The position numbers were made by a program, and so were the translations under genes. From the IMG/VR virus record IMGVR_UViG_3300031134_000007, positions 40,313 through 104,312 of that record: a stretch of 64,000 nt of DNA. One strand, written 5' to 3'. The notes under the pieces were generated by a model that was not told where the DNA came from, searched no databases, and worked only from the letters and a program-made list of their open reading frames with translations. This document shows positions 1 through 64,000 of the stretch, one piece after another (position 1 is the stretch's first letter; every line of letters starts with the position of its first letter). This stretch comes from a virus.

Positions 1-183
1 AATCCCGGCAACCAAGAACCACATCCCCTCGACCTTCACCGGACCATAAATGCCGGTTAAGCCAGGAATGGGTTTTGTTGCGGGGATCAGACGCTTTTCA
101 ATCTTTGCTAACTTCATTGCCGATTGGATCTTATCGATCGGGTTCCAACTGGCCGCTTTAGTCTGATAGGGGGAAATAAACAT
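1..183 (-). CDS. Virion structural protein, N-terminal part (runs off the left edge)
   Basis: ATG at 183 with AGGAG upstream; open to the edge (MFISPYQTKAASWNPIDK...); divergent from the sheath gene as in phiKZ-like phages. Confidence 0.6.
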   Translation of the reverse strand, partial: MFISPYQTKAASWNPIDKIQSAMKLAKIEKRLIPATKPIPGLTGIYGPVKVEGMWFLVAGI

Positions 184-385
184 GGTCGTGAAACCCTCTC
201 CTGCGCGCTTTTATGTAAACAATGACACCTAATGGTATGGCACTGTTTAATCGTCGTAAATAGTGAACCATACCATTACTCCCTGCCACGACGGTGGTTT
301 GTGTGGGGTGGATTGGCGCCACAAAGCAGTGAAACATGTTTCTAAAAAAGGCTCTTTTGACACTATCGATAGTTAGGAGAAAGGC

Positions 386-2467
386 ATGTCAAATCTTTCT
401 AACGGAGCACCACGTTTTATCCTGGAAGGTATCCGGGATGAATCCGTAGCCGCTCCGGTTCCCGTTCCGGAGGTGTACGCGCAGCATTTGCCGCATCTGT
501 ACATTCTCGCCGAGCGTGGGCCATTAACCCCGCAGTTGCTTGATCCTACGCTGTTGACCGCTTATTACGGCAGCAAGTCGTTCGATCCACTGTCTAAGTA
601 TTACACCATGGGGTCCGCGTTCGTTTCTACTATTGGTGGAACGGGCAACGCCATTATGGTGCAGCGTGTGCATCCAGCCGATGGCCTGAAGCCAGCGTAC
701 TTCTCGCTGGGTATCGAAATCGTTGCGGACAAAGTCACTGACTATGTGCGTGATGACAGCGGTGTGGCTCAGCGTGATGCCAACGGTAACTTCGAAGAAG
801 ACACCACCCAGCGTGATGGCTTCATCGCTCGTATCGTGATCAACCGCGACATCGATTCCGTGCTGTTTGGCGCAGGTGTTAAGAAGAAAGGTCTCCTGAC
901 TTCTTCTACTGGCGTGCAGTCCGATTTCTACCCGCTGCTTGATCTGGAAGTTCCTTATGCTGGCGCTTATGGCGACAACGTAGGCTTCTCCCTGTGGGCA
1001 CCGAACACCCAGTCTACCACTCCACTGAATACCGCAGTGGCTGTGGACCAGCTGGCGCAACTGTTCGCCCTGCGTGTGTACGAGCGTCCAGACGTGCAGT
1101 CTACTGCCGTGCTGAAGCTCACCGCGGATCGTTCGTCTGAAATCAACTTCTCCTTTAAGAAGACAGTGGTTGATAGCGCGACGTCTACGAAGTACAGCTT
1201 CCCGCTGCGTGTGAAAGATTACGACAACACCCAAGACGGCTACGTGCCAGTCCCAGGTCCGGTCGGCCGTACCAAAGTGTACTACGACAACCTGGAAGCG
1301 GTGCTCGGTCTGCTCTACACCGCAGAGAAAGCAGCGAACCCATCTCTGCTGGAAGGCGAAGGTGCACAGCACCAGATCAACTTCCTGGGCGGCGTGGACT
1401 TCTACAACAACCCTTACTACACTTTCCGTGTACAGGGTGTTGCAGATGGCGGCGTGAACATGAACGACGTAGCGATCTACTACGCCGAAGGTGGTAGCGA
1501 CGGTTCTTATAAAGATGCCGACGGTAAAACCATCAGCAAGATCACCATGTACAATCAGCTTTGTAAAGAGCAGTTTGACAACTATGGCGATCTGAAAGAC
1601 ATCGAAGTGCTGGACGATGCCCGCTATCCTCAGTCTGCGTACTGGGACTGCGGCTACGATCTGGAAACTAAGAAGTCGCTGATCTCTATCATCGGTAAAC
1701 GTAAAGACATCGTGGTGTACATCAGTACCTTCATTGATGGCCATGAACGTCTGACCGCACTGGAGCAACGCTCTATGGGTTCTGCGCTGCGCACTTACGC
1801 ACGTCTGTTCCCAGAGTCAAGCCTGTACGGTACGTCTACCTGCCGCGCCGTGTTCTTCATGCAGTCAGGTTACCTGGCCGGTGATGACTCAGGTGAATGG
1901 TACCCACATCTGCTGGATCACGCTTATAAACGTGCTCTGTACGCAGGTAGCGGTGACGGTGTGCTGAAGAATGCGAAAGCATACGACTCAGCGGAAAACA
2001 ACCGTGTGCAGATTCTGTCTCAGATGGATCTGCTGTGGGAGCCAACCGAAGTCCGTAACACCAACTGGAACCTCGGCCTGAACTACGCCCAGAACGTTAA
2101 CCGTTCACAAGCGTACGTGCCGCATGTCCAGACCGTGTACACGGAAGAGTCGTCTGTGCTGCGTGATGAAATCGCGTTGACGATCTGTGTGGATATCGAG
2201 AAGAAATGTCAGCAGGCTTACCGCATGCTGGGTGTAGACACCCGTCGCACCACAGAACAGACTCTGTCTGAGCTGAACACCATTCTGACCGATCTTACCA
2301 ACAACCTGTACGACAACCGTGTTGACATCTCTGTCAATGCGTTCCGTACGGTGAAAGATCAGAACAGCCGCGTGCGCTACTCGTGTGAAGTTTCCGCGTC
2401 CTTTAACAAAGGGATGTACATCGGTAGCTTCACCGTTGTTTCACGCAACCGTGAGGATAATGCATAA
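386..2467 (+). CDS. Tail sheath protein (phiKZ gp29-like)
   Basis: 693 aa; AGGAG RBS; strong codon bias; N-terminal GIRDES...PQHLP-like segment; size and position before the tube gene. Confidence 0.85.
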   Translation: MSNLSNGAPRFILEGIRDESVAAPVPVPEVYAQHLPHLYILAERGPLTPQLLDPTLLTAYYGSKSFDPLSKYYTMGSAFVSTIGGTGNAIMVQRVHPADGLKPAYFSLGIEIVADKVTDYVRDDSGVAQRDANGNFEEDTTQRDGFIARIVINRDIDSVLFGAGVKKKGLLTSSTGVQSDFYPLLDLEVPYAGAYGDNVGFSLWAPNTQSTTPLNTAVAVDQLAQLFALRVYERPDVQSTAVLKLTADRSSEINFSFKKTVVDSATSTKYSFPLRVKDYDNTQDGYVPVPGPVGRTKVYYDNLEAVLGLLYTAEKAANPSLLEGEGAQHQINFLGGVDFYNNPYYTFRVQGVADGGVNMNDVAIYYAEGGSDGSYKDADGKTISKITMYNQLCKEQFDNYGDLKDIEVLDDARYPQSAYWDCGYDLETKKSLISIIGKRKDIVVYISTFIDGHERLTALEQRSMGSALRTYARLFPESSLYGTSTCRAVFFMQSGYLAGDDSGEWYPHLLDHAYKRALYAGSGDGVLKNAKAYDSAENNRVQILSQMDLLWEPTEVRNTNWNLGLNYAQNVNRSQAYVPHVQTVYTEESSVLRDEIALTICVDIEKKCQQAYRMLGVDTRRTTEQTLSELNTILTDLTNNLYDNRVDISVNAFRTVKDQNSRVRYSCEVSASFNKGMYIGSFTVVSRNREDNA

Positions 2468-3333
2468 TGCGTCTTAATGACTCTATTGCCCAGCCTAAAG
2501 CTGGCGCCGCGGCGTTTTCGAACGCCACGATGGTCAATGCGTTGACTGGCGGTTATCACGGTATTTCGGCTAACCTCGCACGTTACGTCGATAACGCCGG
2601 TTTCCGTCAGCAGCAGCTGCAGTGTGTGGTGCTCCGTACTCCGGGCGCCATCAAGAACCTGGATCACCCCGAAACGTGGCATGGTCACATCAAAGCGATG
2701 ATGGAAAAACACACCCGTAGTATTACGGGTTTCCAGCGTGCGCTGCAGGTGGATCACTTCTCACAGCCGGCCGGTGGTTCTGGTGCTGAGCAGTTTGACC
2801 TGGCTAACGTCACCCAACAGCAGCCAACCCCGACGCACGAAATCGGTGAGAAATACGGTTTCCCGAACGGTACGCTGCTGGAGTGGTGGATTCGTCTGTT
2901 CCTGATGGACCCGGATGTTAAGCGTCCGCTCATCATGACCTACCCGAACCCGCCGAAAGACCTGCTGCCTGACATGACGTCAATGATCTGTCTGTATTAC
3001 GACACTGACCCAACCGGTCAGGAGATCATCAACGCCTACCTGTGCGTTGGCATGCAGCCGTCTTCTTCTGGCACGCGTGAGTCTCGTATGGACAAGTCCC
3101 AGGGTTCCGCTGACCTGGTTCACTCCATCGAGTGGAAATGCACCACCATCATGAACGCCGCTGTTGATAAGCTTGCTGAGACTATCAACAAAACGCGCCA
3201 ACTGATCGGTGCAAGCCCGTACAACCGCGATCTGCCGGATGTGCTCAAGGTCATTGGCCCTGACATCAACGCTGCTAAGTCTGGTGTGGTTGACGATATC
3301 AATGATATCCGTTCTCACCAGGTTGTTCGTTAA
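2467..3333 (+). CDS. Tail tube protein (phiKZ gp30-like)
   Basis: 288 aa; coupled to sheath by TAATG overlap; size and synteny. Confidence 0.75.
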   Translation: MRLNDSIAQPKAGAAAFSNATMVNALTGGYHGISANLARYVDNAGFRQQQLQCVVLRTPGAIKNLDHPETWHGHIKAMMEKHTRSITGFQRALQVDHFSQPAGGSGAEQFDLANVTQQQPTPTHEIGEKYGFPNGTLLEWWIRLFLMDPDVKRPLIMTYPNPPKDLLPDMTSMICLYYDTDPTGQEIINAYLCVGMQPSSSGTRESRMDKSQGSADLVHSIEWKCTTIMNAAVDKLAETINKTRQLIGASPYNRDLPDVLKVIGPDINAAKSGVVDDINDIRSHQVVR

Positions 3334-3349
3334 TCGAGCAAAAAAAACA

Positions 3350-3406
3350 GCATAAGACCCAGAGGGTTCCTCTCCCCGTGAAGGGAGAGGAACGCCTCTT
3401 TTATGC
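3350..3406. terminator. Bidirectional terminator hairpin with GCATAA...TTATGC clamp
   Basis: AGAGGGTTCCTCTCC-loop-GGAGAGGAACGCCTCT between convergent genes; A-tract on the left, T-tract on the right. Confidence 0.8.
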
Positions 3407-3832
3407 CGATTGGTCTTTAAGGTACTGTTTGTAGTTGTAACGAAAAGCTTCTCTTACGGGTTCCGGTAAAATACTTAAATCGAGACGCCCTTCAATATGG
3501 GGGTGCGCAATCAGTTTAACAAACCGCTGCTTATCCTCTTTATCTTCAGGATTGATCTCGATACCGTGCTCCAGACAACACGCCACGTAGATCGCATACA
3601 AATCATCCACCGCGGCTTCCAGTCGGGTGCAGTCATTGAAGTTGTACAGATCATAGCCACCCAACGGTAAACGTGTAGTGGCTTCACGCCGCTTGATTCT
3701 GCGCAGACGGAGTTCCCGATAACCCAAGACAAGTACCACCACCAACAAACCTAATCCCACCATCAGGATCAGGTCATCAAAACTATTAACCGCATCGTTT
3801 ACAACCGGGTCGGTTGTAGTGATCGTTTCCAT
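3401..3832 (-). CDS. Hypothetical membrane protein
   Basis: 143 aa; N-terminal hydrophobic helix followed by basic residues. Confidence 0.7.
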   Translation of the reverse strand: METITTTDPVVNDAVNSFDDLILMVGLGLLVVVLVLGYRELRLRRIKRREATTRLPLGGYDLYNFNDCTRLEAAVDDLYAIYVACCLEHGIEINPEDKEDKQRFVKLIAHPHIEGRLDLSILPEPVREAFRYNYKQYLKDQSA

Positions 3833-3835
3833 GGG

Positions 3836-4237
3836 TTATTCCCGCTTAGGCAATTTGGCGAGCACTGCTGGCGACAGTAAGCCTGAGAAATAAGAAGCGT
3901 ACATGCTGATAAGATCTGCAGATGACAAAGGAAACTTCGTCAGCTCCACCGCCAGATCCAACCAAATTGCGTTGTCTTTCATGTACGGGTATTCACAGAT
4001 AAACACCGAATCAACCAATGGTGAAAACGTCAAGCACGCACCCACCATGTCACACACCCGCTGATTAACGAACGGGATCTCCAAGACCTGCGTATCAATT
4101 AAGATGTCGCTTGCCGTGAAGTGGAAACGCAAACACACAGGGGTGTAGTGGGTATCAAGAGTGTTGAGTGGATTCACCAACATCTCTGACGGCGCCAACA
4201 TTAAGTCCTGCATCTGCGTGTAAATAAATTTGCTCAT
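3836..4237 (-). CDS. Hypothetical protein
   Basis: 133 aa; TAATG coupling to the upstream gene. Confidence 0.65.
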   Translation of the reverse strand: MSKFIYTQMQDLMLAPSEMLVNPLNTLDTHYTPVCLRFHFTASDILIDTQVLEIPFVNQRVCDMVGACLTFSPLVDSVFICEYPYMKDNAIWLDLAVELTKFPLSSADLISMYASYFSGLLSPAVLAKLPKRE

Positions 4238-4626
4238 TAGGCAGCCCTTTTCAGTTCCCCATGATAGACAAAAGGGATATTGTACTTAACACAAATGTTA
4301 CGAAAAATATCCACAAGTAAAAGACGGTGACAAAAATCCCCCGCCCCACAATAACACGCCAAAGCCACACGCTCATGTTGGCGACAAAAGTTGATGAACC
4401 ATTCCGGATCAGTTGACCAACGCCCTCTCATAAGGTTTAAGTAGATTTGCTGGTACCCAGAGGCGTTAATACAGCCACTTTTGTAATTCCCTAATAACTC
4501 ACCCGTCGGTGCTAACCAACGGATGTTGTTATGAATTAAACCAGAGGCGTAAGTGGTATCCACTAATGGGATGTCCAGTTGTTTAGCCAATCGCCACTGA
4601 CCTAACTGTATTGTCCATATTTCCAT
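4237..4626 (-). CDS. DUF488-like protein
   Basis: LAPT..LL and ALACYC....CHR motifs; GGAGG RBS. Confidence 0.6.
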   Translation of the reverse strand: MEIWTIQLGQWRLAKQLDIPLVDTTYASGLIHNNIRWLAPTGELLGNYKSGCINASGYQQIYLNLMRGRWSTDPEWFINFCRQHERVALACYCGAGDFCHRLLLVDIFRNICVKYNIPFVYHGELKRAA

Positions 4627-4641
4627 CCCCGCCTCCTTTAC

Positions 4642-4836
4642 CTACAAGTTAATCACGATGTGAGTTTTATCCCACAGTATTTTCACCGCGTCTCTTCCCG
4701 CCACTGTAGAGCCCAGCAATGCAATCAATCCAATGCCGATCATGAACAGCACAAACAGCACGACCAGCATTTGAATGACGGGGTCCACACCCGGCCTGCC
4801 GCACTGAGAACAGCTTTGACGTCTAAGCAGTCTCAT
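4642..4836 (-). CDS. Small membrane protein with CxxC
   Basis: Start moved to ATG 4836 (AGGAAG upstream); CSQC followed by a hydrophobic helix. Confidence 0.5.
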   Translation of the reverse strand: MRLLRRQSCSQCGRPGVDPVIQMLVVLFVLFMIGIGLIALLGSTVAGRDAVKILWDKTHIVINL

Positions 4837-5476
4837 GGGTTTCTTCCTGTATCTCAACATCAGGTTGCTGAGCTTCAATGAACACCGGTTCAACGAGTTT
4901 GACAAGCGCTGCAACGGTCTGCATGGCAAAAATGTTGATCAACGGGATCTCGTCGTCGTTGTGCACCACATCCGCATCCTGGATATGGCGATTAAATACA
5001 CAGTGTGTGGTAACACTAGGAAACCGGCTGGTTTTCTGTGCAATGGTTCTCAGACGCGCATTGATCTGACCTTGCACTGTCCCTGCTGGTAACTTCAACT
5101 CTTCCAGCGCTGGAGTGTAACCGTAGGCTTGGCCCCAGGTATAGTTGTTCAGCTGAAGGGTAGTGCGCAAATGGGTGATCACCATCTCATGGTAGCCGTT
5201 ACACCCGTACACCAGATTCTGAAGACTGACGATATCATTCAGGATGTACTGTGCGACTGCGGTCGGTGCAAAGCCGTAACGCCAACCTTCAATGATTGTA
5301 CTGGCACGCATCTGCTCATAAACAGCGCCATAAAGATCTTTGTGTACTTTCTCGATGAGAGAATAAAAAGCTTCTTTATAGTTCTTTGCCTGGATGGTGT
5401 TGTTTCTGATTTCGCCGTTGTGCTGCTCCGTGATCTTGGGAGCGTAAATATCAAAATCGGGATTGATCGTTAACAT
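4823..5476 (-). CDS. Hypothetical protein, paralog of 5480-6079
   Basis: 217 aa; shares WGQAYGYTPxLEE with its neighbour. Confidence 0.7.
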   Translation of the reverse strand: MLTINPDFDIYAPKITEQHNGEIRNNTIQAKNYKEAFYSLIEKVHKDLYGAVYEQMRASTIIEGWRYGFAPTAVAQYILNDIVSLQNLVYGCNGYHEMVITHLRTTLQLNNYTWGQAYGYTPALEELKLPAGTVQGQINARLRTIAQKTSRFPSVTTHCVFNRHIQDADVVHNDDEIPLINIFAMQTVAALVKLVEPVFIEAQQPDVEIQEETHETA

Positions 5477-5479
5477 GGG

Positions 5480-6079
5480 TTACTCCTGAACCAGAAAATA
5501 GTCACGACGGGAAGTGAGGGCGACAAGCACCAACGTGCGGTATTCTTTCAGCTTGTCAATTTTGTCAAACTTTGACACCGAGCCACAGTCGCTGGCGTAA
5601 GTACCGAAACGGACATAGTTTTCTGTACCCATTTCGTTAGCGATGTCAACGGAACGGTTGTTGATTTCCAGCTGCACATCGATGGCGTCACGGGTGCGCT
5701 CTTCTAACGACGGCGTGTAACCATACGCCTGACCCCAATGGAATTTGTCGTAGCCCATCAGAGAATACATGGTGCCGTTCAGTAACTGCTTGGCCAGTTC
5801 ATTTCCCCGGTTGCTACCATCATTACTGCCAATGAAAGCAAAACCGGTTCCCAGGTATTCATGGGTGATCAGGTAATCAGCCACCGCCATCGGATCATAA
5901 CCACGGTGATAACCACCAATGATGTCTTTGATGCTGAGATCGATGTTTTTGATCAGGTCATCGAAATAGGCAGTCAGGTTATTTACCGCAATCCGATAAG
6001 CGTCCTCACCGTTGGGAACGGTCTGCAGTAATTCGTCGGCAAAGAGCTCTTCACGTTTAAAGAACTGAACGGTTGTCAT
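5480..6079 (-). CDS. Hypothetical protein, paralog of 4823-5476
   Basis: 199 aa; AAGGA RBS; WGQAYGYTPSLEE. Confidence 0.7.
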   Translation of the reverse strand: MTTVQFFKREELFADELLQTVPNGEDAYRIAVNNLTAYFDDLIKNIDLSIKDIIGGYHRGYDPMAVADYLITHEYLGTGFAFIGSNDGSNRGNELAKQLLNGTMYSLMGYDKFHWGQAYGYTPSLEERTRDAIDVQLEINNRSVDIANEMGTENYVRFGTYASDCGSVSKFDKIDKLKEYRTLVLVALTSRRDYFLVQE

Positions 6080-6093
6080 GGAGTTATCCTTAC

Positions 6094-6121
6094 AAAAAAA
6101 AGAAGGCCACCGCAGTGACCC
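6094..6121 (-). terminator. Intrinsic terminator
   Basis: Short GC hairpin followed by a long U-tract on the minus strand. Confidence 0.6.
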
Positions 6122-6129
6122 TCAGGGAG

Positions 6130-6837
6130 TTATGCCGCTAAGCCTTTGACGGCAGCAGCAGCTTTATTGGCCATGATCTCAACAACCTTTTTGTAGGTCG
6201 TTCCCAATGCATGGTCGCGGTGAGTCAAACGGTTATGTCCGTCAATATTAAAGGTCCAAACCGTTGAATCGAACTTAAACCGATCTTGCTCGATACGCCA
6301 AACACGACTGCCGGTGATGTTCTTATTCGGCGTCATGATAGCTGCACGGTACTGGTTTTCAATACCGTTCACCAAACGTGCCTGATACATCGCTTCAGCC
6401 ACACCCACGTAATCGCTAATGGCATCCGTATTGGATTCATCACACGTACCCAGCAGATTATCAAAGATTGCTGAGATCAACCGTGAGGTAGACTCGTGCG
6501 CATACGGACTGCCTTGTGTGTAGATTGTCGCGCCGTAGTTAGAGCGATGGTTGAACAACTTATCACCACCGGCAACCGGGCGATACGCACCGCGCATGCT
6601 CCAGTCACGGATGATAACGTTCTCACCCAACTTTCGTTGGTTACGTCCAATCCACACGTCATACGTGGTATTGGTGCTGTCTTCTTCAAGACGCAATAAA
6701 CGCGCCCCAATACGGTATTCAGGTAATTCAATTTCCAACATCTTCACGTACTGGATGCCGTCGTGTTCTTGGTGCTCAACTTTTACAGTAATCTGTTGCA
6801 TGGTAATCATCCTTTTATTTATGGCACTTTTGGCCAT
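6130..6837 (-). CDS. Hypothetical protein
   Basis: 235-aa ORF; the true start may be the ATG about 27 nt downstream, after AAGG. Confidence 0.65.
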   Translation of the reverse strand: MAKSAINKRMITMQQITVKVEHQEHDGIQYVKMLEIELPEYRIGARLLRLEEDSTNTTYDVWIGRNQRKLGENVIIRDWSMRGAYRPVAGGDKLFNHRSNYGATIYTQGSPYAHESTSRLISAIFDNLLGTCDESNTDAISDYVGVAEAMYQARLVNGIENQYRAAIMTPNKNITGSRVWRIEQDRFKFDSTVWTFNIDGHNRLTHRDHALGTTYKKVVEIMANKAAAAVKGLAA

Positions 6838-6847
6838 GGGACGGTTA

Positions 6848-6875
6848 TAAAAAAGAAGGAGCCGAAGCCCCTTCC
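6848..6875 (-). terminator. Intrinsic terminator
   Basis: GAAGGGGC-UUCG-GCUCCUUC followed by a U-tract on the minus strand. Confidence 0.75.
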
Positions 6876-6885
6876 AGGTTAGTGA

Positions 6886-7968
6886 TTAAAACTGTTTACC
6901 AGTACACGGGTCGTAATGATGACCACCGATCGGGTAACCTTGGTTAAGTTGCGGCTGGAAATGCATCTGCTGGGTAGTAGATACTGGATCCATGTGCGGC
7001 ATACCGTTGGCGGCATCCGTTGCAGGGTGACCGGTAGGTATTCCTGGGTTACCAAACTGCATTGGACTAAGTGGCGAACTACCCGCACCAAACATCGGAA
7101 AATTCATCCCGCCCATCATTGGTTGCTGAGGCTGTTTTGCAGCCATCGCTTCAGACTCTTCAATAAAGAGGTTAATGAATGCCGGAGAGAAGCCAGCGCG
7201 GTCAAACGCCAATACATGCTGAACCAGATGCTGATTGGTAATGACTTTATCGCCGTAGTGGTATTCTGTTTCCTGTGCTTGGAACTGCGTCGTCATGTAC
7301 GCGTACTGACCGGTGCGCACCTGTTCGAAAGTTCTGACGAGATGTTCATCAGCTTTGAACAGCCGAGACTGACGAAGCGACGCGCCCAACTCCATGTTCA
7401 TCAGAGTTTGCTTAACAGTGATGGTGTTATCGAGCACTTTCCAGATGCGATTATAATCACAGCAATGTGCACGACAATGCGTTTTCACTTCACCGTTTGC
7501 ACGGTACAACCCTTTTGACAACATCCACTCAGCCATTTTAACACGATCATCAATAACGATGTGCGCCAGGTTAGGTGCGCCAGGTGGTGTCAGCAGTTGA
7601 CGAAATACTTGCTGGACCACTGCATGTTCTGCATTGGCTTCGGTGTTGCCTTCCATACCCAGGATGTTAATGCCGAGACGTGGTCGTTCAGCCGTACCAA
7701 ATGCTGTTCCTAAAACTGATGACCCAATACCGATGCTTAAGAACGGTGTGTCTTCACCCAACGGGTAGAAGCTTGCCACCCATTCGCCGTGCAATGTGTT
7801 TTCATCACAGTCCTGGCCGTAGATGACTGGCTTTTCGTCATACTCTTCCGAGACCAGCTCAACAACCATCTTAGACGCATCATCGAACTCTGCTTTGTAT
7901 TGCGTGCAGATGAAGTTCTTTTCGTTGACTGGGGATTTGATCAGGGACGTAGTTAAGTTAAGACTCAT
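6886..7968 (-). CDS. Hypothetical protein with Q/P/M/G-rich C-terminal tail
   Basis: 360 aa; AGGA RBS; low-complexity last ~75 aa. Confidence 0.75.
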   Translation of the reverse strand: MSLNLTTSLIKSPVNEKNFICTQYKAEFDDASKMVVELVSEEYDEKPVIYGQDCDENTLHGEWVASFYPLGEDTPFLSIGIGSSVLGTAFGTAERPRLGINILGMEGNTEANAEHAVVQQVFRQLLTPPGAPNLAHIVIDDRVKMAEWMLSKGLYRANGEVKTHCRAHCCDYNRIWKVLDNTITVKQTLMNMELGASLRQSRLFKADEHLVRTFEQVRTGQYAYMTTQFQAQETEYHYGDKVITNQHLVQHVLAFDRAGFSPAFINLFIEESEAMAAKQPQQPMMGGMNFPMFGAGSSPLSPMQFGNPGIPTGHPATDAANGMPHMDPVSTTQQMHFQPQLNQGYPIGGHHYDPCTGKQF

Positions 7969-7984
7969 GTTTCAGTTTCCTATC

Positions 7985-8175
7985 TATTGGCATTCTTTCT
8001 GAATGCAAGGTTTTGAAACTGTCGCGAAATACGACAGTAGATAAGAGCCGGTTTCCGGACCAGCCCTTAGATTACTGTCTATTTTTGGAATGTCTTGCAG
8101 GACACAGTCCGAGTTGACCCAAGCGGGTTAAATGGAATTGTGTTTGGCTGAGCGGGTGTCTAGGCCGCTCAGTGT
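7985..8175 (-). ncRNA. Candidate structured RNA or 5' leader
   Basis: About six consecutive hairpins in a 220-nt intergenic gap (see findings). Confidence 0.35.
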
Positions 8176-8190
8176 GTTACAGGGTAGAAC

Positions 8191-8649
8191 TTACTTCGCA
8201 CCACCGGTCAGGAGGTCGTCAGCCATTGCACGAACGTGCTTCACGGCCGCAGCGAGTTCGCCACGGTTCGTACCAGCGGCGTTGGCCGTGTAGGAGCTGA
8301 TGACGTGACCGTTGATGGTCTGTTTGCCGTGCTGGTATTCACGCACGATATCGGTGGCAATGGTGTCCGAACCCACTGACAGCGAGGTAGAGATTTGAGA
8401 CAGCGCGGTGTTGTTCTGCATCACTGGCAGACCGAGTTCACCGAGTGCCACTGCCTGTGCAGCCATGACTGCGCTGTCGTGGCTCTGGAACTGTTTGCGC
8501 TGATCGATAGTCAGACCTTCTGGCAGATTCTTCTCATACCAGTCCGGTGCGGTCACAGCCACGCCGTTGTCGCCCATGGTCATTGCTGCTTTCAGGGAGT
8601 CAGCCAGAGTACGGGTGGTGGCTTTGATTTCTTTTGACATGTCGAACAT
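8191..8649 (-). CDS. Hypothetical early protein
   Basis: 152 aa; strong codon bias; AAGGA RBS; promoter motif upstream. Confidence 0.75.
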   Translation of the reverse strand: MFDMSKEIKATTRTLADSLKAAMTMGDNGVAVTAPDWYEKNLPEGLTIDQRKQFQSHDSAVMAAQAVALGELGLPVMQNNTALSQISTSLSVGSDTIATDIVREYQHGKQTINGHVISSYTANAAGTNRGELAAAVKHVRAMADDLLTGGAK

Positions 8650-8707
8650 CCTTCTGATGGGGTATGTGGTTTATATGTAAAGTGTTCTCTGCAGAGAATA
8701 CACTAGA

Positions 8708-8717
8708 GTAATATAGG
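8708..8717 (-). promoter_or_regulatory. Phage early (vRNAP) promoter motif CCTATATTAC
   Basis: Contains the phiKZ early consensus TATATTAC; variants recur before other minus-strand genes. Confidence 0.65.
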
Positions 8718-8735
8718 GTTCAAAAATCTTTGAAC

Positions 8736-8903
8736 TCACTCGCCTGTAATAGGCCAGGTGCTCTGCAACTTCTCTGCAGCGTACGCCATGGCTTTGGCGT
8801 GCAGCATTTTAGCATCAAGACCGCTGTAACGGTTATCAACGATAAAGGTTTCGTATGCGCTGTTAAAGACATCTAACATTGCTTCCGGAGATGGGCCACC
8901 CAT
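8736..8903 (-). CDS. Small hypothetical protein (55 aa, not in the ORF track)
   Basis: MGGPSPEAMLDVF...PITGE; TAATG coupling to the upstream gene; AAGGAG RBS. Confidence 0.6.
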   Translation of the reverse strand: MGGPSPEAMLDVFNSAYETFIVDNRYSGLDAKMLHAKAMAYAAEKLQSTWPITGE

Positions 8904-9448
8904 TACACTGCTCCTTCTGAATCAGACAACACCAACTCACCGTGGGATGCATTCATTGCCACCTGATGCGCCAGCAGAACCAGCATCTTCTGGTAACGTG
9001 CCTTGTTAGGTCGAGCATAACGACCACTGGTCAGTAGCGCGTTATTCAGCTCCAGCAGGTTAAGTGACGGGAAGTACACGATGTTGATGAAGTTCAGGAT
9101 ATGGTGAATGGTCACCTCATCGCGGGTCAACGTATAGATCAGCTGACTGCGAAACGCGAGACCTACCTGAATCGGGGTGTGATTAAACAACGGCCACAAT
9201 ACCACGCTATCCGAATCCTTCCCCAGCACGTATTCATTTACCCGTGCTAAGAACCCACCGATGATTTCACCCCGGGCATCTTTGTCTTTGGTTTCGGCTA
9301 GACGTGGAACCACGTTTTGGTATTCTTCGATAACGCGCATTGCGATGTCGCAGTAGCGAGGGAGAAAGGATTCGAGTTCCTTCATCGCCAGAAACGCACG
9401 AGCGACACTGTGCGGTGCATTAATAATCATGATCACTTCCTGGTTCAT
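8903..9448 (-). CDS. Hypothetical protein
   Basis: 181-aa ORF in a gene-dense run. Confidence 0.65.
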   Translation of the reverse strand: MNQEVIMIINAPHSVARAFLAMKELESFLPRYCDIAMRVIEEYQNVVPRLAETKDKDARGEIIGGFLARVNEYVLGKDSDSVVLWPLFNHTPIQVGLAFRSQLIYTLTRDEVTIHHILNFINIVYFPSLNLLELNNALLTSGRYARPNKARYQKMLVLLAHQVAMNASHGELVLSDSEGAV

Positions 9449-9494
9449 TATTAGACATAAGAGTGGGGTGGTTGGTACGATAATACACAGGCCG

Positions 9495-9528
9495 GCATAA
9501 GAGGCAGGGTTTCCCCTGCCCCGTATGT
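9495..9528 (-). terminator. Terminator hairpin, GCATAA family
   Basis: GGCAGGG-tttc-CCCTGCC flanked by CGGCATAA. Confidence 0.65.
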
Positions 9529-9529
9529 G

Positions 9530-10312
9530 TTACCAACGCAGTGAGGTCGGACGCAGAATCGGTGAGTTATCACCGGCTTCGTAATCGTTCATCATGATCT
9601 GCAGTGCCGTGGTGTCATTGAAATTAGACTCCAGGCCGTAACCCTGACCGCCAGCATTCTGACTGGTGATGATCTCGTTACGAATAACCGCTGGATCGAA
9701 CTGGTAGTCACCAAACGACTCCAGACCCGGGGAATGATACTTGGTGGCATTACGCACACCTGGCTCAGGCACCCAGTCCCACGTCACCAGCTCGTATACG
9801 TCTTTCTTCCACGCCATACCCATCATGGTATCGAGTGTCAGTGAACGCACAGAGAAGCAGGTGTCTTCGCTGGAGTTTTCCAGTGACGCTAACAGCTTGT
9901 CACCGATCGGACCACCCACAGGTTTGATTTCACCCAGCACCGCTACCATCTGCTCATTGCGGTGAGACTTGAAGTTGTTGAAATCAAGTTCTACACTACG
10001 GAGGTGCAACGCCCAGTTACTCATGTCGAGATAACGCAGACGGGAGAAGTACTGTTGCTGTGACATCCCCGGTTGAATCTTCGGATGGTCTTGCTCACCA
10101 CGCAGGTGACCGCGTTCAATACGACGCATGAACGAGGAGGACTTTAAGAAGATCTCTTCCAGGTATTTGTTGAACGGGTAGTAGTTACCGGATTCGTTAT
10201 GGATGTTAAAGCCACCCAATACCACGGTCCAGTAACCGTCCCCGCTCGGCTTTAGCGTGCCGGCTTTATTTGTGCCACGTAACGTCTGGCACGAAAACGT
10301 AATGTTCGACAT
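9530..10312 (-). CDS. Prohead protease (phiKZ gp175 / SPN3US gp245-like)
   Basis: LRGEQDHP (His), FSVRSLT (Ser) and TWDWVPEPG motifs; C-terminal GLES sites. Confidence 0.85.
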   Translation of the reverse strand: MSNITFSCQTLRGTNKAGTLKPSGDGYWTVVLGGFNIHNESGNYYPFNKYLEEIFLKSSSFMRRIERGHLRGEQDHPKIQPGMSQQQYFSRLRYLDMSNWALHLRSVELDFNNFKSHRNEQMVAVLGEIKPVGGPIGDKLLASLENSSEDTCFSVRSLTLDTMMGMAWKKDVYELVTWDWVPEPGVRNATKYHSPGLESFGDYQFDPAVIRNEIITSQNAGGQGYGLESNFNDTTALQIMMNDYEAGDNSPILRPTSLRW

Positions 10313-10324
10313 ACGACGTTCCTT

Positions 10325-11044
10325 TTACGAATCAGTTAACCCCAGATTACCGGCACCGAGCTTCTTGTGAGAAGAGTATTCGCCGCTGGTAATAGGAAGC
10401 ACGATGATATCTTGGGGGTTACGCAGATCCATTGCTTCGAACCAGTTGTTGTAAATCAGTTTGTAATACCCAGCACGCAATACCGTTGATTTGTTCAGCG
10501 GCAGCATGTTCCCTTCAGCAATTCGGACGTATGCCTTCACCACCACCTTACGGGGCAGCTTTGCATCACTGGTGGCTTCACGCCCCACCTTCGTAAAGAA
10601 GATCTCACCAATTGGTGTTGCCGGATAACGCACATGTGCTTTGTTGTACGGTACCAGCCAAACTTCTTCCGTGGAATCCGCATCGCCCAGGATTTTCTTA
10701 TTGGGCTTCAAGGCCACTTCATAGTTGATCGCGTAGATCTTCCACCCACCCGACCACTTTTCCGCATCCATTTGTTCCCAGTCGTACAACGCCGAACTGT
10801 ACCCAGACAAACAACCGTTCAAGGTGCCCGCTGTAGAAACACGAGGAACAGAACGGTCCTCCCGATTCATAGTGCGACGCGATACACGCGGTTCAAATGA
10901 CTTAAGGCTGTTGTTGGTACTAATGTGGAACACCACCCCCGACGAGTTCGCCGGGGTAAGAATGTCGACATTGTTACCGATGGTATTTGGCCAATACTCC
11001 AAAAACCGACGCATATCCTGCAGGTCAGTGTTATTGTCCACCAT
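10325..11044 (-). CDS. Hypothetical protein, possible ART-like fold
   Basis: 239 aa; FHIS...FEPR...PRVST...IY...EEVW pattern. Confidence 0.5.
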   Translation of the reverse strand: MVDNNTDLQDMRRFLEYWPNTIGNNVDILTPANSSGVVFHISTNNSLKSFEPRVSRRTMNREDRSVPRVSTAGTLNGCLSGYSSALYDWEQMDAEKWSGGWKIYAINYEVALKPNKKILGDADSTEEVWLVPYNKAHVRYPATPIGEIFFTKVGREATSDAKLPRKVVVKAYVRIAEGNMLPLNKSTVLRAGYYKLIYNNWFEAMDLRNPQDIIVLPITSGEYSSHKKLGAGNLGLTDS

Positions 11045-11769
11045 TAGCTCCTCAGCAAGGCTTCTACGCCTTCCACACGATCTGACGGGTTAATCAATGC
11101 AGAAACCACACCATCCTGGAAGTAACTACCAATCAGTTTCGCCACCGTATTCGTTGACGTTACAGCTGGGTTACGCAACCCCACAATGGTAGGCGGTTTC
11201 TTGTACACGTCGGCCAGTGCCTGCGGTACATTACGGTACTGTTTGTTCAGATCTTCAGGGTCACGGGAAATAATGTTAATGATGGTTTCGAACACTTGCG
11301 GGTTCGCACCCATCTTAAAGCCCGCGTACTTCGGTGCCAGATGGAAACACTTCGCCAGGTCAAACAAACTCCACCCATACGGCGCATTGCCGTTGATGAT
11401 GAGTTCGTTAAACAAAGGAGGAATGCAACTGTCCGTTTTCGGAATCCAGGTGGTTTCGAATACCGTGCTACCGGGTGCAAACGACAACTCATAGTACGGG
11501 TTCCCGTCCAGCTTCACCTGACGCACTTCGGTCGGGGTCAAGATCATGATAGCCGGTACCAGGGTTGCACAATAGAAACCACTGTCCGTTGCCATCACGA
11601 ACTCACCCACTGACCAGCAGGTTTCACCAACGTTCGCTAACCCTTTGTTAACGTAACGCTGAGGGATGTAGACTTTACACCCCTCACGGCAAACAACCGA
11701 ACTGTCGTCAAGTTTGACCAGATTGGCACGGACCTTGTCCCGGTTACGTGTTAAAGATGACAGGTCCAT
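11044..11769 (-). CDS. Virion RNA polymerase beta-prime C-terminal subunit (SPN3US gp244-like)
   Basis: 241 aa; C-terminal KLIGSYFQDGVVSAL...E.LL resembles the end of RpoC; synteny. Confidence 0.65.
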   Translation of the reverse strand: MDLSSLTRNRDKVRANLVKLDDSSVVCREGCKVYIPQRYVNKGLANVGETCWSVGEFVMATDSGFYCATLVPAIMILTPTEVRQVKLDGNPYYELSFAPGSTVFETTWIPKTDSCIPPLFNELIINGNAPYGWSLFDLAKCFHLAPKYAGFKMGANPQVFETIINIISRDPEDLNKQYRNVPQALADVYKKPPTIVGLRNPAVTSTNTVAKLIGSYFQDGVVSALINPSDRVEGVEALLRS

Positions 11770-11778
11770 GGGTTACCC

Positions 11779-13305
11779 TTACGATTGGAAGTTGTAGTAA
11801 ACGTCGTTCATCAGTGATTTGATGACCATATCCATAACGACATGCGACGCGATGGCTTTTGGTGACAGTGTCTGATCCGGGTAGTTGTTCATTGCAGTAA
11901 TGAACTCATCCACACGCAGGCGGCAATAGATGAATGACGCGAAGACGTAGGTGATGACCTTGTCCAGGTTGTCGCTGGTGTTAACCGGCAGTCCACTGGC
12001 CAGGTAATTCTGAATGTCGCGGATCATGTCTTGCTTGGTGCAGTCCGGGTTGATTTTAGCCCAGTAATCCTGGTCGATGTTCACCACGTGCTTAATCGCC
12101 GCTTTGGTCAGCGCTTCCATGGTGAAACGGTGTTTGCTCGACACCGCCATACCGGTGTAGGTACTCACCACGTTGTTGTACGCCGCTTCGTACTGCGGAC
12201 GCATTTCCAGAATGGTACGACCAGACACCTGACGCTGAGAGAACACGTTACCAATGATGGCTTCAATCGACCCGCCTTCTTGCAGGTACCATTTATGTAC
12301 ATCACCGTTCAGCAGGATGTTGTCGGTTTTCTGACCCAGCTGCCAGTTGCGAACAATTGGCATGTTGATGATCAGGGTTTTGTTTTCCACCGCAGCCACA
12401 CGTGCACGGTAAACACGACCGATCACTTTACCGAAGTGGGCTTTGAACGCAGAGATTGCCAGGTTGTACGTTGGCAGGTCCATACCCCACTGCACGCCTG
12501 CCACTGGATTGTCATACAGGGCGTTGGCTAACAGGAAGCCAGACAGAATCGCGTCGTAACCTTTACGGGTATCCAGAGCATCGCCCAGGGTACCGGCATT
12601 CAGCACACGACCGTTGCCGCTATTACCGAGCATGCGGCTCAGGAAACGGAAGTCATCAGAATCAGACACCGGCTGACCCTGGAACCAGATTTGCCAGATG
12701 GCAGACAGGTGGCCCGGGATCTCTTTGTCTTCACGTGCAATAAAGTCACGCACTTCCTGAGAACCCGAATTCACCAGCGCGTGCAGTTGCTCATCGCTGA
12801 GGGTCGGCAGTGAAACAGAAGGCATACCAACCAGATCGACTTTGTCGTACTGGGTAGCAATACCGTCAACCAACGCACCGGCCCACAGTGGGTCGTAGTT
12901 ATACACATCGACCTCAGGAATGATCGAGCGCGCTTGTGCGTTATCGGCCACGTACTGGTCAATGTATTCACGCGTGGCATTGATCGCCGGAATAACCACT
13001 TCACGTGCGTTGGTGATCATGCCCTTCACGCCGGCTGCAATACACTGCGCCGCACGTGCCTGAACAAAGCCGTGTTCAGAAGGCAGAATGATAGGCAGGT
13101 TTTCAGAATCACGACGACCTGTGTCAACCGGAGAGGACACCGCCATCAGGGTTTCTGCAACAGTGGCGTCATCAGCGTGCAGGGTTGCACTCGCCATGGT
13201 CAGGTTTCCAATCGGTGAACCTGCACAGGTTTCCAAACGGATATTGCGTTCGGAGAGCATTTCAGCAAGCGGCATAATAGCCGTTACTACTTGTTTCTTC
13301 AGCAT
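11779..13305 (-). CDS. Virion head protein (SPN3US gp243-like)
   Basis: 508 aa; position between vRNAP genes. Confidence 0.55.
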   Translation of the reverse strand: MLKKQVVTAIMPLAEMLSERNIRLETCAGSPIGNLTMASATLHADDATVAETLMAVSSPVDTGRRDSENLPIILPSEHGFVQARAAQCIAAGVKGMITNAREVVIPAINATREYIDQYVADNAQARSIIPEVDVYNYDPLWAGALVDGIATQYDKVDLVGMPSVSLPTLSDEQLHALVNSGSQEVRDFIAREDKEIPGHLSAIWQIWFQGQPVSDSDDFRFLSRMLGNSGNGRVLNAGTLGDALDTRKGYDAILSGFLLANALYDNPVAGVQWGMDLPTYNLAISAFKAHFGKVIGRVYRARVAAVENKTLIINMPIVRNWQLGQKTDNILLNGDVHKWYLQEGGSIEAIIGNVFSQRQVSGRTILEMRPQYEAAYNNVVSTYTGMAVSSKHRFTMEALTKAAIKHVVNIDQDYWAKINPDCTKQDMIRDIQNYLASGLPVNTSDNLDKVITYVFASFIYCRLRVDEFITAMNNYPDQTLSPKAIASHVVMDMVIKSLMNDVYYNFQS

Positions 13306-13317
13306 GACGCGTCCTTA

Positions 13318-13515
13318 TTAAACAGCAGGGGCCGAGATCAGCAGTGGGGAAACGATGTTCTGCAGTTTAGCAGCCACCAGGTTAGGTAATGCGTCTGGGT
13401 CGTTAACAACGCTGAGATCCGCAATTTCATTACCGCTGATGGCTTCCATTACTGCGCCAGTGGTTGCGACAATGTTTGCCAGAACGTTGGCGTTCTCATA
13501 AAGCTTCGTGGACAT
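13318..13515 (-). CDS. Small hypothetical protein
   Basis: 65 aa; AAGGAG RBS. Confidence 0.65.
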   Translation of the reverse strand: MSTKLYENANVLANIVATTGAVMEAISGNEIADLSVVNDPDALPNLVAAKLQNIVSPLLISAPAV

Positions 13516-13562
13516 ACTCTCTCCTTAAAAGGACAGGAGGCGGTTTCCCACCTCCCATTAAA

Positions 13563-14246
13563 TTACAGCGGACGACGGAACTGTGGTTGCAGACCCCGCG
13601 CTAACTTCTCCAGCACTTTCCCCGCGGCTTCCGCTTTGGTGATGGCACCGTCTTTGTCAGCATCCAGGCCTTTGTTCTGCAGGTAAGTCGTAGGACGACC
13701 TTCTTTGGTCCACAGCACGAAGTTCTCAGGTTTGCCTACTGCGGCTGGCCACAAGATCTTCATGTAAAGGTCACTCACGGTCATGAGTTTACCGGTCAAC
13801 GGTTTGAAGTACAGATACACGTACTCCAGCTGCTGTTCGGCTGTCATTTTCACGAGTGCTTCTACTGTGGTACCGCAGTCCGTTGCAGCCGCTTTGCCAA
13901 ACTGAATGAGACCGTAATAAGGTGCGCCTGCGCCGTTCTTAATCGTCGGGCTGAAGGTTTCCCCAGTCTCAAACGCCATGCACGCCATGAGCATGCTGGC
14001 ACCACCTTCTGGCATCTTCAACTGCTGTGCCATGAGACGCACACGCGCAGAGAACGCCGGTGACACTTTTGCACTCCAGGCGATGTCAAGATCAAGACCA
14101 CCCAGAGGCGCCAGTGGTTTACCGGCATTGATGTAAGCGGTTAGCGCACCTTGGGAACCGTTCCCCCAGATGCCATCAACAACACCGGTATAGAAACCGG
14201 CGTCTTTTAGCTGCTGCTGCAGACTACGGACTTTTTGCTCGTTCAC
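13563..14246 (-). CDS. Modular endolysin (PG-binding domain plus lysozyme/transglycosylase-like domain)
   Basis: LQQQL...VDGIWG PG-binding motif; MAFET (catalytic Glu); GLIQF; GTG start with GGAG RBS. Confidence 0.8.
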   Translation of the reverse strand: MNEQKVRSLQQQLKDAGFYTGVVDGIWGNGSQGALTAYINAGKPLAPLGGLDLDIAWSAKVSPAFSARVRLMAQQLKMPEGGASMLMACMAFETGETFSPTIKNGAGAPYYGLIQFGKAAATDCGTTVEALVKMTAEQQLEYVYLYFKPLTGKLMTVSDLYMKILWPAAVGKPENFVLWTKEGRPTTYLQNKGLDADKDGAITKAEAAGKVLEKLARGLQPQFRRPL

Positions 14247-14249
14247 GAT

Positions 14250-17200
14250 TTACTCCTGCAGTGAATGGCGTAACTTGATTGCGTTTTTGGTCACCGTGTA
14301 CAAGTAGGAGTTCATGGCACCGATGATGTACGGCGAGGTCACCATACGGTTCGCGATCGACAGGTTGGAGAAGATTGCTCCCACTTCCAGACCGTTGACC
14401 GTGGTGATGCGTTCGTCGTAGATGTAACCAAAGGTTGATTTCATCTGGTTGGCAAACACACCTTTATCACCGATAATGGTTGGCATAGGCACGATCAGGT
14501 AAACGTAGATCACCGCTTGTTTGTTCTCAAGCGTGTCACCACCAATACGCAGACCACCCATAACCTCACCGGTTTCCGCTTTACTGCCACGCATCTGACG
14601 ATTCAGTTTGCGGCGTTCGCGGTCAGACCGGTTAGCCACAATGGCCAGGGACTCCGACATGTCCTCAATGCTACCCCGATACAGCACCTCAATTTTTGCG
14701 ACACGACCGGTAGCTTTCGCTTTCGGGTTGTCGTTGCCAAAGACACGAAGACCGTCGTAACTGCCGTCGTCATCCAGGCCAAGCTGGGCGCTCACCAGGT
14801 TCTCCAGGGTACATAAGATTGTTTCCTGATCGACTTCGTCACCGACCGTTACCAGGTTACGTACCTCTTGATCGAAGTTAACCAGAATCGGAATTGGCTT
14901 ACCGGTAAAGGTTGCCAGTTCCTTACCTACACCACGATAAATCATCGAGGAGTCTTCGTAGGTAAACTGATCTTCCATCAACGCTGTGTTGACCATCACC
15001 CCGCCTTTCCACGAGACCTGTGTAGGTTCCATGAAATCGCGCTCGAAGTAGTTGCGGTTCCAAACGATCACATGACCTTTCTTCACCGTGTCGCCCGCTT
15101 TCATATCGGTAACAATCTCATGCACATACATCGTACCTGAGGCTGACCCAAACCGTGTTCCGATTTCGACACCCACCACACGATCACCGTAATCAACCAG
15201 TACGTGCTTGTCGCTGACTTCTGTGATCACCCCATCCCCTTCTGCAGGGTAGGCAAAGATCTTGGTGACGCGGTGCGCCAGCATACGCTCAGCACCGGTA
15301 CGGTACGGCGTAGTTTTGTATCCCACCGCATACATACCCTGGGAGTGCTGGACCGAGGTAAACATCACACGTTGTGGCGAATCACGGTCAGAGCCTGGGT
15401 TAAGCATGGCAGTAAAGGAGACCAAACTTGCTGGGTTGGTTTCATCGGTGGCAGCTTGAGCGTTTCCGCGCAGGTCTGTCAACAACGGATCACCCACCAT
15501 GTGTGCAGTGTAACCAACATCGGAGTTATCCACCGACGACTCAGAGACCACGCCCAGGTTATCAGGAATGAATTCACGAGTAGGTTTGGTCATGGAACGC
15601 GCAGTACGTCCGCCAGTACCACCAAAGGTGACTACCGAGTAATCCTTGGAGCTGTGGACGGGGTTGCACTCTTCGACCGGGGTGGTTGCAGTGTCGTCAA
15701 GCAACGCGTACCACACCGCATCCGGATGAAGTTCCAGTCCGGCTTTGGTAGCGACGGCTCGTGCTTTCAATTGACGGGTTGCTTTCACCAGTTCATTGTA
15801 CACCGCACCAGCCACACGCTCGGAACCACGCACACGTTGTTCACGCATTGAGGTCTCACGAATGTGTTGATCGTTTAGCAGCATCTTAACCGCATGCAGC
15901 AGTAACAGATCCCAGCGGGTTGGCGCACCCATGCGTTTCAGTTCTTCACGCGTAATCGGGTCAATGAACATATCACGCATCAGATCGAGTTCACGCACCC
16001 AGCGCACACCCATACCAGCTGACGCCAGTAAGTTGGAGTACACGGATTTACGGTCAAAGTCGTAGCGGCTAAAACGCTGCACTTCTTTGTCGTAATAGTT
16101 GAACCCGTTCAGCAGCATCGCGGCAAAGCGGTCACTGCGGTTGAACACCAGCACCTCATCGTTAAAGGTAACGGTACGTTCATCCGCGGTCAGGTTAAGA
16201 CGCTCACCACGCTGAGCAATACGAACCTGCAACTGCAGTTGTTCGATCATCACCGACAAGCCGTAGTAGTAGGCCAGAATCACACCCACGGGAATGGCTT
16301 TACGGAAGACCTGCAGCTCCACAGTTTCCACCGGTGCTTTAGCGGCATCTAACCCTAAGAAGGTTTCGAAGTCACCCAGCTGTTCCAATGAATCCCCGTT
16401 GGCCAGATACAGCGCACCCGAGTCATCCATCAGTACCGGGCTGCCTTGACGGTGTCCACAGATTGCCAGCTTGTTTGCGTAGTACCGATCCCACAGCTCT
16501 TCACCAAACTGGGCTTTGATCTGTTTGATGGAGAACAGGAACGAGATACCCTGATAGTCGAACCCTTTATAGCGCTGAGAGATGACCGCGTACGTATGTG
16601 GCACCCGAACACTGGATACAAAGTAACGCCCAATCACCAGATTAGAAACCGGCGGCTCGTACGTTGAATCGCTTGGGTTAGCCAGTGACATCAAGTTAAT
16701 GCGGTTGCCCAGCCACTTACCGTAGTCATGCACCGCCTTCTCAGAACGGGTCATGAAGCTCTTACCGTAATAAGAGGTCATGGAGACTTTGGTAGAGGAG
16801 ACTTTGCGAATCGGAATATCAACACGCTGTTTACGCACACGGCTCTTAACGTTATTCACCAACGTGGTGCCGTCTTCTTCGAGCTTTGGTACACGGAAAC
16901 GAATCGTGCTGACCTTCCCACCCACGGGCTGCACTTGCACGGCATAGACGACATACGCGGTGACTGCATCCTGTTTCTCTTCGCGCTGGTAGTCGAGTAC
17001 CGCTACACCTGCACCCATCACCGACATCACCGCGTTCGCAATGTCAGATTCCAGGACGTTGTTGATGTAGTTCTTGTCGAGGTTAACCAGACAAGTGGTC
17101 AGCATGCCTTTATTCAGGATACTGATTGAGTCAGGCGCCTCACCACCGGAGAGATCCGTCAACACTGTCGGGTCAATCTTCATCAGATCAGCCAGTGTGC

Positions 17201-18911
17201 CTTCGCCCACCGGGTTAGGGATGTTTTTGTACTGTTCAGCCAGGCGTTGGAAACGTTTGTATTCCGCTGCTGACAACATCCCTGCGTCGGCCAACACTTC
17301 CACCTGTGCCAGGACACCGTCTTCCGGTTTTGCTTCCACGTTGTTATTGGGAACGACTTGTGCAACCCGGCCTTCACGGTCATGGTTGAATTCATCGTCC
17401 GCAATCTCGTCACCAAAGCTACGTTGTTCGTAGACTTCAATGTCGGTCAGTGGCTCATCACCGTCGGTCTTCTTGGCCGCAGCAGGTTTAACCGGTTCAG
17501 GTTCATCCAGTGTTGGGATATCCACACCGAACACTGAAACAGGTTTAGCAACCGGTGCCGGTGCATCTTCTTCATCAATCTCCGGTTCTGCACCCTCGGT
17601 CTGTTGAGCCGCCGGTGGGGCAATCGCCTCAATGACTTCAGGCTGCTCCGCTTCTTCGCTGATTGATGTGCCGCCGGTTTTCACTTCGAACAACTTGGTC
17701 ATGAACTTCAGCATGTGTTTGCGGAAGTTGTCCAGACCGTTGTTGCCCTTTGACTGTTTCAGGATCTCTTCACGCCACTTTTCAATGACATCAAGACGTA
17801 CCACAGTGTACGCGCCCACGTTACCAAATACCAGGTGGATCTTTTCCAACTGTTTCGGATCGTGATCAAGCATGCTGAACAGGGACGCTTCACGGTTACT
17901 CCCTAACCATAGCCAAAAGTGAATGAACCAATAATCATTCGCCGTACGCAGACGGTTCATGACTGACATCTGCAGTTCAGGCTTAAAGCGCATGACACGT
18001 GACTGGAACGCGCCCAGGGCTTCCATGCCGGCAGACAGATCGGTCAACAGCGGCTCGTAGTTCGGCAAGGTGCTCGGGATCAGGAAGACTTCATTCCCGG
18101 TTGCCATGCGGATCAAGGTATCCAGTAACCGACCATCTTGGTTACTGATACGCGCACCCGGTTCCCACGCTTGGTCAGACGCGCCGTAATACGCATCACG
18201 GGTATCTTCGAACGCTTCGAGTGCCGCATCAATTAACATACCCTGGTCGTAGTCATCCAAGCTTTCCAGACCCGCACCGTACCACTGACTCACGGGTACG
18301 CCGTCCATCCAGGCTTCGGTACCCACGCCCTGAATCTTGTCCAACCCTTTTGCCATACGCTCATCGTAGACACGCAGCTGTGACAGCTGAGGCAGTGACG
18401 CCGGCATCTGTAAATAGATGAACTGGTTACGCTCAGACTCTTTCTGGATGTTGGTCATCCGTTCCATCACGGTGTACTGCATGTTGTACCAGCGGAAGTA
18501 GTTCACGAACATCGCTGGACGATAGGTCAACTGGTGTTGTGCCATCGCGTAGTTTTCAACAATACAGTAGCGCTGGTTCGCCATCACTGACGCAATGTTA
18601 CGGACCAGCTTGAAACGTTTGTGACGGTTATGATACTGCTTGATCATGTTGTTCAACGACAACGTCTTGACCTGGGGATTCCCCAGAGGCGTTTTGATTT
18701 GACGCACATGGTCAATATAGACGTCATCGCTGTACTTGTTAATCAGCAGGTCATTTTGCTCGATACCGTATTCGGTCAGATCCGATGGGACGTAGTGCAG
18801 TAATGCGCCACGGGGTAGTTCAAAGTCAGCCAGCGGGAAGAAGTGCGGGCTGAATACGTGCTCTTTCTTTCGCACACAGATCTTACGAAAGAAGCTATTA
18901 TACAAAATCAT
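14250..18911 (-). CDS. Virion RNA polymerase beta subunit, N/middle part (phiKZ gp178 / SPN3US gp241-like)
   Basis: 1553 aa; YEDS and GDKGVFANQMKS motifs; TFGGTGGR. Confidence 0.85.
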   Translation of the reverse strand: MILYNSFFRKICVRKKEHVFSPHFFPLADFELPRGALLHYVPSDLTEYGIEQNDLLINKYSDDVYIDHVRQIKTPLGNPQVKTLSLNNMIKQYHNRHKRFKLVRNIASVMANQRYCIVENYAMAQHQLTYRPAMFVNYFRWYNMQYTVMERMTNIQKESERNQFIYLQMPASLPQLSQLRVYDERMAKGLDKIQGVGTEAWMDGVPVSQWYGAGLESLDDYDQGMLIDAALEAFEDTRDAYYGASDQAWEPGARISNQDGRLLDTLIRMATGNEVFLIPSTLPNYEPLLTDLSAGMEALGAFQSRVMRFKPELQMSVMNRLRTANDYWFIHFWLWLGSNREASLFSMLDHDPKQLEKIHLVFGNVGAYTVVRLDVIEKWREEILKQSKGNNGLDNFRKHMLKFMTKLFEVKTGGTSISEEAEQPEVIEAIAPPAAQQTEGAEPEIDEEDAPAPVAKPVSVFGVDIPTLDEPEPVKPAAAKKTDGDEPLTDIEVYEQRSFGDEIADDEFNHDREGRVAQVVPNNNVEAKPEDGVLAQVEVLADAGMLSAAEYKRFQRLAEQYKNIPNPVGEGTLADLMKIDPTVLTDLSGGEAPDSISILNKGMLTTCLVNLDKNYINNVLESDIANAVMSVMGAGVAVLDYQREEKQDAVTAYVVYAVQVQPVGGKVSTIRFRVPKLEEDGTTLVNNVKSRVRKQRVDIPIRKVSSTKVSMTSYYGKSFMTRSEKAVHDYGKWLGNRINLMSLANPSDSTYEPPVSNLVIGRYFVSSVRVPHTYAVISQRYKGFDYQGISFLFSIKQIKAQFGEELWDRYYANKLAICGHRQGSPVLMDDSGALYLANGDSLEQLGDFETFLGLDAAKAPVETVELQVFRKAIPVGVILAYYYGLSVMIEQLQLQVRIAQRGERLNLTADERTVTFNDEVLVFNRSDRFAAMLLNGFNYYDKEVQRFSRYDFDRKSVYSNLLASAGMGVRWVRELDLMRDMFIDPITREELKRMGAPTRWDLLLLHAVKMLLNDQHIRETSMREQRVRGSERVAGAVYNELVKATRQLKARAVATKAGLELHPDAVWYALLDDTATTPVEECNPVHSSKDYSVVTFGGTGGRTARSMTKPTREFIPDNLGVVSESSVDNSDVGYTAHMVGDPLLTDLRGNAQAATDETNPASLVSFTAMLNPGSDRDSPQRVMFTSVQHSQGMYAVGYKTTPYRTGAERMLAHRVTKIFAYPAEGDGVITEVSDKHVLVDYGDRVVGVEIGTRFGSASGTMYVHEIVTDMKAGDTVKKGHVIVWNRNYFERDFMEPTQVSWKGGVMVNTALMEDQFTYEDSSMIYRGVGKELATFTGKPIPILVNFDQEVRNLVTVGDEVDQETILCTLENLVSAQLGLDDDGSYDGLRVFGNDNPKAKATGRVAKIEVLYRGSIEDMSESLAIVANRSDRERRKLNRQMRGSKAETGEVMGGLRIGGDTLENKQAVIYVYLIVPMPTIIGDKGVFANQMKSTFGYIYDERITTVNGLEVGAIFSNLSIANRMVTSPYIIGAMNSYLYTVTKNAIKLRHSLQE

Positions 18912-18921
18912 AAAGGGTCCC

Positions 18922-20538
18922 TTAGCTGGTAAGAGCTTTTAATACGAAATCCAGGGTATCGTTGGTTAAGTCGATTAAGAATTCACCACGACCTGTGATG
19001 TACGTTTCTCGTTTCGCTAACGACTCTCGGCATTCACGCAGGACGTCATCACCTAACAGCACCGTTGCGCCACAGGTGTCACCGTCGTGGTCCGCACCCA
19101 ACAGCCCCATACGGGACGCGTGCATGGACAGTGATTCCATGAACTCCGCTTCGCGTTCATTGGTTGGGAACTCAATAGCATAGGCGCCTTCAATAGGCTC
19201 CCAGTATTCGTCACGTTCCTGCTTGACCGATGATTTCAAGGTGGTGCAGCAATACGCTTTGGTTTGGTAAACTGAACCCATGCCTGTGATAGGATAACGC
19301 ACCACCAACATGTACAGATCGTTCCAGCGTTTGTAGCCGGACAAGTACATGAGTTCGGTGTACGTCATGGGGTGCACGTACTTCTTATCGAAGTTCGCTG
19401 GCAGTTCACTGATGTCGCCAAAGACCTTAAAGGTGTGCTGATCGCTGTACACCAATCCCAGGTAATACCCGTTCACCGTGATGGGTTTGTTACGCAAGGT
19501 AGAGTCACGGAAACCGTTGATCAGTTTCTCTAACCCTTCTTGTGTGGTCCATTTGGTTAAAGTCGTGACATCAATCTCGACATCACTGGCAGTCAACGTC
19601 TTGCGATCAATCAGACGCGCTAACGTACCTGAGGAGAAGACCTGTGATAACCAGCCGGTCTGCAACAAATGAATGGTTAACGGCAGGGCACCACGAATCA
19701 ATTGATAAAGACCAATACGGGTGTCGTTGATGTCCGGTGCCGTTTTAGACCCAAGCGTTGCAGTGCCTAACTGAACAGCAGTGATAACGTTACGCGTGCC
19801 GTTGAATACCCGGCGGCTACCCCATTTCTGCTGAAGTAAACCACGCTTACCGGACAACATACCCGCATAGTACTCGTAGAGCTCGTTAAACCGGTTCTGC
19901 AGCGTCCAACGTGCTGTGTCATACAAACTCCCGTTTGCAAGCTCCGGATCGTCTGTGATGGTGTTAGCGGCGCTTAACAGCTTACGGTACATATCGTTGA
20001 CTTCGTTCTCAACGGTACGACCACGCTCATCAATCTGGATCTCACGTAAGCCGGCAGGCAACACCAGGATGTTGCGGTGCATGGCGCGGTCTTTATATTT
20101 GTTAACCAGCTTGATTTTATCACTGCGTTTCGGGGAGCCAGTCTCTTTGAATTCGATGTCTTTCCAGTGCTTGACAAAGAAGGCAAAACCGGTTTGACCC
20201 TCAAGTGCGGATGATTTTATGAAGTCCTTTTCATTTTCATCCCACACCGCGTATGTGTTACCCGAAAGGATACCGGCGTACATCTGTTTCAAAGCCACGA
20301 TGCTCTTAAACATCTCTGGGTGGAAAACAGAACTTTTAATGTGGATGTAACTGAAACGCTCGTCACGTTCCTCGGAACCCACACGACCGAAGATCGGGAT
20401 GGAGTATAAACCGCTGTCGTTGAGGTCGGTGGTGAGGCCGTCGTAAATGTCTAACGACGTTACCGGTCGCATCATCGCCCACGGAATACGCTGCGGGTTG
20501 GTTAATTCAATGTTAAAAGGCAGCATAGCCGATCGCAT
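18922..20538 (-). CDS. Virion RNA polymerase beta-prime catalytic subunit (phiKZ gp180 / SPN3US gp240-like)
   Basis: GLYSIPIFG, VLPAGLR, GKRG...RNVIT, RYP and the metal-binding GADHDGD. Confidence 0.9.
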   Translation of the reverse strand: MRSAMLPFNIELTNPQRIPWAMMRPVTSLDIYDGLTTDLNDSGLYSIPIFGRVGSEERDERFSYIHIKSSVFHPEMFKSIVALKQMYAGILSGNTYAVWDENEKDFIKSSALEGQTGFAFFVKHWKDIEFKETGSPKRSDKIKLVNKYKDRAMHRNILVLPAGLREIQIDERGRTVENEVNDMYRKLLSAANTITDDPELANGSLYDTARWTLQNRFNELYEYYAGMLSGKRGLLQQKWGSRRVFNGTRNVITAVQLGTATLGSKTAPDINDTRIGLYQLIRGALPLTIHLLQTGWLSQVFSSGTLARLIDRKTLTASDVEIDVTTLTKWTTQEGLEKLINGFRDSTLRNKPITVNGYYLGLVYSDQHTFKVFGDISELPANFDKKYVHPMTYTELMYLSGYKRWNDLYMLVVRYPITGMGSVYQTKAYCCTTLKSSVKQERDEYWEPIEGAYAIEFPTNEREAEFMESLSMHASRMGLLGADHDGDTCGATVLLGDDVLRECRESLAKRETYITGRGEFLIDLTNDTLDFVLKALTS

Positions 20539-20576
20539 AATGGTGTCCTTTATTAGTCACGTAAAAGGGTGTTCAA

Positions 20577-23500
20577 ATGGCTAACGATTTCGATTTAAGT
20601 TTTGGTGACTTCTCACCTGATTATGATTTGGATTATGACTTCGGCGAGTCGTCCAATTCAGGTGCAAAGAAAGCCAAAAAGAAAGGCGACGTGATTAAAG
20701 AATTCGCGTCGGGTCTGTGGGAAGGCGTCACCACAGAGTTAACGGGTTACGGTGTCCCGCAACGCCTGATCAAATCCATGCTTCCACGTTCGTATGGTCC
20801 GGCATTGGATACAGTTGACCGTACCTTACGGTTTAAAGATGACCTATACGATAAAGTCCGGGAGAACACCAAAGAGACGGTATACGAGTTCCGTGAACTC
20901 ACTCGTGAAGCCCTCGGCCTGTACGGTAACAAGGTTCCCGCTAAGCTTGCAAAACGATTAGAGGATTGGGCCAACAGCTCAGCGTCTGACAGCAGCTGGC
21001 AGGACTACGTTACTGACGATGGTCAGAAGCTTGACGTGGATGCCGATACCGGTGATCTCCTTGATGCCCTGACACACGGTACTGCTGCCAATGCAGAGTT
21101 GTCACAAGCCCAACACCAGGAACTCCTGGCGACTCTGGCAGCCGGTGCCGTGGCCAACCAAAAAGGTGATGCTAAGCAGAATGTCCTGTTGGATCAGATT
21201 CTGACTATGCAGCGTCGCTTGGTGGGTCACACTGAGACCATCACTTCTACCTTCCAACGTCGATCATTGGAACTGCAGTATCGTCATTACAAGTTGGATA
21301 TCTCGATTGCGAAGATGCAAGAGCAGTATTACAAACGCTCGCTTGAAGCCTTCTCGAATATGATCACCAACTCCTCTATGACCGATCTGGAGAAAGCCCA
21401 TAAGTCACCTAATCATCAACGGTTAGTGAACAAGGCGTACGGCACGGGTAAGATTGGTTCCACGGTATCGCGCTACGGCAACCACTTGTTCGACTCTGTG
21501 TACAACATGGTCGACAACATGTCGCAGAACGGTAACCATCGGTGGTCAGCCGGTGCAGCCGGTATGGGTGCTGCGATGCGCTCGATGCAGCAGGCTCGCA
21601 TGTCGGGTATGACACGGGGTGCAGGTAATAAAGGACGCATTGCCGGTGGGATGCTTGCCAGCGCCGCACCGTTCATGCTGCAGCAGTTAATCCGCAGTCG
21701 CATGGAGCGTAACCCGCGGGCCAATGGCATGGGTCATAACCTCAGCTATTATGCGGAGTCAGCGCCAGGACTGATTAATGGGTGGCTGCGTAACCGTCAA
21801 CAGTTCGATGAGTTCTACAACGAATTCGACCCGAACAATAAATGGTACACGCGTCTGCAGAAAGGGGTACTCAACCCGCTGCTGAACAACGCCCTGTTTA
21901 ACATCCCGGTGACCCAAGGCAACAAGACCCGTGTTACCACGCCCGGTATCAAGGATTTGATGCAGCCGGCCCAGTTCGACATGATGACCCGTCGTTCGAT
22001 TGTTGAAGTGATTCCAGGTCTGTTAACCCAGCAACTCAGTGTGCAACAGAAACTGTACGAAGTCTGGGGTGGGGAAGCCAAACCTGAACAAGCCTTTAAC
22101 CATCGCCAAGGTGCCTTTACGTCCAAGGCCCGTGTGAAGGCGGATATCCGTGCCAGTATCTTTAACCGCAGTGAGTTCCAGTCTGCAGCCGGTTCGTTCA
22201 ACGGCATGGTTGAAGCCATTGACCCAGAGGAAGAACTCTCTGCCAATGCCCGTGTAGCATTAGCCATGCGCTTTGCCCGTGATGCTGATGCCGGTGACGG
22301 ATTCAACATCAACAACTACCTCACGGAGTCGGGTTGGATCAACGCCAGTAAAGAGACGATTCGGGAGATCAACGATTTCCTGCACAAACGTTTCGATACC
22401 AAGGAAGCCACGGGTAAGGCAAAACTGTTAGGGAAGTATCAGATTGGTGACAGTGCGGATGTGGCTGACCTGCGTAAGCGGGTGGCAACTAACATGCAGT
22501 CCCAGCAGAACTACATGCCTAACGTCCAGGACTCGGTGAACGCACTGGCCAACGGTGGTCAACGTGCGATGCTGAAAGAGATGGGGATCATCCAGCGTGT
22601 CAATGGTCAGGAAGTGTTCAACCATGACATGTACTGGAAGATGATGGAGAAATTCATCAGTAACCCGAACTTCCGTCCTGATGCCGAAGATGAAGGTCCG
22701 GGCCCATTGAAGGACCGGTTGGATACCGGTGCAATCGATGACCTCAAAGACAAAGCCAAGGCGAAAGTCAAGGATACCGCGAGTGATCTGGCTGACAAGG
22801 TAAAAGGCAAGACAGAAGACCTCGGTCTGTCTGGCTCCTTGGACAATGCGAAAAGCAAAGTCGATGATCTGCTCAACCGCGGTAAAGGTATTGGCTCTGC
22901 TGCCACAGCACGCTTACGTGCCAGCATGACCGGCGAAGCCCTGAGTAAGTTTTACGCTGACTGCAGTGACAAGTACGATGCCATGGTTGATGAACTGCGT
23001 ATGCTGCAAGGAAACGGCGACGAGCATGTTATCCACGTGAGTATTGCCAACATCAAAGAACGCACCGCAGACATGATCCGTCAGGTGAAGGAGCAGTTAA
23101 ATAACCTGGATCCGGAAGAGATGGGACAAGAGGCGTATGACGCGGCACAGAAACGTGGTGCCTTCATTGTACAGTCTCTGCAGAACCAGCTCAACGGATT
23201 AAGTATCACCAGTCTGCGCAGTGGTGTGGGGATCAAACTTGAGCAGGCCAAAGACTCTGTGATCGCCGCCACCAATCGGGTCCGGACCCCGGTGGCTGAA
23301 CCTGAGGCCTTGCAGGATGAAGAACCTGCACCGGAAGTGGTTCTGGCCGGTGAGCAAAATGACTTGCTTCGTGAACTGATCGGTTTGACGGCTTCGGCAC
23401 GTGACCAGATCAGTGCAGTCAAAGATGCGACCATGGCGCAAATCACCGGTGACCCTAATGTGATCAACAATGGCATCCAGGAACGTAAAGGGTTCTTGAA

Positions 23501-26500
23501 GTCGTTAGGTGATCGCATGAAAGGACGCGAAGCCAGTAAGCTTGCTAAAGCCTTTGGCATGGGTCGTCTGTACTCAAGCGGTGTCTTCACAGTAACGAAG
23601 TGGGCAACCTTGGGTCCGGCGATCGTTGGTTACAAAGGGGCTAAAGCGGTCTGGTCTTTCTTACGTAAGAAGAAAGAAGGCACGCGTGGTGATTCAGACG
23701 GCGACGGTATTCGCGATAACTCTTGGCTGGACCAGCTTCGTCGTAAGAAGGCGAAACCTGAGAAAGAGAAAGTGGATAAAGACGGTGCACCTAAAGAGAA
23801 ACCAACATCGCTGTTTGGCATGTTAGGCGGTATCTTTACCAGCGTCTCTGGTTTGTTCGGTGGGATCAAGAAGTACGGCATCCTCGCAGGACTGGCAAAC
23901 TTTCTTAAGCTGGGTTGGATCGGTGACCTCGTTGGCGGGTTGGGTAAACTCATCATGGGCAAGAAAGCCATTGATGCGGCTACTGACCTGATGGATGACA
24001 TGCCGGATGTTGATGCACCAGAACGTGGGGGTCGTCGGGGTCGCAGAACCCGTGTACCGAGGAAACGCGGTCTCCTCAGTCGGGCAGCGCGCTGGACCGG
24101 TAAGAACGTATTGGGTCGTGGGGCGAGGGCTATCCTGGGTGAACCGGGTCGTATGGCGGGTCGGGCATCGTGGTTGCTGAAAGGCGGTGCGAAGACATTG
24201 GGTCGCCGTATTCCGGTCGTGGGGTCATTGGCAATCGGTGGCTTCGAAGCATACCAAGCCTGGCAGGATGATGACGGTCTGGGTGTTGCACAGGGATTGG
24301 GTGGTGCGGCAGGCGGTGCATTAGGCGGGATGGCGATGGGTGCAGCCATTGGCTCTGTGGTACCTGTAGTGGGTACGGCAATCGGTGCCGTGGTAGGTTC
24401 TGCTGTGGGTGCGTTAGCGGGCAGTAGTGTGGGTGCAGCCATTTACAAGTGGGTGAACTCACCGGGTCTGTTACAGCAGATGCGTCTGTACCAGTACGGG
24501 CTTGATTCCATTAAGTCTGATTACACTGGGAAGATCTTTGCTTTGGAAGCTGCGCTGGAACCGTATGTGAAAATACTGGATTCCGGTAAAGCCATGATCG
24601 ATCCAAAAGCACCGATGGCTGAGTTGGCAAGGCCGTTCATTGACGACCCTAACAATCGCGACGAGGTTGAGTCCTTTGGCGGTTGGTTCGTGCAACGTTT
24701 CAAACCGGTGTTCTTAACGCACTATGCTGTCGCTAAGCAGATGTTCCCGGGTGTCAAGTTCTCTGAGCTTGATGCATCTAAGGACAATGCCGCGAAGTAT
24801 GAGATGGCCAAACGTTGTCAGCAGTTTGACGAGTCGATTGATCATCCGTACCGCTGGTCAGGAATGTTGTTTAATACCAAGCCAGCGTTGGGGTATCGTG
24901 AAACCACGGAAGAAGTCCAGAACGTGGTGAATCAACTCAAAGCAGAAGTGAAGAACACCAGTAAAGATGTCAAGTCAACGTCGTTGGTATTGACAGGGAA
25001 TGAAAACCGCACGCGTGCTGATGTGGTCGACAAAGGTGTTGTTGATGCGATTCGTCCTGCCGGTGGTGGTAAGCTGAAAGGGGTGGATCTGGATGGTCAC
25101 AAGGTCAGTGGTGGTTGGGGGCAAGAAGTTACAGTAGTGTCGGTGCAAGACATCCTGGGGTCAATTCTCCCAGCGAAAGGCCAAGCACTGGATGACCTGA
25201 CTGCTGCCCGAATGAAGATCTACGGCTTGCCAAATCTTGACATCAGCAAAGTCTCAACCTTGCTGCAGTTGGAATTGGTGGTACAGAACCGGATCTCATT
25301 CAACGGTCGGGGGGTTCACTTTACCGGTAAGACGAAAGAGGTGTTTGACATCATGGCCAGTTCGTTTGGTCACGGTTGGCTCTCCTCGTTCTCGTTTAAC
25401 AGTTGGTCGAAGTGGTTCTCACGTCGTTTCCTGCCAGCGTACTTGGCGTTTGCTTCAACCGTGTACAACCAGGTCGGTGATGATAAGCCAACCCTGGGCG
25501 CGATGAAGTTACCGCCAGAAACCAAGTTGATGATCATCAACGCCATGACAGGCCAGACGTATAATGACGGTCGTACTGACCTCAACATCTGGACCGTGTC
25601 AGACAGCCCGTGGTCGGATTTGGATACGTCCAACACCGATGCCACCATTCTCGATGTTCACATCAATAACCTGAAACAGCTGGCGAAGACGGCGCAGTAC
25701 GAGGCCCAGCCGGTTAAAGGGGGTGTGAAGCAAAGCGAAGACGGCACCACGGATAAGCAATGGCGTAAGGACAACAGCACCGGTCAGCAAACCACCAATG
25801 TGGTGAAAGGCACTGACGGTGTCGTGCGTGACTCTCAGCGTCAAGAGACCACGTATGATCCAGCGACCGGTAAGACCAACGGGGCTTACGGTGGCGGTCA
25901 GATGCCAGACGGTGTCGGCAAGAAAGATGGCGGTGGCTTGGACAGCACTGGGAAAGTTGAACCGCTGAAGATGGGTCCAGGTACCGAAGAAGGTGCCCGT
26001 GCCATGATTCGTGAAGCGGTGAAGAACGGCATCACAGACAAAAAGGAACTGGCGATCATGTTGGCGAACACCCATCATGAAACCGGTGGCTTTAAGAATG
26101 TGGAAGAGAACTTGCGTTACCGTCCCGAGACGTTAATGAAGCTCTGGCCGAAACGTTTCCCAACCGCAGCCAAAGCACAGGAAGTGGCAAGTGGCGGTCC
26201 GGTTACCATTGCGAACACCATCTACGGGAATCGCATGGGGAACGAGAATCCGGGTGATGGCTACAAATACCGTGGTCGTGGCTTTATCCAGTTAACGGGT
26301 AAAGACAACTATACACGTGCTTCTAAAGCACTGGGTGTAGACCTGGTAGATGATCCAGACATCATTGCGGAAGACCCCACCATGGCAGCAGCGTCCGCGC
26401 TGTACTTCTGGAAAGCCAACAAGGCAATCAGTCAGAAAGCGAAAGCCGGTGACGTTGCCGGGGTACGTAAAATCGTCAACGGTGGTACGATTGGGTTGGA

Positions 26501-27200
26501 AGATACCCAGAAGTTGGCTCAGCAGTACATGCAGACCATTGACGGCGGTCAGTACGACGACATCATTTCCGGCAAGGACAAAGGCGACACTGGCACCACG
26601 TCAGATGGCGGCTCGACCATGGAAGACATGATGGGTCAATCTGCACAAGAGCAGGCGAAACAGGAAGGTGCGGTTTCGGATGATAAATCTGCAACCACCA
26701 CCGCGGCAGCAGCACCGCCGCCACCTGGTTCCACCACCAATGCCGGTCCAAGTACCACACCGCCAGACATGTCGTCCACGGCAGGGCCAAGCGCTACTGC
26801 GACCAACAACGCAGCCTCGGTTACGCCAAACGCACCGGACTCCACGGCATCGGCCGATCCAAGTGCGCTCAACAAAACTGAGATGCAGCCGCAACTTCAG
26901 CCTCAGCCTGCAGCACCTGTTCAGCCGGTTCCTGTTTCTATGGATATGGATGACACGCATGTTAAGGCCACAGCGGAGAACACGGCAACCACCAATGAGA
27001 AACTGGATCAAATGATTCAGGCGCTCAACAAGATTGCAGGCACCAACCAACAGATGGCTGAGAAAGAAGCCGTGGCTCCGGCCGCAGCAGACCCTGGCTC
27101 AGCAGCACCGACCGCCCCACAGGCTCAGAATGCTGTGCGGTCGACGCCTGTTGGTTCCGGCAATCCCGGTGTGTCGGTCAAGCGCGCGTACAGTAACTAA
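20577..27200 (+). CDS. Large tail protein with GH19 peptidoglycan hydrolase domain (phiKZ gp181 / SPN3US gp239-like)
   Basis: 2207 aa; HETGGF..EENL, YGNRMGN, YRGRGFIQLTGKDNY and VNGG motifs; glycine-zipper segment; divergent from vRNAP genes. Confidence 0.85.
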   Translation: MANDFDLSFGDFSPDYDLDYDFGESSNSGAKKAKKKGDVIKEFASGLWEGVTTELTGYGVPQRLIKSMLPRSYGPALDTVDRTLRFKDDLYDKVRENTKETVYEFRELTREALGLYGNKVPAKLAKRLEDWANSSASDSSWQDYVTDDGQKLDVDADTGDLLDALTHGTAANAELSQAQHQELLATLAAGAVANQKGDAKQNVLLDQILTMQRRLVGHTETITSTFQRRSLELQYRHYKLDISIAKMQEQYYKRSLEAFSNMITNSSMTDLEKAHKSPNHQRLVNKAYGTGKIGSTVSRYGNHLFDSVYNMVDNMSQNGNHRWSAGAAGMGAAMRSMQQARMSGMTRGAGNKGRIAGGMLASAAPFMLQQLIRSRMERNPRANGMGHNLSYYAESAPGLINGWLRNRQQFDEFYNEFDPNNKWYTRLQKGVLNPLLNNALFNIPVTQGNKTRVTTPGIKDLMQPAQFDMMTRRSIVEVIPGLLTQQLSVQQKLYEVWGGEAKPEQAFNHRQGAFTSKARVKADIRASIFNRSEFQSAAGSFNGMVEAIDPEEELSANARVALAMRFARDADAGDGFNINNYLTESGWINASKETIREINDFLHKRFDTKEATGKAKLLGKYQIGDSADVADLRKRVATNMQSQQNYMPNVQDSVNALANGGQRAMLKEMGIIQRVNGQEVFNHDMYWKMMEKFISNPNFRPDAEDEGPGPLKDRLDTGAIDDLKDKAKAKVKDTASDLADKVKGKTEDLGLSGSLDNAKSKVDDLLNRGKGIGSAATARLRASMTGEALSKFYADCSDKYDAMVDELRMLQGNGDEHVIHVSIANIKERTADMIRQVKEQLNNLDPEEMGQEAYDAAQKRGAFIVQSLQNQLNGLSITSLRSGVGIKLEQAKDSVIAATNRVRTPVAEPEALQDEEPAPEVVLAGEQNDLLRELIGLTASARDQISAVKDATMAQITGDPNVINNGIQERKGFLKSLGDRMKGREASKLAKAFGMGRLYSSGVFTVTKWATLGPAIVGYKGAKAVWSFLRKKKEGTRGDSDGDGIRDNSWLDQLRRKKAKPEKEKVDKDGAPKEKPTSLFGMLGGIFTSVSGLFGGIKKYGILAGLANFLKLGWIGDLVGGLGKLIMGKKAIDAATDLMDDMPDVDAPERGGRRGRRTRVPRKRGLLSRAARWTGKNVLGRGARAILGEPGRMAGRASWLLKGGAKTLGRRIPVVGSLAIGGFEAYQAWQDDDGLGVAQGLGGAAGGALGGMAMGAAIGSVVPVVGTAIGAVVGSAVGALAGSSVGAAIYKWVNSPGLLQQMRLYQYGLDSIKSDYTGKIFALEAALEPYVKILDSGKAMIDPKAPMAELARPFIDDPNNRDEVESFGGWFVQRFKPVFLTHYAVAKQMFPGVKFSELDASKDNAAKYEMAKRCQQFDESIDHPYRWSGMLFNTKPALGYRETTEEVQNVVNQLKAEVKNTSKDVKSTSLVLTGNENRTRADVVDKGVVDAIRPAGGGKLKGVDLDGHKVSGGWGQEVTVVSVQDILGSILPAKGQALDDLTAARMKIYGLPNLDISKVSTLLQLELVVQNRISFNGRGVHFTGKTKEVFDIMASSFGHGWLSSFSFNSWSKWFSRRFLPAYLAFASTVYNQVGDDKPTLGAMKLPPETKLMIINAMTGQTYNDGRTDLNIWTVSDSPWSDLDTSNTDATILDVHINNLKQLAKTAQYEAQPVKGGVKQSEDGTTDKQWRKDNSTGQQTTNVVKGTDGVVRDSQRQETTYDPATGKTNGAYGGGQMPDGVGKKDGGGLDSTGKVEPLKMGPGTEEGARAMIREAVKNGITDKKELAIMLANTHHETGGFKNVEENLRYRPETLMKLWPKRFPTAAKAQEVASGGPVTIANTIYGNRMGNENPGDGYKYRGRGFIQLTGKDNYTRASKALGVDLVDDPDIIAEDPTMAAASALYFWKANKAISQKAKAGDVAGVRKIVNGGTIGLEDTQKLAQQYMQTIDGGQYDDIISGKDKGDTGTTSDGGSTMEDMMGQSAQEQAKQEGAVSDDKSATTTAAAAPPPPGSTTNAGPSTTPPDMSSTAGPSATATNNAASVTPNAPDSTASADPSALNKTEMQPQLQPQPAAPVQPVPVSMDMDDTHVKATAENTATTNEKLDQMIQALNKIAGTNQQMAEKEAVAPAAADPGSAAPTAPQAQNAVRSTPVGSGNPGVSVKRAYSN

Positions 27201-27217
27201 ACCAGAATGGCTACCGG

Positions 27218-29251
27218 GTGACCGGTAGCCTTCTTTCTTCGGAGCACATCATGACTGTCAGTATCCGGGACCATGACTACATCCAGCAGGCGTTCATGCT
27301 TTCGGGTGTGGCAATCGATGATGGCCTAAAAGACCGTCGTCGTTTCCAAGCAGCACGCAACAAATTTACCGACACCACCCCAGGCGGTAACTTCTGGATT
27401 AACCCACCGCCTCAGTGGTCACCAACGTGTGACATTCGCTCCTCTCGTTTCTGGAGTGATCAGTTCTCAGGCATGGGGTCCGACTACTCCGTGGCTATCG
27501 ACGATAATGCGGATGTCGTTTATTTTCGTATGGGTGTGCCGGAGTTCAACGGCATGTTCACGTTCCTCTCCAACATGTTTGACTCCAACTCGGCGTACCT
27601 GGCGCGTACAGGTCGTTCACCCGGTTGGCTGTTTAAGATTGCGGAGTTGGCTTCATCAATTGTACACTGGCCTATCCAGGCGATCTCGGTGACTTACAAC
27701 ACCGTGCGTTGGTTAGCCGGTATTCCAAAGTCCAAGTTCTACTACTCTAAACCGGTTATGCCGCTGTACTGGAAAGCGTGTACGCACATGCTGAACCAGA
27801 TCCTTATTAACATGGGGATTGTGCCACGTGTGTTCCGCACCCGTCATGGTCAGTTGGCAGACGTAGGTAAAGTGTCAGGCTTCGACTTCTCCATGTATAC
27901 CCAGAACGAACGTTCACAGATTGCTAACTTGTTACCGGGCTTGTGGAAAGCAGACGGCACAGTCGATCTGTTCTATCTGGCTAACCGGGCAACCCGTAAA
28001 CAGATTCGTTGGGAGAAAGCACTGGAGTCACGTCTTACCAGCACCACTAACCGTGAGACGGCAATCCGAGCAATCTACCAGCACGGCAACAACTGGACCG
28101 ACAAAGCTGGTGACTCATCACAGTCCAATCTGAAGACCACGCTGGACTCTTACTTTAAGTCAGGGTTAGGTAGCGACGGCGATCACAATAACGGTGTTGA
28201 GCGGGCAGGTAACTATACCCCCGATGCTGACGGTGATACCGGCGTTAACAATGCGGTGCAACAGAACGGTCAAACGGTCGGCGTCAGTAACACAGAAAAA
28301 CCGTTAACCTTCATGGAATCCATTGAAGCGCACCTGGCCTCGGAGTTGCGTGACGGCGGGTCATTCATTGGGTTCAAAGTCAACCATAACGGTGCGGTGG
28401 GGGAGTCGTTCTCCAGTTCCTTTAAAGACAACGACCTGGCGGGCTTCTTCAACGGGTTCTCGGCACAAACCAACGATGCACGCTTCACCATGTCAGGTGG
28501 TGCTACTGGCATCCCCGGTATCGATGCATTGATCAGAGGGGCGCAAGACGTGGTGGCGGGAGCCATCTCAGGCACTGGTCTGGGTGGTATTGCTAACATT
28601 GTACTGGGTCAGGGGTTTGTGGATATTCCGCAACACTGGGCAGGATCAACCGTGTCGCTTCCCCGTGAAACGTACACCATCAATCTACGCTCTCCGTACG
28701 GCCACCCAGTGGCACGTATCCAGAACCTGATCATTCCCCTGGTTTGTTTGTTAAACATGGCCCTGCCGCATTCTGCGGGCGCTCAGGCCTATACCTCACC
28801 GTTCCTTATCGAGGCATTCTCAAAAGGTCGTTCGCAGACCCGTTTGGGTATGGTGGACTCCATGAGTATTCAGCGTGGTGTGGGTAACGTGGGCTGGACG
28901 CGTGACAAACATCCATTAGGGATTGATGTTACGTTTTCTGTGGTCGACTTGTCACCGCTGATGCACATCCCTATTGAGCCGGCGTTGAACCCAGGTGACT
29001 TGACTAACCCGGCTGCTGCCGTGAACAAACTGTTGACTGATGACACTAACTACTCTGACTACCTGAACGTGATCTCCGCTATGGGTGTGAACGAACAGAT
29101 TTATACGTCGGATAAACTGGCCCGTGTCTTGGCCCGCACTAAGCTTGATGTCAAGCAGTGGGTGTCACCAACACAGATGGCGGCCACGTTCTCTAACTCA
29201 CTGGGTGGTGAGGCCATTAAGATGTTCATGCAAGGGACGGGACGTTCGTGA
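27218..29251 (+). CDS. Virion tail/baseplate protein (phiKZ gp182 / SPN3US gp238-like)
   Basis: KFTDTTPGGNFWINPPPQ; synteny after the gp181 homolog; probable start at ATG 27251 (GGAG RBS). Confidence 0.7.
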   Translation: MTGSLLSSEHIMTVSIRDHDYIQQAFMLSGVAIDDGLKDRRRFQAARNKFTDTTPGGNFWINPPPQWSPTCDIRSSRFWSDQFSGMGSDYSVAIDDNADVVYFRMGVPEFNGMFTFLSNMFDSNSAYLARTGRSPGWLFKIAELASSIVHWPIQAISVTYNTVRWLAGIPKSKFYYSKPVMPLYWKACTHMLNQILINMGIVPRVFRTRHGQLADVGKVSGFDFSMYTQNERSQIANLLPGLWKADGTVDLFYLANRATRKQIRWEKALESRLTSTTNRETAIRAIYQHGNNWTDKAGDSSQSNLKTTLDSYFKSGLGSDGDHNNGVERAGNYTPDADGDTGVNNAVQQNGQTVGVSNTEKPLTFMESIEAHLASELRDGGSFIGFKVNHNGAVGESFSSSFKDNDLAGFFNGFSAQTNDARFTMSGGATGIPGIDALIRGAQDVVAGAISGTGLGGIANIVLGQGFVDIPQHWAGSTVSLPRETYTINLRSPYGHPVARIQNLIIPLVCLLNMALPHSAGAQAYTSPFLIEAFSKGRSQTRLGMVDSMSIQRGVGNVGWTRDKHPLGIDVTFSVVDLSPLMHIPIEPALNPGDLTNPAAAVNKLLTDDTNYSDYLNVISAMGVNEQIYTSDKLARVLARTKLDVKQWVSPTQMAATFSNSLGGEAIKMFMQGTGRS

Positions 29252-29451
29252 TTGGGGGTATGGCAGTGGAAGGGTATTACGAGGAAGTCATTGTGGGGTT
29301 AAGCTTTTTGGTAACCTTACTCGGTTTACTCTGCGCTGGATTGTGGTGCGAGTTAAACAAGCAGCGTCGTATTGCGAAAGTCATGGGTGACCGTTTAAGT
29401 GATGTCCTGGCGTTTAGCGATAAGATGGTTAAAGCTGTGTATAAAAAATAA
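29248..29451 (+). CDS. Small membrane protein
   Basis: One hydrophobic helix; overlaps the upstream stop; ends at a terminator. Confidence 0.55.
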   Translation: MIGGMAVEGYYEEVIVGLSFLVTLLGLLCAGLWCELNKQRRIAKVMGDRLSDVLAFSDKMVKAVYKK

Positions 29452-29455
29452 ACCG

Positions 29456-29492
29456 GCATAAGAGCAGAGGCCAACGCCTCTGCTCGTTATGC
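29456..29492. terminator. Bidirectional terminator, GCATAA family
   Basis: GAGCAGAGGC-caac-GCCTCTGCTC flanked by GCATAA and TTATGC between convergent genes. Confidence 0.8.
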
Positions 29493-29495
29493 TGA

Positions 29496-30560
29496 TTATT
29501 GCACGATGGCCAGGTTCGGGTAGTTAGACCGCAGTAAATCGATCACGTTCTGACTGCCGTAGAGTTTCGCCATTAACACTTGATCACGAAAGCGCGGCTC
29601 ATACTGAAGTAACGTGGTGACATCCGGTGAGCACGCCGTAAACGGTTCAAGCTTGTTTGCGATAACGCCACCGAAATTGACTTTGTCCCAGTTAGGTTCC
29701 AGTCCATCCAACACACCTGCTAACCGACCCCGGTAGTTAGGGTAGTCGCTGGTGGTGACGCCAGTACGAAAGCGGAAGTTGCGCAACATGTCGACCACCA
29801 CGTTAGCATTGAGAGCTTTCACCTGTGGAGCACCCACACGATCCACAATCGCTTGCAACGTATAGATGTCCCCGTTAGCAATGGCGTAGCTAGCACAGTT
29901 ACCCAATGCGGTTAAGCCGTCTTGCTTGTTGGTGTATTGGGCGAGCAGGGTATCAATCCCTTCCCACAGTCCGGAAGACACCGTGTACTGCAGCATCACG
30001 TTTAAAAACGCAACCTGTGCGGTACGGTCAACCACACTGCTAAATTCACTGTCTGAATCTGAATAGCGGTTAATCAGATCCGTCAGCATACTGGTGATTT
30101 CATACGACCCATCAGTCGCAATGTTAATCCCCAGGGCATTCAGCATCCCAAGGTAGTTCTTACTCTGGTATGCGTCCAACAGGTTCATTGCTTCCTGTTG
30201 AATCTGTGTCGACATGTTTAACACTGAGTTAATAGGGAAACCTGCGGCTTCACCTAAACGCTTACCCAGTGACATGTAGTCCACTTTGAATCCGTTGCGC
30301 ACATCAATAAAGCTTGAGAGCTCACTGATGCTCAGCGACCCACCGGAGACCTTCTTGATAAAACCATTCAGGGCATTGACCTGATTATCTTTGAAGGTGT
30401 TCAGGGAGGCAATACCACTCTTTGCCGTGGAATCAACTAACGCGATGTCTTCGGATAACCCACCGGTGAACATCGAGGTGGCTTTCGAGACTGCGTTGGT
30501 CGTTAACGAGCTGGCTTGCTTTAACGCGCTGCCAATCGAGCTTCCGATGTCAACCGTCAT
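29496..30560 (-). CDS. Probable virion structural protein
   Basis: 354 aa; GGAGG RBS; synteny with the SPN3US gp237 position. Confidence 0.6.
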   Translation of the reverse strand: MTVDIGSSIGSALKQASSLTTNAVSKATSMFTGGLSEDIALVDSTAKSGIASLNTFKDNQVNALNGFIKKVSGGSLSISELSSFIDVRNGFKVDYMSLGKRLGEAAGFPINSVLNMSTQIQQEAMNLLDAYQSKNYLGMLNALGINIATDGSYEITSMLTDLINRYSDSDSEFSSVVDRTAQVAFLNVMLQYTVSSGLWEGIDTLLAQYTNKQDGLTALGNCASYAIANGDIYTLQAIVDRVGAPQVKALNANVVVDMLRNFRFRTGVTTSDYPNYRGRLAGVLDGLEPNWDKVNFGGVIANKLEPFTACSPDVTTLLQYEPRFRDQVLMAKLYGSQNVIDLLRSNYPNLAIVQ

Positions 30561-30577
30561 GGGACCTCCAACAAATC

Positions 30578-30616
30578 AAAAAAAAAAAGAATAGAGGTGA
30601 GGCCGTCGCCCCACCA
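30578..30616 (-). terminator. Intrinsic terminator
   Basis: GGTGaGGC...GCCcCACC hairpin with a long U-tract on the minus strand. Confidence 0.6.
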
Positions 30617-30627
30617 ACTATATCATT

Positions 30628-31086
30628 TTAATCTTCTTCTGCGTCGTCGATAGAAGGGTCCGACGTCGACGACCCCTCTTTCTCAGGCGACTCACCAAGC
30701 ATACGTCGTTTCTGCAAAGAGATTGTTGCTGCATTGGTAATCTCAGTGCCGTCTGGTCGAATGCCGGTAATCTGAATACGGATGGCCTTATATCCCAAAA
30801 ATTCCATCCCACGTACCAGAGCTTGGAACGACATAGAAGGCTTCTCAATGAATGACTTCACTAAGTTACCTCGTGCCGTTCCGATTTGTTGTGCGTCCAT
30901 CGATTTGATCTGTCGTAATTTACTGATGTGTTCTCCAACCAAGCGCGTCCACTTTGAGGGGGTCACTTGTTCAGCGGCCAGGAACTCACGCCAGATCCGT
31001 AAGAGATGGTGCGCAGTGGAGAAGCTTTTCTTACTGGGGTCGGTAAGCAGCTCTTCCATCTTCTCTTTCGGTTTCTTATTATCCAA
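30628..31086 (-). CDS. Hypothetical protein
   Basis: 152 aa; TTG start with GGAG RBS. Confidence 0.65.
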   Translation of the reverse strand: MDNKKPKEKMEELLTDPSKKSFSTAHHLLRIWREFLAAEQVTPSKWTRLVGEHISKLRQIKSMDAQQIGTARGNLVKSFIEKPSMSFQALVRGMEFLGYKAIRIQITGIRPDGTEITNAATISLQKRRMLGESPEKEGSSTSDPSIDDAEED

Positions 31087-31100
31087 CGGGTATACTCCAT

Positions 31101-31625
31101 CTAAACGCTACGTAAACCACATTCCAACGTGCCGGCAAACACAATTAACAGTTCAGTGTATAACGGTGTCAGTTTTCGCAGAATGTAATCACGGTCAATG
31201 TCGTCCACCTGATACACCAAGTCGCACAACAGATTAAGCTGGTTGATAAAGGCGTCGTAGAACTCGGGGATATCGAGAACGTTGCCATCTTCATCAACTA
31301 ACCAATCGTAGAGCGACATCACCCGTACGTCCTGCAGGTAACGATAGGTGATTCGGGCTTCAGGTAACGACCCAGACTCAGAGGAGAGGTGCTCATTGAT
31401 TTCCTTTACAGTGGTCAACAATTCCACGCCTCGGTGAGTCTGTACTCTCAAGCGCACGTCCAACATGCAACGCACGCTAAAGTATTCTATGGGATTGTCA
31501 CTGTTGATGACTTTGCGTAATGCGCCCAGCACGCGTAATCCATCATCGGGCTTGTAACTATCACGCCGTGCTTTCTCCAGCCCTGAGAGCAGACGATTCA
31601 ACAGCAAACGTTTTAAGAACCGCAT
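31101..31625 (-). CDS. Hypothetical protein
   Basis: 174 aa; AAGGA RBS; promoter motif upstream. Confidence 0.7.
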   Translation of the reverse strand: MRFLKRLLLNRLLSGLEKARRDSYKPDDGLRVLGALRKVINSDNPIEYFSVRCMLDVRLRVQTHRGVELLTTVKEINEHLSSESGSLPEARITYRYLQDVRVMSLYDWLVDEDGNVLDIPEFYDAFINQLNLLCDLVYQVDDIDRDYILRKLTPLYTELLIVFAGTLECGLRSV

Positions 31626-31659
31626 GGGTAGTCCTTAATTCAGTTCCACTTACACACTA

Positions 31660-31669
31660 GTAATATAGT
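31660..31669 (-). promoter_or_regulatory. Early promoter motif ACTATATTAC
   Basis: TATATTAC about 35 nt upstream of the start at 31625. Confidence 0.6.
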
Positions 31670-31691
31670 CCTGAAAATTCTTGGAGGAAGT

Positions 31692-32132
31692 ATGAGCGGT
31701 AACATTACCCTCGACAGTAACGACGTGTTAATGCTGAAAATGCAGCGCTACCGCATGGACATCATTGAAGGCGTTATGGAGGCCCCTGCGGAGAACCCTG
31801 GTGAGCGCATCGTGGATAAAGACCCTAAGATGCTGCGCGTTGCATTGGTTGCCATGGGTGATGTGGATAACTCCATTCACAAGCAAGCACGTCTTGACCT
31901 CGATAAGCAAGCGCAAGAGAACGACGGAGATTTCCAGCGTCAGATTGCCGGTGCCATTAACTTCATCATGGAGAAAGGCGGCATGGCATTGGCTGACGTA
32001 GGGTCTCCGTCTGATCAAACTTCAGCCCCTGCACCGCAGTTGGCTAACTTGCCCACAGACCATATTTCGTCTGAAGAGGCACACATCGGGGTCGAGCACA
32101 TTGACTACGATGACATCATGGCCAAGAAGTAA
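31692..32132 (+). CDS. Hypothetical protein
   Basis: 146 aa; GGAGG RBS. Confidence 0.7.
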   Translation: MSGNITLDSNDVLMLKMQRYRMDIIEGVMEAPAENPGERIVDKDPKMLRVALVAMGDVDNSIHKQARLDLDKQAQENDGDFQRQIAGAINFIMEKGGMALADVGSPSDQTSAPAPQLANLPTDHISSEEAHIGVEHIDYDDIMAKK

Positions 32133-32858
32133 TTACACTTCCAGGTCAGGCGGTGTGTCGGTCAACACGGAAAATATATTCACGTCCATGAAGACCACAC
32201 CCGCCAACCCTGCAAACATCAACGCCATTTGCTCCCACCCATACTCTTCCGCTTTTACCTTCTCAATCAGCTGAGCAGGCGCATCCGATAAATACAGGCG
32301 TGGCGCCACAATGCGCACCTCTGGGATGGTGGTCTGCTTAAACTCTTCTGTGTGATTCATCAACCACTCATCAAAGTTGTACATGAAACAAATCGCGTAA
32401 CTGTGCTTTAACATCGACACCGTTAACTCATCCGGCGCAAAGGAGACAATCTCAACAACAGCAGCATTGTTGGTGTACGTCTCAATGACCCGCTGAATGG
32501 ATTGACACACTTCATCAGACAGTGTGTACGGATAGATGTTCACGTGGATAGCAAACTGCTCAGAGAGCAACGGCATTCCCTGGGTGGTGGTTAACCGGGC
32601 AATCAGCGACATCAGGTAGAGTGGCAGTTGTGTCATGGTCGACACTTTTAACGTCTCTTCATCCCGGGCGCTGTAAAGCGCCTCATATGCCGCCTGATTG
32701 ATTTTCGACCCATTCAGGTCAAAGCGATCGACCGTACGTTTATGGTAGTACGAGTCTTCGATCATTTCCGCCGAGGCAGCGTTCAGCCGTTTCAGAGTAC
32801 CCAACCGGGTATCCATCAAACAGTCTAACGGTACCAGGCATTTGATGGCACCACTCAT
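32133..32858 (-). CDS. Conserved jumbo-phage hypothetical protein
   Basis: 241 aa; LDCLMDTRLGTL N-terminal motif; synteny near the vRNAP beta C-terminal gene. Confidence 0.65.
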   Translation of the reverse strand: MSGAIKCLVPLDCLMDTRLGTLKRLNAASAEMIEDSYYHKRTVDRFDLNGSKINQAAYEALYSARDEETLKVSTMTQLPLYLMSLIARLTTTQGMPLLSEQFAIHVNIYPYTLSDEVCQSIQRVIETYTNNAAVVEIVSFAPDELTVSMLKHSYAICFMYNFDEWLMNHTEEFKQTTIPEVRIVAPRLYLSDAPAQLIEKVKAEEYGWEQMALMFAGLAGVVFMDVNIFSVLTDTPPDLEV

Positions 32859-33433
32859 TTAGTAGGTTCCTTCTCAATTGCCGACAGGATATCAACCCGT
32901 GTCAGGTAGTAAATAAAGAACAACCAGGGGTTGGTTTCAAACTTCTTTTCCAGATCCTGGTACAGGGGAAACACTTCCCGCATTGACGCCGGAAGCAAGC
33001 TGGCATTGGATGACATCACAGTCAAGCTGTCGGCCAGGTGTTTACCCAGTGCCATCGCTGAAAGGTTTGCTGTGTCCGTTGAGCGACCAAACACCCGAGC
33101 ATAAAGCATCGACGCCCCACGGTAAACAAAATCCAACAGATCCTGATTGGATTCCAGTGGTTCCCAAATGCTTTCACGAATACCGGATTCAGACCACAAG
33201 CGGGCATAAAAGAAAGATGAGTTTAAACTGACCGCATACCTGATGATTGCATTGTAGATTTCATCATCACTGATTTTGCGTCCAGCGGTTTTATTGTGCT
33301 TGATACGTGTGCGTAACCACGTCAGAAAATAATCCTCAACGACTTCCTGGGCTGCAAGGTCCATTTCCAGCACCAGGGGGTCATTGGGTTTCTGAGCGAG
33401 CGCACTGGCAAAGGCGGCCAGTTTATTTTTCAT
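32855..33433 (-). CDS. Hypothetical protein
   Basis: 192 aa; ATGA overlap with the downstream gene. Confidence 0.65.
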   Translation of the reverse strand: MKNKLAAFASALAQKPNDPLVLEMDLAAQEVVEDYFLTWLRTRIKHNKTAGRKISDDEIYNAIIRYAVSLNSSFFYARLWSESGIRESIWEPLESNQDLLDFVYRGASMLYARVFGRSTDTANLSAMALGKHLADSLTVMSSNASLLPASMREVFPLYQDLEKKFETNPWLFFIYYLTRVDILSAIEKEPTK

Positions 33434-33443
33434 GCGCGTCCTG

Positions 33444-34112
33444 TTAAAGGTTGTTGGTCAGCATCATTGCGTGCAGGATAGCACCCACCGTCTTGGTGGA
33501 TTTTACCTTGGTCTTTTGACTGGCAATGGCACCGACGTTCACACCGCCTGTGGCGATGATCTCGTTGTTATAACTCCGGTAAGCGGCCTCATCACCCCCA
33601 CGCACCTTCAACAGCTCCTGCATGGTTTTGTTCATCCCCATGGCGTACAGGATCTGAATCTCAGGATAGGAGATAGCGGAACCTTTCGATTCGGTGGTAG
33701 GCTGACCGGTCAGGTCGTCAACGTGCTTGTTATCTTTGGGTACCGACATCTTCTTCTGTAGCTTCTGCTGCTGGATACGCAGCGGTAGACGCAGAATAGG
33801 ATACTCGATCGGTGTCAGGAAGCGCTGGCTGGTTTCGAAGTCAACCATGTTGATCTTCTCCATGAACGCACCACCTTCCTTGGTGATTAATCCGATCAGG
33901 TGTTCCAGGTCGATGTTCTTACCCGTGAAGTTCGGATGGTAGAACGGAAAGGACTCATCATCCTTTTCCATGCGGTCCATCATCGCATCAAAGGCAGCGT
34001 CATCCAAACGACCAAAGTAGTCGCGGTAGATGTCAGGGTTTTTGTTCCCCGGCATCACCTGATCCATTGCCCCGATCAGGTATTTCTCAATAGCAGCACG
34101 TGCAGCGTTCAT
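33444..34112 (-). CDS. Virion RNA polymerase beta C-terminal subunit (phiKZ gp149 / SPN3US gp218-like)
   Basis: LTGQPT..SKG..ISYPE and ELLKVRGGD match the RpoB C-terminal TQQP/GQRFGEME/E.LT.KSDD region. Confidence 0.8.
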   Translation of the reverse strand: MNAARAAIEKYLIGAMDQVMPGNKNPDIYRDYFGRLDDAAFDAMMDRMEKDDESFPFYHPNFTGKNIDLEHLIGLITKEGGAFMEKINMVDFETSQRFLTPIEYPILRLPLRIQQQKLQKKMSVPKDNKHVDDLTGQPTTESKGSAISYPEIQILYAMGMNKTMQELLKVRGGDEAAYRSYNNEIIATGGVNVGAIASQKTKVKSTKTVGAILHAMMLTNNL

Positions 34113-34115
34113 GGG

Positions 34116-35405
34116 TTAGTCCTTGCTGAATATAAACACGAAATGGCTTATATTATTTTTCACAAGGAGGTCGATCATGTTTTTGGTGCCACGCGACTCA
34201 CCGTCCCAGAAGATCAGACCCGCATCTACCATCTTACCCATAACCCCATTGCGAATCATGCCGGCAGGTTTCTGATACTTGTCCCACAATGCAGGTCGGC
34301 CGATTAACCCATGACCTTGTTCGCGTGCATAACGAATCGCCATGTTGTCAGGGCCATCCAGTGCCAGACCGGTCACGAGTTCAATGTCGTAGTCTTTATC
34401 AAACGGTGTGATAAAGTTACTGATGTACTCGTCCGTGATCTGTTTGAACAGGCTGTAGTTCTTCAGGGTGCGTGAGCCCGCAATCAAGATCTTCATGGGT
34501 TTCTTCCTGGAGCTCTCAGATTCTTCTTGCATTTTATTCCGGTACTCCACGTAGAAGTCCAGCTGCCATTGATGCCGCGCCTTCATATCCCGGACTGCAT
34601 CGTTGCCGTACACGTAATAGTGTTCAAACGGCAGTGATGAGTTCAGGAGCTCTGAGCGCAGGATCTCATTTTGTTCGAGGCGTAAGCGCATGCCTTCTTT
34701 GAAACGTTCCTGGAAATCGGGCAGGTCTACCCGTTCCATCTTGGAACCGATCTGCTTGGCTTCAAACCCGTTCATCTGTTTGAACTGTTCATGTTTGCAG
34801 CCTGTGGCCAACCAGTACCAGTATCCTTCTAAACATTCGAACCATCCGTGATCCTCGTGCAGGAAACCATGTTTCGACAGGTTGCTTAACCGACGTCCGA
34901 GACTGGTGCTGCTTTTGGTCCAGATGTTGATATGTTCGACCCCATCATTTTTGGGGTTGGGTAATTTGACACCAAGGCAGAGATGCACTTGCAAGTCACA
35001 ATCACCTAAAATGGCATAAATGAGAGGACGCACGTCCTCCCACTTAAGACCACCATTACCACAGCCGAGCGGTGGCATAGCTACGCTCGTGATACCCCGA
35101 TCCCGGTAAGTATCACGCAGCGTACGCAAGTTGGTTTCAATCCATTCCAACTTGCTGTCTTCCCAAGTTTTGTCTTTAGTTGGGAAGCAAAGAATTTTTG
35201 GCGTGTTGTGTTCATAAACCCATAACGTGTTGACCAGTAATTGTTTTTGTTTGCACTGCTCACGGTATGCGTCATAAAGACCGGGAATACACTTCTTGAG
35301 ATACAATGCAATACCGCGACCCATATGCCCTTCAGTGTTGACGGTGCAAATGACGTGGCTGACTGGTACGTCAAGAATGCCGATGTGTGATTCCGATACG
35401 ATCAT
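34116..35405 (-). CDS. Macro domain + NADAR-like + SLOG (YspA/DUF2493-like) fusion protein
   Basis: VNTEGHMGRGIA, FPTK, AMPPLGCGNGGL.W (macro); LSN...F...EGYW, L.QNE.L..ELL (NADAR-like); IAGSR, W.KY.K.AG.IRN, FWDGESRGT.NMI (SLOG). Confidence 0.75.
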   Translation of the reverse strand: MIVSESHIGILDVPVSHVICTVNTEGHMGRGIALYLKKCIPGLYDAYREQCKQKQLLVNTLWVYEHNTPKILCFPTKDKTWEDSKLEWIETNLRTLRDTYRDRGITSVAMPPLGCGNGGLKWEDVRPLIYAILGDCDLQVHLCLGVKLPNPKNDGVEHINIWTKSSTSLGRRLSNLSKHGFLHEDHGWFECLEGYWYWLATGCKHEQFKQMNGFEAKQIGSKMERVDLPDFQERFKEGMRLRLEQNEILRSELLNSSLPFEHYYVYGNDAVRDMKARHQWQLDFYVEYRNKMQEESESSRKKPMKILIAGSRTLKNYSLFKQITDEYISNFITPFDKDYDIELVTGLALDGPDNMAIRYAREQGHGLIGRPALWDKYQKPAGMIRNGVMGKMVDAGLIFWDGESRGTKNMIDLLVKNNISHFVFIFSKD

Positions 35406-35414
35406 AGTGAATCC

Positions 35415-35897
35415 TTAAATCGCGCAGGTAAACACCCGCACACGACTGCCGTTAGTGAGGCAGGCTTTGATCAGTGAAGACATCCCTTCGTCGTTGTGGT
35501 TGGTGAAGATCAGGGCATGCGTAGAACGCAGACCTAACACCCCACAGTTGTCGAAGAACGCTTTCTTTCCACGATCCCACTCTACCGGGATTTCCTGGAT
35601 ATCAATGCCTGCAGCGACCGAGTACTCTTTCACCTCTGCTGCCAGGGTTTTAATTTCCCCGTTGGTGATCAACACCACGTGCTCTTTCGTCAGGAGTTCA
35701 TCCTCATCCGTCACACCTTCATTAACCAGAAAGATGTCACTGATCAGCGAGTCCAGTGCCGACTTCAGGCGGTCCTTGTTATGAAACCCCTTATCGCCGG
35801 CAACGACTATACGTACTTCTTTATTCAACATAATAGCCTTTCCCAATACAACATTACATTCCCAACCGGCGGTATAAAGTGGGGTGAGTTTCCTCAC
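35415..35897 (-). CDS. Degenerate stand-alone SLOG/DUF2493-like protein
   Basis: RIVVAGDKGF, IPVEWDRGKKA, HALIF...G...LI parallel the neighbouring SLOG domain. Confidence 0.5.
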   Translation of the reverse strand: MRKLTPLYTAGWECNVVLGKAIMLNKEVRIVVAGDKGFHNKDRLKSALDSLISDIFLVNEGVTDEDELLTKEHVVLITNGEIKTLAAEVKEYSVAAGIDIQEIPVEWDRGKKAFFDNCGVLGLRSTHALIFTNHNDEGMSSLIKACLTNGSRVRVFTCAI

Positions 35898-35916
35898 CCC
35901 TTAGCGCGCGGACACA

Positions 35917-37305
35917 TTACATCCAGTACGGACGGTACTCATCATGGTACATGCGGAGCAAGTCCATGGTGCTCAAGAACGGCAGAGGATGGTTATCTTC
36001 CTCAAACGTCCAGAAGCCACGGGTGTTCAGCAGGACGTCCCACTTATACCCTTTCTTCTCCAGTCCAACACGCAGTTCTTCAGGTGTCATGTTGTACTTC
36101 GGATCACGGGTGTGCCATAAGTAACGCATCTGGCACATCTCCATGGTGATTTCCAGCGCACGACGCAGCTCTGGGGTTTCGTCGATCTTACCGCGCACGG
36201 TGGTACGCATCAGCTTCACATCGGGCAGTAACTCAACATAGTAATTACGGTCATTACCGCCAAGGCCGTAACGGTTACAGTTTTTGATGTGGTTGAATTC
36301 AGTCAGTGACGGCAGCAGACCTTCGGACTGTGACATCACAAATTCCCACGGCACACCAGATGGACCGTTCTTACCGCGCAGGTTCTTCGCGACCAGCGTC
36401 AGCAGATCTGGGTTGCCTGCGGTTTCAATATCACCCGGTTTTGGATACATCCACTCTTTGGTGTCACGGTTGATCAAGACCGTACCGGTGGAGATCTCCC
36501 AGGCGTTGTTCGGCAGGGACAGGATTTGGCTTGGCACTTTAGAGATCTTGTCACCTTGCTTCATGAAGGTGGTTTTCTTCTCTTGTGGCTTGCCGTCCAT
36601 GTTCAGCTCTTTACCGAGGTGAGCGGACATAATAACGTACAGACCGCCGGCGTTGGCGTAACCCTGCGTCTTTTCAATCAGCATACGTTTGGCGTTCGAC
36701 ACACGCATGGCTTCGGTCTGCATTTCACCCTGACCGATTTCCATTTTCGCGTAGTTCTTTTCCAGGTCGTTGAACTTCATCTCAGAGATGGAGTCCGCGC
36801 CATTGACAGTCGGGAACAGATACGGAATCGGGTTACCCTGGGCATCCACAAACGGCAGGGTACCCATGGACTTGCGGTCTTTCTGTTTCAGACCCGCATA
36901 CTCCTGAACGGTTTTCTTAAACCATTCGTTACCCTTAGCGATCGAGTCATCGGTCAGGTAAATACGGCCTTCGTCGATCCAGCTCTGGGCGACACCCGGA
37001 TCAAGGTGGGACATCAAGCTGAGGATACGGTCAGTACCAAAGGTACACTCGGTATCGTAGTGCAGGGCGTTACTGTTGCCGTAACGTTCTAATACACGAC
37101 CCATCTTGAACATCATAATAGCGGTTTTGAAGGTGTTGCCTTTCCCGACAATCGCAGTGTAAGGAGCCAGTCCACCATTGAGGATAGACTCACCATGCTT
37201 ACCAAAACGATAACTGCCGGTCGGGATGTCAAAGCCAGCACCGATATTCAGCAACGGCCTTATCGGTTTAGACTTCTCAATAACTTCACCAAAAGATAAG
37301 CTCAT
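35917..37305 (-). CDS. uvsX: UvsX/RecA-like recombinase
   Basis: Walker A GKGNTFKT; YDTE; DSISE; KNLRGKNGPSG; synteny with phiKZ gp152. Confidence 0.8.
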   Translation of the reverse strand: MSLSFGEVIEKSKPIRPLLNIGAGFDIPTGSYRFGKHGESILNGGLAPYTAIVGKGNTFKTAIMMFKMGRVLERYGNSNALHYDTECTFGTDRILSLMSHLDPGVAQSWIDEGRIYLTDDSIAKGNEWFKKTVQEYAGLKQKDRKSMGTLPFVDAQGNPIPYLFPTVNGADSISEMKFNDLEKNYAKMEIGQGEMQTEAMRVSNAKRMLIEKTQGYANAGGLYVIMSAHLGKELNMDGKPQEKKTTFMKQGDKISKVPSQILSLPNNAWEISTGTVLINRDTKEWMYPKPGDIETAGNPDLLTLVAKNLRGKNGPSGVPWEFVMSQSEGLLPSLTEFNHIKNCNRYGLGGNDRNYYVELLPDVKLMRTTVRGKIDETPELRRALEITMEMCQMRYLWHTRDPKYNMTPEELRVGLEKKGYKWDVLLNTRGFWTFEEDNHPLPFLSTMDLLRMYHDEYRPYWM

Positions 37306-37386
37306 GGTTGTTCCTTAGATAAAAAGAAAATGACTTCATAAGAAGTGATAATATGTTGAAGAAAACAAACGTCCCTCGGAGCAAAT

Positions 37387-38169
37387 ATGTATACCATTAG
37401 CGATTTTGAAAATGCTGTAAAGGACCTCAACGAGGGCATCGGTAACGAAGGCTTTGATGTCAAGTCTTCTATCGGTAATCTCTTTGCAGGTATCAAGAAT
37501 TATTTCCAGGGTAAACTCCTGGGCTTGGATAAACCTCTGGTGCTGGCAAACGTTAACGCTGCCAAGAAAGTCATGGGGTCCCTGAACTACACTGAGGTCA
37601 TGGATACCCTGATCTTCCAACCGCAACGTTTAAACGTCTCATATAAAGAGCTGTTGCCAACGTTGACCCTGGGGTGTGATTACCTGAGTAAAGTTGAGCA
37701 GGGCCTGCCTGCGGTGTTGACGTGTTTGGCGAACCTTAGCAACGGTAATAAAGTGTCGGTCTATGTGACCAGCGATATCACCAGTGCTAAGAACAAAACC
37801 GAACTGGCTTTGCAGAAAGCGTTTAACGGTCGCGATGTAACAGAAGCAGTGTTCTCAACGCGCTTTGAATCTATGACACAATATCAGGCCACTTATGTGG
37901 AATTTAACACACTGGTGCAGAACCTGTTGCGTCGTAATGCCAAAGACACCCGTGTCAACGTTGACCGTATTGCGGGTCTGGCAGAATTGATTCATAATGA
38001 GGTTGCTGCTGGTAACCTGGAGATGAATGCGGTCCAGGTGAAACAGTTGGGCGAACTGATGCTGAGTCTGGCTCGTGCAGTGGACGTCTACAGTGTGACC
38101 TTGACGCTGCTGATTGCTACCGGCACGGCGCTGAACAACACCGCGGACAAACTGTTAAGCAAAAAATAA
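37387..38169 (+). CDS. Virion head protein, probably protease-processed
   Basis: 260 aa; acidic N-terminus ending in GNE-G; divergent from uvsX. Confidence 0.6.
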   Translation: MYTISDFENAVKDLNEGIGNEGFDVKSSIGNLFAGIKNYFQGKLLGLDKPLVLANVNAAKKVMGSLNYTEVMDTLIFQPQRLNVSYKELLPTLTLGCDYLSKVEQGLPAVLTCLANLSNGNKVSVYVTSDITSAKNKTELALQKAFNGRDVTEAVFSTRFESMTQYQATYVEFNTLVQNLLRRNAKDTRVNVDRIAGLAELIHNEVAAGNLEMNAVQVKQLGELMLSLARAVDVYSVTLTLLIATGTALNNTADKLLSKK

Positions 38170-38175
38170 AAGACA

Positions 38176-38223
38176 GCATAAAGTAGAGGGTTTCCTCCCA
38201 TTGGGAGGAAACGCCTCTTATGC
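38176..38223. terminator. Bidirectional terminator, GCATAA family
   Basis: AGAGGGTTTCCTCCC-att-GGGAGGAAACGCCTCT between convergent genes. Confidence 0.8.
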
Positions 38224-38226
38224 CGA

Positions 38227-38589
38227 TCACAGATACTTCAGGTTTTTGAGATCACGAAACACTTCAACCGTCGAGCCATAGCGAATCCAGTCAGGCATGT
38301 GTGCAATGATGTCAAGGGGTGAGGATACATCCACCCCCTCATACACACGACCCAGTCTGCGATCCAGTACCGACAGATACTTGAGATAGCGGTCCACGTC
38401 TTTTGCGTTGCGCGTAATCGCGTACTTACGATTCAGCTCATCCGCATTATCCGTGGGGTGTCGCAGTCGACAAATATACGTCAGGAACAGGCACCGTTTG
38501 ATAGGTGCCTCTAAGTCTCGGTCACGGTCGAATAACGCGCCGATGTCTACGTCGTTGCGTATTGGTAATGTCGTTGCCGCATCAAACAC
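38227..38589 (-). CDS. Hypothetical protein
   Basis: 120 aa; GTG start with AAGGAG RBS. Confidence 0.65.
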   Translation of the reverse strand: MFDAATTLPIRNDVDIGALFDRDRDLEAPIKRCLFLTYICRLRHPTDNADELNRKYAITRNAKDVDRYLKYLSVLDRRLGRVYEGVDVSSPLDIIAHMPDWIRYGSTVEVFRDLKNLKYL

Positions 38590-38601
38590 AACACATTCTC
38601 C

Positions 38602-40113
38602 TTACGCGCACTTGTCCAGTTCCGCTTTGGACAGAATGCGTAGGTTGGCGTAAACGTTTGCCATGATACAGTAACCGTCGTCACACGACATGATAGTCAA
38701 ATAACGGAATGCAACATCGGATTCCTTAATTACCATGATGTGAATCTTCGGGCTGGCTTCGCTGATGCCGGCTAAGGTATTCCGGTTAGGAACATCCAGA
38801 CCCAACGTCAACGTAACGTCTACGGTGATGGGTTTATTGAGGACTTCGCACGATACCGGCACCTTGATCGCTTTGGTGATTTGCTTGATAGACTTACTCA
38901 AGTTAAATTTCACCTCACCTTTCTTGGTGGTCTCCTTCTCGTAAATCAAATCGGTAATGTCGTACGCCTTACTGAGGATACTGAGTTTCCCCGTATGGAA
39001 CTCCGTCAGGCACTTGTTCAAGTACATGAGGTTATTCACCGCACGATATGAAATCGCCGGCGGGTTACACTCACGAACAATCAAAGCACCTGTGCAGTTA
39101 GTAATGTCGTTGTCGTTCTTGTTCGCCCGGAACAACAACTCACCGCCGTAGTCCATAATTTCTTTATGGTTAAACGGAGAGTAGATGTTGTCAAGACGCC
39201 CAATAAAGGCATTACCGTACACATTGGTCGCGATTCGCTTCACGCGGGTATACACCAGGTCCAGACAGGTTTCCGGTTGCTTTAACCACACCGTACTGAA
39301 TGCGGTGTCCGCTAACGCTTTGCCCAGATAGACTTGGTCGGTATCTTCCTTTGAAGGGTGACCGAAGCAGTACTCGTAAAAGCCATGCTCGTTCACCTTC
39401 AGCAAGTCCTCATCACTGAGGTTAAAGTACCAGCGAGCGTGAGACACAAAGCGGTGACGATCTGCTTTGTATTTATCGTACTCGCCGAAGTCCTGGACGT
39501 TATGACGCGGTGTGGTATCGTTGTTCTTGCCGAGCAAGACACCACGCGTTGCCATGTAGTCCGCCATTACGTTCCCTCTATGGCCATCATGGCCTTTCAC
39601 CCACTGGAACGTGTAGTGGATGTTCTTCGCCTGCAATTCAGCAAGCTTGCTGTCCAATGCAACCCACAAGGCTTTGTTGGCAACTTCGCCCCCTGTAGCT
39701 TTTTGCCAGCCGTTTGACTTCCATTTATTGAGGTACTGTGTGAGGCCTTTCGTTACGTACTCGCTGTCAGTGTAGATGAGCAACTTCTCTGCACCCTGGC
39801 TTACGGCAAGATCCATACCGTTCAACGTAGCAGTCATCTCAGCGATGTTATTGGTGGTTTCCGGCAGCAAGCCACCGAATGATTCAAAGACCTGTGCAGG
39901 ACGTACAACTTCACGTTGCTGCATCTTTGGATCGTCTTTGATAATGTACCCTGTGGTGGTCGGTACACCAACAGCGGGTTTCTTCTTTTTCTTCTTGTCT
40001 TCGTCGTCTACGGTGTAGCTGTAACCATGCACCCCCCAACCACCGACATTCTGTCGAAAACCACCATCGGTGTATAACACCATGGAGACTTTCGGCAATG
40101 ATGTTACTTCCAT
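38602..40113 (-). CDS. rnh: Ribonuclease HI with long C-terminal domain
   Basis: YTDGG, TNNIAE, YTDSEY and WVKGHDGHRGNVMAD motifs. Confidence 0.9.
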   Translation of the reverse strand: MEVTSLPKVSMVLYTDGGFRQNVGGWGVHGYSYTVDDEDKKKKKKPAVGVPTTTGYIIKDDPKMQQREVVRPAQVFESFGGLLPETTNNIAEMTATLNGMDLAVSQGAEKLLIYTDSEYVTKGLTQYLNKWKSNGWQKATGGEVANKALWVALDSKLAELQAKNIHYTFQWVKGHDGHRGNVMADYMATRGVLLGKNNDTTPRHNVQDFGEYDKYKADRHRFVSHARWYFNLSDEDLLKVNEHGFYEYCFGHPSKEDTDQVYLGKALADTAFSTVWLKQPETCLDLVYTRVKRIATNVYGNAFIGRLDNIYSPFNHKEIMDYGGELLFRANKNDNDITNCTGALIVRECNPPAISYRAVNNLMYLNKCLTEFHTGKLSILSKAYDITDLIYEKETTKKGEVKFNLSKSIKQITKAIKVPVSCEVLNKPITVDVTLTLGLDVPNRNTLAGISEASPKIHIMVIKESDVAFRYLTIMSCDDGYCIMANVYANLRILSKAELDKCA

Positions 40114-40183
40114 CGTAAACTCCTCAAATTATCCGCAATACTCTCTTATAATAGGTCGGGTAGGTAAAGAAATACCAAAACGA

Positions 40184-40600
40184 TCACGGAGGAACCTTCG
40201 CGACCGTTTTTACTGGAGTTTCACATTTCCCAATCAACTCAACATGTAAACGACTATTTTCCTCACGGAGATCTAACACCTCATCGCCTAATGCTTTATT
40301 ATGCTGTAACAGCATCCGGTTTTGTTGCAACATATCCGTCATGTTAGGGTAGATGCTCGTCATGCCACGAAGAACACCTAACTCGTCAACGAACTGCCTG
40401 TTCTGCTTACTCAAGTTCTCGTATTCACGATAGCCATAGATGACCAAACCTGAGAGCATAACAATGGATGCGATCAGCGCATAATAAATCCCTTTGTTTT
40501 TGCGCGAAGTGCTGTACCGGGTGGCGCCGTCGGACATGAAGGTATTCGAGTGCTTCCGAATAAAGGGGAGACACATAAAAAGTATACGTAACAGTAGCAT
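40184..40600 (-). CDS. Membrane protein with coiled coil
   Basis: 138 aa; one TM helix followed by a heptad-rich segment. Confidence 0.6.
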   Translation of the reverse strand: MLLLRILFMCLPFIRKHSNTFMSDGATRYSTSRKNKGIYYALIASIVMLSGLVIYGYREYENLSKQNRQFVDELGVLRGMTSIYPNMTDMLQQNRMLLQHNKALGDEVLDLREENSRLHVELIGKCETPVKTVAKVPP

Positions 40601-40676
40601 GCTGTTATTTCCCCCAAATCACGTACCGTTGCTGAATGTTATGTCTTTTATCCACTCCCATTGTAAAGGGTGAACC

Positions 40677-42002
40677 ATGAAAACGATACTCGGGTTTGCG
40701 GTATGCAATGCCTTGATCAACAACAGCCCGCAGATTACAAATGCAATCGGCGAGTTATCAGCAATCTCCTTGACGTCTTCCCGAAACATCGGAACCTACA
40801 CTAACGATAGTCAACCCGGTACGGTATTTCAGGCGTTCACCGCTGAGAACGATAACGGTGCCGACTTTGTTTTAACCGATGTCTATAAGTCGCCTATTCT
40901 CCAGTTACAATACTGGCTGATGACGCGGATTATTGACGGGCGGATCACTAACGATAAGACCATTACACTGCAACAGATCACCAGCGAGTTTGGCAACGCC
41001 TGGTCGAACCTGGCGATTGGTGCGATGGTGACCGACGGTCAGCACTGGGCACCAGAGTGGGTCTCTGGTAGCATCGTTGGCAGTAACGCTGATGACAACA
41101 CCGTGAAGATCTGGTTTGCTGACGCAGCCTTCCAGTTAAGCTACCCACGGTTTGAATTAGATGTGTTGAACTGTGTGCCTAACGACCAGTTAGACATCCT
41201 GCACGAAGATTACGTTCAACAGAAGACAGCGATTGATGCCGTCACGAAAGGGGATGTGTCGCAGGCGCTGGATGAGATGATCGGTGTGCATCCACAGACC
41301 TTCATTCAGACCTATTCATTCAAAGTGTACGATAAAGCCAATACCGCCAAATTCCAGATTGCCTACTGGCAAGTTGTGGGTTGGGGTAAGAACGGACGTA
41401 ACGATGATGCGGCTTATGAAGCCATCAAAGCGTCTATCCTGGCGAACTCGAAATACGATGAAGAAGAGTGGGGGTTAGTGATCCCGGATCTCTTCAACCC
41501 GATCGAGTACGTGATCGCACCGAACTGGATGTCCTATAGCATTCCGAACAAAACGGTGCAGGCGGGTACCTACGATCCGGTTGTTGATTTTGAAACCATG
41601 CTGGAACTGCCACTGAAAGTCATGAAGTGGTACCCAGAAGATCACGTCCGCAAATCACTGCAGGTGTTCCCAAGTTTGACCAAATCGCTTTCATTGAACG
41701 CGGTGGCCAAACCAACAAACCGCTCGGGTCAGTTCAAGTTGAAAGAACTGTATCCGGACTATGCATTGATTCCTTCTGACAACGTCACCTTTGACAGCAT
41801 CTCTCGCGGGACACAGGCGTTCATCTATGCCCTGCAAGAACTGATCATTGCTACCGAAACCATGCAGGAGTTCTCTGAACTGCCAGCAGGGGTAAACCGT
41901 GTGGTGCGTGACGGTGTTATCTGCGGAACCAAAACGGTGGACGGGATCAAACTGTTGATGGTGGCGAAGCCGTATACAGAATCTCTGTACGCGACTGCTT
42001 AA
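40677..42002 (+). CDS. Virion structural protein
   Basis: 441 aa; IGELS motif and position after RNase H as in phiKZ-like phages. Confidence 0.65.
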   Translation: MKTILGFAVCNALINNSPQITNAIGELSAISLTSSRNIGTYTNDSQPGTVFQAFTAENDNGADFVLTDVYKSPILQLQYWLMTRIIDGRITNDKTITLQQITSEFGNAWSNLAIGAMVTDGQHWAPEWVSGSIVGSNADDNTVKIWFADAAFQLSYPRFELDVLNCVPNDQLDILHEDYVQQKTAIDAVTKGDVSQALDEMIGVHPQTFIQTYSFKVYDKANTAKFQIAYWQVVGWGKNGRNDDAAYEAIKASILANSKYDEEEWGLVIPDLFNPIEYVIAPNWMSYSIPNKTVQAGTYDPVVDFETMLELPLKVMKWYPEDHVRKSLQVFPSLTKSLSLNAVAKPTNRSGQFKLKELYPDYALIPSDNVTFDSISRGTQAFIYALQELIIATETMQEFSELPAGVNRVVRDGVICGTKTVDGIKLLMVAKPYTESLYATA

Positions 42003-42012
42003 GAGGTAAGTC

Positions 42013-42627
42013 ATGGCTAACATCACCCCACCGCCGCGCCTACGGGGCATTTGGCAGCTGAACGCCCCGTTTGCTGTAGTGCCCGATACCATCTACATGG
42101 CTGAAGCGGTACGTACCATTGATGAGATGCTCGGCCTTAACGTCAATATCCTGGAGCGTGTTTACACACCGGTAGGGTTGACCAAGGTTGAGTACGAGTC
42201 AGACGTACTGAACAACGCCATGATCATCACGTTGACAGCACCCGGACAGAAGACCGTCTACGTACCCAGCACCTATATCGCTTCAATGCCGGATGACACG
42301 GCCATTGCGTATGACTACGTGGTGTTGTCAATCCCGTTAGGTGCGGTACCGTCCTCGTTGGTGAACTCACTGCAGCAAACCATGGATGAGGTTAAAAGCA
42401 CAGTGTCTGATCTCATTGGTATTGAACCTACAGTGTCGATTAACGTCGCACCTTCAGTAGGGACGGTCACTGCAGAGCAGCATCGTGTGAATGAGCAGAA
42501 CCGTCTCAATGCGATTAAACGTCGCACAACGGAGCATGCACAACTGATTGCGTCGGAAGCAGAGAATGAACGTCTCCGGACAATCATCGCTGACTACGAG
42601 CAACGCCTCACCGCCAATAAAGCATAA
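42013..42627 (+). CDS. Probable virion protein
   Basis: 204 aa; GAGG RBS; YVPSTYI motif; C-terminal coiled coil. Confidence 0.6.
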   Translation: MANITPPPRLRGIWQLNAPFAVVPDTIYMAEAVRTIDEMLGLNVNILERVYTPVGLTKVEYESDVLNNAMIITLTAPGQKTVYVPSTYIASMPDDTAIAYDYVVLSIPLGAVPSSLVNSLQQTMDEVKSTVSDLIGIEPTVSINVAPSVGTVTAEQHRVNEQNRLNAIKRRTTEHAQLIASEAENERLRTIIADYEQRLTANKA

Positions 42628-42659
42628 CCTCGGGCAGGGCTACGGCTCTGCCTTTATGC
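42622..42659. terminator. Bidirectional terminator, GCATAA family
   Basis: GGCAGGGC-tacg-GCTCTGCC flanked by GCATAA and TTATGC. Confidence 0.7.
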
Positions 42660-42662
42660 CGG

Positions 42663-43127
42663 TCAAAACAGTGTGTTGGTCGAATGAAACTTCAGATAGA
42701 GCGGTTGCGCCAATCCCTCTGTGGTCACAATCAACTCTAAGCGGTTGTTAGTTGTGATGCTAACACACGCCTTCTGATTCGGTCTGCTGTTCAACTCATG
42801 CGCAATCACCAACACCATTTCGAACTGGTTACGCACTTCTTGCTGACACAACACCACGATCCAATTAGCGATGGTGTCGATCAAGACGCTGTGAGTCTCT
42901 TCCACTTCTAACTCGTTTGGCATAAACAGGCGAGAGTGTAACTCGGCTACCACCACCATACAAAGGGTAGGGCTTACCATCTCATTGTGACCCCGTATAA
43001 AGCTCGCCAACGAACGTACACGTCGTTCCATCATTCGGGCCAACCAGGTATCGAACATTAGCCGTGTAATAGACAACAGCACGAACAAGCAAATGACAGT
43101 TCCAATCACCACTAATAAGTCGTGCAT
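42663..43127 (-). CDS. Hypothetical membrane protein
   Basis: 154 aa; N-terminal TM helix. Confidence 0.65.
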   Translation of the reverse strand: MHDLLVVIGTVICLFVLLSITRLMFDTWLARMMERRVRSLASFIRGHNEMVSPTLCMVVVAELHSRLFMPNELEVEETHSVLIDTIANWIVVLCQQEVRNQFEMVLVIAHELNSRPNQKACVSITTNNRLELIVTTEGLAQPLYLKFHSTNTLF

Positions 43128-43145
43128 AATAACCCCCTGTTAAAC

Positions 43146-43175
43146 AAAAAAAGAAGGGTAGCGATGCTCCCTTCT
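43146..43175 (-). terminator. Intrinsic terminator
   Basis: AGAAGGG...CCCTTCT hairpin with a U-tract on the minus strand. Confidence 0.65.
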
Positions 43176-43184
43176 CTTATCACA

Positions 43185-43661
43185 TCATTTATCTGAACGC
43201 GTCAGACAATAGGTTACGGCCGCCGCAGTGATTGCACCGATAGCCAAGCCAGCAATCAGGTATTTGCGTTTACCTTTAGGCTTAGGCGTTGGGATCTCGG
43301 TGTGCTCTTGCGGATCAGGGTTGTGACGCCCATCGAGCCATTCACCAGCGATCAGTGAAAGATCGATCGCGACTTGTTGACCCGTGATGTATGCACTGGC
43401 ATCCTGCATATCCTGCGAGGTCGCACCCATCTGTTTGAGAATCGCATACGGGAACTCTTCCGCCAGCAGGTTCTCAGTGAGGTGGGTGATCATCTCGATA
43501 CGAATTTGTTGATGCAGGGTTTCTTTCTCTTCATCAGAGAGTCCATTGAAGTCGACGTTCTCAACGATCCAGTCTTCAGCATCCTTGCCGTATGCAAACC
43601 AGTTCAGCAGCAATGTGCGGGAAGTTCCCGCGATGACTTCTTCCAGCGTTTTGTATTTCAT
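43185..43661 (-). CDS. Hypothetical tail-anchored membrane protein
   Basis: 158 aa; basic patch then a C-terminal TM helix. Confidence 0.7.
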   Translation of the reverse strand: MKYKTLEEVIAGTSRTLLLNWFAYGKDAEDWIVENVDFNGLSDEEKETLHQQIRIEMITHLTENLLAEEFPYAILKQMGATSQDMQDASAYITGQQVAIDLSLIAGEWLDGRHNPDPQEHTEIPTPKPKGKRKYLIAGLAIGAITAAAVTYCLTRSDK

Positions 43662-43864
43662 TCTTCGTCCACCAATCGTGCTAATTTCTTCAGGATGGTT
43701 AATGCGGACGCCATGACGATGCCTGCACCCAATGCTTTTACGCCACGGTTCTCACTGCCGGCCAGTACTGCGCCCATGGTGATTGAAACCAGTGGAATAC
43801 CCCAACGTTCAGGGCGGTTCACGTATTCAACTTGTTCACACTGCTTATTCTGTGTTTTGCTCAT
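43658..43864 (-). CDS. Small membrane protein
   Basis: 68 aa; two hydrophobic segments; AAGG RBS; ATGA overlap. Confidence 0.6.
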   Translation of the reverse strand: MSKTQNKQCEQVEYVNRPERWGIPLVSITMGAVLAGSENRGVKALGAGIVMASALTILKKLARLVDEE

Positions 43865-44213
43865 CGTCTTTACCTTTACTCAGGAGCTTCACCATCAGTA
43901 GCCCAGCGGCCACTATGACGAAGCCAGTGCCCATGCCCACGCCCGCTGCTTCCAGCTTTTCTTGTGGACGACCAAAGTTCTCGCGTTGCATCTCTTCCTT
44001 AACGGTCTGGTCCTCCACAGCAGTCAGGCCTGCAGTGACCAGCTCCATTGAGCAGAGTAATGCCGCAGCGAGTGCGATCTTTTCAGCCGGGAGTTTCTTT
44101 AGTAGCAACCCGGCCGATACAGCACCCACAAAACCTGCCCCACGGGACAGGCGAGTGAGCAGTACAGTTTTACGTGCCGTGAGTGGGATACTCACTTCGT
44201 CGATTTGACTCAT
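43845..44213 (-). CDS. Hypothetical membrane protein
   Basis: Start moved to ATG 44213 (AAGGA RBS); three hydrophobic segments. Confidence 0.6.
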   Translation of the reverse strand: MSQIDEVSIPLTARKTVLLTRLSRGAGFVGAVSAGLLLKKLPAEKIALAAALLCSMELVTAGLTAVEDQTVKEEMQRENFGRPQEKLEAAGVGMGTGFVIVAAGLLMVKLLSKGKDDEQNTE

Positions 44214-44223
44214 GGCGAGATCC

Positions 44224-44937
44224 TTATTCAGCCGCGTTGTCGATGACGTCTTTGGCTTTACGTACAAGGAAACGACCAATGATCGCGCCACACACAACAG
44301 ACCCTACCATGCTCGGGACGACTTCGTCGAACAGGTTGAACGTAGATGCAGCTTCCACTTCATCGGCATCACCGTGTTTGGCAATCAGATCTGCTTTGTC
44401 TTTGCTGAGGCGAGAGATTGCGTTGTAGGCAATCAGACCACCGAAGATACCCGCAGTGACATCAGCAGCTTTCTTGCTACGGCCAAACTTACGACCGGTT
44501 GCTGAAATGGTGGCTGCAGTAACAACCGCCATGCCGACGTTTTCGATGATCTGTTTGGTGCGGATGCCTTTACGAGCTTTAGCCACGTCACGGATAGACA
44601 CGGTTTCGATTTGCTCTTCAGCCGCCGCCTGCACTTGCACCGCACCTTCTTGCAGTGCCGCTTCAACGCCTTTTGCCAGGTTGCTCATTTCAACTTTCAG
44701 GTCGTTAGGGATTGCAGTGGTGTTGTTAGCGATAGTGTTAGTGTTCATGGTTACTTCCTCACAGGTAATGGTTTCAGATTGGGTTTCGATAGTTACGTCG
44801 ATGTGTGCCTCATCGGCACGGGCAAAATGCATTTCAGCCAGAGACGGTTGTGAGCGAATGTTCACGATGTTGTCAGTCTGGGTATGGCGTGCTTTCTTAA
44901 AATCACGGACTGAGTTGATCATTGCGGAATTGCTCAT
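44224..44937 (-). CDS. Hypothetical membrane-associated protein with two possible starts
   Basis: ATG 44937 and in-frame ATG 44748 both have a GAGGA RBS. Confidence 0.65.
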   Translation of the reverse strand: MSNSAMINSVRDFKKARHTQTDNIVNIRSQPSLAEMHFARADEAHIDVTIETQSETITCEEVTMNTNTIANNTTAIPNDLKVEMSNLAKGVEAALQEGAVQVQAAAEEQIETVSIRDVAKARKGIRTKQIIENVGMAVVTAATISATGRKFGRSKKAADVTAGIFGGLIAYNAISRLSKDKADLIAKHGDADEVEAASTFNLFDEVVPSMVGSVVCGAIIGRFLVRKAKDVIDNAAE

Positions 44938-44977
44938 AATACGTTCCTCGAAAAGAGTAGGCACAGGTTACATCTTA

Positions 44978-44987
44978 GTAATGTAGG
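44978..44987 (-). promoter_or_regulatory. Early promoter motif variant CCTACATTAC
   Basis: One mismatch to TATATTAC; intergenic, after a terminator. Confidence 0.55.
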
Positions 44988-45018
44988 GGTAACATCCTGT
45001 GCGTTGTAAATTAGGGCG

Positions 45019-45053
45019 GCATAAAGCGAGGGTGTTACCCCTCGCTGTTGTGA
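45019..45053 (-). terminator. Terminator hairpin, GCATAA family
   Basis: AGCGAGGG...CCCTCGCT flanked by CGGCATAA. Confidence 0.65.
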
Positions 45054-45508
45054 CTTTTGACATGCCAGTTTAAACGTGACAAGAGAGCAGGTGAAAGAAC
45101 ATCGGTGACACGTGCTAAGTGCACATAGCTCACTTTGTATTCCTTGACCTGTGTTTCGTCGTCACGGATTAGTGTGATAATGAACAAGGCATCGTCGCCC
45201 TGATCAGTAATCACACCAGACAGCCGATAACCGTCAGTGGTTTGGACATTGCTGAACTCTTTGAAGATCTCGGTATACAACTCAACGAACGCATGAGTGC
45301 CGTAAAGGGTCAAGTGTCGATGTGCTGTACGCTCCGCAATCTCGTACATTTGTTCAGTTTGAAACGCCCGGTCCAACAACTCAGGAGTGGTCAGAACAAC
45401 CCACCGCTTTTGATTGGTACCTGCTGGTTTCCGTATCATTGCACGAATCAGCAGAATGAAGAAGGTGATGATCGCCATGATAGCGACCCACTTAACTAAA
45501 TCAAACAT
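45035..45508 (-). CDS. Hypothetical membrane protein
   Basis: Start moved to ATG 45508 (GAGGG RBS); MFDLVKW then a TM helix. Confidence 0.65.
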   Translation of the reverse strand: MFDLVKWVAIMAIITFFILLIRAMIRKPAGTNQKRWVVLTTPELLDRAFQTEQMYEIAERTAHRHLTLYGTHAFVELYTEIFKEFSNVQTTDGYRLSGVITDQGDDALFIITLIRDDETQVKEYKVSYVHLARVTDVLSPALLSRLNWHVKSHNSEG

Positions 45509-45518
45509 GTTATTTCCC

Positions 45519-45962
45519 TCAGATCGATTCTGCGACGTTTGAACATATGATTTTGAACTCACGTTCAACAATACTGTTGGTGCCAGTAATGCCAGCACCG
45601 CCAAACAGACGCTCCAGACCTTTGTCTGACACATATTTGCGATACGCTTTCCACGCATTCGCTACGCCTTCTTTGGTGATCGCAGCGCCAGTAAACAGTT
45701 TACGGACGTTAGCTTTCAGCCAGGCATAGATATTAGCCAGACGGTCTTTCTCATCAACCAGGCTATAGCTCATTGCTACAGCGCGTTTGATATCAGATAC
45801 ATCAACATCGATGCCGATCAGTTTAGGGTTACGGAACTGGTAACGACGTTCAGCCAGACGAGCCACGCCATTCACGCCCAGTTCGTTGATGTTTTCACGT
45901 ACCATCGCAACGAATTCGTCAGACATTACGAAGGTCAGTTTTGCAGTGTTAATAGTGTTCAT
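45519..45962 (-). CDS. Hypothetical protein
   Basis: Start moved to ATG 45962 (GAGG RBS); strong codon bias. Confidence 0.7.
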   Translation of the reverse strand: MNTINTAKLTFVMSDEFVAMVRENINELGVNGVARLAERRYQFRNPKLIGIDVDVSDIKRAVAMSYSLVDEKDRLANIYAWLKANVRKLFTGAAITKEGVANAWKAYRKYVSDKGLERLFGGAGITGTNSIVEREFKIICSNVAESI

Positions 45963-46030
45963 GGTAATACCTCTTTGCAATTGATTGATTATGGTTAGTT
46001 TGCTGAGGTTCACATGAACGCTCAGCGATG

Positions 46031-46111
46031 TTAAGGACTATTGCAAACGAACCGGCACACCCTTGTAAGAGTAACCAGGTTAGTTTGGTTTAACGGACAG
46101 GATAATGGCAT
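46031..46111 (-). CDS. Possible 26-aa peptide (not in the ORF track)
   Basis: MPLSCPLNQTNLVTLTRVCRFVCNSP; AGGAGGT RBS overlapping the upstream stop. Confidence 0.35.
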   Translation of the reverse strand: MPLSCPLNQTNLVTLTRVCRFVCNSP

Positions 46112-46122
46112 AGGACCACCTC

Positions 46123-46254
46123 CTAGAACTGCAGGTATGTGACAGTGGACTTAACATGCCCACGGCCGGCTTTCTTATTGATGTAGTTGAGAGCAGCAGT
46201 GGCTGCAAGCGAAACAACTACGGAGACAACAACTTTGGTAATGATCGATTTCAT
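46123..46254 (-). CDS. 43-aa membrane peptide (not in the ORF track)
   Basis: MKSIITKVVVSVVVSLAATAALNYINKK...; GGAG RBS preceded by CCTTAACCTGT. Confidence 0.6.
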   Translation of the reverse strand: MKSIITKVVVSVVVSLAATAALNYINKKAGRGHVKSTVTYLQF

Positions 46255-46290
46255 GATAATGCTCCAACAGGTTAAGGCGAAACAAACTAC

Positions 46291-46524
46291 TTACTGCGTC
46301 AGATTCTCAATGCGTGGGTCAGTGGCAGCAACTGAGCGAACTGATTTGACACGGACCACAGGCTGCGGGGCAAGGATAACGATCTTCAGTTTCTCGTCGC
46401 CCTGGTCGATCTTGGTTTGATGACGCTTGTTACGGATCTTCTGAATCTGGACCTCGTAATAGACACCCGCCGCAATCATGGCAGTGCAAGCAGCAACGTA
46501 GGCAACTTTAGCTAATGTGTTCAT
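46291..46524 (-). CDS. Small membrane protein
   Basis: 77 aa; N-terminal hydrophobic helix then a basic tail. Confidence 0.65.
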   Translation of the reverse strand: MNTLAKVAYVAACTAMIAAGVYYEVQIQKIRNKRHQTKIDQGDEKLKIVILAPQPVVRVKSVRSVAATDPRIENLTQ

Positions 46525-46548
46525 AAGGGACTCTCACAGGTTAAGGGG

Positions 46549-46800
46549 TTATTTAACAACTTCGTACAATGGGGCGATACGGTTAAAATCAACAGCTTTA
46601 CCAATCAGATCCATGCACTCGATGTAGCTAGGACTGTTAGACTGACGAACGATTTTCATAACGGCTTCGTGTTGCTCACTACGAGTCAACTTACGCAGCA
46701 CCACTGGCTCTGGTTTTGGTTTACGTTTGAAAACAGTGGCGATAGCGGTTACAGCGACAGCAGCGACAGCGATGATGGCAACAGCGTTTACGTTTGACAT
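46549..46800 (-). CDS. Small membrane protein
   Basis: 83 aa; Ala/Val TM helix then KRKPK. Confidence 0.7.
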   Translation of the reverse strand: MSNVNAVAIIAVAAVAVTAIATVFKRKPKPEPVVLRKLTRSEQHEAVMKIVRQSNSPSYIECMDLIGKAVDFNRIAPLYEVVK

Positions 46801-46826
46801 GATAGTTCCTACAGGTTAAGGGAAGG

Positions 46827-46922
46827 TTAAGCAGTTTCTTTTGAATCACCGTATGGAACATTCCACACAACGACCAGTGCAACAAACAGAACTAAAGATA
46901 AGACAGTCGTTAAATCAAACAT
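46827..46922 (-). CDS. 31-aa membrane peptide (not in the ORF track)
   Basis: MFDLTTVLSLVLFVALVVVWNVPYGDSKETA; preceded by CCTTAACCTGTGAGA. Confidence 0.6.
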   Translation of the reverse strand: MFDLTTVLSLVLFVALVVVWNVPYGDSKETA

Positions 46923-46955
46923 GGAATATTCTCACAGGTTAAGGTTAAAGGGTTA

Positions 46956-47192
46956 TTACAGGGATGCTGCAGCGATATTGTCGATGGACTTCTTGGCTTG
47001 GGCTTGGACCTCTTCGTTATGAGGGTGGGTCGCCGCCACTTTGTTAATAGCATCGATAGAGGACTCTGCCATGGCATCAGACAGTTCGTCTATGATGACT
47101 TTGGCTTCTTTGTGGTTCTTGACTAACAGCACGATACCGGTTGCGATGGCAGCGATAGATGCAGTAGCGGTAATGATCAGTTTAGTGTTCAT
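46956..47192 (-). CDS. Small membrane protein
   Basis: 78 aa; N-terminal TM helix; GAGG RBS. Confidence 0.7.
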   Translation of the reverse strand: MNTKLIITATASIAAIATGIVLLVKNHKEAKVIIDELSDAMAESSIDAINKVAATHPHNEEVQAQAKKSIDNIAAASL

Positions 47193-47250
47193 GGTGAATC
47201 CTCATTGATTAGTTAGATGTAAGAGAAGTTTATTGCTCTTATTCACCTTT

Positions 47251-47265
47251 TTAATATAGGTCTGA
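47251..47265 (-). promoter_or_regulatory. Early promoter motif TCAGACCTATATTA
   Basis: 14-bp identity with the copy at 47631-47644. Confidence 0.65.
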
Positions 47266-47294
47266 GATTTTCTACAACTCAAAAGAAACGGTTT

Positions 47295-47588
47295 TTACCA
47301 ACCGATTGACACGCCGTCATCCATTTCACTCAATGCATCGTGGAGTAAGCGACCCGTCTTATCAATGTTTAATTCCTTTTTGGAACGTTCTTCCTTCAGT
47401 GCTAAGATTTCCGCATACAACATTTTTACTTTTGGTGCAAATTTCTTGGACTCCTGCAGGTTTGCTGCAAACCACTTCTTTTCCATTTTGGTATGTTTAG
47501 CAGTTAACTTTACCAACTGTGCAGTAATCTCAGTGATACGGGCGCGGTCGGCTTTAATGTCGGCTTGATATTCGATTACAGTTTTCAT
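47295..47588 (-). CDS. Coiled-coil hypothetical protein
   Basis: 97 aa; Lys/Glu-rich; own promoter motif. Confidence 0.65.
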   Translation of the reverse strand: MKTVIEYQADIKADRARITEITAQLVKLTAKHTKMEKKWFAANLQESKKFAPKVKMLYAEILALKEERSKKELNIDKTGRLLHDALSEMDDGVSIGW

Positions 47589-47629
47589 GTTAGCGTCTCA
47601 TGTTAAATTGGTTTGGTTTATACACATCG

Positions 47630-47644
47630 CTAATATAGGTCTGA
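47630..47644 (-). promoter_or_regulatory. Early promoter motif TCAGACCTATATTA
   Basis: Identical to the copy at 47252-47265; directly after a terminator. Confidence 0.65.
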
Positions 47645-47683
47645 AACCATCTGCAGCTCGAAACAAACAAAAATAAAAGATCG

Positions 47684-47737
47684 GCATAAAACCTCAACCC
47701 TTCCCCGTGAGGAGAAAGGTTGAGGCCTTACTTATGC
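47684..47737 (-). terminator. Terminator hairpin, GCATAA family
   Basis: CCTCAACC...GGTTGAGG flanked by GCATAA and TTATGC. Confidence 0.75.
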
Positions 47738-48961
47738 AGTACCCAGTACTTCTTTTGACACGGTGGTCTGACCGTTACCGTAGGTGCCCAGGAAGCGAGC
47801 CAGGTAATCAGCCTGCACATGGAACCACATATCCGGTTCAATGCGACCTGCCACCAGAATGATGGCCGCACGGTCTTCACGTGCCAGCTCGATGGTGACT
47901 TTAGCTTTGTCGCCAGCAAACTTGCCTTTCACACCCACGTCACCGGTTTGACCGTCAGCATCTTTCGCTTCAGCGACATCGTCTTCAGTCAAGACTTTCT
48001 GATAAGACGCTTCGAGACCGCCGTTCATCAGGTTGTATTCGAAGTCCACCTTAGCATCGGCCGGTGCAGCCGCTTGTGCGCGTTTGTAGACTTCTTCGCT
48101 GATAGACATCAGGTAATCAGCCAGATCGCCGGAGAAACGCTTGTACGCAGCCTGAGACGGTTTTACCACACGCTTCCAGTCACGGTGTTCGGCAGCATGA
48201 CGCGCAACAGCGGAACGCACGTTGTTGCCTGCTGCATCATCAGCCGGATACGTGCTTGCGATATCGATGCTCTGAATATCTTCGTAGTTCACTTCGCCAT
48301 CTTTGTTTTCGATGACATCCAGTGGACCACGTTTGTGTGTGACTACCTGCAGCAGGTTTTCGTCTTCGTTGTAGGCCAGCGTAGCACCCAGGTAAATGCC
48401 GTCGTCAGACTCTTTACCGTATTCCGCTTCCAGCATGGCTTTCTTGGCCGTCAGGAAATCAACTGCTTCTTGCACCAGCTTACGACCAATGCGGTCGATG
48501 TTTTCCAGACGTGCTTCCCAACCTTTCTCGCCAGGCAGCAGAGTGACTTCTGGCAGGTAGTACAGGCCGATGTTCGGGTTGGTACGACGCTGATGTGCAT
48601 CTTTCGCAGCCTGCTGCAGATGGTCGTAGCGCAGGATGAATTTGAACGCCTGCATATCCGGGTTCAGTTGGGTGTGTGCGTCATCCAGGTAAACCACAGG
48701 CTTACCATCTACTACCGGCACAAACCACTCAGTCACAATGATGCGACGACGATCATGCTCAACATCGATGTCTGAACCAAAGGTCCAGTTAGCACGGTCG
48801 GCGACTTCAATGTCGCGATAGAAACGCAGACGCACAGATTGACTGGCGAAGTCGCGAATGGAATCCAGCACCTGATCGATCCAGTCCTGTTCCCAATGAA
48901 CCGGAGCATTACGCTGAGCTTCTTTACGCAGTTGTTTCGTGTTGTTTTTCTTACCAGACAT
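47732..48961 (-). CDS. Hypothetical protein, probably highly expressed
   Basis: 409 aa; GAGG RBS; strong CTG/CGT/GAA codon bias. Confidence 0.75.
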   Translation of the reverse strand: MSGKKNNTKQLRKEAQRNAPVHWEQDWIDQVLDSIRDFASQSVRLRFYRDIEVADRANWTFGSDIDVEHDRRRIIVTEWFVPVVDGKPVVYLDDAHTQLNPDMQAFKFILRYDHLQQAAKDAHQRRTNPNIGLYYLPEVTLLPGEKGWEARLENIDRIGRKLVQEAVDFLTAKKAMLEAEYGKESDDGIYLGATLAYNEDENLLQVVTHKRGPLDVIENKDGEVNYEDIQSIDIASTYPADDAAGNNVRSAVARHAAEHRDWKRVVKPSQAAYKRFSGDLADYLMSISEEVYKRAQAAAPADAKVDFEYNLMNGGLEASYQKVLTEDDVAEAKDADGQTGDVGVKGKFAGDKAKVTIELAREDRAAIILVAGRIEPDMWFHVQADYLARFLGTYGNGQTTVSKEVLGTA

Positions 48962-48972
48962 GCGGTGGCCTC

Positions 48973-49380
48973 TTATTGACAGATCGTATTTTTGAAATAC
49001 GGTTTAGTATGTGCATACACGGTTGGTGCAAATTCCACAGAATGGATTACGACGCCCCTAAGTCCAAGGACTGTCAACCGAATACGGAAATCGATTACTT
49101 CAGCGGTAACACGCGGTTTACGTAACCACGTACTGTGGTCTACATAGATACAAGTGCTTATGTATTCTAATACTTGTCGCTCAACGTACTTACGTAAACG
49201 GGTGGCAATAAAGTTCATGCGATCAACGCGATCACCGATTGGCTTGAGGTTGACAATGGCCAGGTAATCATCGGGTTGGGTGAGTGCCGCACTGATCTCG
49301 TTCAGCAACCAGGTGACCTGGCTCACGAGTCGTGGTGGAGGAGTCATTACAAAGCGTATCCGTACTGAGGTAAAAAACAA
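48973..49380 (-). CDS. Hypothetical protein
   Basis: ORF fills the gap between neighbours; start uncertain (possibly ATG 49347). Confidence 0.5.
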   Translation of the reverse strand: MFFTSVRIRFVMTPPPRLVSQVTWLLNEISAALTQPDDYLAIVNLKPIGDRVDRMNFIATRLRKYVERQVLEYISTCIYVDHSTWLRKPRVTAEVIDFRIRLTVLGLRGVVIHSVEFAPTVYAHTKPYFKNTICQ

Positions 49381-49385
49381 AAGTG

Positions 49386-49433
49386 CAACATAAAAGAAGA
49401 GAGCGGTTTCCCACCCTCTTCCTTATTGTGTTG
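49386..49433 (-). terminator. Terminator hairpin, variant clamp CAACATAA...TTGTGTTG
   Basis: GAAGAG...CTCTTC stem with GAAA loop on the minus strand. Confidence 0.55.
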
Positions 49434-49434
49434 A

Positions 49435-49992
49435 TTATGCCAGCGCCGCGTCGTCAGGCATGCTGCCTTCAAGGGCGGCGAACAGACCCGCCAGATTCTT
49501 GAGTGAACACTGAATCAGTTCAGCGTCAACCGCACAATCACCTTTACGCGCATGGTTAATGGCGATGATGACTTTGTGGTTGCCGAAAAGTGGTTTCAGC
49601 TCATTCTCAAGAACAGACTTAAGGGTATGAATTTCGCCACCCGCAAAGTAGTAGTCGTTAGCCAGTTTGGCTTTCAGTGACGCGTGATGAAAGACGCCAC
49701 GTAAACCACCCAGCATGTGATACTGGTGAACCGGTATTTTAACCGTGTCAGCGATCTCTTCACCCGACTTCACATTGATGATGTTAGTACGGATGGTTTG
49801 AAAGAGACCGTCTTCACTGTTGAAGCCCAGGTTGAAACGGGTGTTCACATCAAAGCTTTCCCGCCCGCCATGCAGTTTGATCTGATGACGGATGTCCGAC
49901 TCGATGTATTGTTTCAAACGGATTAGGTATTCTTCAGCATTGGTGGCCGCGAGTGCCCGCACGACAGCTTCTTGGATAATGGATTGAATCAT
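49435..49992 (-). CDS. Hypothetical protein
   Basis: 185 aa; AAGGT RBS. Confidence 0.7.
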   Translation of the reverse strand: MIQSIIQEAVVRALAATNAEEYLIRLKQYIESDIRHQIKLHGGRESFDVNTRFNLGFNSEDGLFQTIRTNIINVKSGEEIADTVKIPVHQYHMLGGLRGVFHHASLKAKLANDYYFAGGEIHTLKSVLENELKPLFGNHKVIIAINHARKGDCAVDAELIQCSLKNLAGLFAALEGSMPDDAALA

Positions 49993-50079
49993 GGATGGTG
50001 GACCTTTGAATTTATAATTGGTTGTTAATACTCAACCCCTGAGCAGAGTATTGGCTTGACGAACTTAATCGTCATAACA

Positions 50080-50163
50080 TCATTTTACGTTACAGACAAA
50101 CATCAGGGTTAAACCGATAATGGTCACCATCAGGATGCCAAGATTAACGAGTGAATTGTTCAT
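50080..50163 (-). CDS. 27-aa membrane peptide (not in the ORF track)
   Basis: MNNSLVNLGILMVTIIGLTLMFVCNVK; GAGGA RBS; promoter motif upstream. Confidence 0.5.
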   Translation of the reverse strand: MNNSLVNLGILMVTIIGLTLMFVCNVK

Positions 50164-50220
50164 CAGATTATTCCTCACATGTAAAGTATTACATTTGTTT
50201 TCAGCTGAAAACTCACCATA

Positions 50221-50230
50221 GTGATATAGG
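50221..50230 (-). promoter_or_regulatory. Early promoter motif variant CCTATATCAC
   Basis: One mismatch to TATATTAC; heads the minus-strand accessory block. Confidence 0.55.
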
Positions 50231-50284
50231 TTTAAAATCTGATGGAAATTGTATGTTATTCAACTATTAAAACAGGAACTACTT

Positions 50285-52417
50285 ATGGCTCTCTTTGACC
50301 GCGTTAAAGGGATGCTTGGGATCATCAGCGTTCGGGAACAGAACGGCTTAATCACGATCTCTGGCACACCCTCGCGTTTTATTCAGTACGACATCGATAA
50401 ACTGTGGGGCACTTCCAAGATTGCCAAATACATGTTTAAGAACGTGAAACCCAGCGAATTCTCGTTCCACAGTTTCTTTGCGTTGGAAGTGGTGTACATG
50501 TTCGAGAAGATGATCAATGACAAAACCCGTTACTGCAGTCGTCGGGTGTTGATTCGTATTGTTGAACTGATTAAAGAAAACACCTGGATGAACGACATCG
50601 ATGAGAACTGGGCTGACATCATCGACATCAATCGCACCAAACCTATCAAGTTTCCCCTGCTCCCCAGTCAGCGCGGGTTCTTGCAGTACTATAACTACAC
50701 TAAGCCGCGTTACCGGTTAAAAGGTGCGTTGTACGCCGCGGATCCCGGTGCCGGGAAGACCATCGGTGGGATCGCCACCATGTTTGCCCGTGACCTGGAC
50801 TACGTCTTTGTCATCTCGCCAAAGAAAGCCATTTACGACGTTTGGGAGAAAACCCTCAAAGAAAGTATCAATGGCAATCAGACGACCTGGGTGGCCGATA
50901 GCAACACGGCATGTCCAAAGGGTACCAAGTGGATGATCTTCCACTATGAACGCCTAGGACAGGCTCTGGAGATGGCTAAGAGCCTACGGTTACCGAATGT
51001 GGGGATTATCCTCGACGAGTCCCACAACCTGAACATGAAATCAAAGGAATCGATTCGTACCGCAACCTTTGACGAACTGTGCGTCGTTTCCAAATCCCAG
51101 GATGTGGTGTGGCTCTCTGGTACCGCACTGACTGCCATGGGGTCTGAAGCCATTCCGTTGTTCCGCTCCTTAATCCCAGACTTCAACAGTGACGTTGAAT
51201 TTGCCATGCGTAAGATCTGGGGCAAAGTCGGGGGCAAGGCAAACGACATCCTGGCAAACCGTTTGGGAATTGTGAGCTTCTTGGTGCCTAAGGAAAGCTT
51301 CATGTCTGACAAGCCGGTCGAAGACACGAAGAAGGTGAAGATCCCCAATGGTCAACGTTATACCCTGGAGGCGATTCGCACACTCATGGTGTCCTTTATT
51401 AAGGAACGCTTTGAGTACTACACCAAGAACCGGCCGGTGTATCAGCAGATCTACGACGACGCAATGATCGCCCACCGTCGTGACCTGCGCACGCAACAGG
51501 ACCACGAAGCCTTTAAGAAGTACCAGGCGAACGTGGCAATGTTCCAGAAGTACGGTTTTGACCCCCGCACCATGTCAGACGAGTCCAAGTACTGTAACGA
51601 TTACGAACTCAACGTGATCATCCCATCGTTGCCGGATTCGTTGAAAGCACCGTTCAAGGATGCCCGTTCGGTGATCAAGTACGTGGACCTGAAGATTAAA
51701 GGTGAATGTCTGGGTCGGATACTGGGCAAGGAGCGTACGCAATGCCACATCGACATGGTCGCACACATTGACTTCCAACAGTACATCGACAACGCCACGA
51801 AGAAGACGTTGATCTTTACGGACTTTGTCCCGGTGCTGGAAGAGGCTCGTCGGGTGTGTATTGAGAAGGGGTATAACCCGGTGGTGGTCTACGGTGACAC
51901 GAACAATGAATTGGTGAGTATCATCAAGGATTTCCGTAGTAACGTTGACATTAATCCACTGGTAGCAACCTTCCGCTCACTGGCAGAAGCTGTGCCTGTA
52001 ACGGAGGCCAACAACGGAATGATGTTGAACAAGCCTTTCCGTTTCCATCATTACAAGCAAGCTGTGTCCCGTATGCACCGCATCGGTCAGGACGAAACGG
52101 TTTACATCAACAACTTCGTTCTGGATACCGGGAATGAGCCGAACATCTCCACCCGCTCAGAAGACATCATGAACTGGTCTCGTGACCAGGTCGATCAGCT
52201 GATGGGGTATGATCGTTACGGTTCAACGGTCAATGTGCCAGAGGTTGCTGACGGGATCGGACTGGAAGCGCTGGATGAACCACCGTTTGACCCGGACGAA
52301 GGATTCCTGTCCAGTGGTAACGAAGCACTGTATAACTTCATGGAGGCAGAAGGGTTTATTGTCGAAGAGTTACCGACGGCCATTAAACCACCACGCTCTA
52401 AAGCCATGAACTGGTAA
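50285..52417 (+). CDS. SNF2-family (SF2) helicase
   Basis: DPGAGKT, ILDESH, LSGT and QAVSRMHRIGQ motifs; start moved to ATG 50285 (AGGA RBS). Confidence 0.85.
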   Translation: MALFDRVKGMLGIISVREQNGLITISGTPSRFIQYDIDKLWGTSKIAKYMFKNVKPSEFSFHSFFALEVVYMFEKMINDKTRYCSRRVLIRIVELIKENTWMNDIDENWADIIDINRTKPIKFPLLPSQRGFLQYYNYTKPRYRLKGALYAADPGAGKTIGGIATMFARDLDYVFVISPKKAIYDVWEKTLKESINGNQTTWVADSNTACPKGTKWMIFHYERLGQALEMAKSLRLPNVGIILDESHNLNMKSKESIRTATFDELCVVSKSQDVVWLSGTALTAMGSEAIPLFRSLIPDFNSDVEFAMRKIWGKVGGKANDILANRLGIVSFLVPKESFMSDKPVEDTKKVKIPNGQRYTLEAIRTLMVSFIKERFEYYTKNRPVYQQIYDDAMIAHRRDLRTQQDHEAFKKYQANVAMFQKYGFDPRTMSDESKYCNDYELNVIIPSLPDSLKAPFKDARSVIKYVDLKIKGECLGRILGKERTQCHIDMVAHIDFQQYIDNATKKTLIFTDFVPVLEEARRVCIEKGYNPVVVYGDTNNELVSIIKDFRSNVDINPLVATFRSLAEAVPVTEANNGMMLNKPFRFHHYKQAVSRMHRIGQDETVYINNFVLDTGNEPNISTRSEDIMNWSRDQVDQLMGYDRYGSTVNVPEVADGIGLEALDEPPFDPDEGFLSSGNEALYNFMEAEGFIVEELPTAIKPPRSKAMNW

Positions 52418-52457
52418 GTCAGTAAGACAGGGATGTCATCTACATAGCGAGGGTCTT

Positions 52458-53579
52458 ATGTTAGAAATGCTTGTAGGGGGTGGGGGTAAACCTTACTACC
52501 CGAAATCAGGACCCGGACCGAAGTCTCTTCAGTACGGCAACGAGCAAGCGGGTTACTTTGGTACGGTAGCCCAATCGCAGCTTTTCACCCCCACCGAAAT
52601 TTTCAATCAGTTGAACATCCCACTGTTAGGTCCGTCACTTGACGCCAGTATGCTGTGGGGTAAGTTCTATTACCAGGGGACCATTGTTTATATTCCAACC
52701 CGACCGGTTAACACTACTGCCCAGGTATTCAGCTGGGAGTCGTTATACCAAATGGGTTTGGTGTACGGAACAGACAACGACGGGGCTTATCCTTCACCGG
52801 TATCGGCACCCTATAACCAGCGTACACTTATTGTGAAAAAGCTGGAGAACAAAGTTGCGGGCTTTAAAGTGCGACTGCCGAGTGCGGGAAACACCGACCC
52901 CATGACAGCAACGTTATCCGCAGCGGGTGAGTTCAGTGTGTTGCTGAGCAACATCATTGCGTTGGGTGTGGGTGCTGGCACAGGGAAATGGGACAGTTTA
53001 GACACCACGGTGTTTAATAGCACGTCCTACGAACTGTCACTGACCTCGCTTTTAAACAGCACCACGTCTGCATTGTACGGTCGTGGCCTTACCAGCAATC
53101 CAGGGCAGTATTCGTACAGTAATCTATCAAAGACAGGAACCGCCGCCGCCATTTTGTGGTGGCCTGTTTTGCAATATATAAATCCCGATGAAAACTTGCT
53201 CGATTTGATCAACTTTACTACCCAGTTACCGCAGCCAATGGCGGTGGATATGTTACAAACCACCGGCGAGTCAACCGGCGGTATTCTCAACGCGTTTAAC
53301 GTAACGTCGTCACCTGTTGCTAAACCGGCACAGGCCTCGGCAACGTACACTGCAGTGGTTTCACCGGTTAACCTTTATCCGTCTGTTGCAGGTCCTGCAC
53401 CGCGGGTAACAAAAGTCACTGCCGAACCACTCCAGGGACCCGTCAACATTGTAGTGAGTCATGTCGACCCCACCCCGGTCCTGAAGGTTGATAACCCGAT
53501 GACTGTGTTTAACCCGTTTGCACCGACAGTGCGTTATGAACCTAAACCACTGACCGGTCTGAAACTCGCCGACCAATAG
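52458..53579 (+). CDS. Virion structural/tail-fibre-like protein, paralog 1
   Basis: YPKSGPGP..L.YG...AGYFG and WWPVLQ motifs. Confidence 0.65.
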   Translation: MLEMLVGGGGKPYYPKSGPGPKSLQYGNEQAGYFGTVAQSQLFTPTEIFNQLNIPLLGPSLDASMLWGKFYYQGTIVYIPTRPVNTTAQVFSWESLYQMGLVYGTDNDGAYPSPVSAPYNQRTLIVKKLENKVAGFKVRLPSAGNTDPMTATLSAAGEFSVLLSNIIALGVGAGTGKWDSLDTTVFNSTSYELSLTSLLNSTTSALYGRGLTSNPGQYSYSNLSKTGTAAAILWWPVLQYINPDENLLDLINFTTQLPQPMAVDMLQTTGESTGGILNAFNVTSSPVAKPAQASATYTAVVSPVNLYPSVAGPAPRVTKVTAEPLQGPVNIVVSHVDPTPVLKVDNPMTVFNPFAPTVRYEPKPLTGLKLADQ

Positions 53580-53587
53580 AGGTAGCC

Positions 53588-54499
53588 ATGGCAATTAAAT
53601 TAAGTTGGACCAACCGTAACACCCAGCCCATCACTACGTCAATCTACCGTGGCGACACGCCACTGGATCGCAATAACTTGGGCACCCCATTGGTGGTTCT
53701 GTCCAACAACGAAACCAGCTGGGTTGATGCCACTGCGGCGCAGGGTAACACGTACTACTACGTATTCAAAACCAGCAATGGCAGTGAAACCATTACTTCA
53801 CGTAACCAAAAGCAACAGGCGGCTGAAACCCGCGGTCCGGGTTCGAACGTGTTCCAGTATGGTGACCGTGAACTGGGCTTGTATGATGTTATCGGTGCGG
53901 ATATGTTTATCAGTGCCGCTAACCTTAATACCTTGGTGGGTGGCGCAGTATCTGCCATTGTTGCGAATACCAGCTGGTACAAGTTAGCCCGTAAAGGCAA
54001 AGTGTTTATGGTGCCAGAGCGTGTTATTGGGTATACCACCTCGTATAACGCCCTGAACGCATTGGGATTGGTCACGGGCAAAACGGTACAGATCAACGGC
54101 TTTACCTGGAAGGTGCGCCTCATGCGCGGCTGGCGTGAAGCTGACTCTACCGTGCCGTTGCCTTCTAACGCCTTGAACACGTTCGATACTGCAACGTACA
54201 GCCAAACCTGTGAGTTCAATGATTTTGTATATCCGATGTGCGCACCCACACCTGTTACGCAACGCCTGCCTAACTGGTCACAAGTCGGGGTAGCGGCACT
54301 GTACTCGAGCTACGGTAACTACGTATTGATGCAGGAGCTGAGTGCCGAAGGCGACCGCTGTTTTGTACGGCTTATTTCTGGGATCGGTACCAATGAGCGT
54401 ACGAAGCTTTCAGCCGGCTCTGTGACCCAGACCGTCGTGCCGGGTACGTCGAACACAAACGTTGGCTGGTGGCCGGTGTTAGAATTGGTGGAGGTGTAG
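53588..54499 (+). CDS. Virion structural/tail-fibre-like protein, paralog 2
   Basis: N-terminal FN3-like LSW...IYR...YYY; GPG...GD...G; GWWPVLELV. Confidence 0.65.
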   Translation: MAIKLSWTNRNTQPITTSIYRGDTPLDRNNLGTPLVVLSNNETSWVDATAAQGNTYYYVFKTSNGSETITSRNQKQQAAETRGPGSNVFQYGDRELGLYDVIGADMFISAANLNTLVGGAVSAIVANTSWYKLARKGKVFMVPERVIGYTTSYNALNALGLVTGKTVQINGFTWKVRLMRGWREADSTVPLPSNALNTFDTATYSQTCEFNDFVYPMCAPTPVTQRLPNWSQVGVAALYSSYGNYVLMQELSAEGDRCFVRLISGIGTNERTKLSAGSVTQTVVPGTSNTNVGWWPVLELVEV

Positions 54500-54500
54500 C

Positions 54501-55418
54501 ATGGCAATCACTGCTAACTGGACAGCTGTATCGGGTTCCACCGGTTATAAGCTGTATCGTCAGGCTGGTGCAAAAGTTGACCTCACTAATCTGCCAGCCG
54601 ATGTCGTGTCCGTCGCCGCGGACAAAACCACGTATCAATACCCTACGTCGGTGAGCAACACTCTCTACTACGTGGTGGTGGCCTCAACAGATGCTAATGG
54701 GCTGGTGACGTTCTCTGATCAGATCATGATCGGTTACTATCCTGATACCGGGCCTGGGCCGTCTACGCTGCTGCGGGGTGATTGGTCATTCGGTTTCTTT
54801 GGTGAAGTGGCGGTGACCGATGTGGCCTCACCTAACGAGATTTATGCATCAGCCTACGCCTTAAAGGGGTCGAGTGCGTTATCACCACAAAACGCCTGGT
54901 CGGTGTATTATAAGTGTATTGTGGCAGGGCGTATCATCTTCATTCCTGATAATGCATATGCTAACAACGGACCCACCTTTGAAACCCTTCGTACCGCTGG
55001 TTTTGCGTTAGCAGATTACAGCTATGAGGCTAATGGTGTCAAGGTTGCGCGTAATGGGTTTGAGTTTGTGACCCGTGTTGCCCACGCAACTGCCGGTCCG
55101 TTGACAACCATTATCGCTGATCCAACAAAGGCCACGGACGACATCAGTCGTTCTGAACTGGGTATGTTCATAGCGCTGTTTGGTGGTCCTAACGCGCCAG
55201 GTGCAGTTCCTGCCGTTGCAGGTAATGTACCATACACCAAATACAGACTGGGTGATTACGCAGTATCGACATACCAAAACACGCTACCCACCGACACCTT
55301 TATTAACGCCCAGGGTTCAGGGGTGGTTGCTGCCGCGGCGGTCTCCTCGGCAACGGTATCAACGATTACAACCGCCACGTCGTCACGCGCTAACCTTGTT
55401 CTCGAACTGCTGTTCTAA
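54501..55418 (+). CDS. Virion structural/tail-fibre-like protein, paralog 3
   Basis: FN3-like N-terminus; YPDTGPGP..L.RGDWSFGFFGEV. Confidence 0.65.
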   Translation: MAITANWTAVSGSTGYKLYRQAGAKVDLTNLPADVVSVAADKTTYQYPTSVSNTLYYVVVASTDANGLVTFSDQIMIGYYPDTGPGPSTLLRGDWSFGFFGEVAVTDVASPNEIYASAYALKGSSALSPQNAWSVYYKCIVAGRIIFIPDNAYANNGPTFETLRTAGFALADYSYEANGVKVARNGFEFVTRVAHATAGPLTTIIADPTKATDDISRSELGMFIALFGGPNAPGAVPAVAGNVPYTKYRLGDYAVSTYQNTLPTDTFINAQGSGVVAAAAVSSATVSTITTATSSRANLVLELLF

Positions 55419-55433
55419 TAGGAGGGCTTTACC

Positions 55434-56315
55434 ATGGGTGTAAAACTCACCTGGCAGAATCGTGGTACCGTGCCACTGGATTCTATTCGCATTTATCGTT
55501 CAGCCACCAAAACCGGTGATTTGGTATTGATTGACACCATCGCGGGCAGTGCATTGACGTATGAAGACACCACCATGCCAACCACTAACCGGGTTTATTG
55601 GTATGTCGTTGCTTCGGTATTGAACGGCAATGAAACGTTGGGTGCTCGCACACCACTGGGTCATTTTCCCGACACTGGGCCTGGGCCGAAGAACATCGCC
55701 ATTGGGGATTGGGAGTTTGGTTACTTCGGTGAACTCACCGCCGATATGGCCTCCGTACCTACCTTTGATGAGGTCGCTTCAGCTGCGGGATTGAACCGGT
55801 CAGCTGACACCCCCACTAAAGTACGTAAGTGGGTGGTGGGCGGTAAGATCATCTATATCCCGAATGCAGCCATCGGCACGTATACACAGCCTAACATGCT
55901 GACGTATAAATTGATGAAACCGTTTAACTCGGACAGTGCGGCCGTGTTATCCATTGGTAAAGGCAACTACGGATTCAAAGTCCGGATACCACGCTCTTCC
56001 AATGTGAACGACACCGCAGCCATGTCAGACATCAATGGCGATAGCAGTAAATACAAAAGTGAACTGTGGGCCTTGTTTGCGCATCATGTGAATCTGGATG
56101 CAGCGTCGGAAGCCAGCCGTTACTTTAAAGGGGCGTTTCGTCTGGGGGATGAGACCAGTATATATTCGACATCAGGTCGTATCTTCCTGGGTTATGCAAA
56201 TGCCACCACGTATAACGCCTTGATTTGGTCACAGTGGTCCAGTACGTCATCGTACCCATTGAGTAACTCAATTGCGGCGTACCTGGTGTATGAATTGGAT
56301 TTCGGTACCACGTAA
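55434..56315 (+). CDS. Virion structural/tail-fibre-like protein, paralog 4
   Basis: FN3-like N-terminus; FPDTGPGP...IGDWEFGYFGEL. Confidence 0.65.
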   Translation: MGVKLTWQNRGTVPLDSIRIYRSATKTGDLVLIDTIAGSALTYEDTTMPTTNRVYWYVVASVLNGNETLGARTPLGHFPDTGPGPKNIAIGDWEFGYFGELTADMASVPTFDEVASAAGLNRSADTPTKVRKWVVGGKIIYIPNAAIGTYTQPNMLTYKLMKPFNSDSAAVLSIGKGNYGFKVRIPRSSNVNDTAAMSDINGDSSKYKSELWALFAHHVNLDAASEASRYFKGAFRLGDETSIYSTSGRIFLGYANATTYNALIWSQWSSTSSYPLSNSIAAYLVYELDFGTT

Positions 56316-56331
56316 GCAAAAAGAAAAGACG

Positions 56332-56387
56332 GCATAAAAGTAAAGACACCCTCCCTGCCTTGCGGCGGAGAGGGTGTCTTTTTATGC
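56332..56387. terminator. Bidirectional terminator, GCATAA family
   Basis: AAAGACACCCTC...GAGGGTGTCTTT flanked by GCATAA and TTATGC. Confidence 0.8.
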
Positions 56388-56410
56388 TGGTGAGTCTTTA
56401 TCTTTTTATG

Positions 56411-56713
56411 TTAAACGGCTTCAGCTAAATACGCTTCGCGCAGGGTACCAAGTTTGGTGTTCCCATTTACGCTTGCGCCTGAACCGTCAACGATTTCCAC
56501 TTCAATGTCAGAACCAATGACCTGAGCGATACGCTTACGCAGCGTGGACAGGTTATTAGTTTTGGCACAGCGGTTCTTGAACACGTCGGCGTAGTTTTCA
56601 CCCGTAAAGGCTACTTTCTTTTTCGCACCAACGCGTAATACCACACGGACGCCTTCACGATCAAGGACGCTTTGTTCTACCGACTCAGCGGTGATGGTTT
56701 TCTTCAAAGTCAT
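56411..56713 (-). CDS. Hypothetical protein
   Basis: 100 aa; VEIVDGSG..V.G.TKLGTLR..Y. Confidence 0.7.
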   Translation of the reverse strand: MTLKKTITAESVEQSVLDREGVRVVLRVGAKKKVAFTGENYADVFKNRCAKTNNLSTLRKRIAQVIGSDIEVEIVDGSGASVNGNTKLGTLREAYLAEAV

Positions 56714-56788
56714 GAGGTATTCCCATTATTAGAATAAACAGGTTGCTTGTGTGTAATGGACCACCCGGTAGGTGGTCATATACATTAG

Positions 56789-57196
56789 TCAGAACTCATA
56801 CTGGTCTTGGGTAAAGCTAACCGATACAAAGCCCTTACGCGTGGCCAACGACAGATGGATCCGTCCGTCTTCATGGAGTTTACCAATCCGCAGTCTTACT
56901 TCAGCCAATTCTGGATCTTGTTGCAAACGATCAATGAAGCTATCGCGATAATCCGCATAACGCATCCACGTCTGCATGAAGTCGCGAATCCCTTTGATGT
57001 AGCGACACGGTGACGAGGGCATCCGGGTCAGGATGTTGTCATCCAACAGAAAGCGATCCCGTTTATTAGGTACACTACGATCATCGTGCAGTTTACGAAC
57101 ACGAGACATGAATTTGTCCCAGGCCGGCACTTGCGTCAGAGGGGCGTGGGTGCCCAGAGAAGTCATACGAGTTGCTACATGCATAGGGTGCTCCAA
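56789..57196 (-). CDS. Hypothetical protein
   Basis: 135-aa ORF; start probably a downstream ATG after GGAG. Confidence 0.6.
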   Translation of the reverse strand: MEHPMHVATRMTSLGTHAPLTQVPAWDKFMSRVRKLHDDRSVPNKRDRFLLDDNILTRMPSSPCRYIKGIRDFMQTWMRYADYRDSFIDRLQQDPELAEVRLRIGKLHEDGRIHLSLATRKGFVSVSFTQDQYEF

Positions 57197-57838
57197 TTAA
57201 CCAGGAATAACCAGGGTGACGTCTGCTTCAGCGAACATGGTTGCTGCAATGATCTTCTTCACACGCTGAATGTGCATTGGATCAATGACATACGTCGCAC
57301 CACCGTTTTCTTCCAGACGCACGTCACCGCAATCCATACCCGGCATTGGAATGACGATTGGATCCTGCCGACGTTTTTCCAGTGTCACCAAATGACAATA
57401 TTCAATCAGCGACTTTTCGAACGCCGTGTAATTGAACGTCACTTTCTTTGACGTGTGATAGTGCGTGGAGATGATGATGACACTATCACGTTCCAGGATC
57501 ATCAGGTGACCGAGTTTACGCGCATCGTACGGGACGGTGGCATACTGCGTCAGCATGATCGGTGCAGCACGATCGTTTACAGCTTTGCCGTCTTCGCGGA
57601 CAGCTGCTTCCAACTTGATCAGCGGGGTCTGGTCATATTTCGCAATCAGCTCTTCACGACGTTTCGCATCGAGCAGGAAGTTTTCAAGAACGTAATTGTT
57701 CTTCAACCACACGGTGTTGTTGCTCAGCAGCATCACACCTTTTAATTGGGTTTGAATGGTAAATGGATTGCCAGTAGCTTCTTTCACTACGGCGGTCGGG
57801 CTGGTCACTGCTACGGGTTTAGTCATTGGGTACCTCAA
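57197..57838 (-). CDS. Hypothetical protein, possible degenerate macro domain
   Basis: Y.AFEKSL...IVIPMPGMDCG...V.KII resembles the macro C-terminal half. Confidence 0.5.
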   Translation of the reverse strand: MRYPMTKPVAVTSPTAVVKEATGNPFTIQTQLKGVMLLSNNTVWLKNNYVLENFLLDAKRREELIAKYDQTPLIKLEAAVREDGKAVNDRAAPIMLTQYATVPYDARKLGHLMILERDSVIIISTHYHTSKKVTFNYTAFEKSLIEYCHLVTLEKRRQDPIVIPMPGMDCGDVRLEENGGATYVIDPMHIQRVKKIIAATMFAEADVTLVIPG

Positions 57839-57874
57839 AGGGGAAACAAGGGGATGTTGACATCCCCAGTAAGT

Positions 57875-59551
57875 TTATTTACGGGTCAGCACATAACGGC
57901 TGTACGGCAATGGCGGTGAGACTGATTCATCCTTGAGATCTTCAGCCAGGATGGTAACATCCCATTTGCCATTGATGTCACTGCCGGTCAGTGGGAAGAA
58001 CACATCCGCATGGGTGTCGTCACTGTGGATACTGGTGAGATACACTTTCTGTGTGTCCTCCATGAACAGATCATACACTTCACCACCACCGATGACAAAG
58101 ATCTCTTTACCTTTGGCCACGCGGTTAGCCAGTAACAGCGCTTCTTCTTTGGTGGTCACGCACAGCAGGTTGTTGTAATCAACTTCATCGCCGCCGCTCA
58201 GCAGGCTCAGGTCAGCATGTTCTTCCTGGTAACGCATCACGTACTCAGGATCACGGGTCAACACGATGTTGATGCGGTTTGGCAGTGGTTTACCAATTGA
58301 CTCAAAGGTCTTACGACCCATGATCACAACGTTGCCGGTGGTGGTTTGGCGGAAGAACTGCAGATCTTCCTTAATACGCCACAGCAGATCAGAACCAATC
58401 CCAATGCCATTGGTCGGACCCACTGCAACAATCGCTGACACGGTTGACTTGTCCATGTCCGGATCGCCAAACGGCATTTCTGCTTCAGGCTGTTGAATAG
58501 GCAGCAGACCCAGCCCTGCACGGATACGCTGTTCGTTCTTGCGATACACCTCTTCCGCTTCTACCGGACGCTCATCCAACCCGAAGGTAGTAGAGATCTC
58601 CAGTGAAGAATCGGCCGCGCCCACAAAGAAACGCATTTCAGCACGGATGGCGTTTTGCGACTCCATGTAGGTATGGGTGATCATGCAGTTAATTTCAGGG
58701 TTGATGCTACCACGAACAGAAACGGTCAATCCATCCGTTAACGCCGTGAACTCATGCAGACCGAACATGTCGTTCAACATCTTGTTCAGATTCTGAGCGA
58801 GCAACGTACGCGTAGGAATATCCATCACTTCCATGTCGCCGTAGTTGACACCCAGGATCAGTTTACGATGCAGCTCCAGCAACACATTGATCAGACCGTA
58901 CTGGGTCAGGTTGCTATCCGAGAACAGTTCTTCACCACCGTCACGCAGAACAGTCAAACGTGACTGTAACGTAAAGGTGTTGTTTTCCGCCACCTCATAC
59001 TGGTAAACCACGCCATCGAAGAACACACTGCCTACCGTGTTCATGGCAACGTGATCATTGGTGGTCAGACGACTGTACAGTTCGTGTGGTGACGGTACAT
59101 GTTCGCTGTGTTTGACTTCAATCTCCTGCCACGCCTGCCCTGGGATCATGTAACGAATGGTCAGGTCATAACCGTCAGTGGTGGTCACCTCAACGTACAG
59201 GGTTCCGCCATTAACCGCCTCCGCCACATTGAGTTTGACATCCAGCCAATCTGCGGTCACGAAATCGTGCTGGCCGGTGGTTTGGTGTAAGGTGTTCATG
59301 ACCAGCGTCAGAATGCTTTCGGCAAACAGATCGGTTGGCTTAACGTAATCACGCTCAAACAACGCTTCCAGATAGACGTAGGACAGGATCTTCTTGTCGG
59401 TCCAGTGGATCGCATCACGGTCATGCACGGCACGCACCACGGTGTCATTCACATAAAGAATGACCGGCGCAATTTCGTTGTCCTCTGGATTACGGACAAT
59501 CGTCAATACCTGGTCGACAGGCGTGAAGTTTAATTCGTTGCTCATAAACAA
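57875..59551 (-). CDS. Dihydrofolate reductase fused to a ~365-aa unknown N-terminal region
   Basis: AIVAV...GIG...[43 protein letters not shown] and DVFFP motifs. Confidence 0.85.
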
Positions 59552-59592
59552 TCCTTACGGGTATGGGTAATGGTTAATGGGGTTACATGAAA

Positions 59593-59602
59593 GTAATGTA
59601 GG
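59593..59602 (-). promoter_or_regulatory. Early promoter motif variant CCTACATTAC
   Basis: Identical to the copy at 44978; upstream of the DHFR fusion. Confidence 0.55.
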
Positions 59603-59609
59603 CACAAGA

Positions 59610-60218
59610 CTATTTGCGTTGTGCCAGGAACTCCACTGCACGTAGCACGGTGCTGTAGATGGGCTCACTGCGATACGGAAGATGAAAGCCGGTATCTGGC
59701 GTAAAGTCAGCAAACTCTTTATCAAAGAAGTTCACAAACGGCAACGCATAGGCGTGATCTTTTTGATACGCACATAACTGCTTTGCCATGTTGTCCCACT
59801 CTTCATCGGTAATGGCGGTTATACCGTGGTCGTAATACAACCCGGCATTGACAGACACCGCAGAACGCAACGTCCGAATGCGCCGCACAGCATCGTCCAC
59901 GTTAATGATGTTGGCTTGGATTTCTTCATTAGAAAGCCCCGCCACACGCATTCCTTTTATATCGTGTTCGATCAGCCCGTTGATATGTGCGACTGCCTCC
60001 TCGATAGTAGGGAATGTGTTCTCCATGGAGATCTTCACTTTTGGTGCGTGTTTGTGTTCACCCGCCATCAGCTTGTAGATCTCGTTAGGTACACCCGTGG
60101 GATGCTGTTTGCTAAACTGGTACAAGGTATTCCACTTCTCTTCACCGCTAAGTGAAGACGCGACGTACCAAAGTCGCTTCACCGGCTGGTCGAAATAGAA
60201 CATGATTCCGTAGAACAT
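59610..60218 (-). CDS. Protein with stand-alone NAD-ligase subdomain Ia-like module
   Basis: LYYDHGITAITDEEWD..AKQL matches LigA YY......D.EYD; no KxDG adenylation motif. Confidence 0.6.
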   Translation of the reverse strand: MFYGIMFYFDQPVKRLWYVASSLSGEEKWNTLYQFSKQHPTGVPNEIYKLMAGEHKHAPKVKISMENTFPTIEEAVAHINGLIEHDIKGMRVAGLSNEEIQANIINVDDAVRRIRTLRSAVSVNAGLYYDHGITAITDEEWDNMAKQLCAYQKDHAYALPFVNFFDKEFADFTPDTGFHLPYRSEPIYSTVLRAVEFLAQRK

Positions 60219-60220
60219 AA

Positions 60221-60592
60221 TTACCCCACGGGTTTGGTTAAGTCATACAAGACCTGATGAACACCTTTCATGCAGATATTAATGCACGTATTAATGTTCT
60301 TCGGTAAACGTGCCAACGCACTTGAACCGGGCTCAGGTGGCGGTGACATGGTTGAGGGATGAATAGGAACATAGGGGAATTCAACGGTCATCGCGCGTTC
60401 ATGATCCTGAGCATCGAAGACAGCATCAAAGCGATCTCCTATCCGGTTCATTTCCCGCTTCAACTCTTTTTGAATTCCCACCATACGCTCAGCTGTTACG
60501 TAGAGGTCGTAGTTACACACCCCCACTAGTTTCAGCTGAGGTTCCTCAGGACACGTAACATGAAATAACACACTGTACGCAATTGCTTTCAT
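60221..60592 (-). CDS. Hypothetical protein
   Basis: Start moved to ATG 60592 to remove the overlap. Confidence 0.55.
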   Translation of the reverse strand: MKAIAYSVLFHVTCPEEPQLKLVGVCNYDLYVTAERMVGIQKELKREMNRIGDRFDAVFDAQDHERAMTVEFPYVPIHPSTMSPPPEPGSSALARLPKNINTCINICMKGVHQVLYDLTKPVG

Positions 60593-60602
60593 GTCATATC
60601 CG

Positions 60603-61019
60603 TTAAAGCAGTTCGGATAACGTAGTGCACACCCAACCATCATCTTCGGTGTGTGACACCACAGGTTTATTGTAAAGCAGACCCAGCGCCTTGAAGTAAA
60701 TCGTGCGCTGCATGTCATAGCTCATTGTGTAACGATCAAATTCACCGTGTAAGGCTGAATTGATGTCGAATGGCTTGACAAAACTTATTTCGGTTACCGG
60801 CTGTACGTTATGGAGCAGGACTTGAATTGCATCCGTTTCATTGGGTGCGGCAACCACACCCATATACGTGCAGCGATCGTTATCGATACTTTGACCGGAG
60901 ATCCAGTAACTCAGAAACTCCGGCGTCGGTATCTCACGCAACATGCGATACAGCCCCGCTGATTCATCGACTGCCCAGCGGATATTCCACAACTTTAATT
61001 CGGTCATAGTGTCCTCCAT
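60603..61019 (-). CDS. Hypothetical protein
   Basis: 138-aa ORF; GGAGG RBS before the MTELK start. Confidence 0.65.
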   Translation of the reverse strand: MEDTMTELKLWNIRWAVDESAGLYRMLREIPTPEFLSYWISGQSIDNDRCTYMGVVAAPNETDAIQVLLHNVQPVTEISFVKPFDINSALHGEFDRYTMSYDMQRTIYFKALGLLYNKPVVSHTEDDGWVCTTLSELL

Positions 61020-61043
61020 ATAAAGAGTGGAATTAGTCCGCGA

Positions 61044-61520
61044 TTACATGTTCAGTACGATGTGGCGGAAATGACTGACGAAACGGTGCTGGTCGGTCTC
61101 AATACAAATCCACTCACTGTGGTCCGTAAAGAGTTTCACCTGCAGCTCCATCCGATTGATTTCCGGGCAGATAGCTAAACGAGCGCTGGTCGCAAACTTG
61201 TTCGTCTTCAACGGGATAATCACCGCATCAAACGATTCCAAGTAAGGGATCTTCAAACTCACATGTTTGTACCACTGCTCTTTGGTGTAACGGTTACGAA
61301 CGGCATTTTTAACCACCCGCACACGTTTCTGACTGTGGACAAGCTTGTGCATTTCGAACAGGTTCAGGTTGTCCGTCTGTGTTGCCACATACTGGGTGAA
61401 GCTGCGAAACATGGAAAGAAACTTTTCACGGTCAATGCCCAAGTCGTCCAGATCGGGCAGTATCTCATGGAACGACACTTCGATCGGGCACGGGTTGACG
61501 TAGTTGGGTTTGATTCTCAT
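61044..61520 (-). CDS. Hypothetical protein
   Basis: 158 aa; ATGA overlap. Confidence 0.65.
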   Translation of the reverse strand: MRIKPNYVNPCPIEVSFHEILPDLDDLGIDREKFLSMFRSFTQYVATQTDNLNLFEMHKLVHSQKRVRVVKNAVRNRYTKEQWYKHVSLKIPYLESFDAVIIPLKTNKFATSARLAICPEINRMELQVKLFTDHSEWICIETDQHRFVSHFRHIVLNM

Positions 61521-62047
61521 AACGCACCTTCAAACGCTGGGAGTTCTTTCACCGCACGGTAACGCGCCTGCAACACCGGGATAGCAGCTTCGCACTCGTA
61601 CTCCGCGACCTTAGCGATGCAGTGGTGCAGTTCCTCAGGCAACTTGAGACCGTAACGCTCAACAAAAGCTTTCACCAGGAAGGCCCCGTGGGAGTCTACC
61701 GGCATCCATTCTTCACACGCTGAACGGTACTCCAGCTCATGAATCGGGTCCAGGTCACCACGGCTCCACTCCTGGTTAGCCGACGTACCTTCCGGATACC
61801 CTTCCGGATACTGGGTGTCGTAGTCCACGCCATCGATAAGCATCCAGCAGTGGTTACGGTTAACCAGGATCGCCACGTTGTAGTTGAACTTCTCGCGCAG
61901 TACCTGACTGGCAGCAATCGCAACCAACCCACAATCGCCGCTGTTGATGGCTTTCACTGTTGCGGAGTGGTCTTCCAGTTGGCGGTCGGCGTTATACGCA
62001 ACCCAGCAACGAACCAGGTCATTTAATACGTTAGCAATGGTGCTCAT
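61517..62047 (-). CDS. Papain/transglutaminase-like Cys-His-Asp protein
   Basis: INSGDCG...NHCW.LIDG.DYD...PEG. Confidence 0.55.
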   Translation of the reverse strand: MSTIANVLNDLVRCWVAYNADRQLEDHSATVKAINSGDCGLVAIAASQVLREKFNYNVAILVNRNHCWMLIDGVDYDTQYPEGYPEGTSANQEWSRGDLDPIHELEYRSACEEWMPVDSHGAFLVKAFVERYGLKLPEELHHCIAKVAEYECEAAIPVLQARYRAVKELPAFEGAL

Positions 62048-62056
62048 GGTCTTTCC

Positions 62057-62698
62057 TTATTTAGTCAGGTCCAGGCCTAAAACTTCGGCGATGAGGGATT
62101 TGTTCGTTTCAAACACAACGCCCACATCGATCTTTGGGTTCTCGGTCATATCGTGTTTAATGGTAACGCTGCGCTCAACGTTACCGTCTACTACTGTGAA
62201 GGTAATCTTCTGTAAGAAGCCGGGGGCGGCACGACCCATGCTGTCCAGGAAGATAGAAGAGATGCGCCAGTGAATTTCCTTTCCACCAATCTCGATGTTA
62301 TCGTTATTGATGTACTGGTTATCAACAATACTGTTTAACGGCTTCATCGCCGCTTGTGCTTTGACGAGGTCAGCATCCGTCATCTTGTAATGCAGCTGCT
62401 CCATCGCGCCATGCACCACAGCCTTACGCAGCACGCTGAGATAATTCTGCGCAATGGAAGCTAGCCGATCTTCTGGCAGTGGGAACTTGTACGTGTCTTC
62501 ACGACCAAGCAAGACATCCAGGTCGTCGTTACCATCAGGACCTGGAATATAAGCCACCGCTTGATAGTACGGTTTTTCCGCATCCATCTGCCACATGTCA
62601 ACAGTAAGCCCCTGCTGGTTCCGTGTCAGGAGTTTAACGTGATTGCCTTTGTCTTCCATTGGTTGGAACTGTAACAAGGTAGTGAAATTGGTGTTCAT
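62057..62698 (-). CDS. Hypothetical protein
   Basis: 213 aa; AGGAG RBS; ATGA overlap. Confidence 0.7.
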   Translation of the reverse strand: MNTNFTTLLQFQPMEDKGNHVKLLTRNQQGLTVDMWQMDAEKPYYQAVAYIPGPDGNDDLDVLLGREDTYKFPLPEDRLASIAQNYLSVLRKAVVHGAMEQLHYKMTDADLVKAQAAMKPLNSIVDNQYINNDNIEIGGKEIHWRISSIFLDSMGRAAPGFLQKITFTVVDGNVERSVTIKHDMTENPKIDVGVVFETNKSLIAEVLGLDLTK

Positions 62699-63243
62699 TT
62701 GACAAACTCCTGATGGTACGTAGCGAAAAAGTCGATCATCTCATTCCAGGTTTGCTCTAACCCGTCGTGAATGATTTTGGACACCTCAGAGCTGGAATCA
62801 CCGATGTTGTTGTAACTCATGACGATTTGCCAGCTGGGGTAAAGTTCAGACGATAACTTGGTTCTGCCGGTGGCGGGGTCGACATCAAAGGCCCAGGATA
62901 ACAGAAAGGAACGAATCTCCGGTCGATAAAGACCCCAAGCGTCCCGGTCCAGTTTGGCCATGAACAATTCAAAGGCGTCCATTAGCCAGCCGCCTTCTTT
63001 ATTGATGACGAAGATGATGTTGCGCTTCTGCCGGTCGCTGTAGTGCTTCATGTCATTGCGGGCTTCATATTCACCCTGAGTATGACCAGAGCAAGACCAC
63101 GTACTACACACACCGGTGAACTCGTTGAACTTTTTCAGACTTTCTACAATACGCGGATCAACCCCATTAAGGTCATTTGCCAACCAATCTTCCCAACGCT
63201 GGGTGATGGTATCAAACTGCGCGTCCGTTACTACGTTGAACAT
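62695..63243 (-). CDS. TYW3-like fold protein
   Basis: VDPRI..SL..FN......STWSCSGH resembles the TYW3/Taw3 D..I......N....T.SSC.G motif. Confidence 0.5.
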   Translation of the reverse strand: MFNVVTDAQFDTITQRWEDWLANDLNGVDPRIVESLKKFNEFTGVCSTWSCSGHTQGEYEARNDMKHYSDRQKRNIIFVINKEGGWLMDAFELFMAKLDRDAWGLYRPEIRSFLLSWAFDVDPATGRTKLSSELYPSWQIVMSYNNIGDSSSEVSKIIHDGLEQTWNEMIDFFATYHQEFVK

Positions 63244-63290
63244 GCGATTCTCCTACGGGTAAAGGAACTGCCCGCCTAAGCGGGCGTGGG

Positions 63291-64000
63291 TTAACGGTTA
63301 CGCAGTAAATCTGCCAAACTGTTCAGCACAGCCGATTCAGTGTTAACCGGTTTGTGACGAGGCACGCGCACAGGAACAGCTTCCAGAATATCCTTGGCGC
63401 GTTCAGCAATGAACTTACTGTCCACCACAATCTTCGTATCCTCAGGCATGTTAGACGCATCATAGCGAAGCTGGTCAAACAACACACTGCTGATGTTAAT
63501 GAGTCGACGCGCACCAATATCTTCACCACGCTGGTTACAGTCAAACGCCAACTGAGCAATGTCTTTCACTGCTTCGTCAGTGATGTCGAAATCAACACCC
63601 TCTGCACCCATGATCGTTTTGAGTTTGGCGATTACGGACCCATGCGGTTTGTTCAAAATCTGATACAGGGAATCTTTGTCCAGCGGTTGCAGCCGCACGT
63701 GCACTGGAAGACGGCCCAGTATCTCAGCCGGGACATCGGAGACCTTGGCAATGTTGAACGCACCTGAGGCAATCCAGAGAATGTTAGCCGTGTTGATACG
63801 AAAGCTACGGTTCTTAGCACGATTGTTACCGTAGTACTGTTCCCGCTCACCCTGCATCGGAACGTCCAGCGTTACCCCGTCCAGATAGGGGAGTAAATCA
63901 CGCACTACACCAATGTTACCGACGTTACCACCAGACTTATCAACAAAGATCTTGTCAATCTCATCAATGAAGATAATGCCACGGTCTTCCACCAAACGGA
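63291..64000 (-). CDS. hslU: HslU-like AAA+ protease ATPase, C-terminal part (runs off the right edge)
   Basis: GIIFIDEIDKI, GV.RDLLP...G, IL.IASGAF, E..GRLP and DIGARRL motifs. Confidence 0.9.
   Translation of the reverse strand, partial: RLVEDRGIIFIDEIDKIFVDKSGGNVGNIGVVRDLLPYLDGVTLDVPMQGEREQYYGNNRAKNRSFRINTANILWIASGAFNIAKVSDVPAEILGRLPVHVRLQPLDKDSLYQILNKPHGSVIAKLKTIMGAEGVDFDITDEAVKDIAQLAFDCNQRGEDIGARRLINISSVLFDQLRYDASNMPEDTKIVVDSKFIAERAKDILEAVPVRVPRHKPVNTESAVLNSLADLLRNR

What the first reader, a model, noticed from the sequence alone, without database searches (positions are those of the whole stretch)
34116..35897. Macro + NADAR-like + SLOG triple fusion with an adjacent second SLOG: candidate phage system that erases DNA ADP-ribosylation
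Seen: one 429-aa ORF has three modules. The macro domain spans aa ~1-145 (VNTEGHMGRGIA, FPTK, PPLGCGNGGL.W), a NADAR-like region aa ~153-290, and a YspA/DUF2493-type SLOG aa ~303-429. The gene immediately upstream is a degenerate SLOG. Both sit between the core genes uvsX and the vRNAP beta C-terminal subunit. Established: DarG-type macro domains, which use the FPTK lysine, remove thymidine-ADPr written by DarT2; NADARs remove guanine-ADPr written by DarT1; SLOG domains bind NAD/ADPR-derived nucleotides, as in Thoeris ThsA. Inference: a single protein could neutralise both DarTG classes and also sense or sequester ADPR-type signals. The NADAR call is the weakest of the three.
Basis: partly seen in the sequence, partly recalled or inferred. 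Interest (0 to 1): 0.85.

Follow-up and report, generated by a model that had tools for sequence, protein, structure and literature searches.

The report
Fused macro-NADAR-SLOG ADP-ribose eraser gene
A jumbo phage related to the nucleus-forming Erwinia phage RAY fuses into one protein two enzyme domains that other phages carry separately to strip defensive ADP-ribose marks off their DNA, plus a nucleotide- or DNA-binding SLOG domain of unknown role; the parts are known, the fusion is untested.

Summary
The ORF at 34116-35405 (-) encodes 429 aa in three real domains.

- **Macro, aa 1-147:** DarG2-type. It matches the PADLOC DarG model at 9e-43 and T. aquaticus DarG at 4e-23. It is 32% identical to PhiKZ AdfM. 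The FPTK lysine (K77) and N23 are conserved.
- **NADAR, aa 148-298:** No Pfam hit. The AlphaFold model (pLDDT 97) matches only the three solved NADARs in the PDB (Z 12.5, 11.4, 10.2). The catalytic Glu (E193) is invariant. His262 is the residue typical of phage NADARs. The canonical Lys position is not conserved.
- **SLOG, aa 299-429:** YAcAr family. Its nearest solved folds are YpsA, ShosA and DprA.

The upstream 138-aa gene is a paralogous SLOG that has lost the family's motif residues.

The module is conserved in about 20 related phages between uvsX and a vRNAP beta gene. It is fused here and split into two genes in RAY.

Most likely it is a dual DNA de-ADP-ribosylase that counters DarTG2 and DarTG1 inside the phage nucleus. 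Its parts are already published as AdfM, AdfN and Aravind-lab domain catalogues. The fusion, this NADAR clade and the SLOG role are untested. Interest is moderate.

The parts
34116..35405 (-). 429-aa macro-NADAR-SLOG fusion gene
   Evidence: ORF list; full-length homologues of 421-431 aa in 11 protein clusters; full-length single-piece match in Erwinia phages pEa_SNUABM_37/48
34965..35405 (-). DarG2/AdfM-type macrodomain (aa 1-147). N23 and K77 (FPTK) sit at the positions of the catalytic residues.
   Evidence: Pfam Macro 4e-11. PDB: 5m31 T. aquaticus DarG 3.6e-23, 5m3i M. tuberculosis DarG 3.8e-21. PADLOC DarG 9.3e-43 and NCBIfam DarG 138 bits, macro half only. 32% identity to PhiKZ gp104, E 1e-22.
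34512..34964 (-). His-type phage NADAR domain (aa 148-298). E193 is invariant; H262 is near-invariant.
   Evidence: AF2 pLDDT 97.4. Foldseek and VIA-align hit only YbiA, 8BAU and 8BAT, Z 10.2-12.5. BFVD hits NADAR proteins. Profile vs PDB: 8BAU, E 0.08. hhalign to T4 gp30.3/AdfN: 77%, E 2e-5. Conservation table.
34119..34511 (-). YAcAr-family SLOG domain (aa 299-429) with intact GSR, SGLAxGxD and WDGxSxGT motifs
   Evidence: Pfam PF10686 at 30.5 bits. AF2 pLDDT 93.5. VIA-align wide: YpsA Z 12.4, ShosA 11.7, DprA 11.3/10.8/10.3, ThsA SLOG 9.1, LOG 8.5. Profile vs PDB: DprA 3uqz, E 0.005.
35415..35831 (-). 138-aa paralogous SLOG that has lost most family-invariant motif residues. The ORF list extends it to a GTG at 35897.
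   Evidence: BLASTP to the C-terminal SLOG 5e-5; hhalign 92.7%. The 138-139-aa homologues always lie directly upstream of the macro gene in 21 phage records. The ATG has a GGGAAAGG RBS, and the GTG lies inside a hairpin.
35881..35900 (-). 8-bp GC-rich hairpin with a GAAA loop between the uvsX stop and the small SLOG gene
   Evidence: Read directly from the sequence. It has no T-run, so it is not a canonical intrinsic terminator.
35917..37305 (-). UvsX-like recombinase gene (context, upstream)
   Evidence: phrog_97 1.1e-45; same synteny in RAY gp150
33444..34112 (-). Virion RNA polymerase beta subunit fragment gene (context, downstream)
   Evidence: phrog_3233 2.7e-83; RAY gp154 'vRNAP beta subunit 2'

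Best explanation
This is a counter-defence gene of a phage closely related to the nucleus-forming Agricanvirus group. One polypeptide carries two different glycohydrolases that take ADP-ribose off DNA bases.

- The N-terminal macrodomain is an orphan DarG2-like enzyme, a homologue of AdfM. It should hydrolyse thymine-N3-ADP-ribose written by DarT2, using K77 of the FPTK motif, with N23 also needed.
- The middle NADAR domain is a relative of T4 AdfN. It should hydrolyse guanine-N2-ADP-ribose written by DarT1-type enzymes, using E193 and H262.
- The C-terminal YAcAr SLOG keeps its phosphate-binding loops. It most likely holds the enzyme on its substrate (ssDNA, as in DprA) or binds the ADP-ribose moiety or product.
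- The small upstream SLOG has lost those loops and is probably a non-binding structural partner.

The protein probably works inside the phage nucleus on replicating phage DNA, next to UvsX.

Shown here: domain identities, folds, conserved residues and synteny. Shown in the literature for homologues: activity and protection by PhiKZ/T4 AdfM and T4 AdfN, and nuclear localisation of RAY gp153. Inferred: activity and specificity of this protein, and every SLOG role.
For: Macro: DarG models match at 9.3e-43 (PADLOC) and 138 bits (NCBIfam) over the macro half. Solved DarG macrodomains are the best PDB hits, with FPTK aligned. It is 32% identical to PhiKZ AdfM with N23 aligned. AdfM removes DarT2 ADPr from DNA, rescues DarT2 toxicity and is nuclear (PMC13309987).

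NADAR: the fold matches only the solved NADARs, Z 10.2-12.5. E193 is invariant in 161 of 161 family domains and H262 is present in 158. His at this position marks 'phage NADARs' (PMC11543638; PMC12945103). hhalign aligns E193, K204 and H262 with AdfN E36, K43 and its His. [quoted passage not shown]

T4 carries AdfN and AdfM as separate genes, so dual coverage is a known phage strategy.

RAY gp153, the NADAR+SLOG homologue of aa 148-429, co-localises with DNA in the phage nucleus. The module and its synteny are conserved in about 20 phages.
Against: No activity was measured for this protein or for any member of its NADAR clade.

The canonical NADAR Lys position (+7 from Glu; K43 in AdfN, where K43A kills function) is Ala here and Ser/Ala in most of the clade. 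46 of 161 members have no basic residue at +7, +10 or +11. The Pfam NADAR model does not detect the domain.

The macro lacks DarG's C-terminal DarT-binding domain.

Proteus phage 10 lacks the NADAR, so the three parts are not obligatorily coupled.

The window's record is a 104-kb fragment (37% complete). Chimallin and the host's DarT systems were not examined.
Confidence: 0.65

Rival explanations
1. The NADAR-SLOG part and the small SLOG act mainly in recombination, as DprA-like mediators that load or assist the adjacent UvsX on ssDNA. The ADP-ribose hydrolase domains are secondary.
For: The genes lie directly downstream of uvsX in all related phages. RAY gp153 is annotated DprA-like, is nuclear, and its authors assigned it to recombination. 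DprA structures are among the best fold hits, Z 10.3-11.3. The SLOG profile hits DprA 3uqz at E 0.005 across the GSR and SGLAKGID motifs.
Against: The domain is 134 aa and has no room for the additional domains that flank the Rossmann-like core in bacterial DprA. Pfam DprA (PF02481) does not hit this protein. YpsA scores as high as DprA. The same SLOG is fused to this NADAR in 26 of 78 longer representatives, often together with DUF4326. The 'DprA' label overlooked the NADAR domain, which makes up half of gp153.
Confidence: 0.12
2. The protein handles soluble NAD-derived molecules rather than DNA adducts. The SLOG binds or makes an ADPr-derived signal and the Macro and NADAR domains degrade it. 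This would be a phage 'toggle', or a quencher of Thoeris-like or other ADPr-based immune signals.
For: This is the published prediction for YAcAr SLOG domains fused to Macro or NADAR in jumbo phages (PMC7824862). The ThsA SLOG bound to 3'cADPR is a fold relative, Z 9.1. The SLOG keeps its Gly-rich ligand loops.
Against: The macro is specifically of the DarG2 type, not the MacroD or Poa1p type. Its homologue acts on DNA. All characterised NADARs act on base-linked ADPr. The RAY homologue is nuclear, whereas immune signalling is cytoplasmic.
Confidence: 0.13
3. The enzymes reverse ADP-ribosylation of RNA or protein. Examples are CmdT-type mRNA modification, RNA-end ADPr, or marks written by a phage-encoded transferase, serving RNA repair or regulation.
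For: NADARs also remove G-ADPr from RNA, and some remove C-ADPr. Macro and NADAR domains are linked to NAD-dependent RNA repair in jumbo phages. The gene sits beside RNA polymerase and RNase H genes.
Against: DarG-type macrodomains are described as specific for DNA thymine-ADPr. A first-stage suggestion of a phage ART gene at 10325-11044 got no Pfam support at E<=0.05. No RNA-repair genes are adjacent.
Confidence: 0.07

Closest known systems
AdfM (anti-DarT factor macro): PhiKZ gp104 and T4 Tk.4
   Same: It is a stand-alone DarG2-like macrodomain of a phage. It is 32% identical to PhiKZ gp104, with N23 and the FPTK lysine aligned. Both come from phiKZ-like jumbo phages. AdfM removes DarT2 ADPr from DNA and is imported into the phage nucleus (PMC13309987). 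T4 AdfM protects against DarTG2 (10.1101/2025.11.20.689424).
   Different: Here the macrodomain is the N-terminal third of a 429-aa protein that also carries NADAR and SLOG domains. PhiKZ gp104 is a 162-aa single-domain protein.
AdfN (T4 gp30.3) and the 'phage NADAR' family
   Same: It has the NADAR fold, a conserved catalytic Glu, and His in place of the Glu/Asp of other NADAR families. AdfN removes guanine-ADPr and defeats DarTG1 (PMC11257639).
   Different: The relationship is remote: no BLASTP hit and hhalign at 77%. This clade has a one-turn longer helix after the Glu and does not conserve the K43-equivalent. It has extra conserved residues (D154, H158, N160, K217). It is usually fused to YAcAr SLOG and/or DUF4326. 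No member has been assayed.
DarG2 antitoxin of DarTG2 (T. aquaticus, M. tuberculosis)
   Same: The macrodomain is the best sequence match, 3.6e-23 to 5m31, and the DarG HMMs match at 9e-43.
   Different: It has no C-terminal DarT-binding domain: only profile positions 8-145 of 338 match, scoring 138 bits against a 250-bit cut-off. There is no adjacent DarT. It is an orphan antitoxin-like enzyme, not a TA component.
RAY gp152 + gp153 (Agricanvirus; gp153 annotated 'DprA-like')
   Same: These are the same three modules, about 55% identical, in the same place: uvsX, small SLOG, macro, NADAR-SLOG, vRNAP beta. gp153 is nuclear.
   Different: In RAY and its relatives the macro and the NADAR-SLOG are two genes about 30 nt apart. 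Here, and in pEa_SNUABM_37/48, they are one ORF.
YAcAr (PF10686) SLOG family; YpsA, DprA and ShosA folds
   Same: It has the Rossmannoid SLOG fold with GSR, SGxAxGxD and DGxSxGT loops.
   Different: It is a minimal 134-aa domain without DprA's accessory domains. Its ligand is unknown. The upstream paralogue has lost the loops.

Membership tests
DarG2-type macrodomain / AdfM | Macro fold with best similarity to DarG macrodomains | tested here: met
   Pfam Macro 4e-11; 5m31 at 3.6e-23 and 5m3i at 3.8e-21; PADLOC DarG 9.3e-43
DarG2-type macrodomain / AdfM | Catalytic lysine of FPTK (T. aquaticus DarG K80) and the Asn mutated in PhiKZ AdfM (N23) | tested here: met
   K77 is aligned in the FPTK motif. 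N23 is aligned with PhiKZ N23.
DarG2-type macrodomain / AdfM | Hydrolysis of thymine-ADPr on ssDNA; protection from DarT2 | not testable with these tools
   Needs biochemistry or genetics; shown only for PhiKZ and T4 homologues
Full-length DarG antitoxin (NF048014) | C-terminal DarT-binding domain and a score above the equivalog cut-off | tested here: not met
   138.4 bits against a cut-off of 250; only profile positions 8-145 of 338 are matched
NADAR superfamily | NADAR fold | tested here: met
   VIA-align gives Z 12.5 (YbiA), 11.4 (8BAU) and 10.2 (8BAT), 139 residues aligned at rmsd 3.1-3.3. In Foldseek no other PDB entry scores below E 3. BFVD returns NADAR proteins.
NADAR superfamily | Match to the Pfam NADAR model (PF08719) | tested here: not met
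   No Pfam hit for aa 146-302 at E<=10. None of 50 family members hit it at E<=1. Four hit PF08010 (T4 gp30.3) weakly.
NADAR superfamily | Catalytic Glu (PnNADAR E43 / AdfN E36) | tested here: met
   E193 is invariant in 161 of 161 domains. It aligns to the 8BAU Glu and to AdfN E36.
NADAR superfamily | Catalytic Lys seven residues after the Glu (AdfN K43, E. coli C7 K95) | tested here: inconclusive
   Position +7 is A200 and is Ser/Ala in most of the clade. hhalign instead aligns K204 with K43 across a 4-residue gap. 46 of 161 members have no basic residue at +7, +10 or +11.
Phage NADAR family (His type) | His replacing the Glu/Asp of YbiA/DarG1 NADARs | tested here: met
   H262 is present in 158 of 161 domains and aligns with the AdfN His. 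The criterion comes from PMC11543638 and PMC12945103.
SLOG superfamily, YAcAr family (C-terminal domain) | PF10686 at the gathering score, and a SLOG Rossmannoid fold with Gly-rich loops | tested here: met
   28.2 bits (equal to the cut-off) in the full protein and 30.5 bits for the domain alone. The top 14 fold hits are all SLOG proteins. Motifs are conserved.
SLOG superfamily (upstream 138-aa gene) | Homology to YAcAr and retention of its motif residues | tested here: inconclusive
   Homology is supported: hhalign 92.7% and BLASTP 5e-5. Pfam gives only 20.5 bits, below the cut-off. The motifs are replaced: GSR by GDK, GLAxDGPD by NGEIKTLA, AGMIRN by AFFDNC, WDGESRGT by TNHNDEGM.
DprA recombination mediator | PF02481 at the gathering score plus DprA's accessory domains | tested here: not met
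   No PF02481 hit for this protein. The SLOG part is only 134 aa. Some relatives hit PF02481 below the cut-off.

The most novel reading that the evidence does not exclude
NADAR-SLOG may be a conserved two-part cassette with biochemistry not yet described. This NADAR clade lacks the canonical Lys and has its own conserved D154, H158, N160 and K217. It could have a substrate other than guanine-ADPr. The YAcAr SLOG could be an obligatory partner that binds ssDNA or the ADP-ribose moiety, or processes the released product. The cassette takes either a macrodomain or DUF4326 at its N-terminus, which would make DUF4326 a candidate fourth kind of nucleic-acid ADP-ribose-processing domain. The degenerate upstream SLOG would be a regulatory pseudo-subunit.
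Probability: 0.18. Interest if true: 0.75.

Novelty: new variant of a known kind. Interest (0 to 1): 0.45.

Why it matters
Phage enzymes that erase DNA ADP-ribosylation are a recent class of counter-defence: AdfN in 2024-25 and AdfM in 2025-26. This gene puts both enzyme types in one protein of a phage related to nucleus-forming phages, so one import event could deliver cover against both DarTG classes to the replicating genome.

It also corrects an annotation. The nuclear 'DprA' of Erwinia phage RAY (gp153) is half NADAR.

It points to a large, unassayed NADAR clade: 1447 cluster representatives and 538 phage records. That clade is not covered by Pfam and is habitually fused to YAcAr SLOG and DUF4326, two domains with no known function. 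Simple assays on this protein could assign functions to all three.

Tried and rejected
- **Pfam on the middle domain alone, E<=10:** nothing.
- **BLASTP of the middle domain against T4 gp30.3:** nothing. Only profile and fold methods link them.
- **Geometry of the catalytic Lys:** I wanted to check K204, K209 and K217 against E193 in the model, but model coordinates are not exposed to the script box.
- **The look-up of encoding contigs for the HEG-containing variant P0005:** I used pairwise alignment and the AH06 annotation instead.
- **First-stage note of an ART-fold gene at 10325-11044:** no Pfam hit at E<=0.05, so I did not use it as context.
- **A motif 'hairpin + ACTTTAT' seen twice (35874, 38178):** not above chance, since 13 of 100 shuffles reach two matches.
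- **Literature search for DUF2493, DUF4326 and YspA:** no functional studies found.
- **Not examined:** chimallin or other nucleus genes in the 104-kb record, host DarT systems, and whether Asesino's AdfM is fused.
Full report
**The gene.** The minus-strand ORF at 34116-35405 encodes 429 aa. A protein cluster 100% identical to it, and ten further clusters of 50-81% identity and 421-431 aa, exist in public assemblies. The fusion is therefore real and recurrent. The window belongs to a 104-kb virus fragment judged 37% complete. The nearest named phages are Erwinia phages pEa_SNUABM_37/48 (82% nt), Salmonella phage SA002 (80%) and the Agricanvirus group.

**Macro domain (aa 1-147).**
- Pfam Macro matches at 4e-11.
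- The best solved relatives are the DarG macrodomains of T. aquaticus (3.6e-23) and M. tuberculosis (3.8e-21), then the Thermosipho DarTG fusion. TARG1 follows only at 3e-7. The FPTK motif aligns, so K77 sits at the position of the catalytic lysine.
- The PADLOC DarG model scores 9.3e-43. The NCBIfam DarG equivalog scores 138 bits against a cut-off of 250, because only the macro half (profile positions 8-145 of 338) is present.
- The domain is 32% identical to PhiKZ gp104 (E 1e-22), with N23 aligned to N23.
- PhiKZ gp104 is AdfM. It removes DarT2 ADP-ribose from DNA, N23A weakens it, it rescues DarT2 toxicity, it protects the phage, and it is imported into the phage nucleus (PMC13309987). T4 Tk.4 is a second AdfM.

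**Middle domain (aa 148-298).**
- No Pfam model detects it, even at E<=10.
- A full HMMER scan of 1.84 billion cluster representatives found 1447 relatives at E<=1e-3. Many are stand-alone proteins of 145-170 aa.
- An AlphaFold model built on 50 of them has pLDDT 97.4.
- Against the PDB, Foldseek returns E. coli YbiA, the Phytophthora NADAR-ADPr complex and the Geobacter DarG1 NADAR as its top three. Nothing else scores below E 3.
- VIA-align gives Z 12.5, 11.4 and 10.2, with 139 residues aligned in each case.
- BFVD returns RAY 'DprA-like protein' and then many annotated viral NADARs.
- A profile of the family hits only 8BAU in the PDB sequence set, at E 0.08.
- Five family members weakly hit Pfam Phage_30_3. 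That model is T4 gp30.3, which is AdfN.
- hhalign of the family against T4 gp30.3 gives 77% probability, E 2e-5.

**NADAR catalytic residues.**
- In 161 aligned domains, E193 (of LEGYW) is invariant. H262 is present in 158, N160 in 160 and D154 in 152. K217 is basic in 160, and position 209 is basic in 153 (the residue labels printed in that output are three lower than the true numbers).
- E193 aligns with PnNADAR E43 and with AdfN E36.
- H262 aligns with the His that defines 'phage NADARs', in place of the Glu of YbiA types and the Asp of DarG1 types.
- The canonical Lys, seven residues after the Glu (AdfN K43; K43A is dead), is A200 here and mostly Ser/Ala in the clade.
- hhalign instead aligns K204 with K43 across a four-residue insertion. 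However, 46 of 161 members have no basic residue at +7, +10 or +11.
- Whether K204, K209 or K217 does the job could not be settled without model coordinates.
[quoted passage not shown] No member of this clade has been tested.

**SLOG (aa 299-429).**
- Pfam YAcAr scores 28.2 bits in the whole protein and 30.5 bits for the domain alone; the cut-off is 28.2.
- The model has pLDDT 93.5.
- An unbiased fold search ranks YpsA (Z 12.4), ShosA (11.7), DprA (11.3, 10.8, 10.3), TM1055, MCP, ThsA SLOG (9.1) and LOG (8.5).
- The family profile hits pneumococcal DprA at E 0.005 through the GSR and SGLAKGID motifs.
- The near-invariant residues (G310, R312, G346, A348, G351, D353, W374, A381, G382, R385, N386, S404, G406) are all present.
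- The fold and motifs do not distinguish ssDNA binding from nucleotide binding.

**Upstream gene.**
- It aligns end to end with the C-terminal SLOG at 23% identity, E 5e-5. It aligns with the family profile at 92.7% probability.
- The motif residues are replaced: GSR by GDK, GLAxDGPD by NGEIKTLA, AGMIRN by AFFDNC, and WDGESRGT by TNHNDEGM.
- Homologues are 138-139 aa. They occur in 21 related phage records, plus one weak Streptococcus phage hit. In each phage examined the gene lies directly upstream of the macro gene.
- The GTG start at 35897 lies inside a hairpin just after the uvsX stop. The ATG at 35831 has an RBS and gives 138 aa.

**Module variants.**

| Phage(s) | Arrangement |
|---|---|
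| This window, pEa_SNUABM_37/48 | macro-NADAR-SLOG in one ORF |
| RAY, Ea35-70, Special G and relatives | macro and NADAR-SLOG as two adjacent genes |
| Proteus phage 10 | macro-SLOG, no NADAR |
| SA002 | macro-NADAR, then a second gene equal to aa 104-429 (partial tandem duplication) |
| AH06 | a small extra gene at the macro/NADAR junction |
| P0005, P0007 | a GIY-YIG/I-TevI-type endonuclease at the macro/NADAR junction, in frame in the called protein |

The order uvsX, small SLOG, module, vRNAP beta is constant. RAY gp153-GFP co-localises with DNA in the phage nucleus, and its authors read it as DprA.

**Wider family.** Among 78 longer representatives of this NADAR clade, 34 carry DUF4326, 26 carry YAcAr and 2 carry Macro. 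A DUF4326-NADAR-SLOG protein of about 380 aa is common. [quoted passage not shown]

**Reading.** The best explanation is a dual DNA de-ADP-ribosylase for counter-defence. The macro acts against DarT2-type thymine marks and the NADAR against DarT1-type guanine marks. It acts in the phage nucleus, with the SLOG as a substrate- or product-binding module and the small SLOG as a degenerate partner. I put this at 0.65. The rivals are a DprA-like recombination role (0.12), processing of soluble ADPr signals (0.13) and RNA or protein de-ADP-ribosylation (0.07).

**Novelty.** This is a new variant of a known kind. The parts are published. The fusion, the clade's chemistry and the SLOG function are open.

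Noticed in passing
L001:1989-3865 (Salmonella phage SA002): SA002 carries a macro-NADAR gene (290 aa). It is followed by a 326-aa gene that equals aa 104-429 of the window protein at 69% identity: a truncated macro end, a second NADAR and the SLOG. This is a partial tandem duplication of the module.
   Followed up: partly
P0005 / P0007 (683-684 aa); L007:1959-2306 (Erwinia phage AH06): A GIY-YIG + NUMOD3 + I-TevI DNA-binding homing endonuclease sits at the macro/NADAR junction, in frame in the called protein. It is flanked by a repeated ~12-aa 'LPxPxxDGxxHI' segment. The macro part is 91% identical to the window protein, but the NADAR-SLOG part is only 67% identical, which suggests recombination at this site. 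AH06 has a small extra gene at the same junction. This junction may be where the gene splits and fuses.
   Followed up: partly
P0179, P0152, P0146, P0257 and others: DUF4326-NADAR(His type)-YAcAr SLOG proteins of about 380 aa are common. They parallel macro-NADAR-SLOG, with DUF4326 in the macro's place. 34 of 78 longer clade members carry DUF4326.
   Followed up: partly
window 35881-35900 (-): A perfect 8-bp hairpin, GGGGTGAG-GAAA-CTCACCCC, lies 17 nt after the uvsX stop. It has no T-run. The GTG start listed for the upstream ORF lies inside it.
   Followed up: partly
window 10325-11044 (-): An earlier first-stage note proposed an ADP-ribosyltransferase fold for this 239-aa ORF. Pfam gives no hit at E<=0.05. 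No fold test was done.
   Followed up: partly
L003:3977-4858 (Erwinia phage RAY gp153): The public annotation 'DprA-like protein', and its published reading as a recombination protein, overlook that its N-terminal half is a NADAR domain.
   Followed up: yes

What the first reader, a model, noticed from the sequence alone, without database searches (positions are those of the whole stretch)
46031..47265. Array of tiny membrane-protein genes, each headed by an identical CCTTAACCTGT motif at fixed spacing
Seen: behind one early-promoter motif lie five consecutive ORFs of 78, 31, 83, 77 and 43 aa, each with a single N-terminal hydrophobic helix, plus a possible 26-aa ORF. Three of these six are missing from the ORF track. 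Four are preceded by an exact CCTTAACCTGT ending 10-12 nt before the ATG (46267, 46536, 46811, 46934), and most spacers are built from TAACC(C)T units. The coding sequences are otherwise dissimilar. Inference: the motif is an RNA processing site, a translational operator or enhancer, or a recombination handle for gain and loss of mini-gene cassettes. The products may be early inner-membrane effectors (superinfection exclusion, anti-defence, early-infection vesicle).
Basis: partly seen in the sequence, partly recalled or inferred. Interest (0 to 1): 0.75.

Follow-up and report, generated by a model that had tools for sequence, protein, structure and literature searches.

The report
Shared ribosome-site motif on phage mini-genes
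In an early operon of a jumbo phage, four of five tiny membrane-protein genes carry the same nine-base tag (TTAACCTGT) directly against their ribosome-binding site; the tag also precedes about a dozen other genes per genome in this phage clade and lies at the seams where such genes get reshuffled, so it is most likely a translation-control signal whose reader is unknown.

Summary
On the minus strand an early, phiKZ-type promoter (CCTATATTA, 47260-47252) drives five single-pass membrane mini-genes of 78, 31, 83, 77 and 43 aa. All five are under purifying selection (dN/dS 0.07-0.19). The 26-aa ORF is not supported. Four exact CCTTAACCTGT copies end 10-12 nt before the ATGs.

The motif is not special to the array. 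The core TTAACCTGT occurs six times in the 104-kb record, always on the coding strand, abutting a Shine-Dalgarno and 10-12 nt before an ATG. Variants (TTAACYYGT) precede about 8-15 genes per genome in Erwinia phage pEa_SNUABM_48, Salmonella phage SA002 and a 273-kb IMG/VR relative, but not in the more distant phage RAY.

It lies inside leaders just downstream of early promoters, after terminators, and between cistrons. It is unstructured, and it is no more complementary to E. coli 16S rRNA than shuffled versions. Best reading (0.6): an mRNA element of the translation-initiation region, read by an unidentified factor.

In a close relative (flanking protein 96% identical) the 31-aa gene sits in another slot, and the homology blocks break exactly at motif copies. 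No recombinase was found.

This scan had already noted the same motif in a relative (e1-5368587).

The parts
47289..47304 (-). Terminator-like hairpin plus T-run that closes the preceding 97-aa early unit
   Evidence: sequence
47232..47290 (-). Early promoter module: T-rich stretch, GAGTTGTAGA, the CCTATATTA box (47260-47252), then the leader GGTGAATAAGAGCAAT
   Evidence: The same module heads the array in pEa48, SA002, L061 and G001, and a second mini-gene array in relatives. phiKZ-type early promoters are AT-rich boxes centred near -10 (PMC7598289).
46956..47192 (-). 78-aa single-pass membrane mini-protein; the first cistron, with no motif and Shine-Dalgarno TGAGGA
   Evidence: hydropathy 2.33; dN/dS 0.16. 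A 24%-identical homologue in G001 is motif-led at another locus.
46934..46944 (-). Motif copy 1, CCTTAACCTGT, 11 nt before the ATG of the 31-aa gene
46827..46922 (-). 31-aa membrane mini-protein; a mobile cassette that sits between the 77- and 43-aa genes in L061/L109
   Evidence: dN/dS 0.19
46811..46821 (-). Motif copy 2, 10 nt before the ATG of the 83-aa gene
46549..46800 (-). 83-aa membrane mini-protein with a conserved C-terminal tail; its SA002 orthologue (81 aa) is also motif-led
   Evidence: dN/dS 0.16
46536..46546 (-). Motif copy 3, 11 nt before the ATG of the 77-aa gene (TTAACTTGT in L061)
46291..46524 (-). 77-aa membrane mini-protein
   Evidence: dN/dS 0.15
46267..46277 (-). Motif copy 4, 12 nt before the ATG of the 43-aa gene. 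Kept as TTAACCGT, TTAACCCGT or TTACCCGT before the orthologue in pEa48, G001 and SA002.
46123..46254 (-). 43-aa membrane mini-protein, the only array member present in every relative
   Evidence: (dN/dS 0.07)
46031..46111 (-). 26-aa ORF behind a strong Shine-Dalgarno; not supported as a gene
   Evidence: fold z-score -1.63, not significant
46002..46026 (-). Conserved hairpin GCTGAG / 13-nt loop CGTTCATGTGAAC / CTCAGC between the array and the 147-aa gene
   Evidence: Compensatory stem changes in pEa48 and a different stem around the same loop core in SA002; one copy per genome; predicted in the fold
45519..45962 (-). Conserved 147-aa flanking gene (phrog_11150), used as the anchor for relatives

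Best explanation
UUAACCUGU (consensus TT[A/G/T]AC[C/T][C/T]GT, often preceded by a C/A-rich stretch or a half-copy TAACC) is a single-stranded mRNA element belonging to the translation-initiation region. It abuts the Shine-Dalgarno and ends 10-12 nt before the AUG. It marks a set of roughly 8-15 genes per genome in one clade of phiKZ-like jumbo phages with two multisubunit RNA polymerases. These genes are mostly small, often lie in early transcripts and are enriched for membrane proteins. In the array, one early promoter makes a polycistronic mRNA, and each downstream mini-cistron carries its own copy, so each is initiated or regulated independently and alike.

Shown: the position, the strand specificity, the conservation, and the location inside transcribed leaders.

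Inferred: the motif is read at the RNA level by a sequence-specific partner that raises or gates ribosome loading. The partner is a phage or host protein, or an RNA not yet seen. That makes the element an operator or enhancer of an early regulon.

Side effect (shown by comparison): identical 11-14-nt initiation regions give microhomology at which mini-gene cassettes are moved, inserted or replaced.
For: 1. All 6 exact cores in the 104-kb record are on the coding strand, 10-12 nt before an ATG and abutting a Shine-Dalgarno. The fraction of positions that qualify by chance is 0.007.
2. With up to 1 mismatch, 8, 10 and 12 sites precede called genes in own, pEa48 and SA002, where about 0.4-0.9 are expected. 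A looser pattern gives 31 sites whose spacing peaks at 12 nt. In G001, 15 of 26 sense-strand hits are of this type, and the backwards-read control pattern gives 3/1 hits.
3. Orthologous genes keep the motif while the flanks diverge (dS 0.7-1.2).
4. At least 7 sites start 25-49 nt downstream of the start of an early-promoter box, which places them inside early 5' leaders. Others follow terminator hairpins or lie between cistrons.
5. The motif is predicted to be mostly unpaired (mean pairing probability 0.32-0.40) and has no conserved structure.
6. Motif-led sites have slightly weaker Shine-Dalgarno pairing (-5.8 against -6.7 kcal/mol, p 0.02). Orthologues of the 77-aa gene that lack the motif carry strong TAAGGA or AGAGGA sites.
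7. Its position and its 5' half resemble the T7 gene-10 epsilon enhancer UUAACUUUA(A), which is placed just upstream of the Shine-Dalgarno (PMC9590205).
Against: No transcript ends, ribosome data or reporter data exist. The motif's complementarity to E. coli 16S rRNA is no better than that of shuffled versions (-10.5 against a mean of -12.5 kcal/mol; 56 of 60 shuffles do at least as well), so the classical epsilon pairing model is not supported. The comparison of Shine-Dalgarno strength is biased, because my crude gene caller picks starts by Shine-Dalgarno score. Several copies follow terminators directly, which would also suit a promoter.
Confidence: 0.6

Rival explanations
1. The motif is a promoter or start-site element for one of the phage RNA polymerases, for example the undefined middle class. 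Each marked gene would then get its own short-leader transcript.
For: It is strand-specific, conserved and clade-specific, like jumbo-phage promoter motifs. Several copies sit directly after terminator hairpins. Middle and late promoters of these phages are poorly defined (PMC7598289). None of the 31 motif-led genes lies on the minority strand, which suggests a link to a gene class.
Against: The spacing to the Shine-Dalgarno and ATG is rigid at 10-12 nt, whereas early promoters in the same genomes sit at variable distances. At least 7 copies lie 25-49 nt downstream of an early-promoter box, inside the leader. Four copies lie 120-275 nt apart within one early operon. The motif resembles neither the TATATTA early box nor the phiKZ late T(-3)ATG(+1) element.
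Confidence: 0.13
2. The motif is the recognition site of a sequence-specific endoribonuclease of phage or host. Cleavage would cut the polycistronic early mRNA just 5' of each ribosome-binding site, either maturing the mini-cistrons or inactivating them, as T4 RegB does.
For: A nearly invariant 9-mer suits a sequence-specific enzyme. It is single-stranded, sits at cistron boundaries and lies next to the Shine-Dalgarno. T4 offers a precedent for post-transcriptional shut-off of early mRNAs at their ribosome-binding sites (general knowledge).
Against: No RegB homologue was found, although that search had no positive control. The motif is not avoided within coding sequence on the sense strand: pEa48 has 7 non-initiation sense copies where about 1 is expected, probably owing to AAC-CTG codon use. 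It also occurs in monocistronic leaders, where maturation would serve no purpose.
Confidence: 0.13
3. The motif's primary role is at the DNA level, as a recombination handle that defines mobile mini-gene cassettes. This would be an integron-like plug-in system.
For: The 31-aa cassette occupies different slots in own/L060 and in L061/L109, and the homology blocks break at motif copies. G001 holds an extra motif-led 54-aa cassette in a second array. The same promoter, leader and motif are followed by different genes in pEa48 and SA002. Motif stutters (TAACC half-copies) lie upstream.
Against: None of the four genomes encodes a tyrosine recombinase, and the control rang in 14 of 14 genomes. The motif is not an inverted repeat like attC. 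Most copies elsewhere precede single conserved genes. Mini-gene order also differs between G001 and pEa48 at junctions that lack the motif. Gene borders are the usual mosaic boundaries in phages in any case.
Confidence: 0.08
4. There is no specific function. One ribosome-binding region was copied along with duplicated or transposed small genes and simply persists.
For: The array copies share 11-14 identical bases including the Shine-Dalgarno, and the cassettes do move.
Against: The motif is exactly conserved while neighbouring spacer bases and synonymous sites have diverged (dS 0.7-1.2). It precedes unrelated genes all over four genomes and is kept at orthologous sites between phages of different hosts.
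Confidence: 0.05

Closest known systems
Epsilon translational enhancer of phage T7 gene 10 (UUAACUUUA[A])
   Same: Both are short single-stranded elements in the leader, placed immediately 5' of the Shine-Dalgarno. They share the 5' half UUAAC: 6 of 9 bases for TTAACCTGT and 7 of 9 for the TTAACTTGT variant.
   Different: The 3' half differs (CUGU against UUUA). The element here sits closer to the AUG, at 10-12 nt. It is no more complementary to 16S rRNA than shuffled versions, whereas epsilon finds nt 455-466 in the same test. It is used on a dozen genes per genome rather than one.
Phage T4 RegA operators and RegB cleavage sites on early mRNAs
   Same: Both are sets of early mRNAs that share a short RNA signal at the ribosome-binding site, which allows joint post-transcriptional control. 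This is a functional analogy based on general knowledge.
   Different: The sequence is different. The motif lies 5' of the Shine-Dalgarno rather than over the AUG (RegA) or within GGAG (RegB). No RegA or RegB homologue was found in the four genomes.
Integron gene cassettes
   Same: Small promoterless genes in one orientation are expressed from a common upstream promoter. Each unit is bounded by a repeated site, and the order and content of units differ between close relatives.
   Different: There is no integrase and no attC-like imperfect palindrome. The repeat is part of the ribosome-binding region and also occurs at many non-cassette genes.
Uniform translation-initiation contexts of other jumbo phages (scan notes e1-1994813 and e1-5687974)
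   Same: These are genus-specific, near-identical ribosome-binding contexts shared by many genes, or mini-gene arrays whose junctions carry the next gene's ribosome-binding site.
   Different: Those are unchecked AI notes on other genomes with different sequences. Here the element is a separate 9-mer upstream of an otherwise variable Shine-Dalgarno.

Membership tests
T7 gene-10 epsilon-type enhancer | Located in the 5' leader directly upstream of the Shine-Dalgarno | tested here: met
   All six exact copies, and 31 loose copies, abut the Shine-Dalgarno
T7 gene-10 epsilon-type enhancer | Sequence UUAACUUUA(A) | tested here: not met
   6 of 9 identical (7 of 9 for TTAACTTGT); the 3' half differs
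T7 gene-10 epsilon-type enhancer | Complementarity to 16S rRNA nt 458-466 | tested here: not met
   The best duplex with E. coli 16S is -10.5 kcal/mol, weaker than the shuffle mean of -12.5. The epsilon control finds 455-466. No genome holds a helix-17 sequence ACAGGTTAATAACCTGT. The host's own 16S is unknown.
T7 gene-10 epsilon-type enhancer | Raises translation of the downstream gene | not testable with these tools
   Needs reporter assays
T4 RegA-type translational operator regulon | A shared RNA site at the ribosome-binding region of several early mRNAs | tested here: met
T4 RegA-type translational operator regulon | Phage encodes a RegA-family repressor (PF01818) | tested here: inconclusive
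   No match in G000, G001, pEa48 or SA002, but the control genomes did not ring either, and G000 is only 37% complete
T4 RegB cleavage sites | RegB nuclease (PF10715) and a GGAG target within the Shine-Dalgarno | tested here: inconclusive
   No PF10715 match, with no positive control; the motif lies 5' of the Shine-Dalgarno
Integron cassette array | IntI-type tyrosine recombinase | tested here: not met
   PF00589 is absent from all four genomes; the control rang in 14 of 14
Integron cassette array | attC sites (imperfect inverted repeats) bounding the cassettes | tested here: not met
   TTAACCTGT is not self-complementary, and the spacers show no conserved hairpin
Integron cassette array | Promoterless cassettes in one orientation behind a common promoter, with variable content | tested here: met
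phiKZ-type phage promoters | Early type: AT-rich box centred near -10. Late type: T(-3)ATG(+1). | tested here: not met
   The motif matches neither and lies downstream of early boxes, inside leaders

The most novel reading that the evidence does not exclude
A dedicated trans-acting reader, probably a phage-encoded RNA-binding protein, recognises UUAACCUGU next to the ribosome-binding site and switches an early regulon of membrane mini-proteins and other small effectors on or off in nucleus-forming jumbo phages. Because the same tag travels with each gene, it would also work as a universal plug-in site: newly acquired mini-genes would be expressed and regulated at once wherever they recombine into an array. 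That would be a recombinase-free 'translational integron'.
Probability: 0.2. Interest if true: 0.8.

Novelty: new variant of a known kind. Interest (0 to 1): 0.55.

Why it matters
Gene regulation in jumbo phages with two RNA polymerases is known almost only at the level of promoters, and the review read here (PMC7598289) says that middle and late signals cannot be predicted from sequence. A conserved nine-base element at the ribosome-binding site that defines a gene set would point to a layer of post-transcriptional control. It can be tested directly in two cultured phages, Erwinia phage pEa_SNUABM_48 and Salmonella phage SA002. The element also labels fast-evolving arrays of orphan membrane mini-proteins made in early infection, which are plausible host-takeover or exclusion factors. 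Finally, it shows how such arrays can be reshuffled without loss of expression.

Tried and rejected
1. Pairing with 16S rRNA: no better than shuffled motifs. A scan for a helix-17 variant ACAGGTTAATAACCTGT in 185,579 species found nothing.
2. A phage antisense or small RNA carrying the complement, wobble allowed: only the opposite strand of the sites themselves, a tRNA T-arm in SA002, and one conserved mRNA leader (ACGGGTTAA) that fits chance frequency.
3. Conserved RNA structure around the motif: none. Rfam: only a chance SECIS_3 hit far below threshold.
4. Sequestration of the Shine-Dalgarno by the CCT of the motif: the possible pairings are not consistent between copies (read).
5. CsrA-like GGA sites: many copies lack GGA.
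6. Homology between the 83-aa protein and a G001 79-aa motif-led protein, suspected by eye: BLASTP found nothing.
7. Function of the mini-proteins: no Pfam, PHROG or ESM-atlas lead, and only close relatives in the 5.8-billion-protein search.
The IMG/VR and metagenome scans added only L060, L061 (identical to L109 in the array region), L062 (G001) and L114.
9. The literature search for the motif returned only unrelated primers.

Full report
WHAT THE WINDOW IS. The window is bases 40313-104312 of a 104-kb IMG/VR virus record estimated at 37% complete. It encodes split multisubunit RNA-polymerase beta-type subunits (phrog_3148 and phrog_2986). It is therefore a phiKZ-like jumbo phage that carries its own RNA polymerases. 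The nearest isolates are Erwinia phage pEa_SNUABM_37/48 (294 kb) and Salmonella phage SA002 (288 kb). The flanking 147-aa protein is 67-69% identical to theirs and 33% identical to that of the Agricanvirus phages Ea35-70, RAY and Deimos-Minion.

THE OBSERVATION. All features lie on the minus strand.
- A terminator-like hairpin (47304-47289) closes a 97-aa early unit.
- An early-promoter module follows. Its box CCTATATTA lies at 47260-47252 and its leader is GGTGAATAAGAGCAAT. Such AT-rich boxes centred near -10 are the early promoters of these phages (PMC7598289).
- Behind it lie ORFs of 78, 31, 83, 77 and 43 aa, then a 26-aa ORF, a conserved hairpin (46026-46002) and the conserved 147-aa gene.
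- CCTTAACCTGT is exact four times and ends 11, 10, 11 and 12 nt before the ATGs of the 31-, 83-, 77- and 43-aa genes. No shuffle in 100 reached the observed count.
- Each of the five proteins has an N-terminal hydrophobic stretch (hydropathy 1.63-2.65). Four have a basic segment right after it, which by the positive-inside rule puts the tail in the cytoplasm.
- Against the relative L061 the five genes show dN/dS of 0.07-0.19 at dS of 0.69-1.24, so they are coding, the 31-aa one included.
- The 26-aa ORF is not hydrophobic, has dN/dS 0.39 on seven changes, and is absent or replaced in more distant relatives. I do not count it as a gene.
- The five proteins are mutually dissimilar and have no family or atlas match. 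Their only homologues are close relatives.

THE MOTIF IS NOT AN ARRAY FEATURE.
- The 9-base core TTAACCTGT occurs six times in the whole 104-kb record. All six are on the coding strand, abut a Shine-Dalgarno, and end 10-12 nt before an ATG. Two of them lie 57-60 kb away from the array, in front of 288- and 260-aa genes.
- With one mismatch allowed, 8, 10 and 12 copies sit in this configuration before called genes in own, pEa48 and SA002, where about 0.4-0.9 are expected.
- A slightly looser pattern gives 31 sites, with the spacing peaking at 12 nt.
- In the complete 273-kb relative G001, TTAACYYGT occurs 26 times on the sense strand against 5 on the antisense strand (backwards-read control 3/1). 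Fifteen of the 26 are in the ribosome-binding configuration.
- In RAY the pattern is mildly enriched, but only one hit could be of this type. RAY also has no mini-gene array at this locus.
- Orthologous genes in pEa48, SA002 and G001 keep the motif, with C/T changes at positions 6-7.
- Between own and L061 the motif stays exact while the spacer bases around it and the synonymous sites have diverged.
- An extra half-copy (TAACC, TTAAC) often lies just upstream, both inside and outside the array.
- Motif-led genes are small (median 152 aa), of unknown function, and enriched for N-terminal hydrophobic helices (32% against 8% of all genes).
- None of the 31 lies on the minority strand, which holds 17% of the genes.

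RNA LEVEL OR DNA LEVEL. The motif is always locked to the Shine-Dalgarno and ATG, but its relation to transcription signals varies.
- At least seven copies start 25-49 nt downstream of the start of an early-promoter box, which places them inside the early 5' leader.
- Others follow terminator hairpins, several of which end in TTTTATG and so resemble the phiKZ late start T(-3)ATG(+1).
- Four lie between cistrons of a single early operon.

Early promoters in the same genome sit at variable distances from the ATG. The motif resembles neither known promoter type. This pattern is what an element of the translation-initiation region would show. It is hard to reconcile with a promoter, though it does not exclude one.

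The motif region is predicted to be mostly unpaired and shows no conserved structure. Rfam finds nothing. Motif-led sites have slightly weaker Shine-Dalgarno pairing, but that comparison is biased by my gene caller. Orthologues of the 77-aa gene without the motif carry strong TAAGGA or AGAGGA sites, whereas the motif-led copy has only GAGAG.

WHO READS IT. In position and in its first five bases the element resembles the T7 gene-10 epsilon enhancer. Its complementarity to E. coli 16S rRNA, however, is below that of shuffled versions, while the same test places epsilon at nt 455-466 as expected. No helix-17 variant complementary to the motif exists in the genome collection. No complementary phage RNA was found. 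No RegA or RegB homologue was found either, but those two searches had no positive control and the own record is incomplete. The near-invariance of nine bases argues for a sequence-specific reader, and it remains unidentified.

I therefore commit to an mRNA element of the initiation region that sets or gates translation of an early-biased gene set (confidence 0.6). The rivals are a promoter (0.13), an endonuclease site (0.13), a primary recombination role (0.08) and no function (0.05).

GENE TURNOVER. Six versions of the array were compared.
- Own and L060 have the order 78-31-83-77-43.
- L061, whose flank protein is 96% identical, has 78-83-77-31-43. The 280-kb metagenome contig L109 is identical to L061 in the array region.
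- BLASTN blocks between own and L061 break at the motif copies: window 47289-46931, 46945-46852, 46821-46313 and 46277-45503. The first two blocks overlap on the motif itself.
- SA002 has promoter-[motif]-81-60-[variant]-43. pEa48 has 42-63-[variant]-42-69. G001 has 57-43-[variant]-42.
- A second early array with the same promoter module exists in G001, pEa48 and SA002. G001 alone carries an extra motif-led 54-aa membrane cassette there, and the head gene of that array is a distant homologue of the 78-aa protein.
- The same promoter, leader and motif are followed by different genes in pEa48 and SA002.

However, no tyrosine recombinase exists in any of the four genomes, and the motif is not palindromic. 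The order of mini-genes also differs between G001 and pEa48 at junctions without the motif. Recombination at repeated identical initiation regions is thus best read as a consequence of the motif, not as its purpose.

LIMITS. My gene calls are crude.

EARLIER NOTES OF THIS SCAN. Notes e1-5368587 and e1-5368576 describe the same motif and mini-gene island in a relative. Note e1-6025700 is a second reading of this same stretch.

Noticed in passing
window 46002-46026 (-): Hairpin GCTGAG / 13-nt loop CGTTCATGTGAAC / CTCAGC between the array and the 147-aa gene. The stem changes are compensatory in pEa48 (GCAGAG/CTCTGC), and SA002 has a different stem around the same loop core. There is one copy per genome and no T-run. 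Function unknown.
   Followed up: partly
window 47232-47290 (-) and 47630-47700 (-); L111 200-290: Early promoters here are modules of roughly 60-70 nt, not just a box: TTTTATGCCGA, a T-rich stretch, TTTGAGYTGCAGA, TTTCAGACCTATATTA, N4, then GTG. The version with leader GGTGAATAAGAGCAAT heads two different mini-gene arrays in relatives.
   Followed up: partly
G000 bases about 26530 and 14490 (outside the window); window about 47680 (-): Terminator hairpins are repeatedly followed by TTTTATGCC or TTTTATA. This resembles the phiKZ late start T(-3)ATG(+1) and may be a composite of terminator and late promoter.
   Followed up: no
window 46123-47192 compared with 45519-45962: Against L061, synonymous divergence is 0.69-1.24 in the array genes but 0.24 in the adjacent 147-aa gene. 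The array is a hot spot of divergence or exchange.
   Followed up: partly
pEa48 about 270,600-270,720; SA002 about 259,700-259,820; L108: An intergenic leader of about 100 nt before a proline-rich 560-590-aa gene is far better conserved than the flanking genes. It holds TATATG, a 7-bp 5' hairpin, and ACGGGTTAA, the exact complement of the TTAACCCGT variant. The complement is probably chance (about 2 such 9-mers are expected per genome).
   Followed up: partly
G001 61.2-62.9 kb (L112) and 199.8-200.8 kb (L111): Further clusters of motif-led small membrane proteins (60, 209 and 79 aa; 72, 54, 77 and 152 aa). The clade keeps several such early arrays.
   Followed up: partly
SA002 about 176,330-176,380: A phage tRNA-like gene whose T-arm reads GCAGGTTAAAATCCTGC, which is partly complementary to the motif. 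Probably coincidence.
   Followed up: no
window 46112-46130 (-): A strong Shine-Dalgarno (TAGGAGGTGGTCCT ATG) after the 43-aa gene is conserved in SA002, where it leads only a 7-codon ORF. It may be a hairpin or a ribosome trap rather than a gene start.
   Followed up: no
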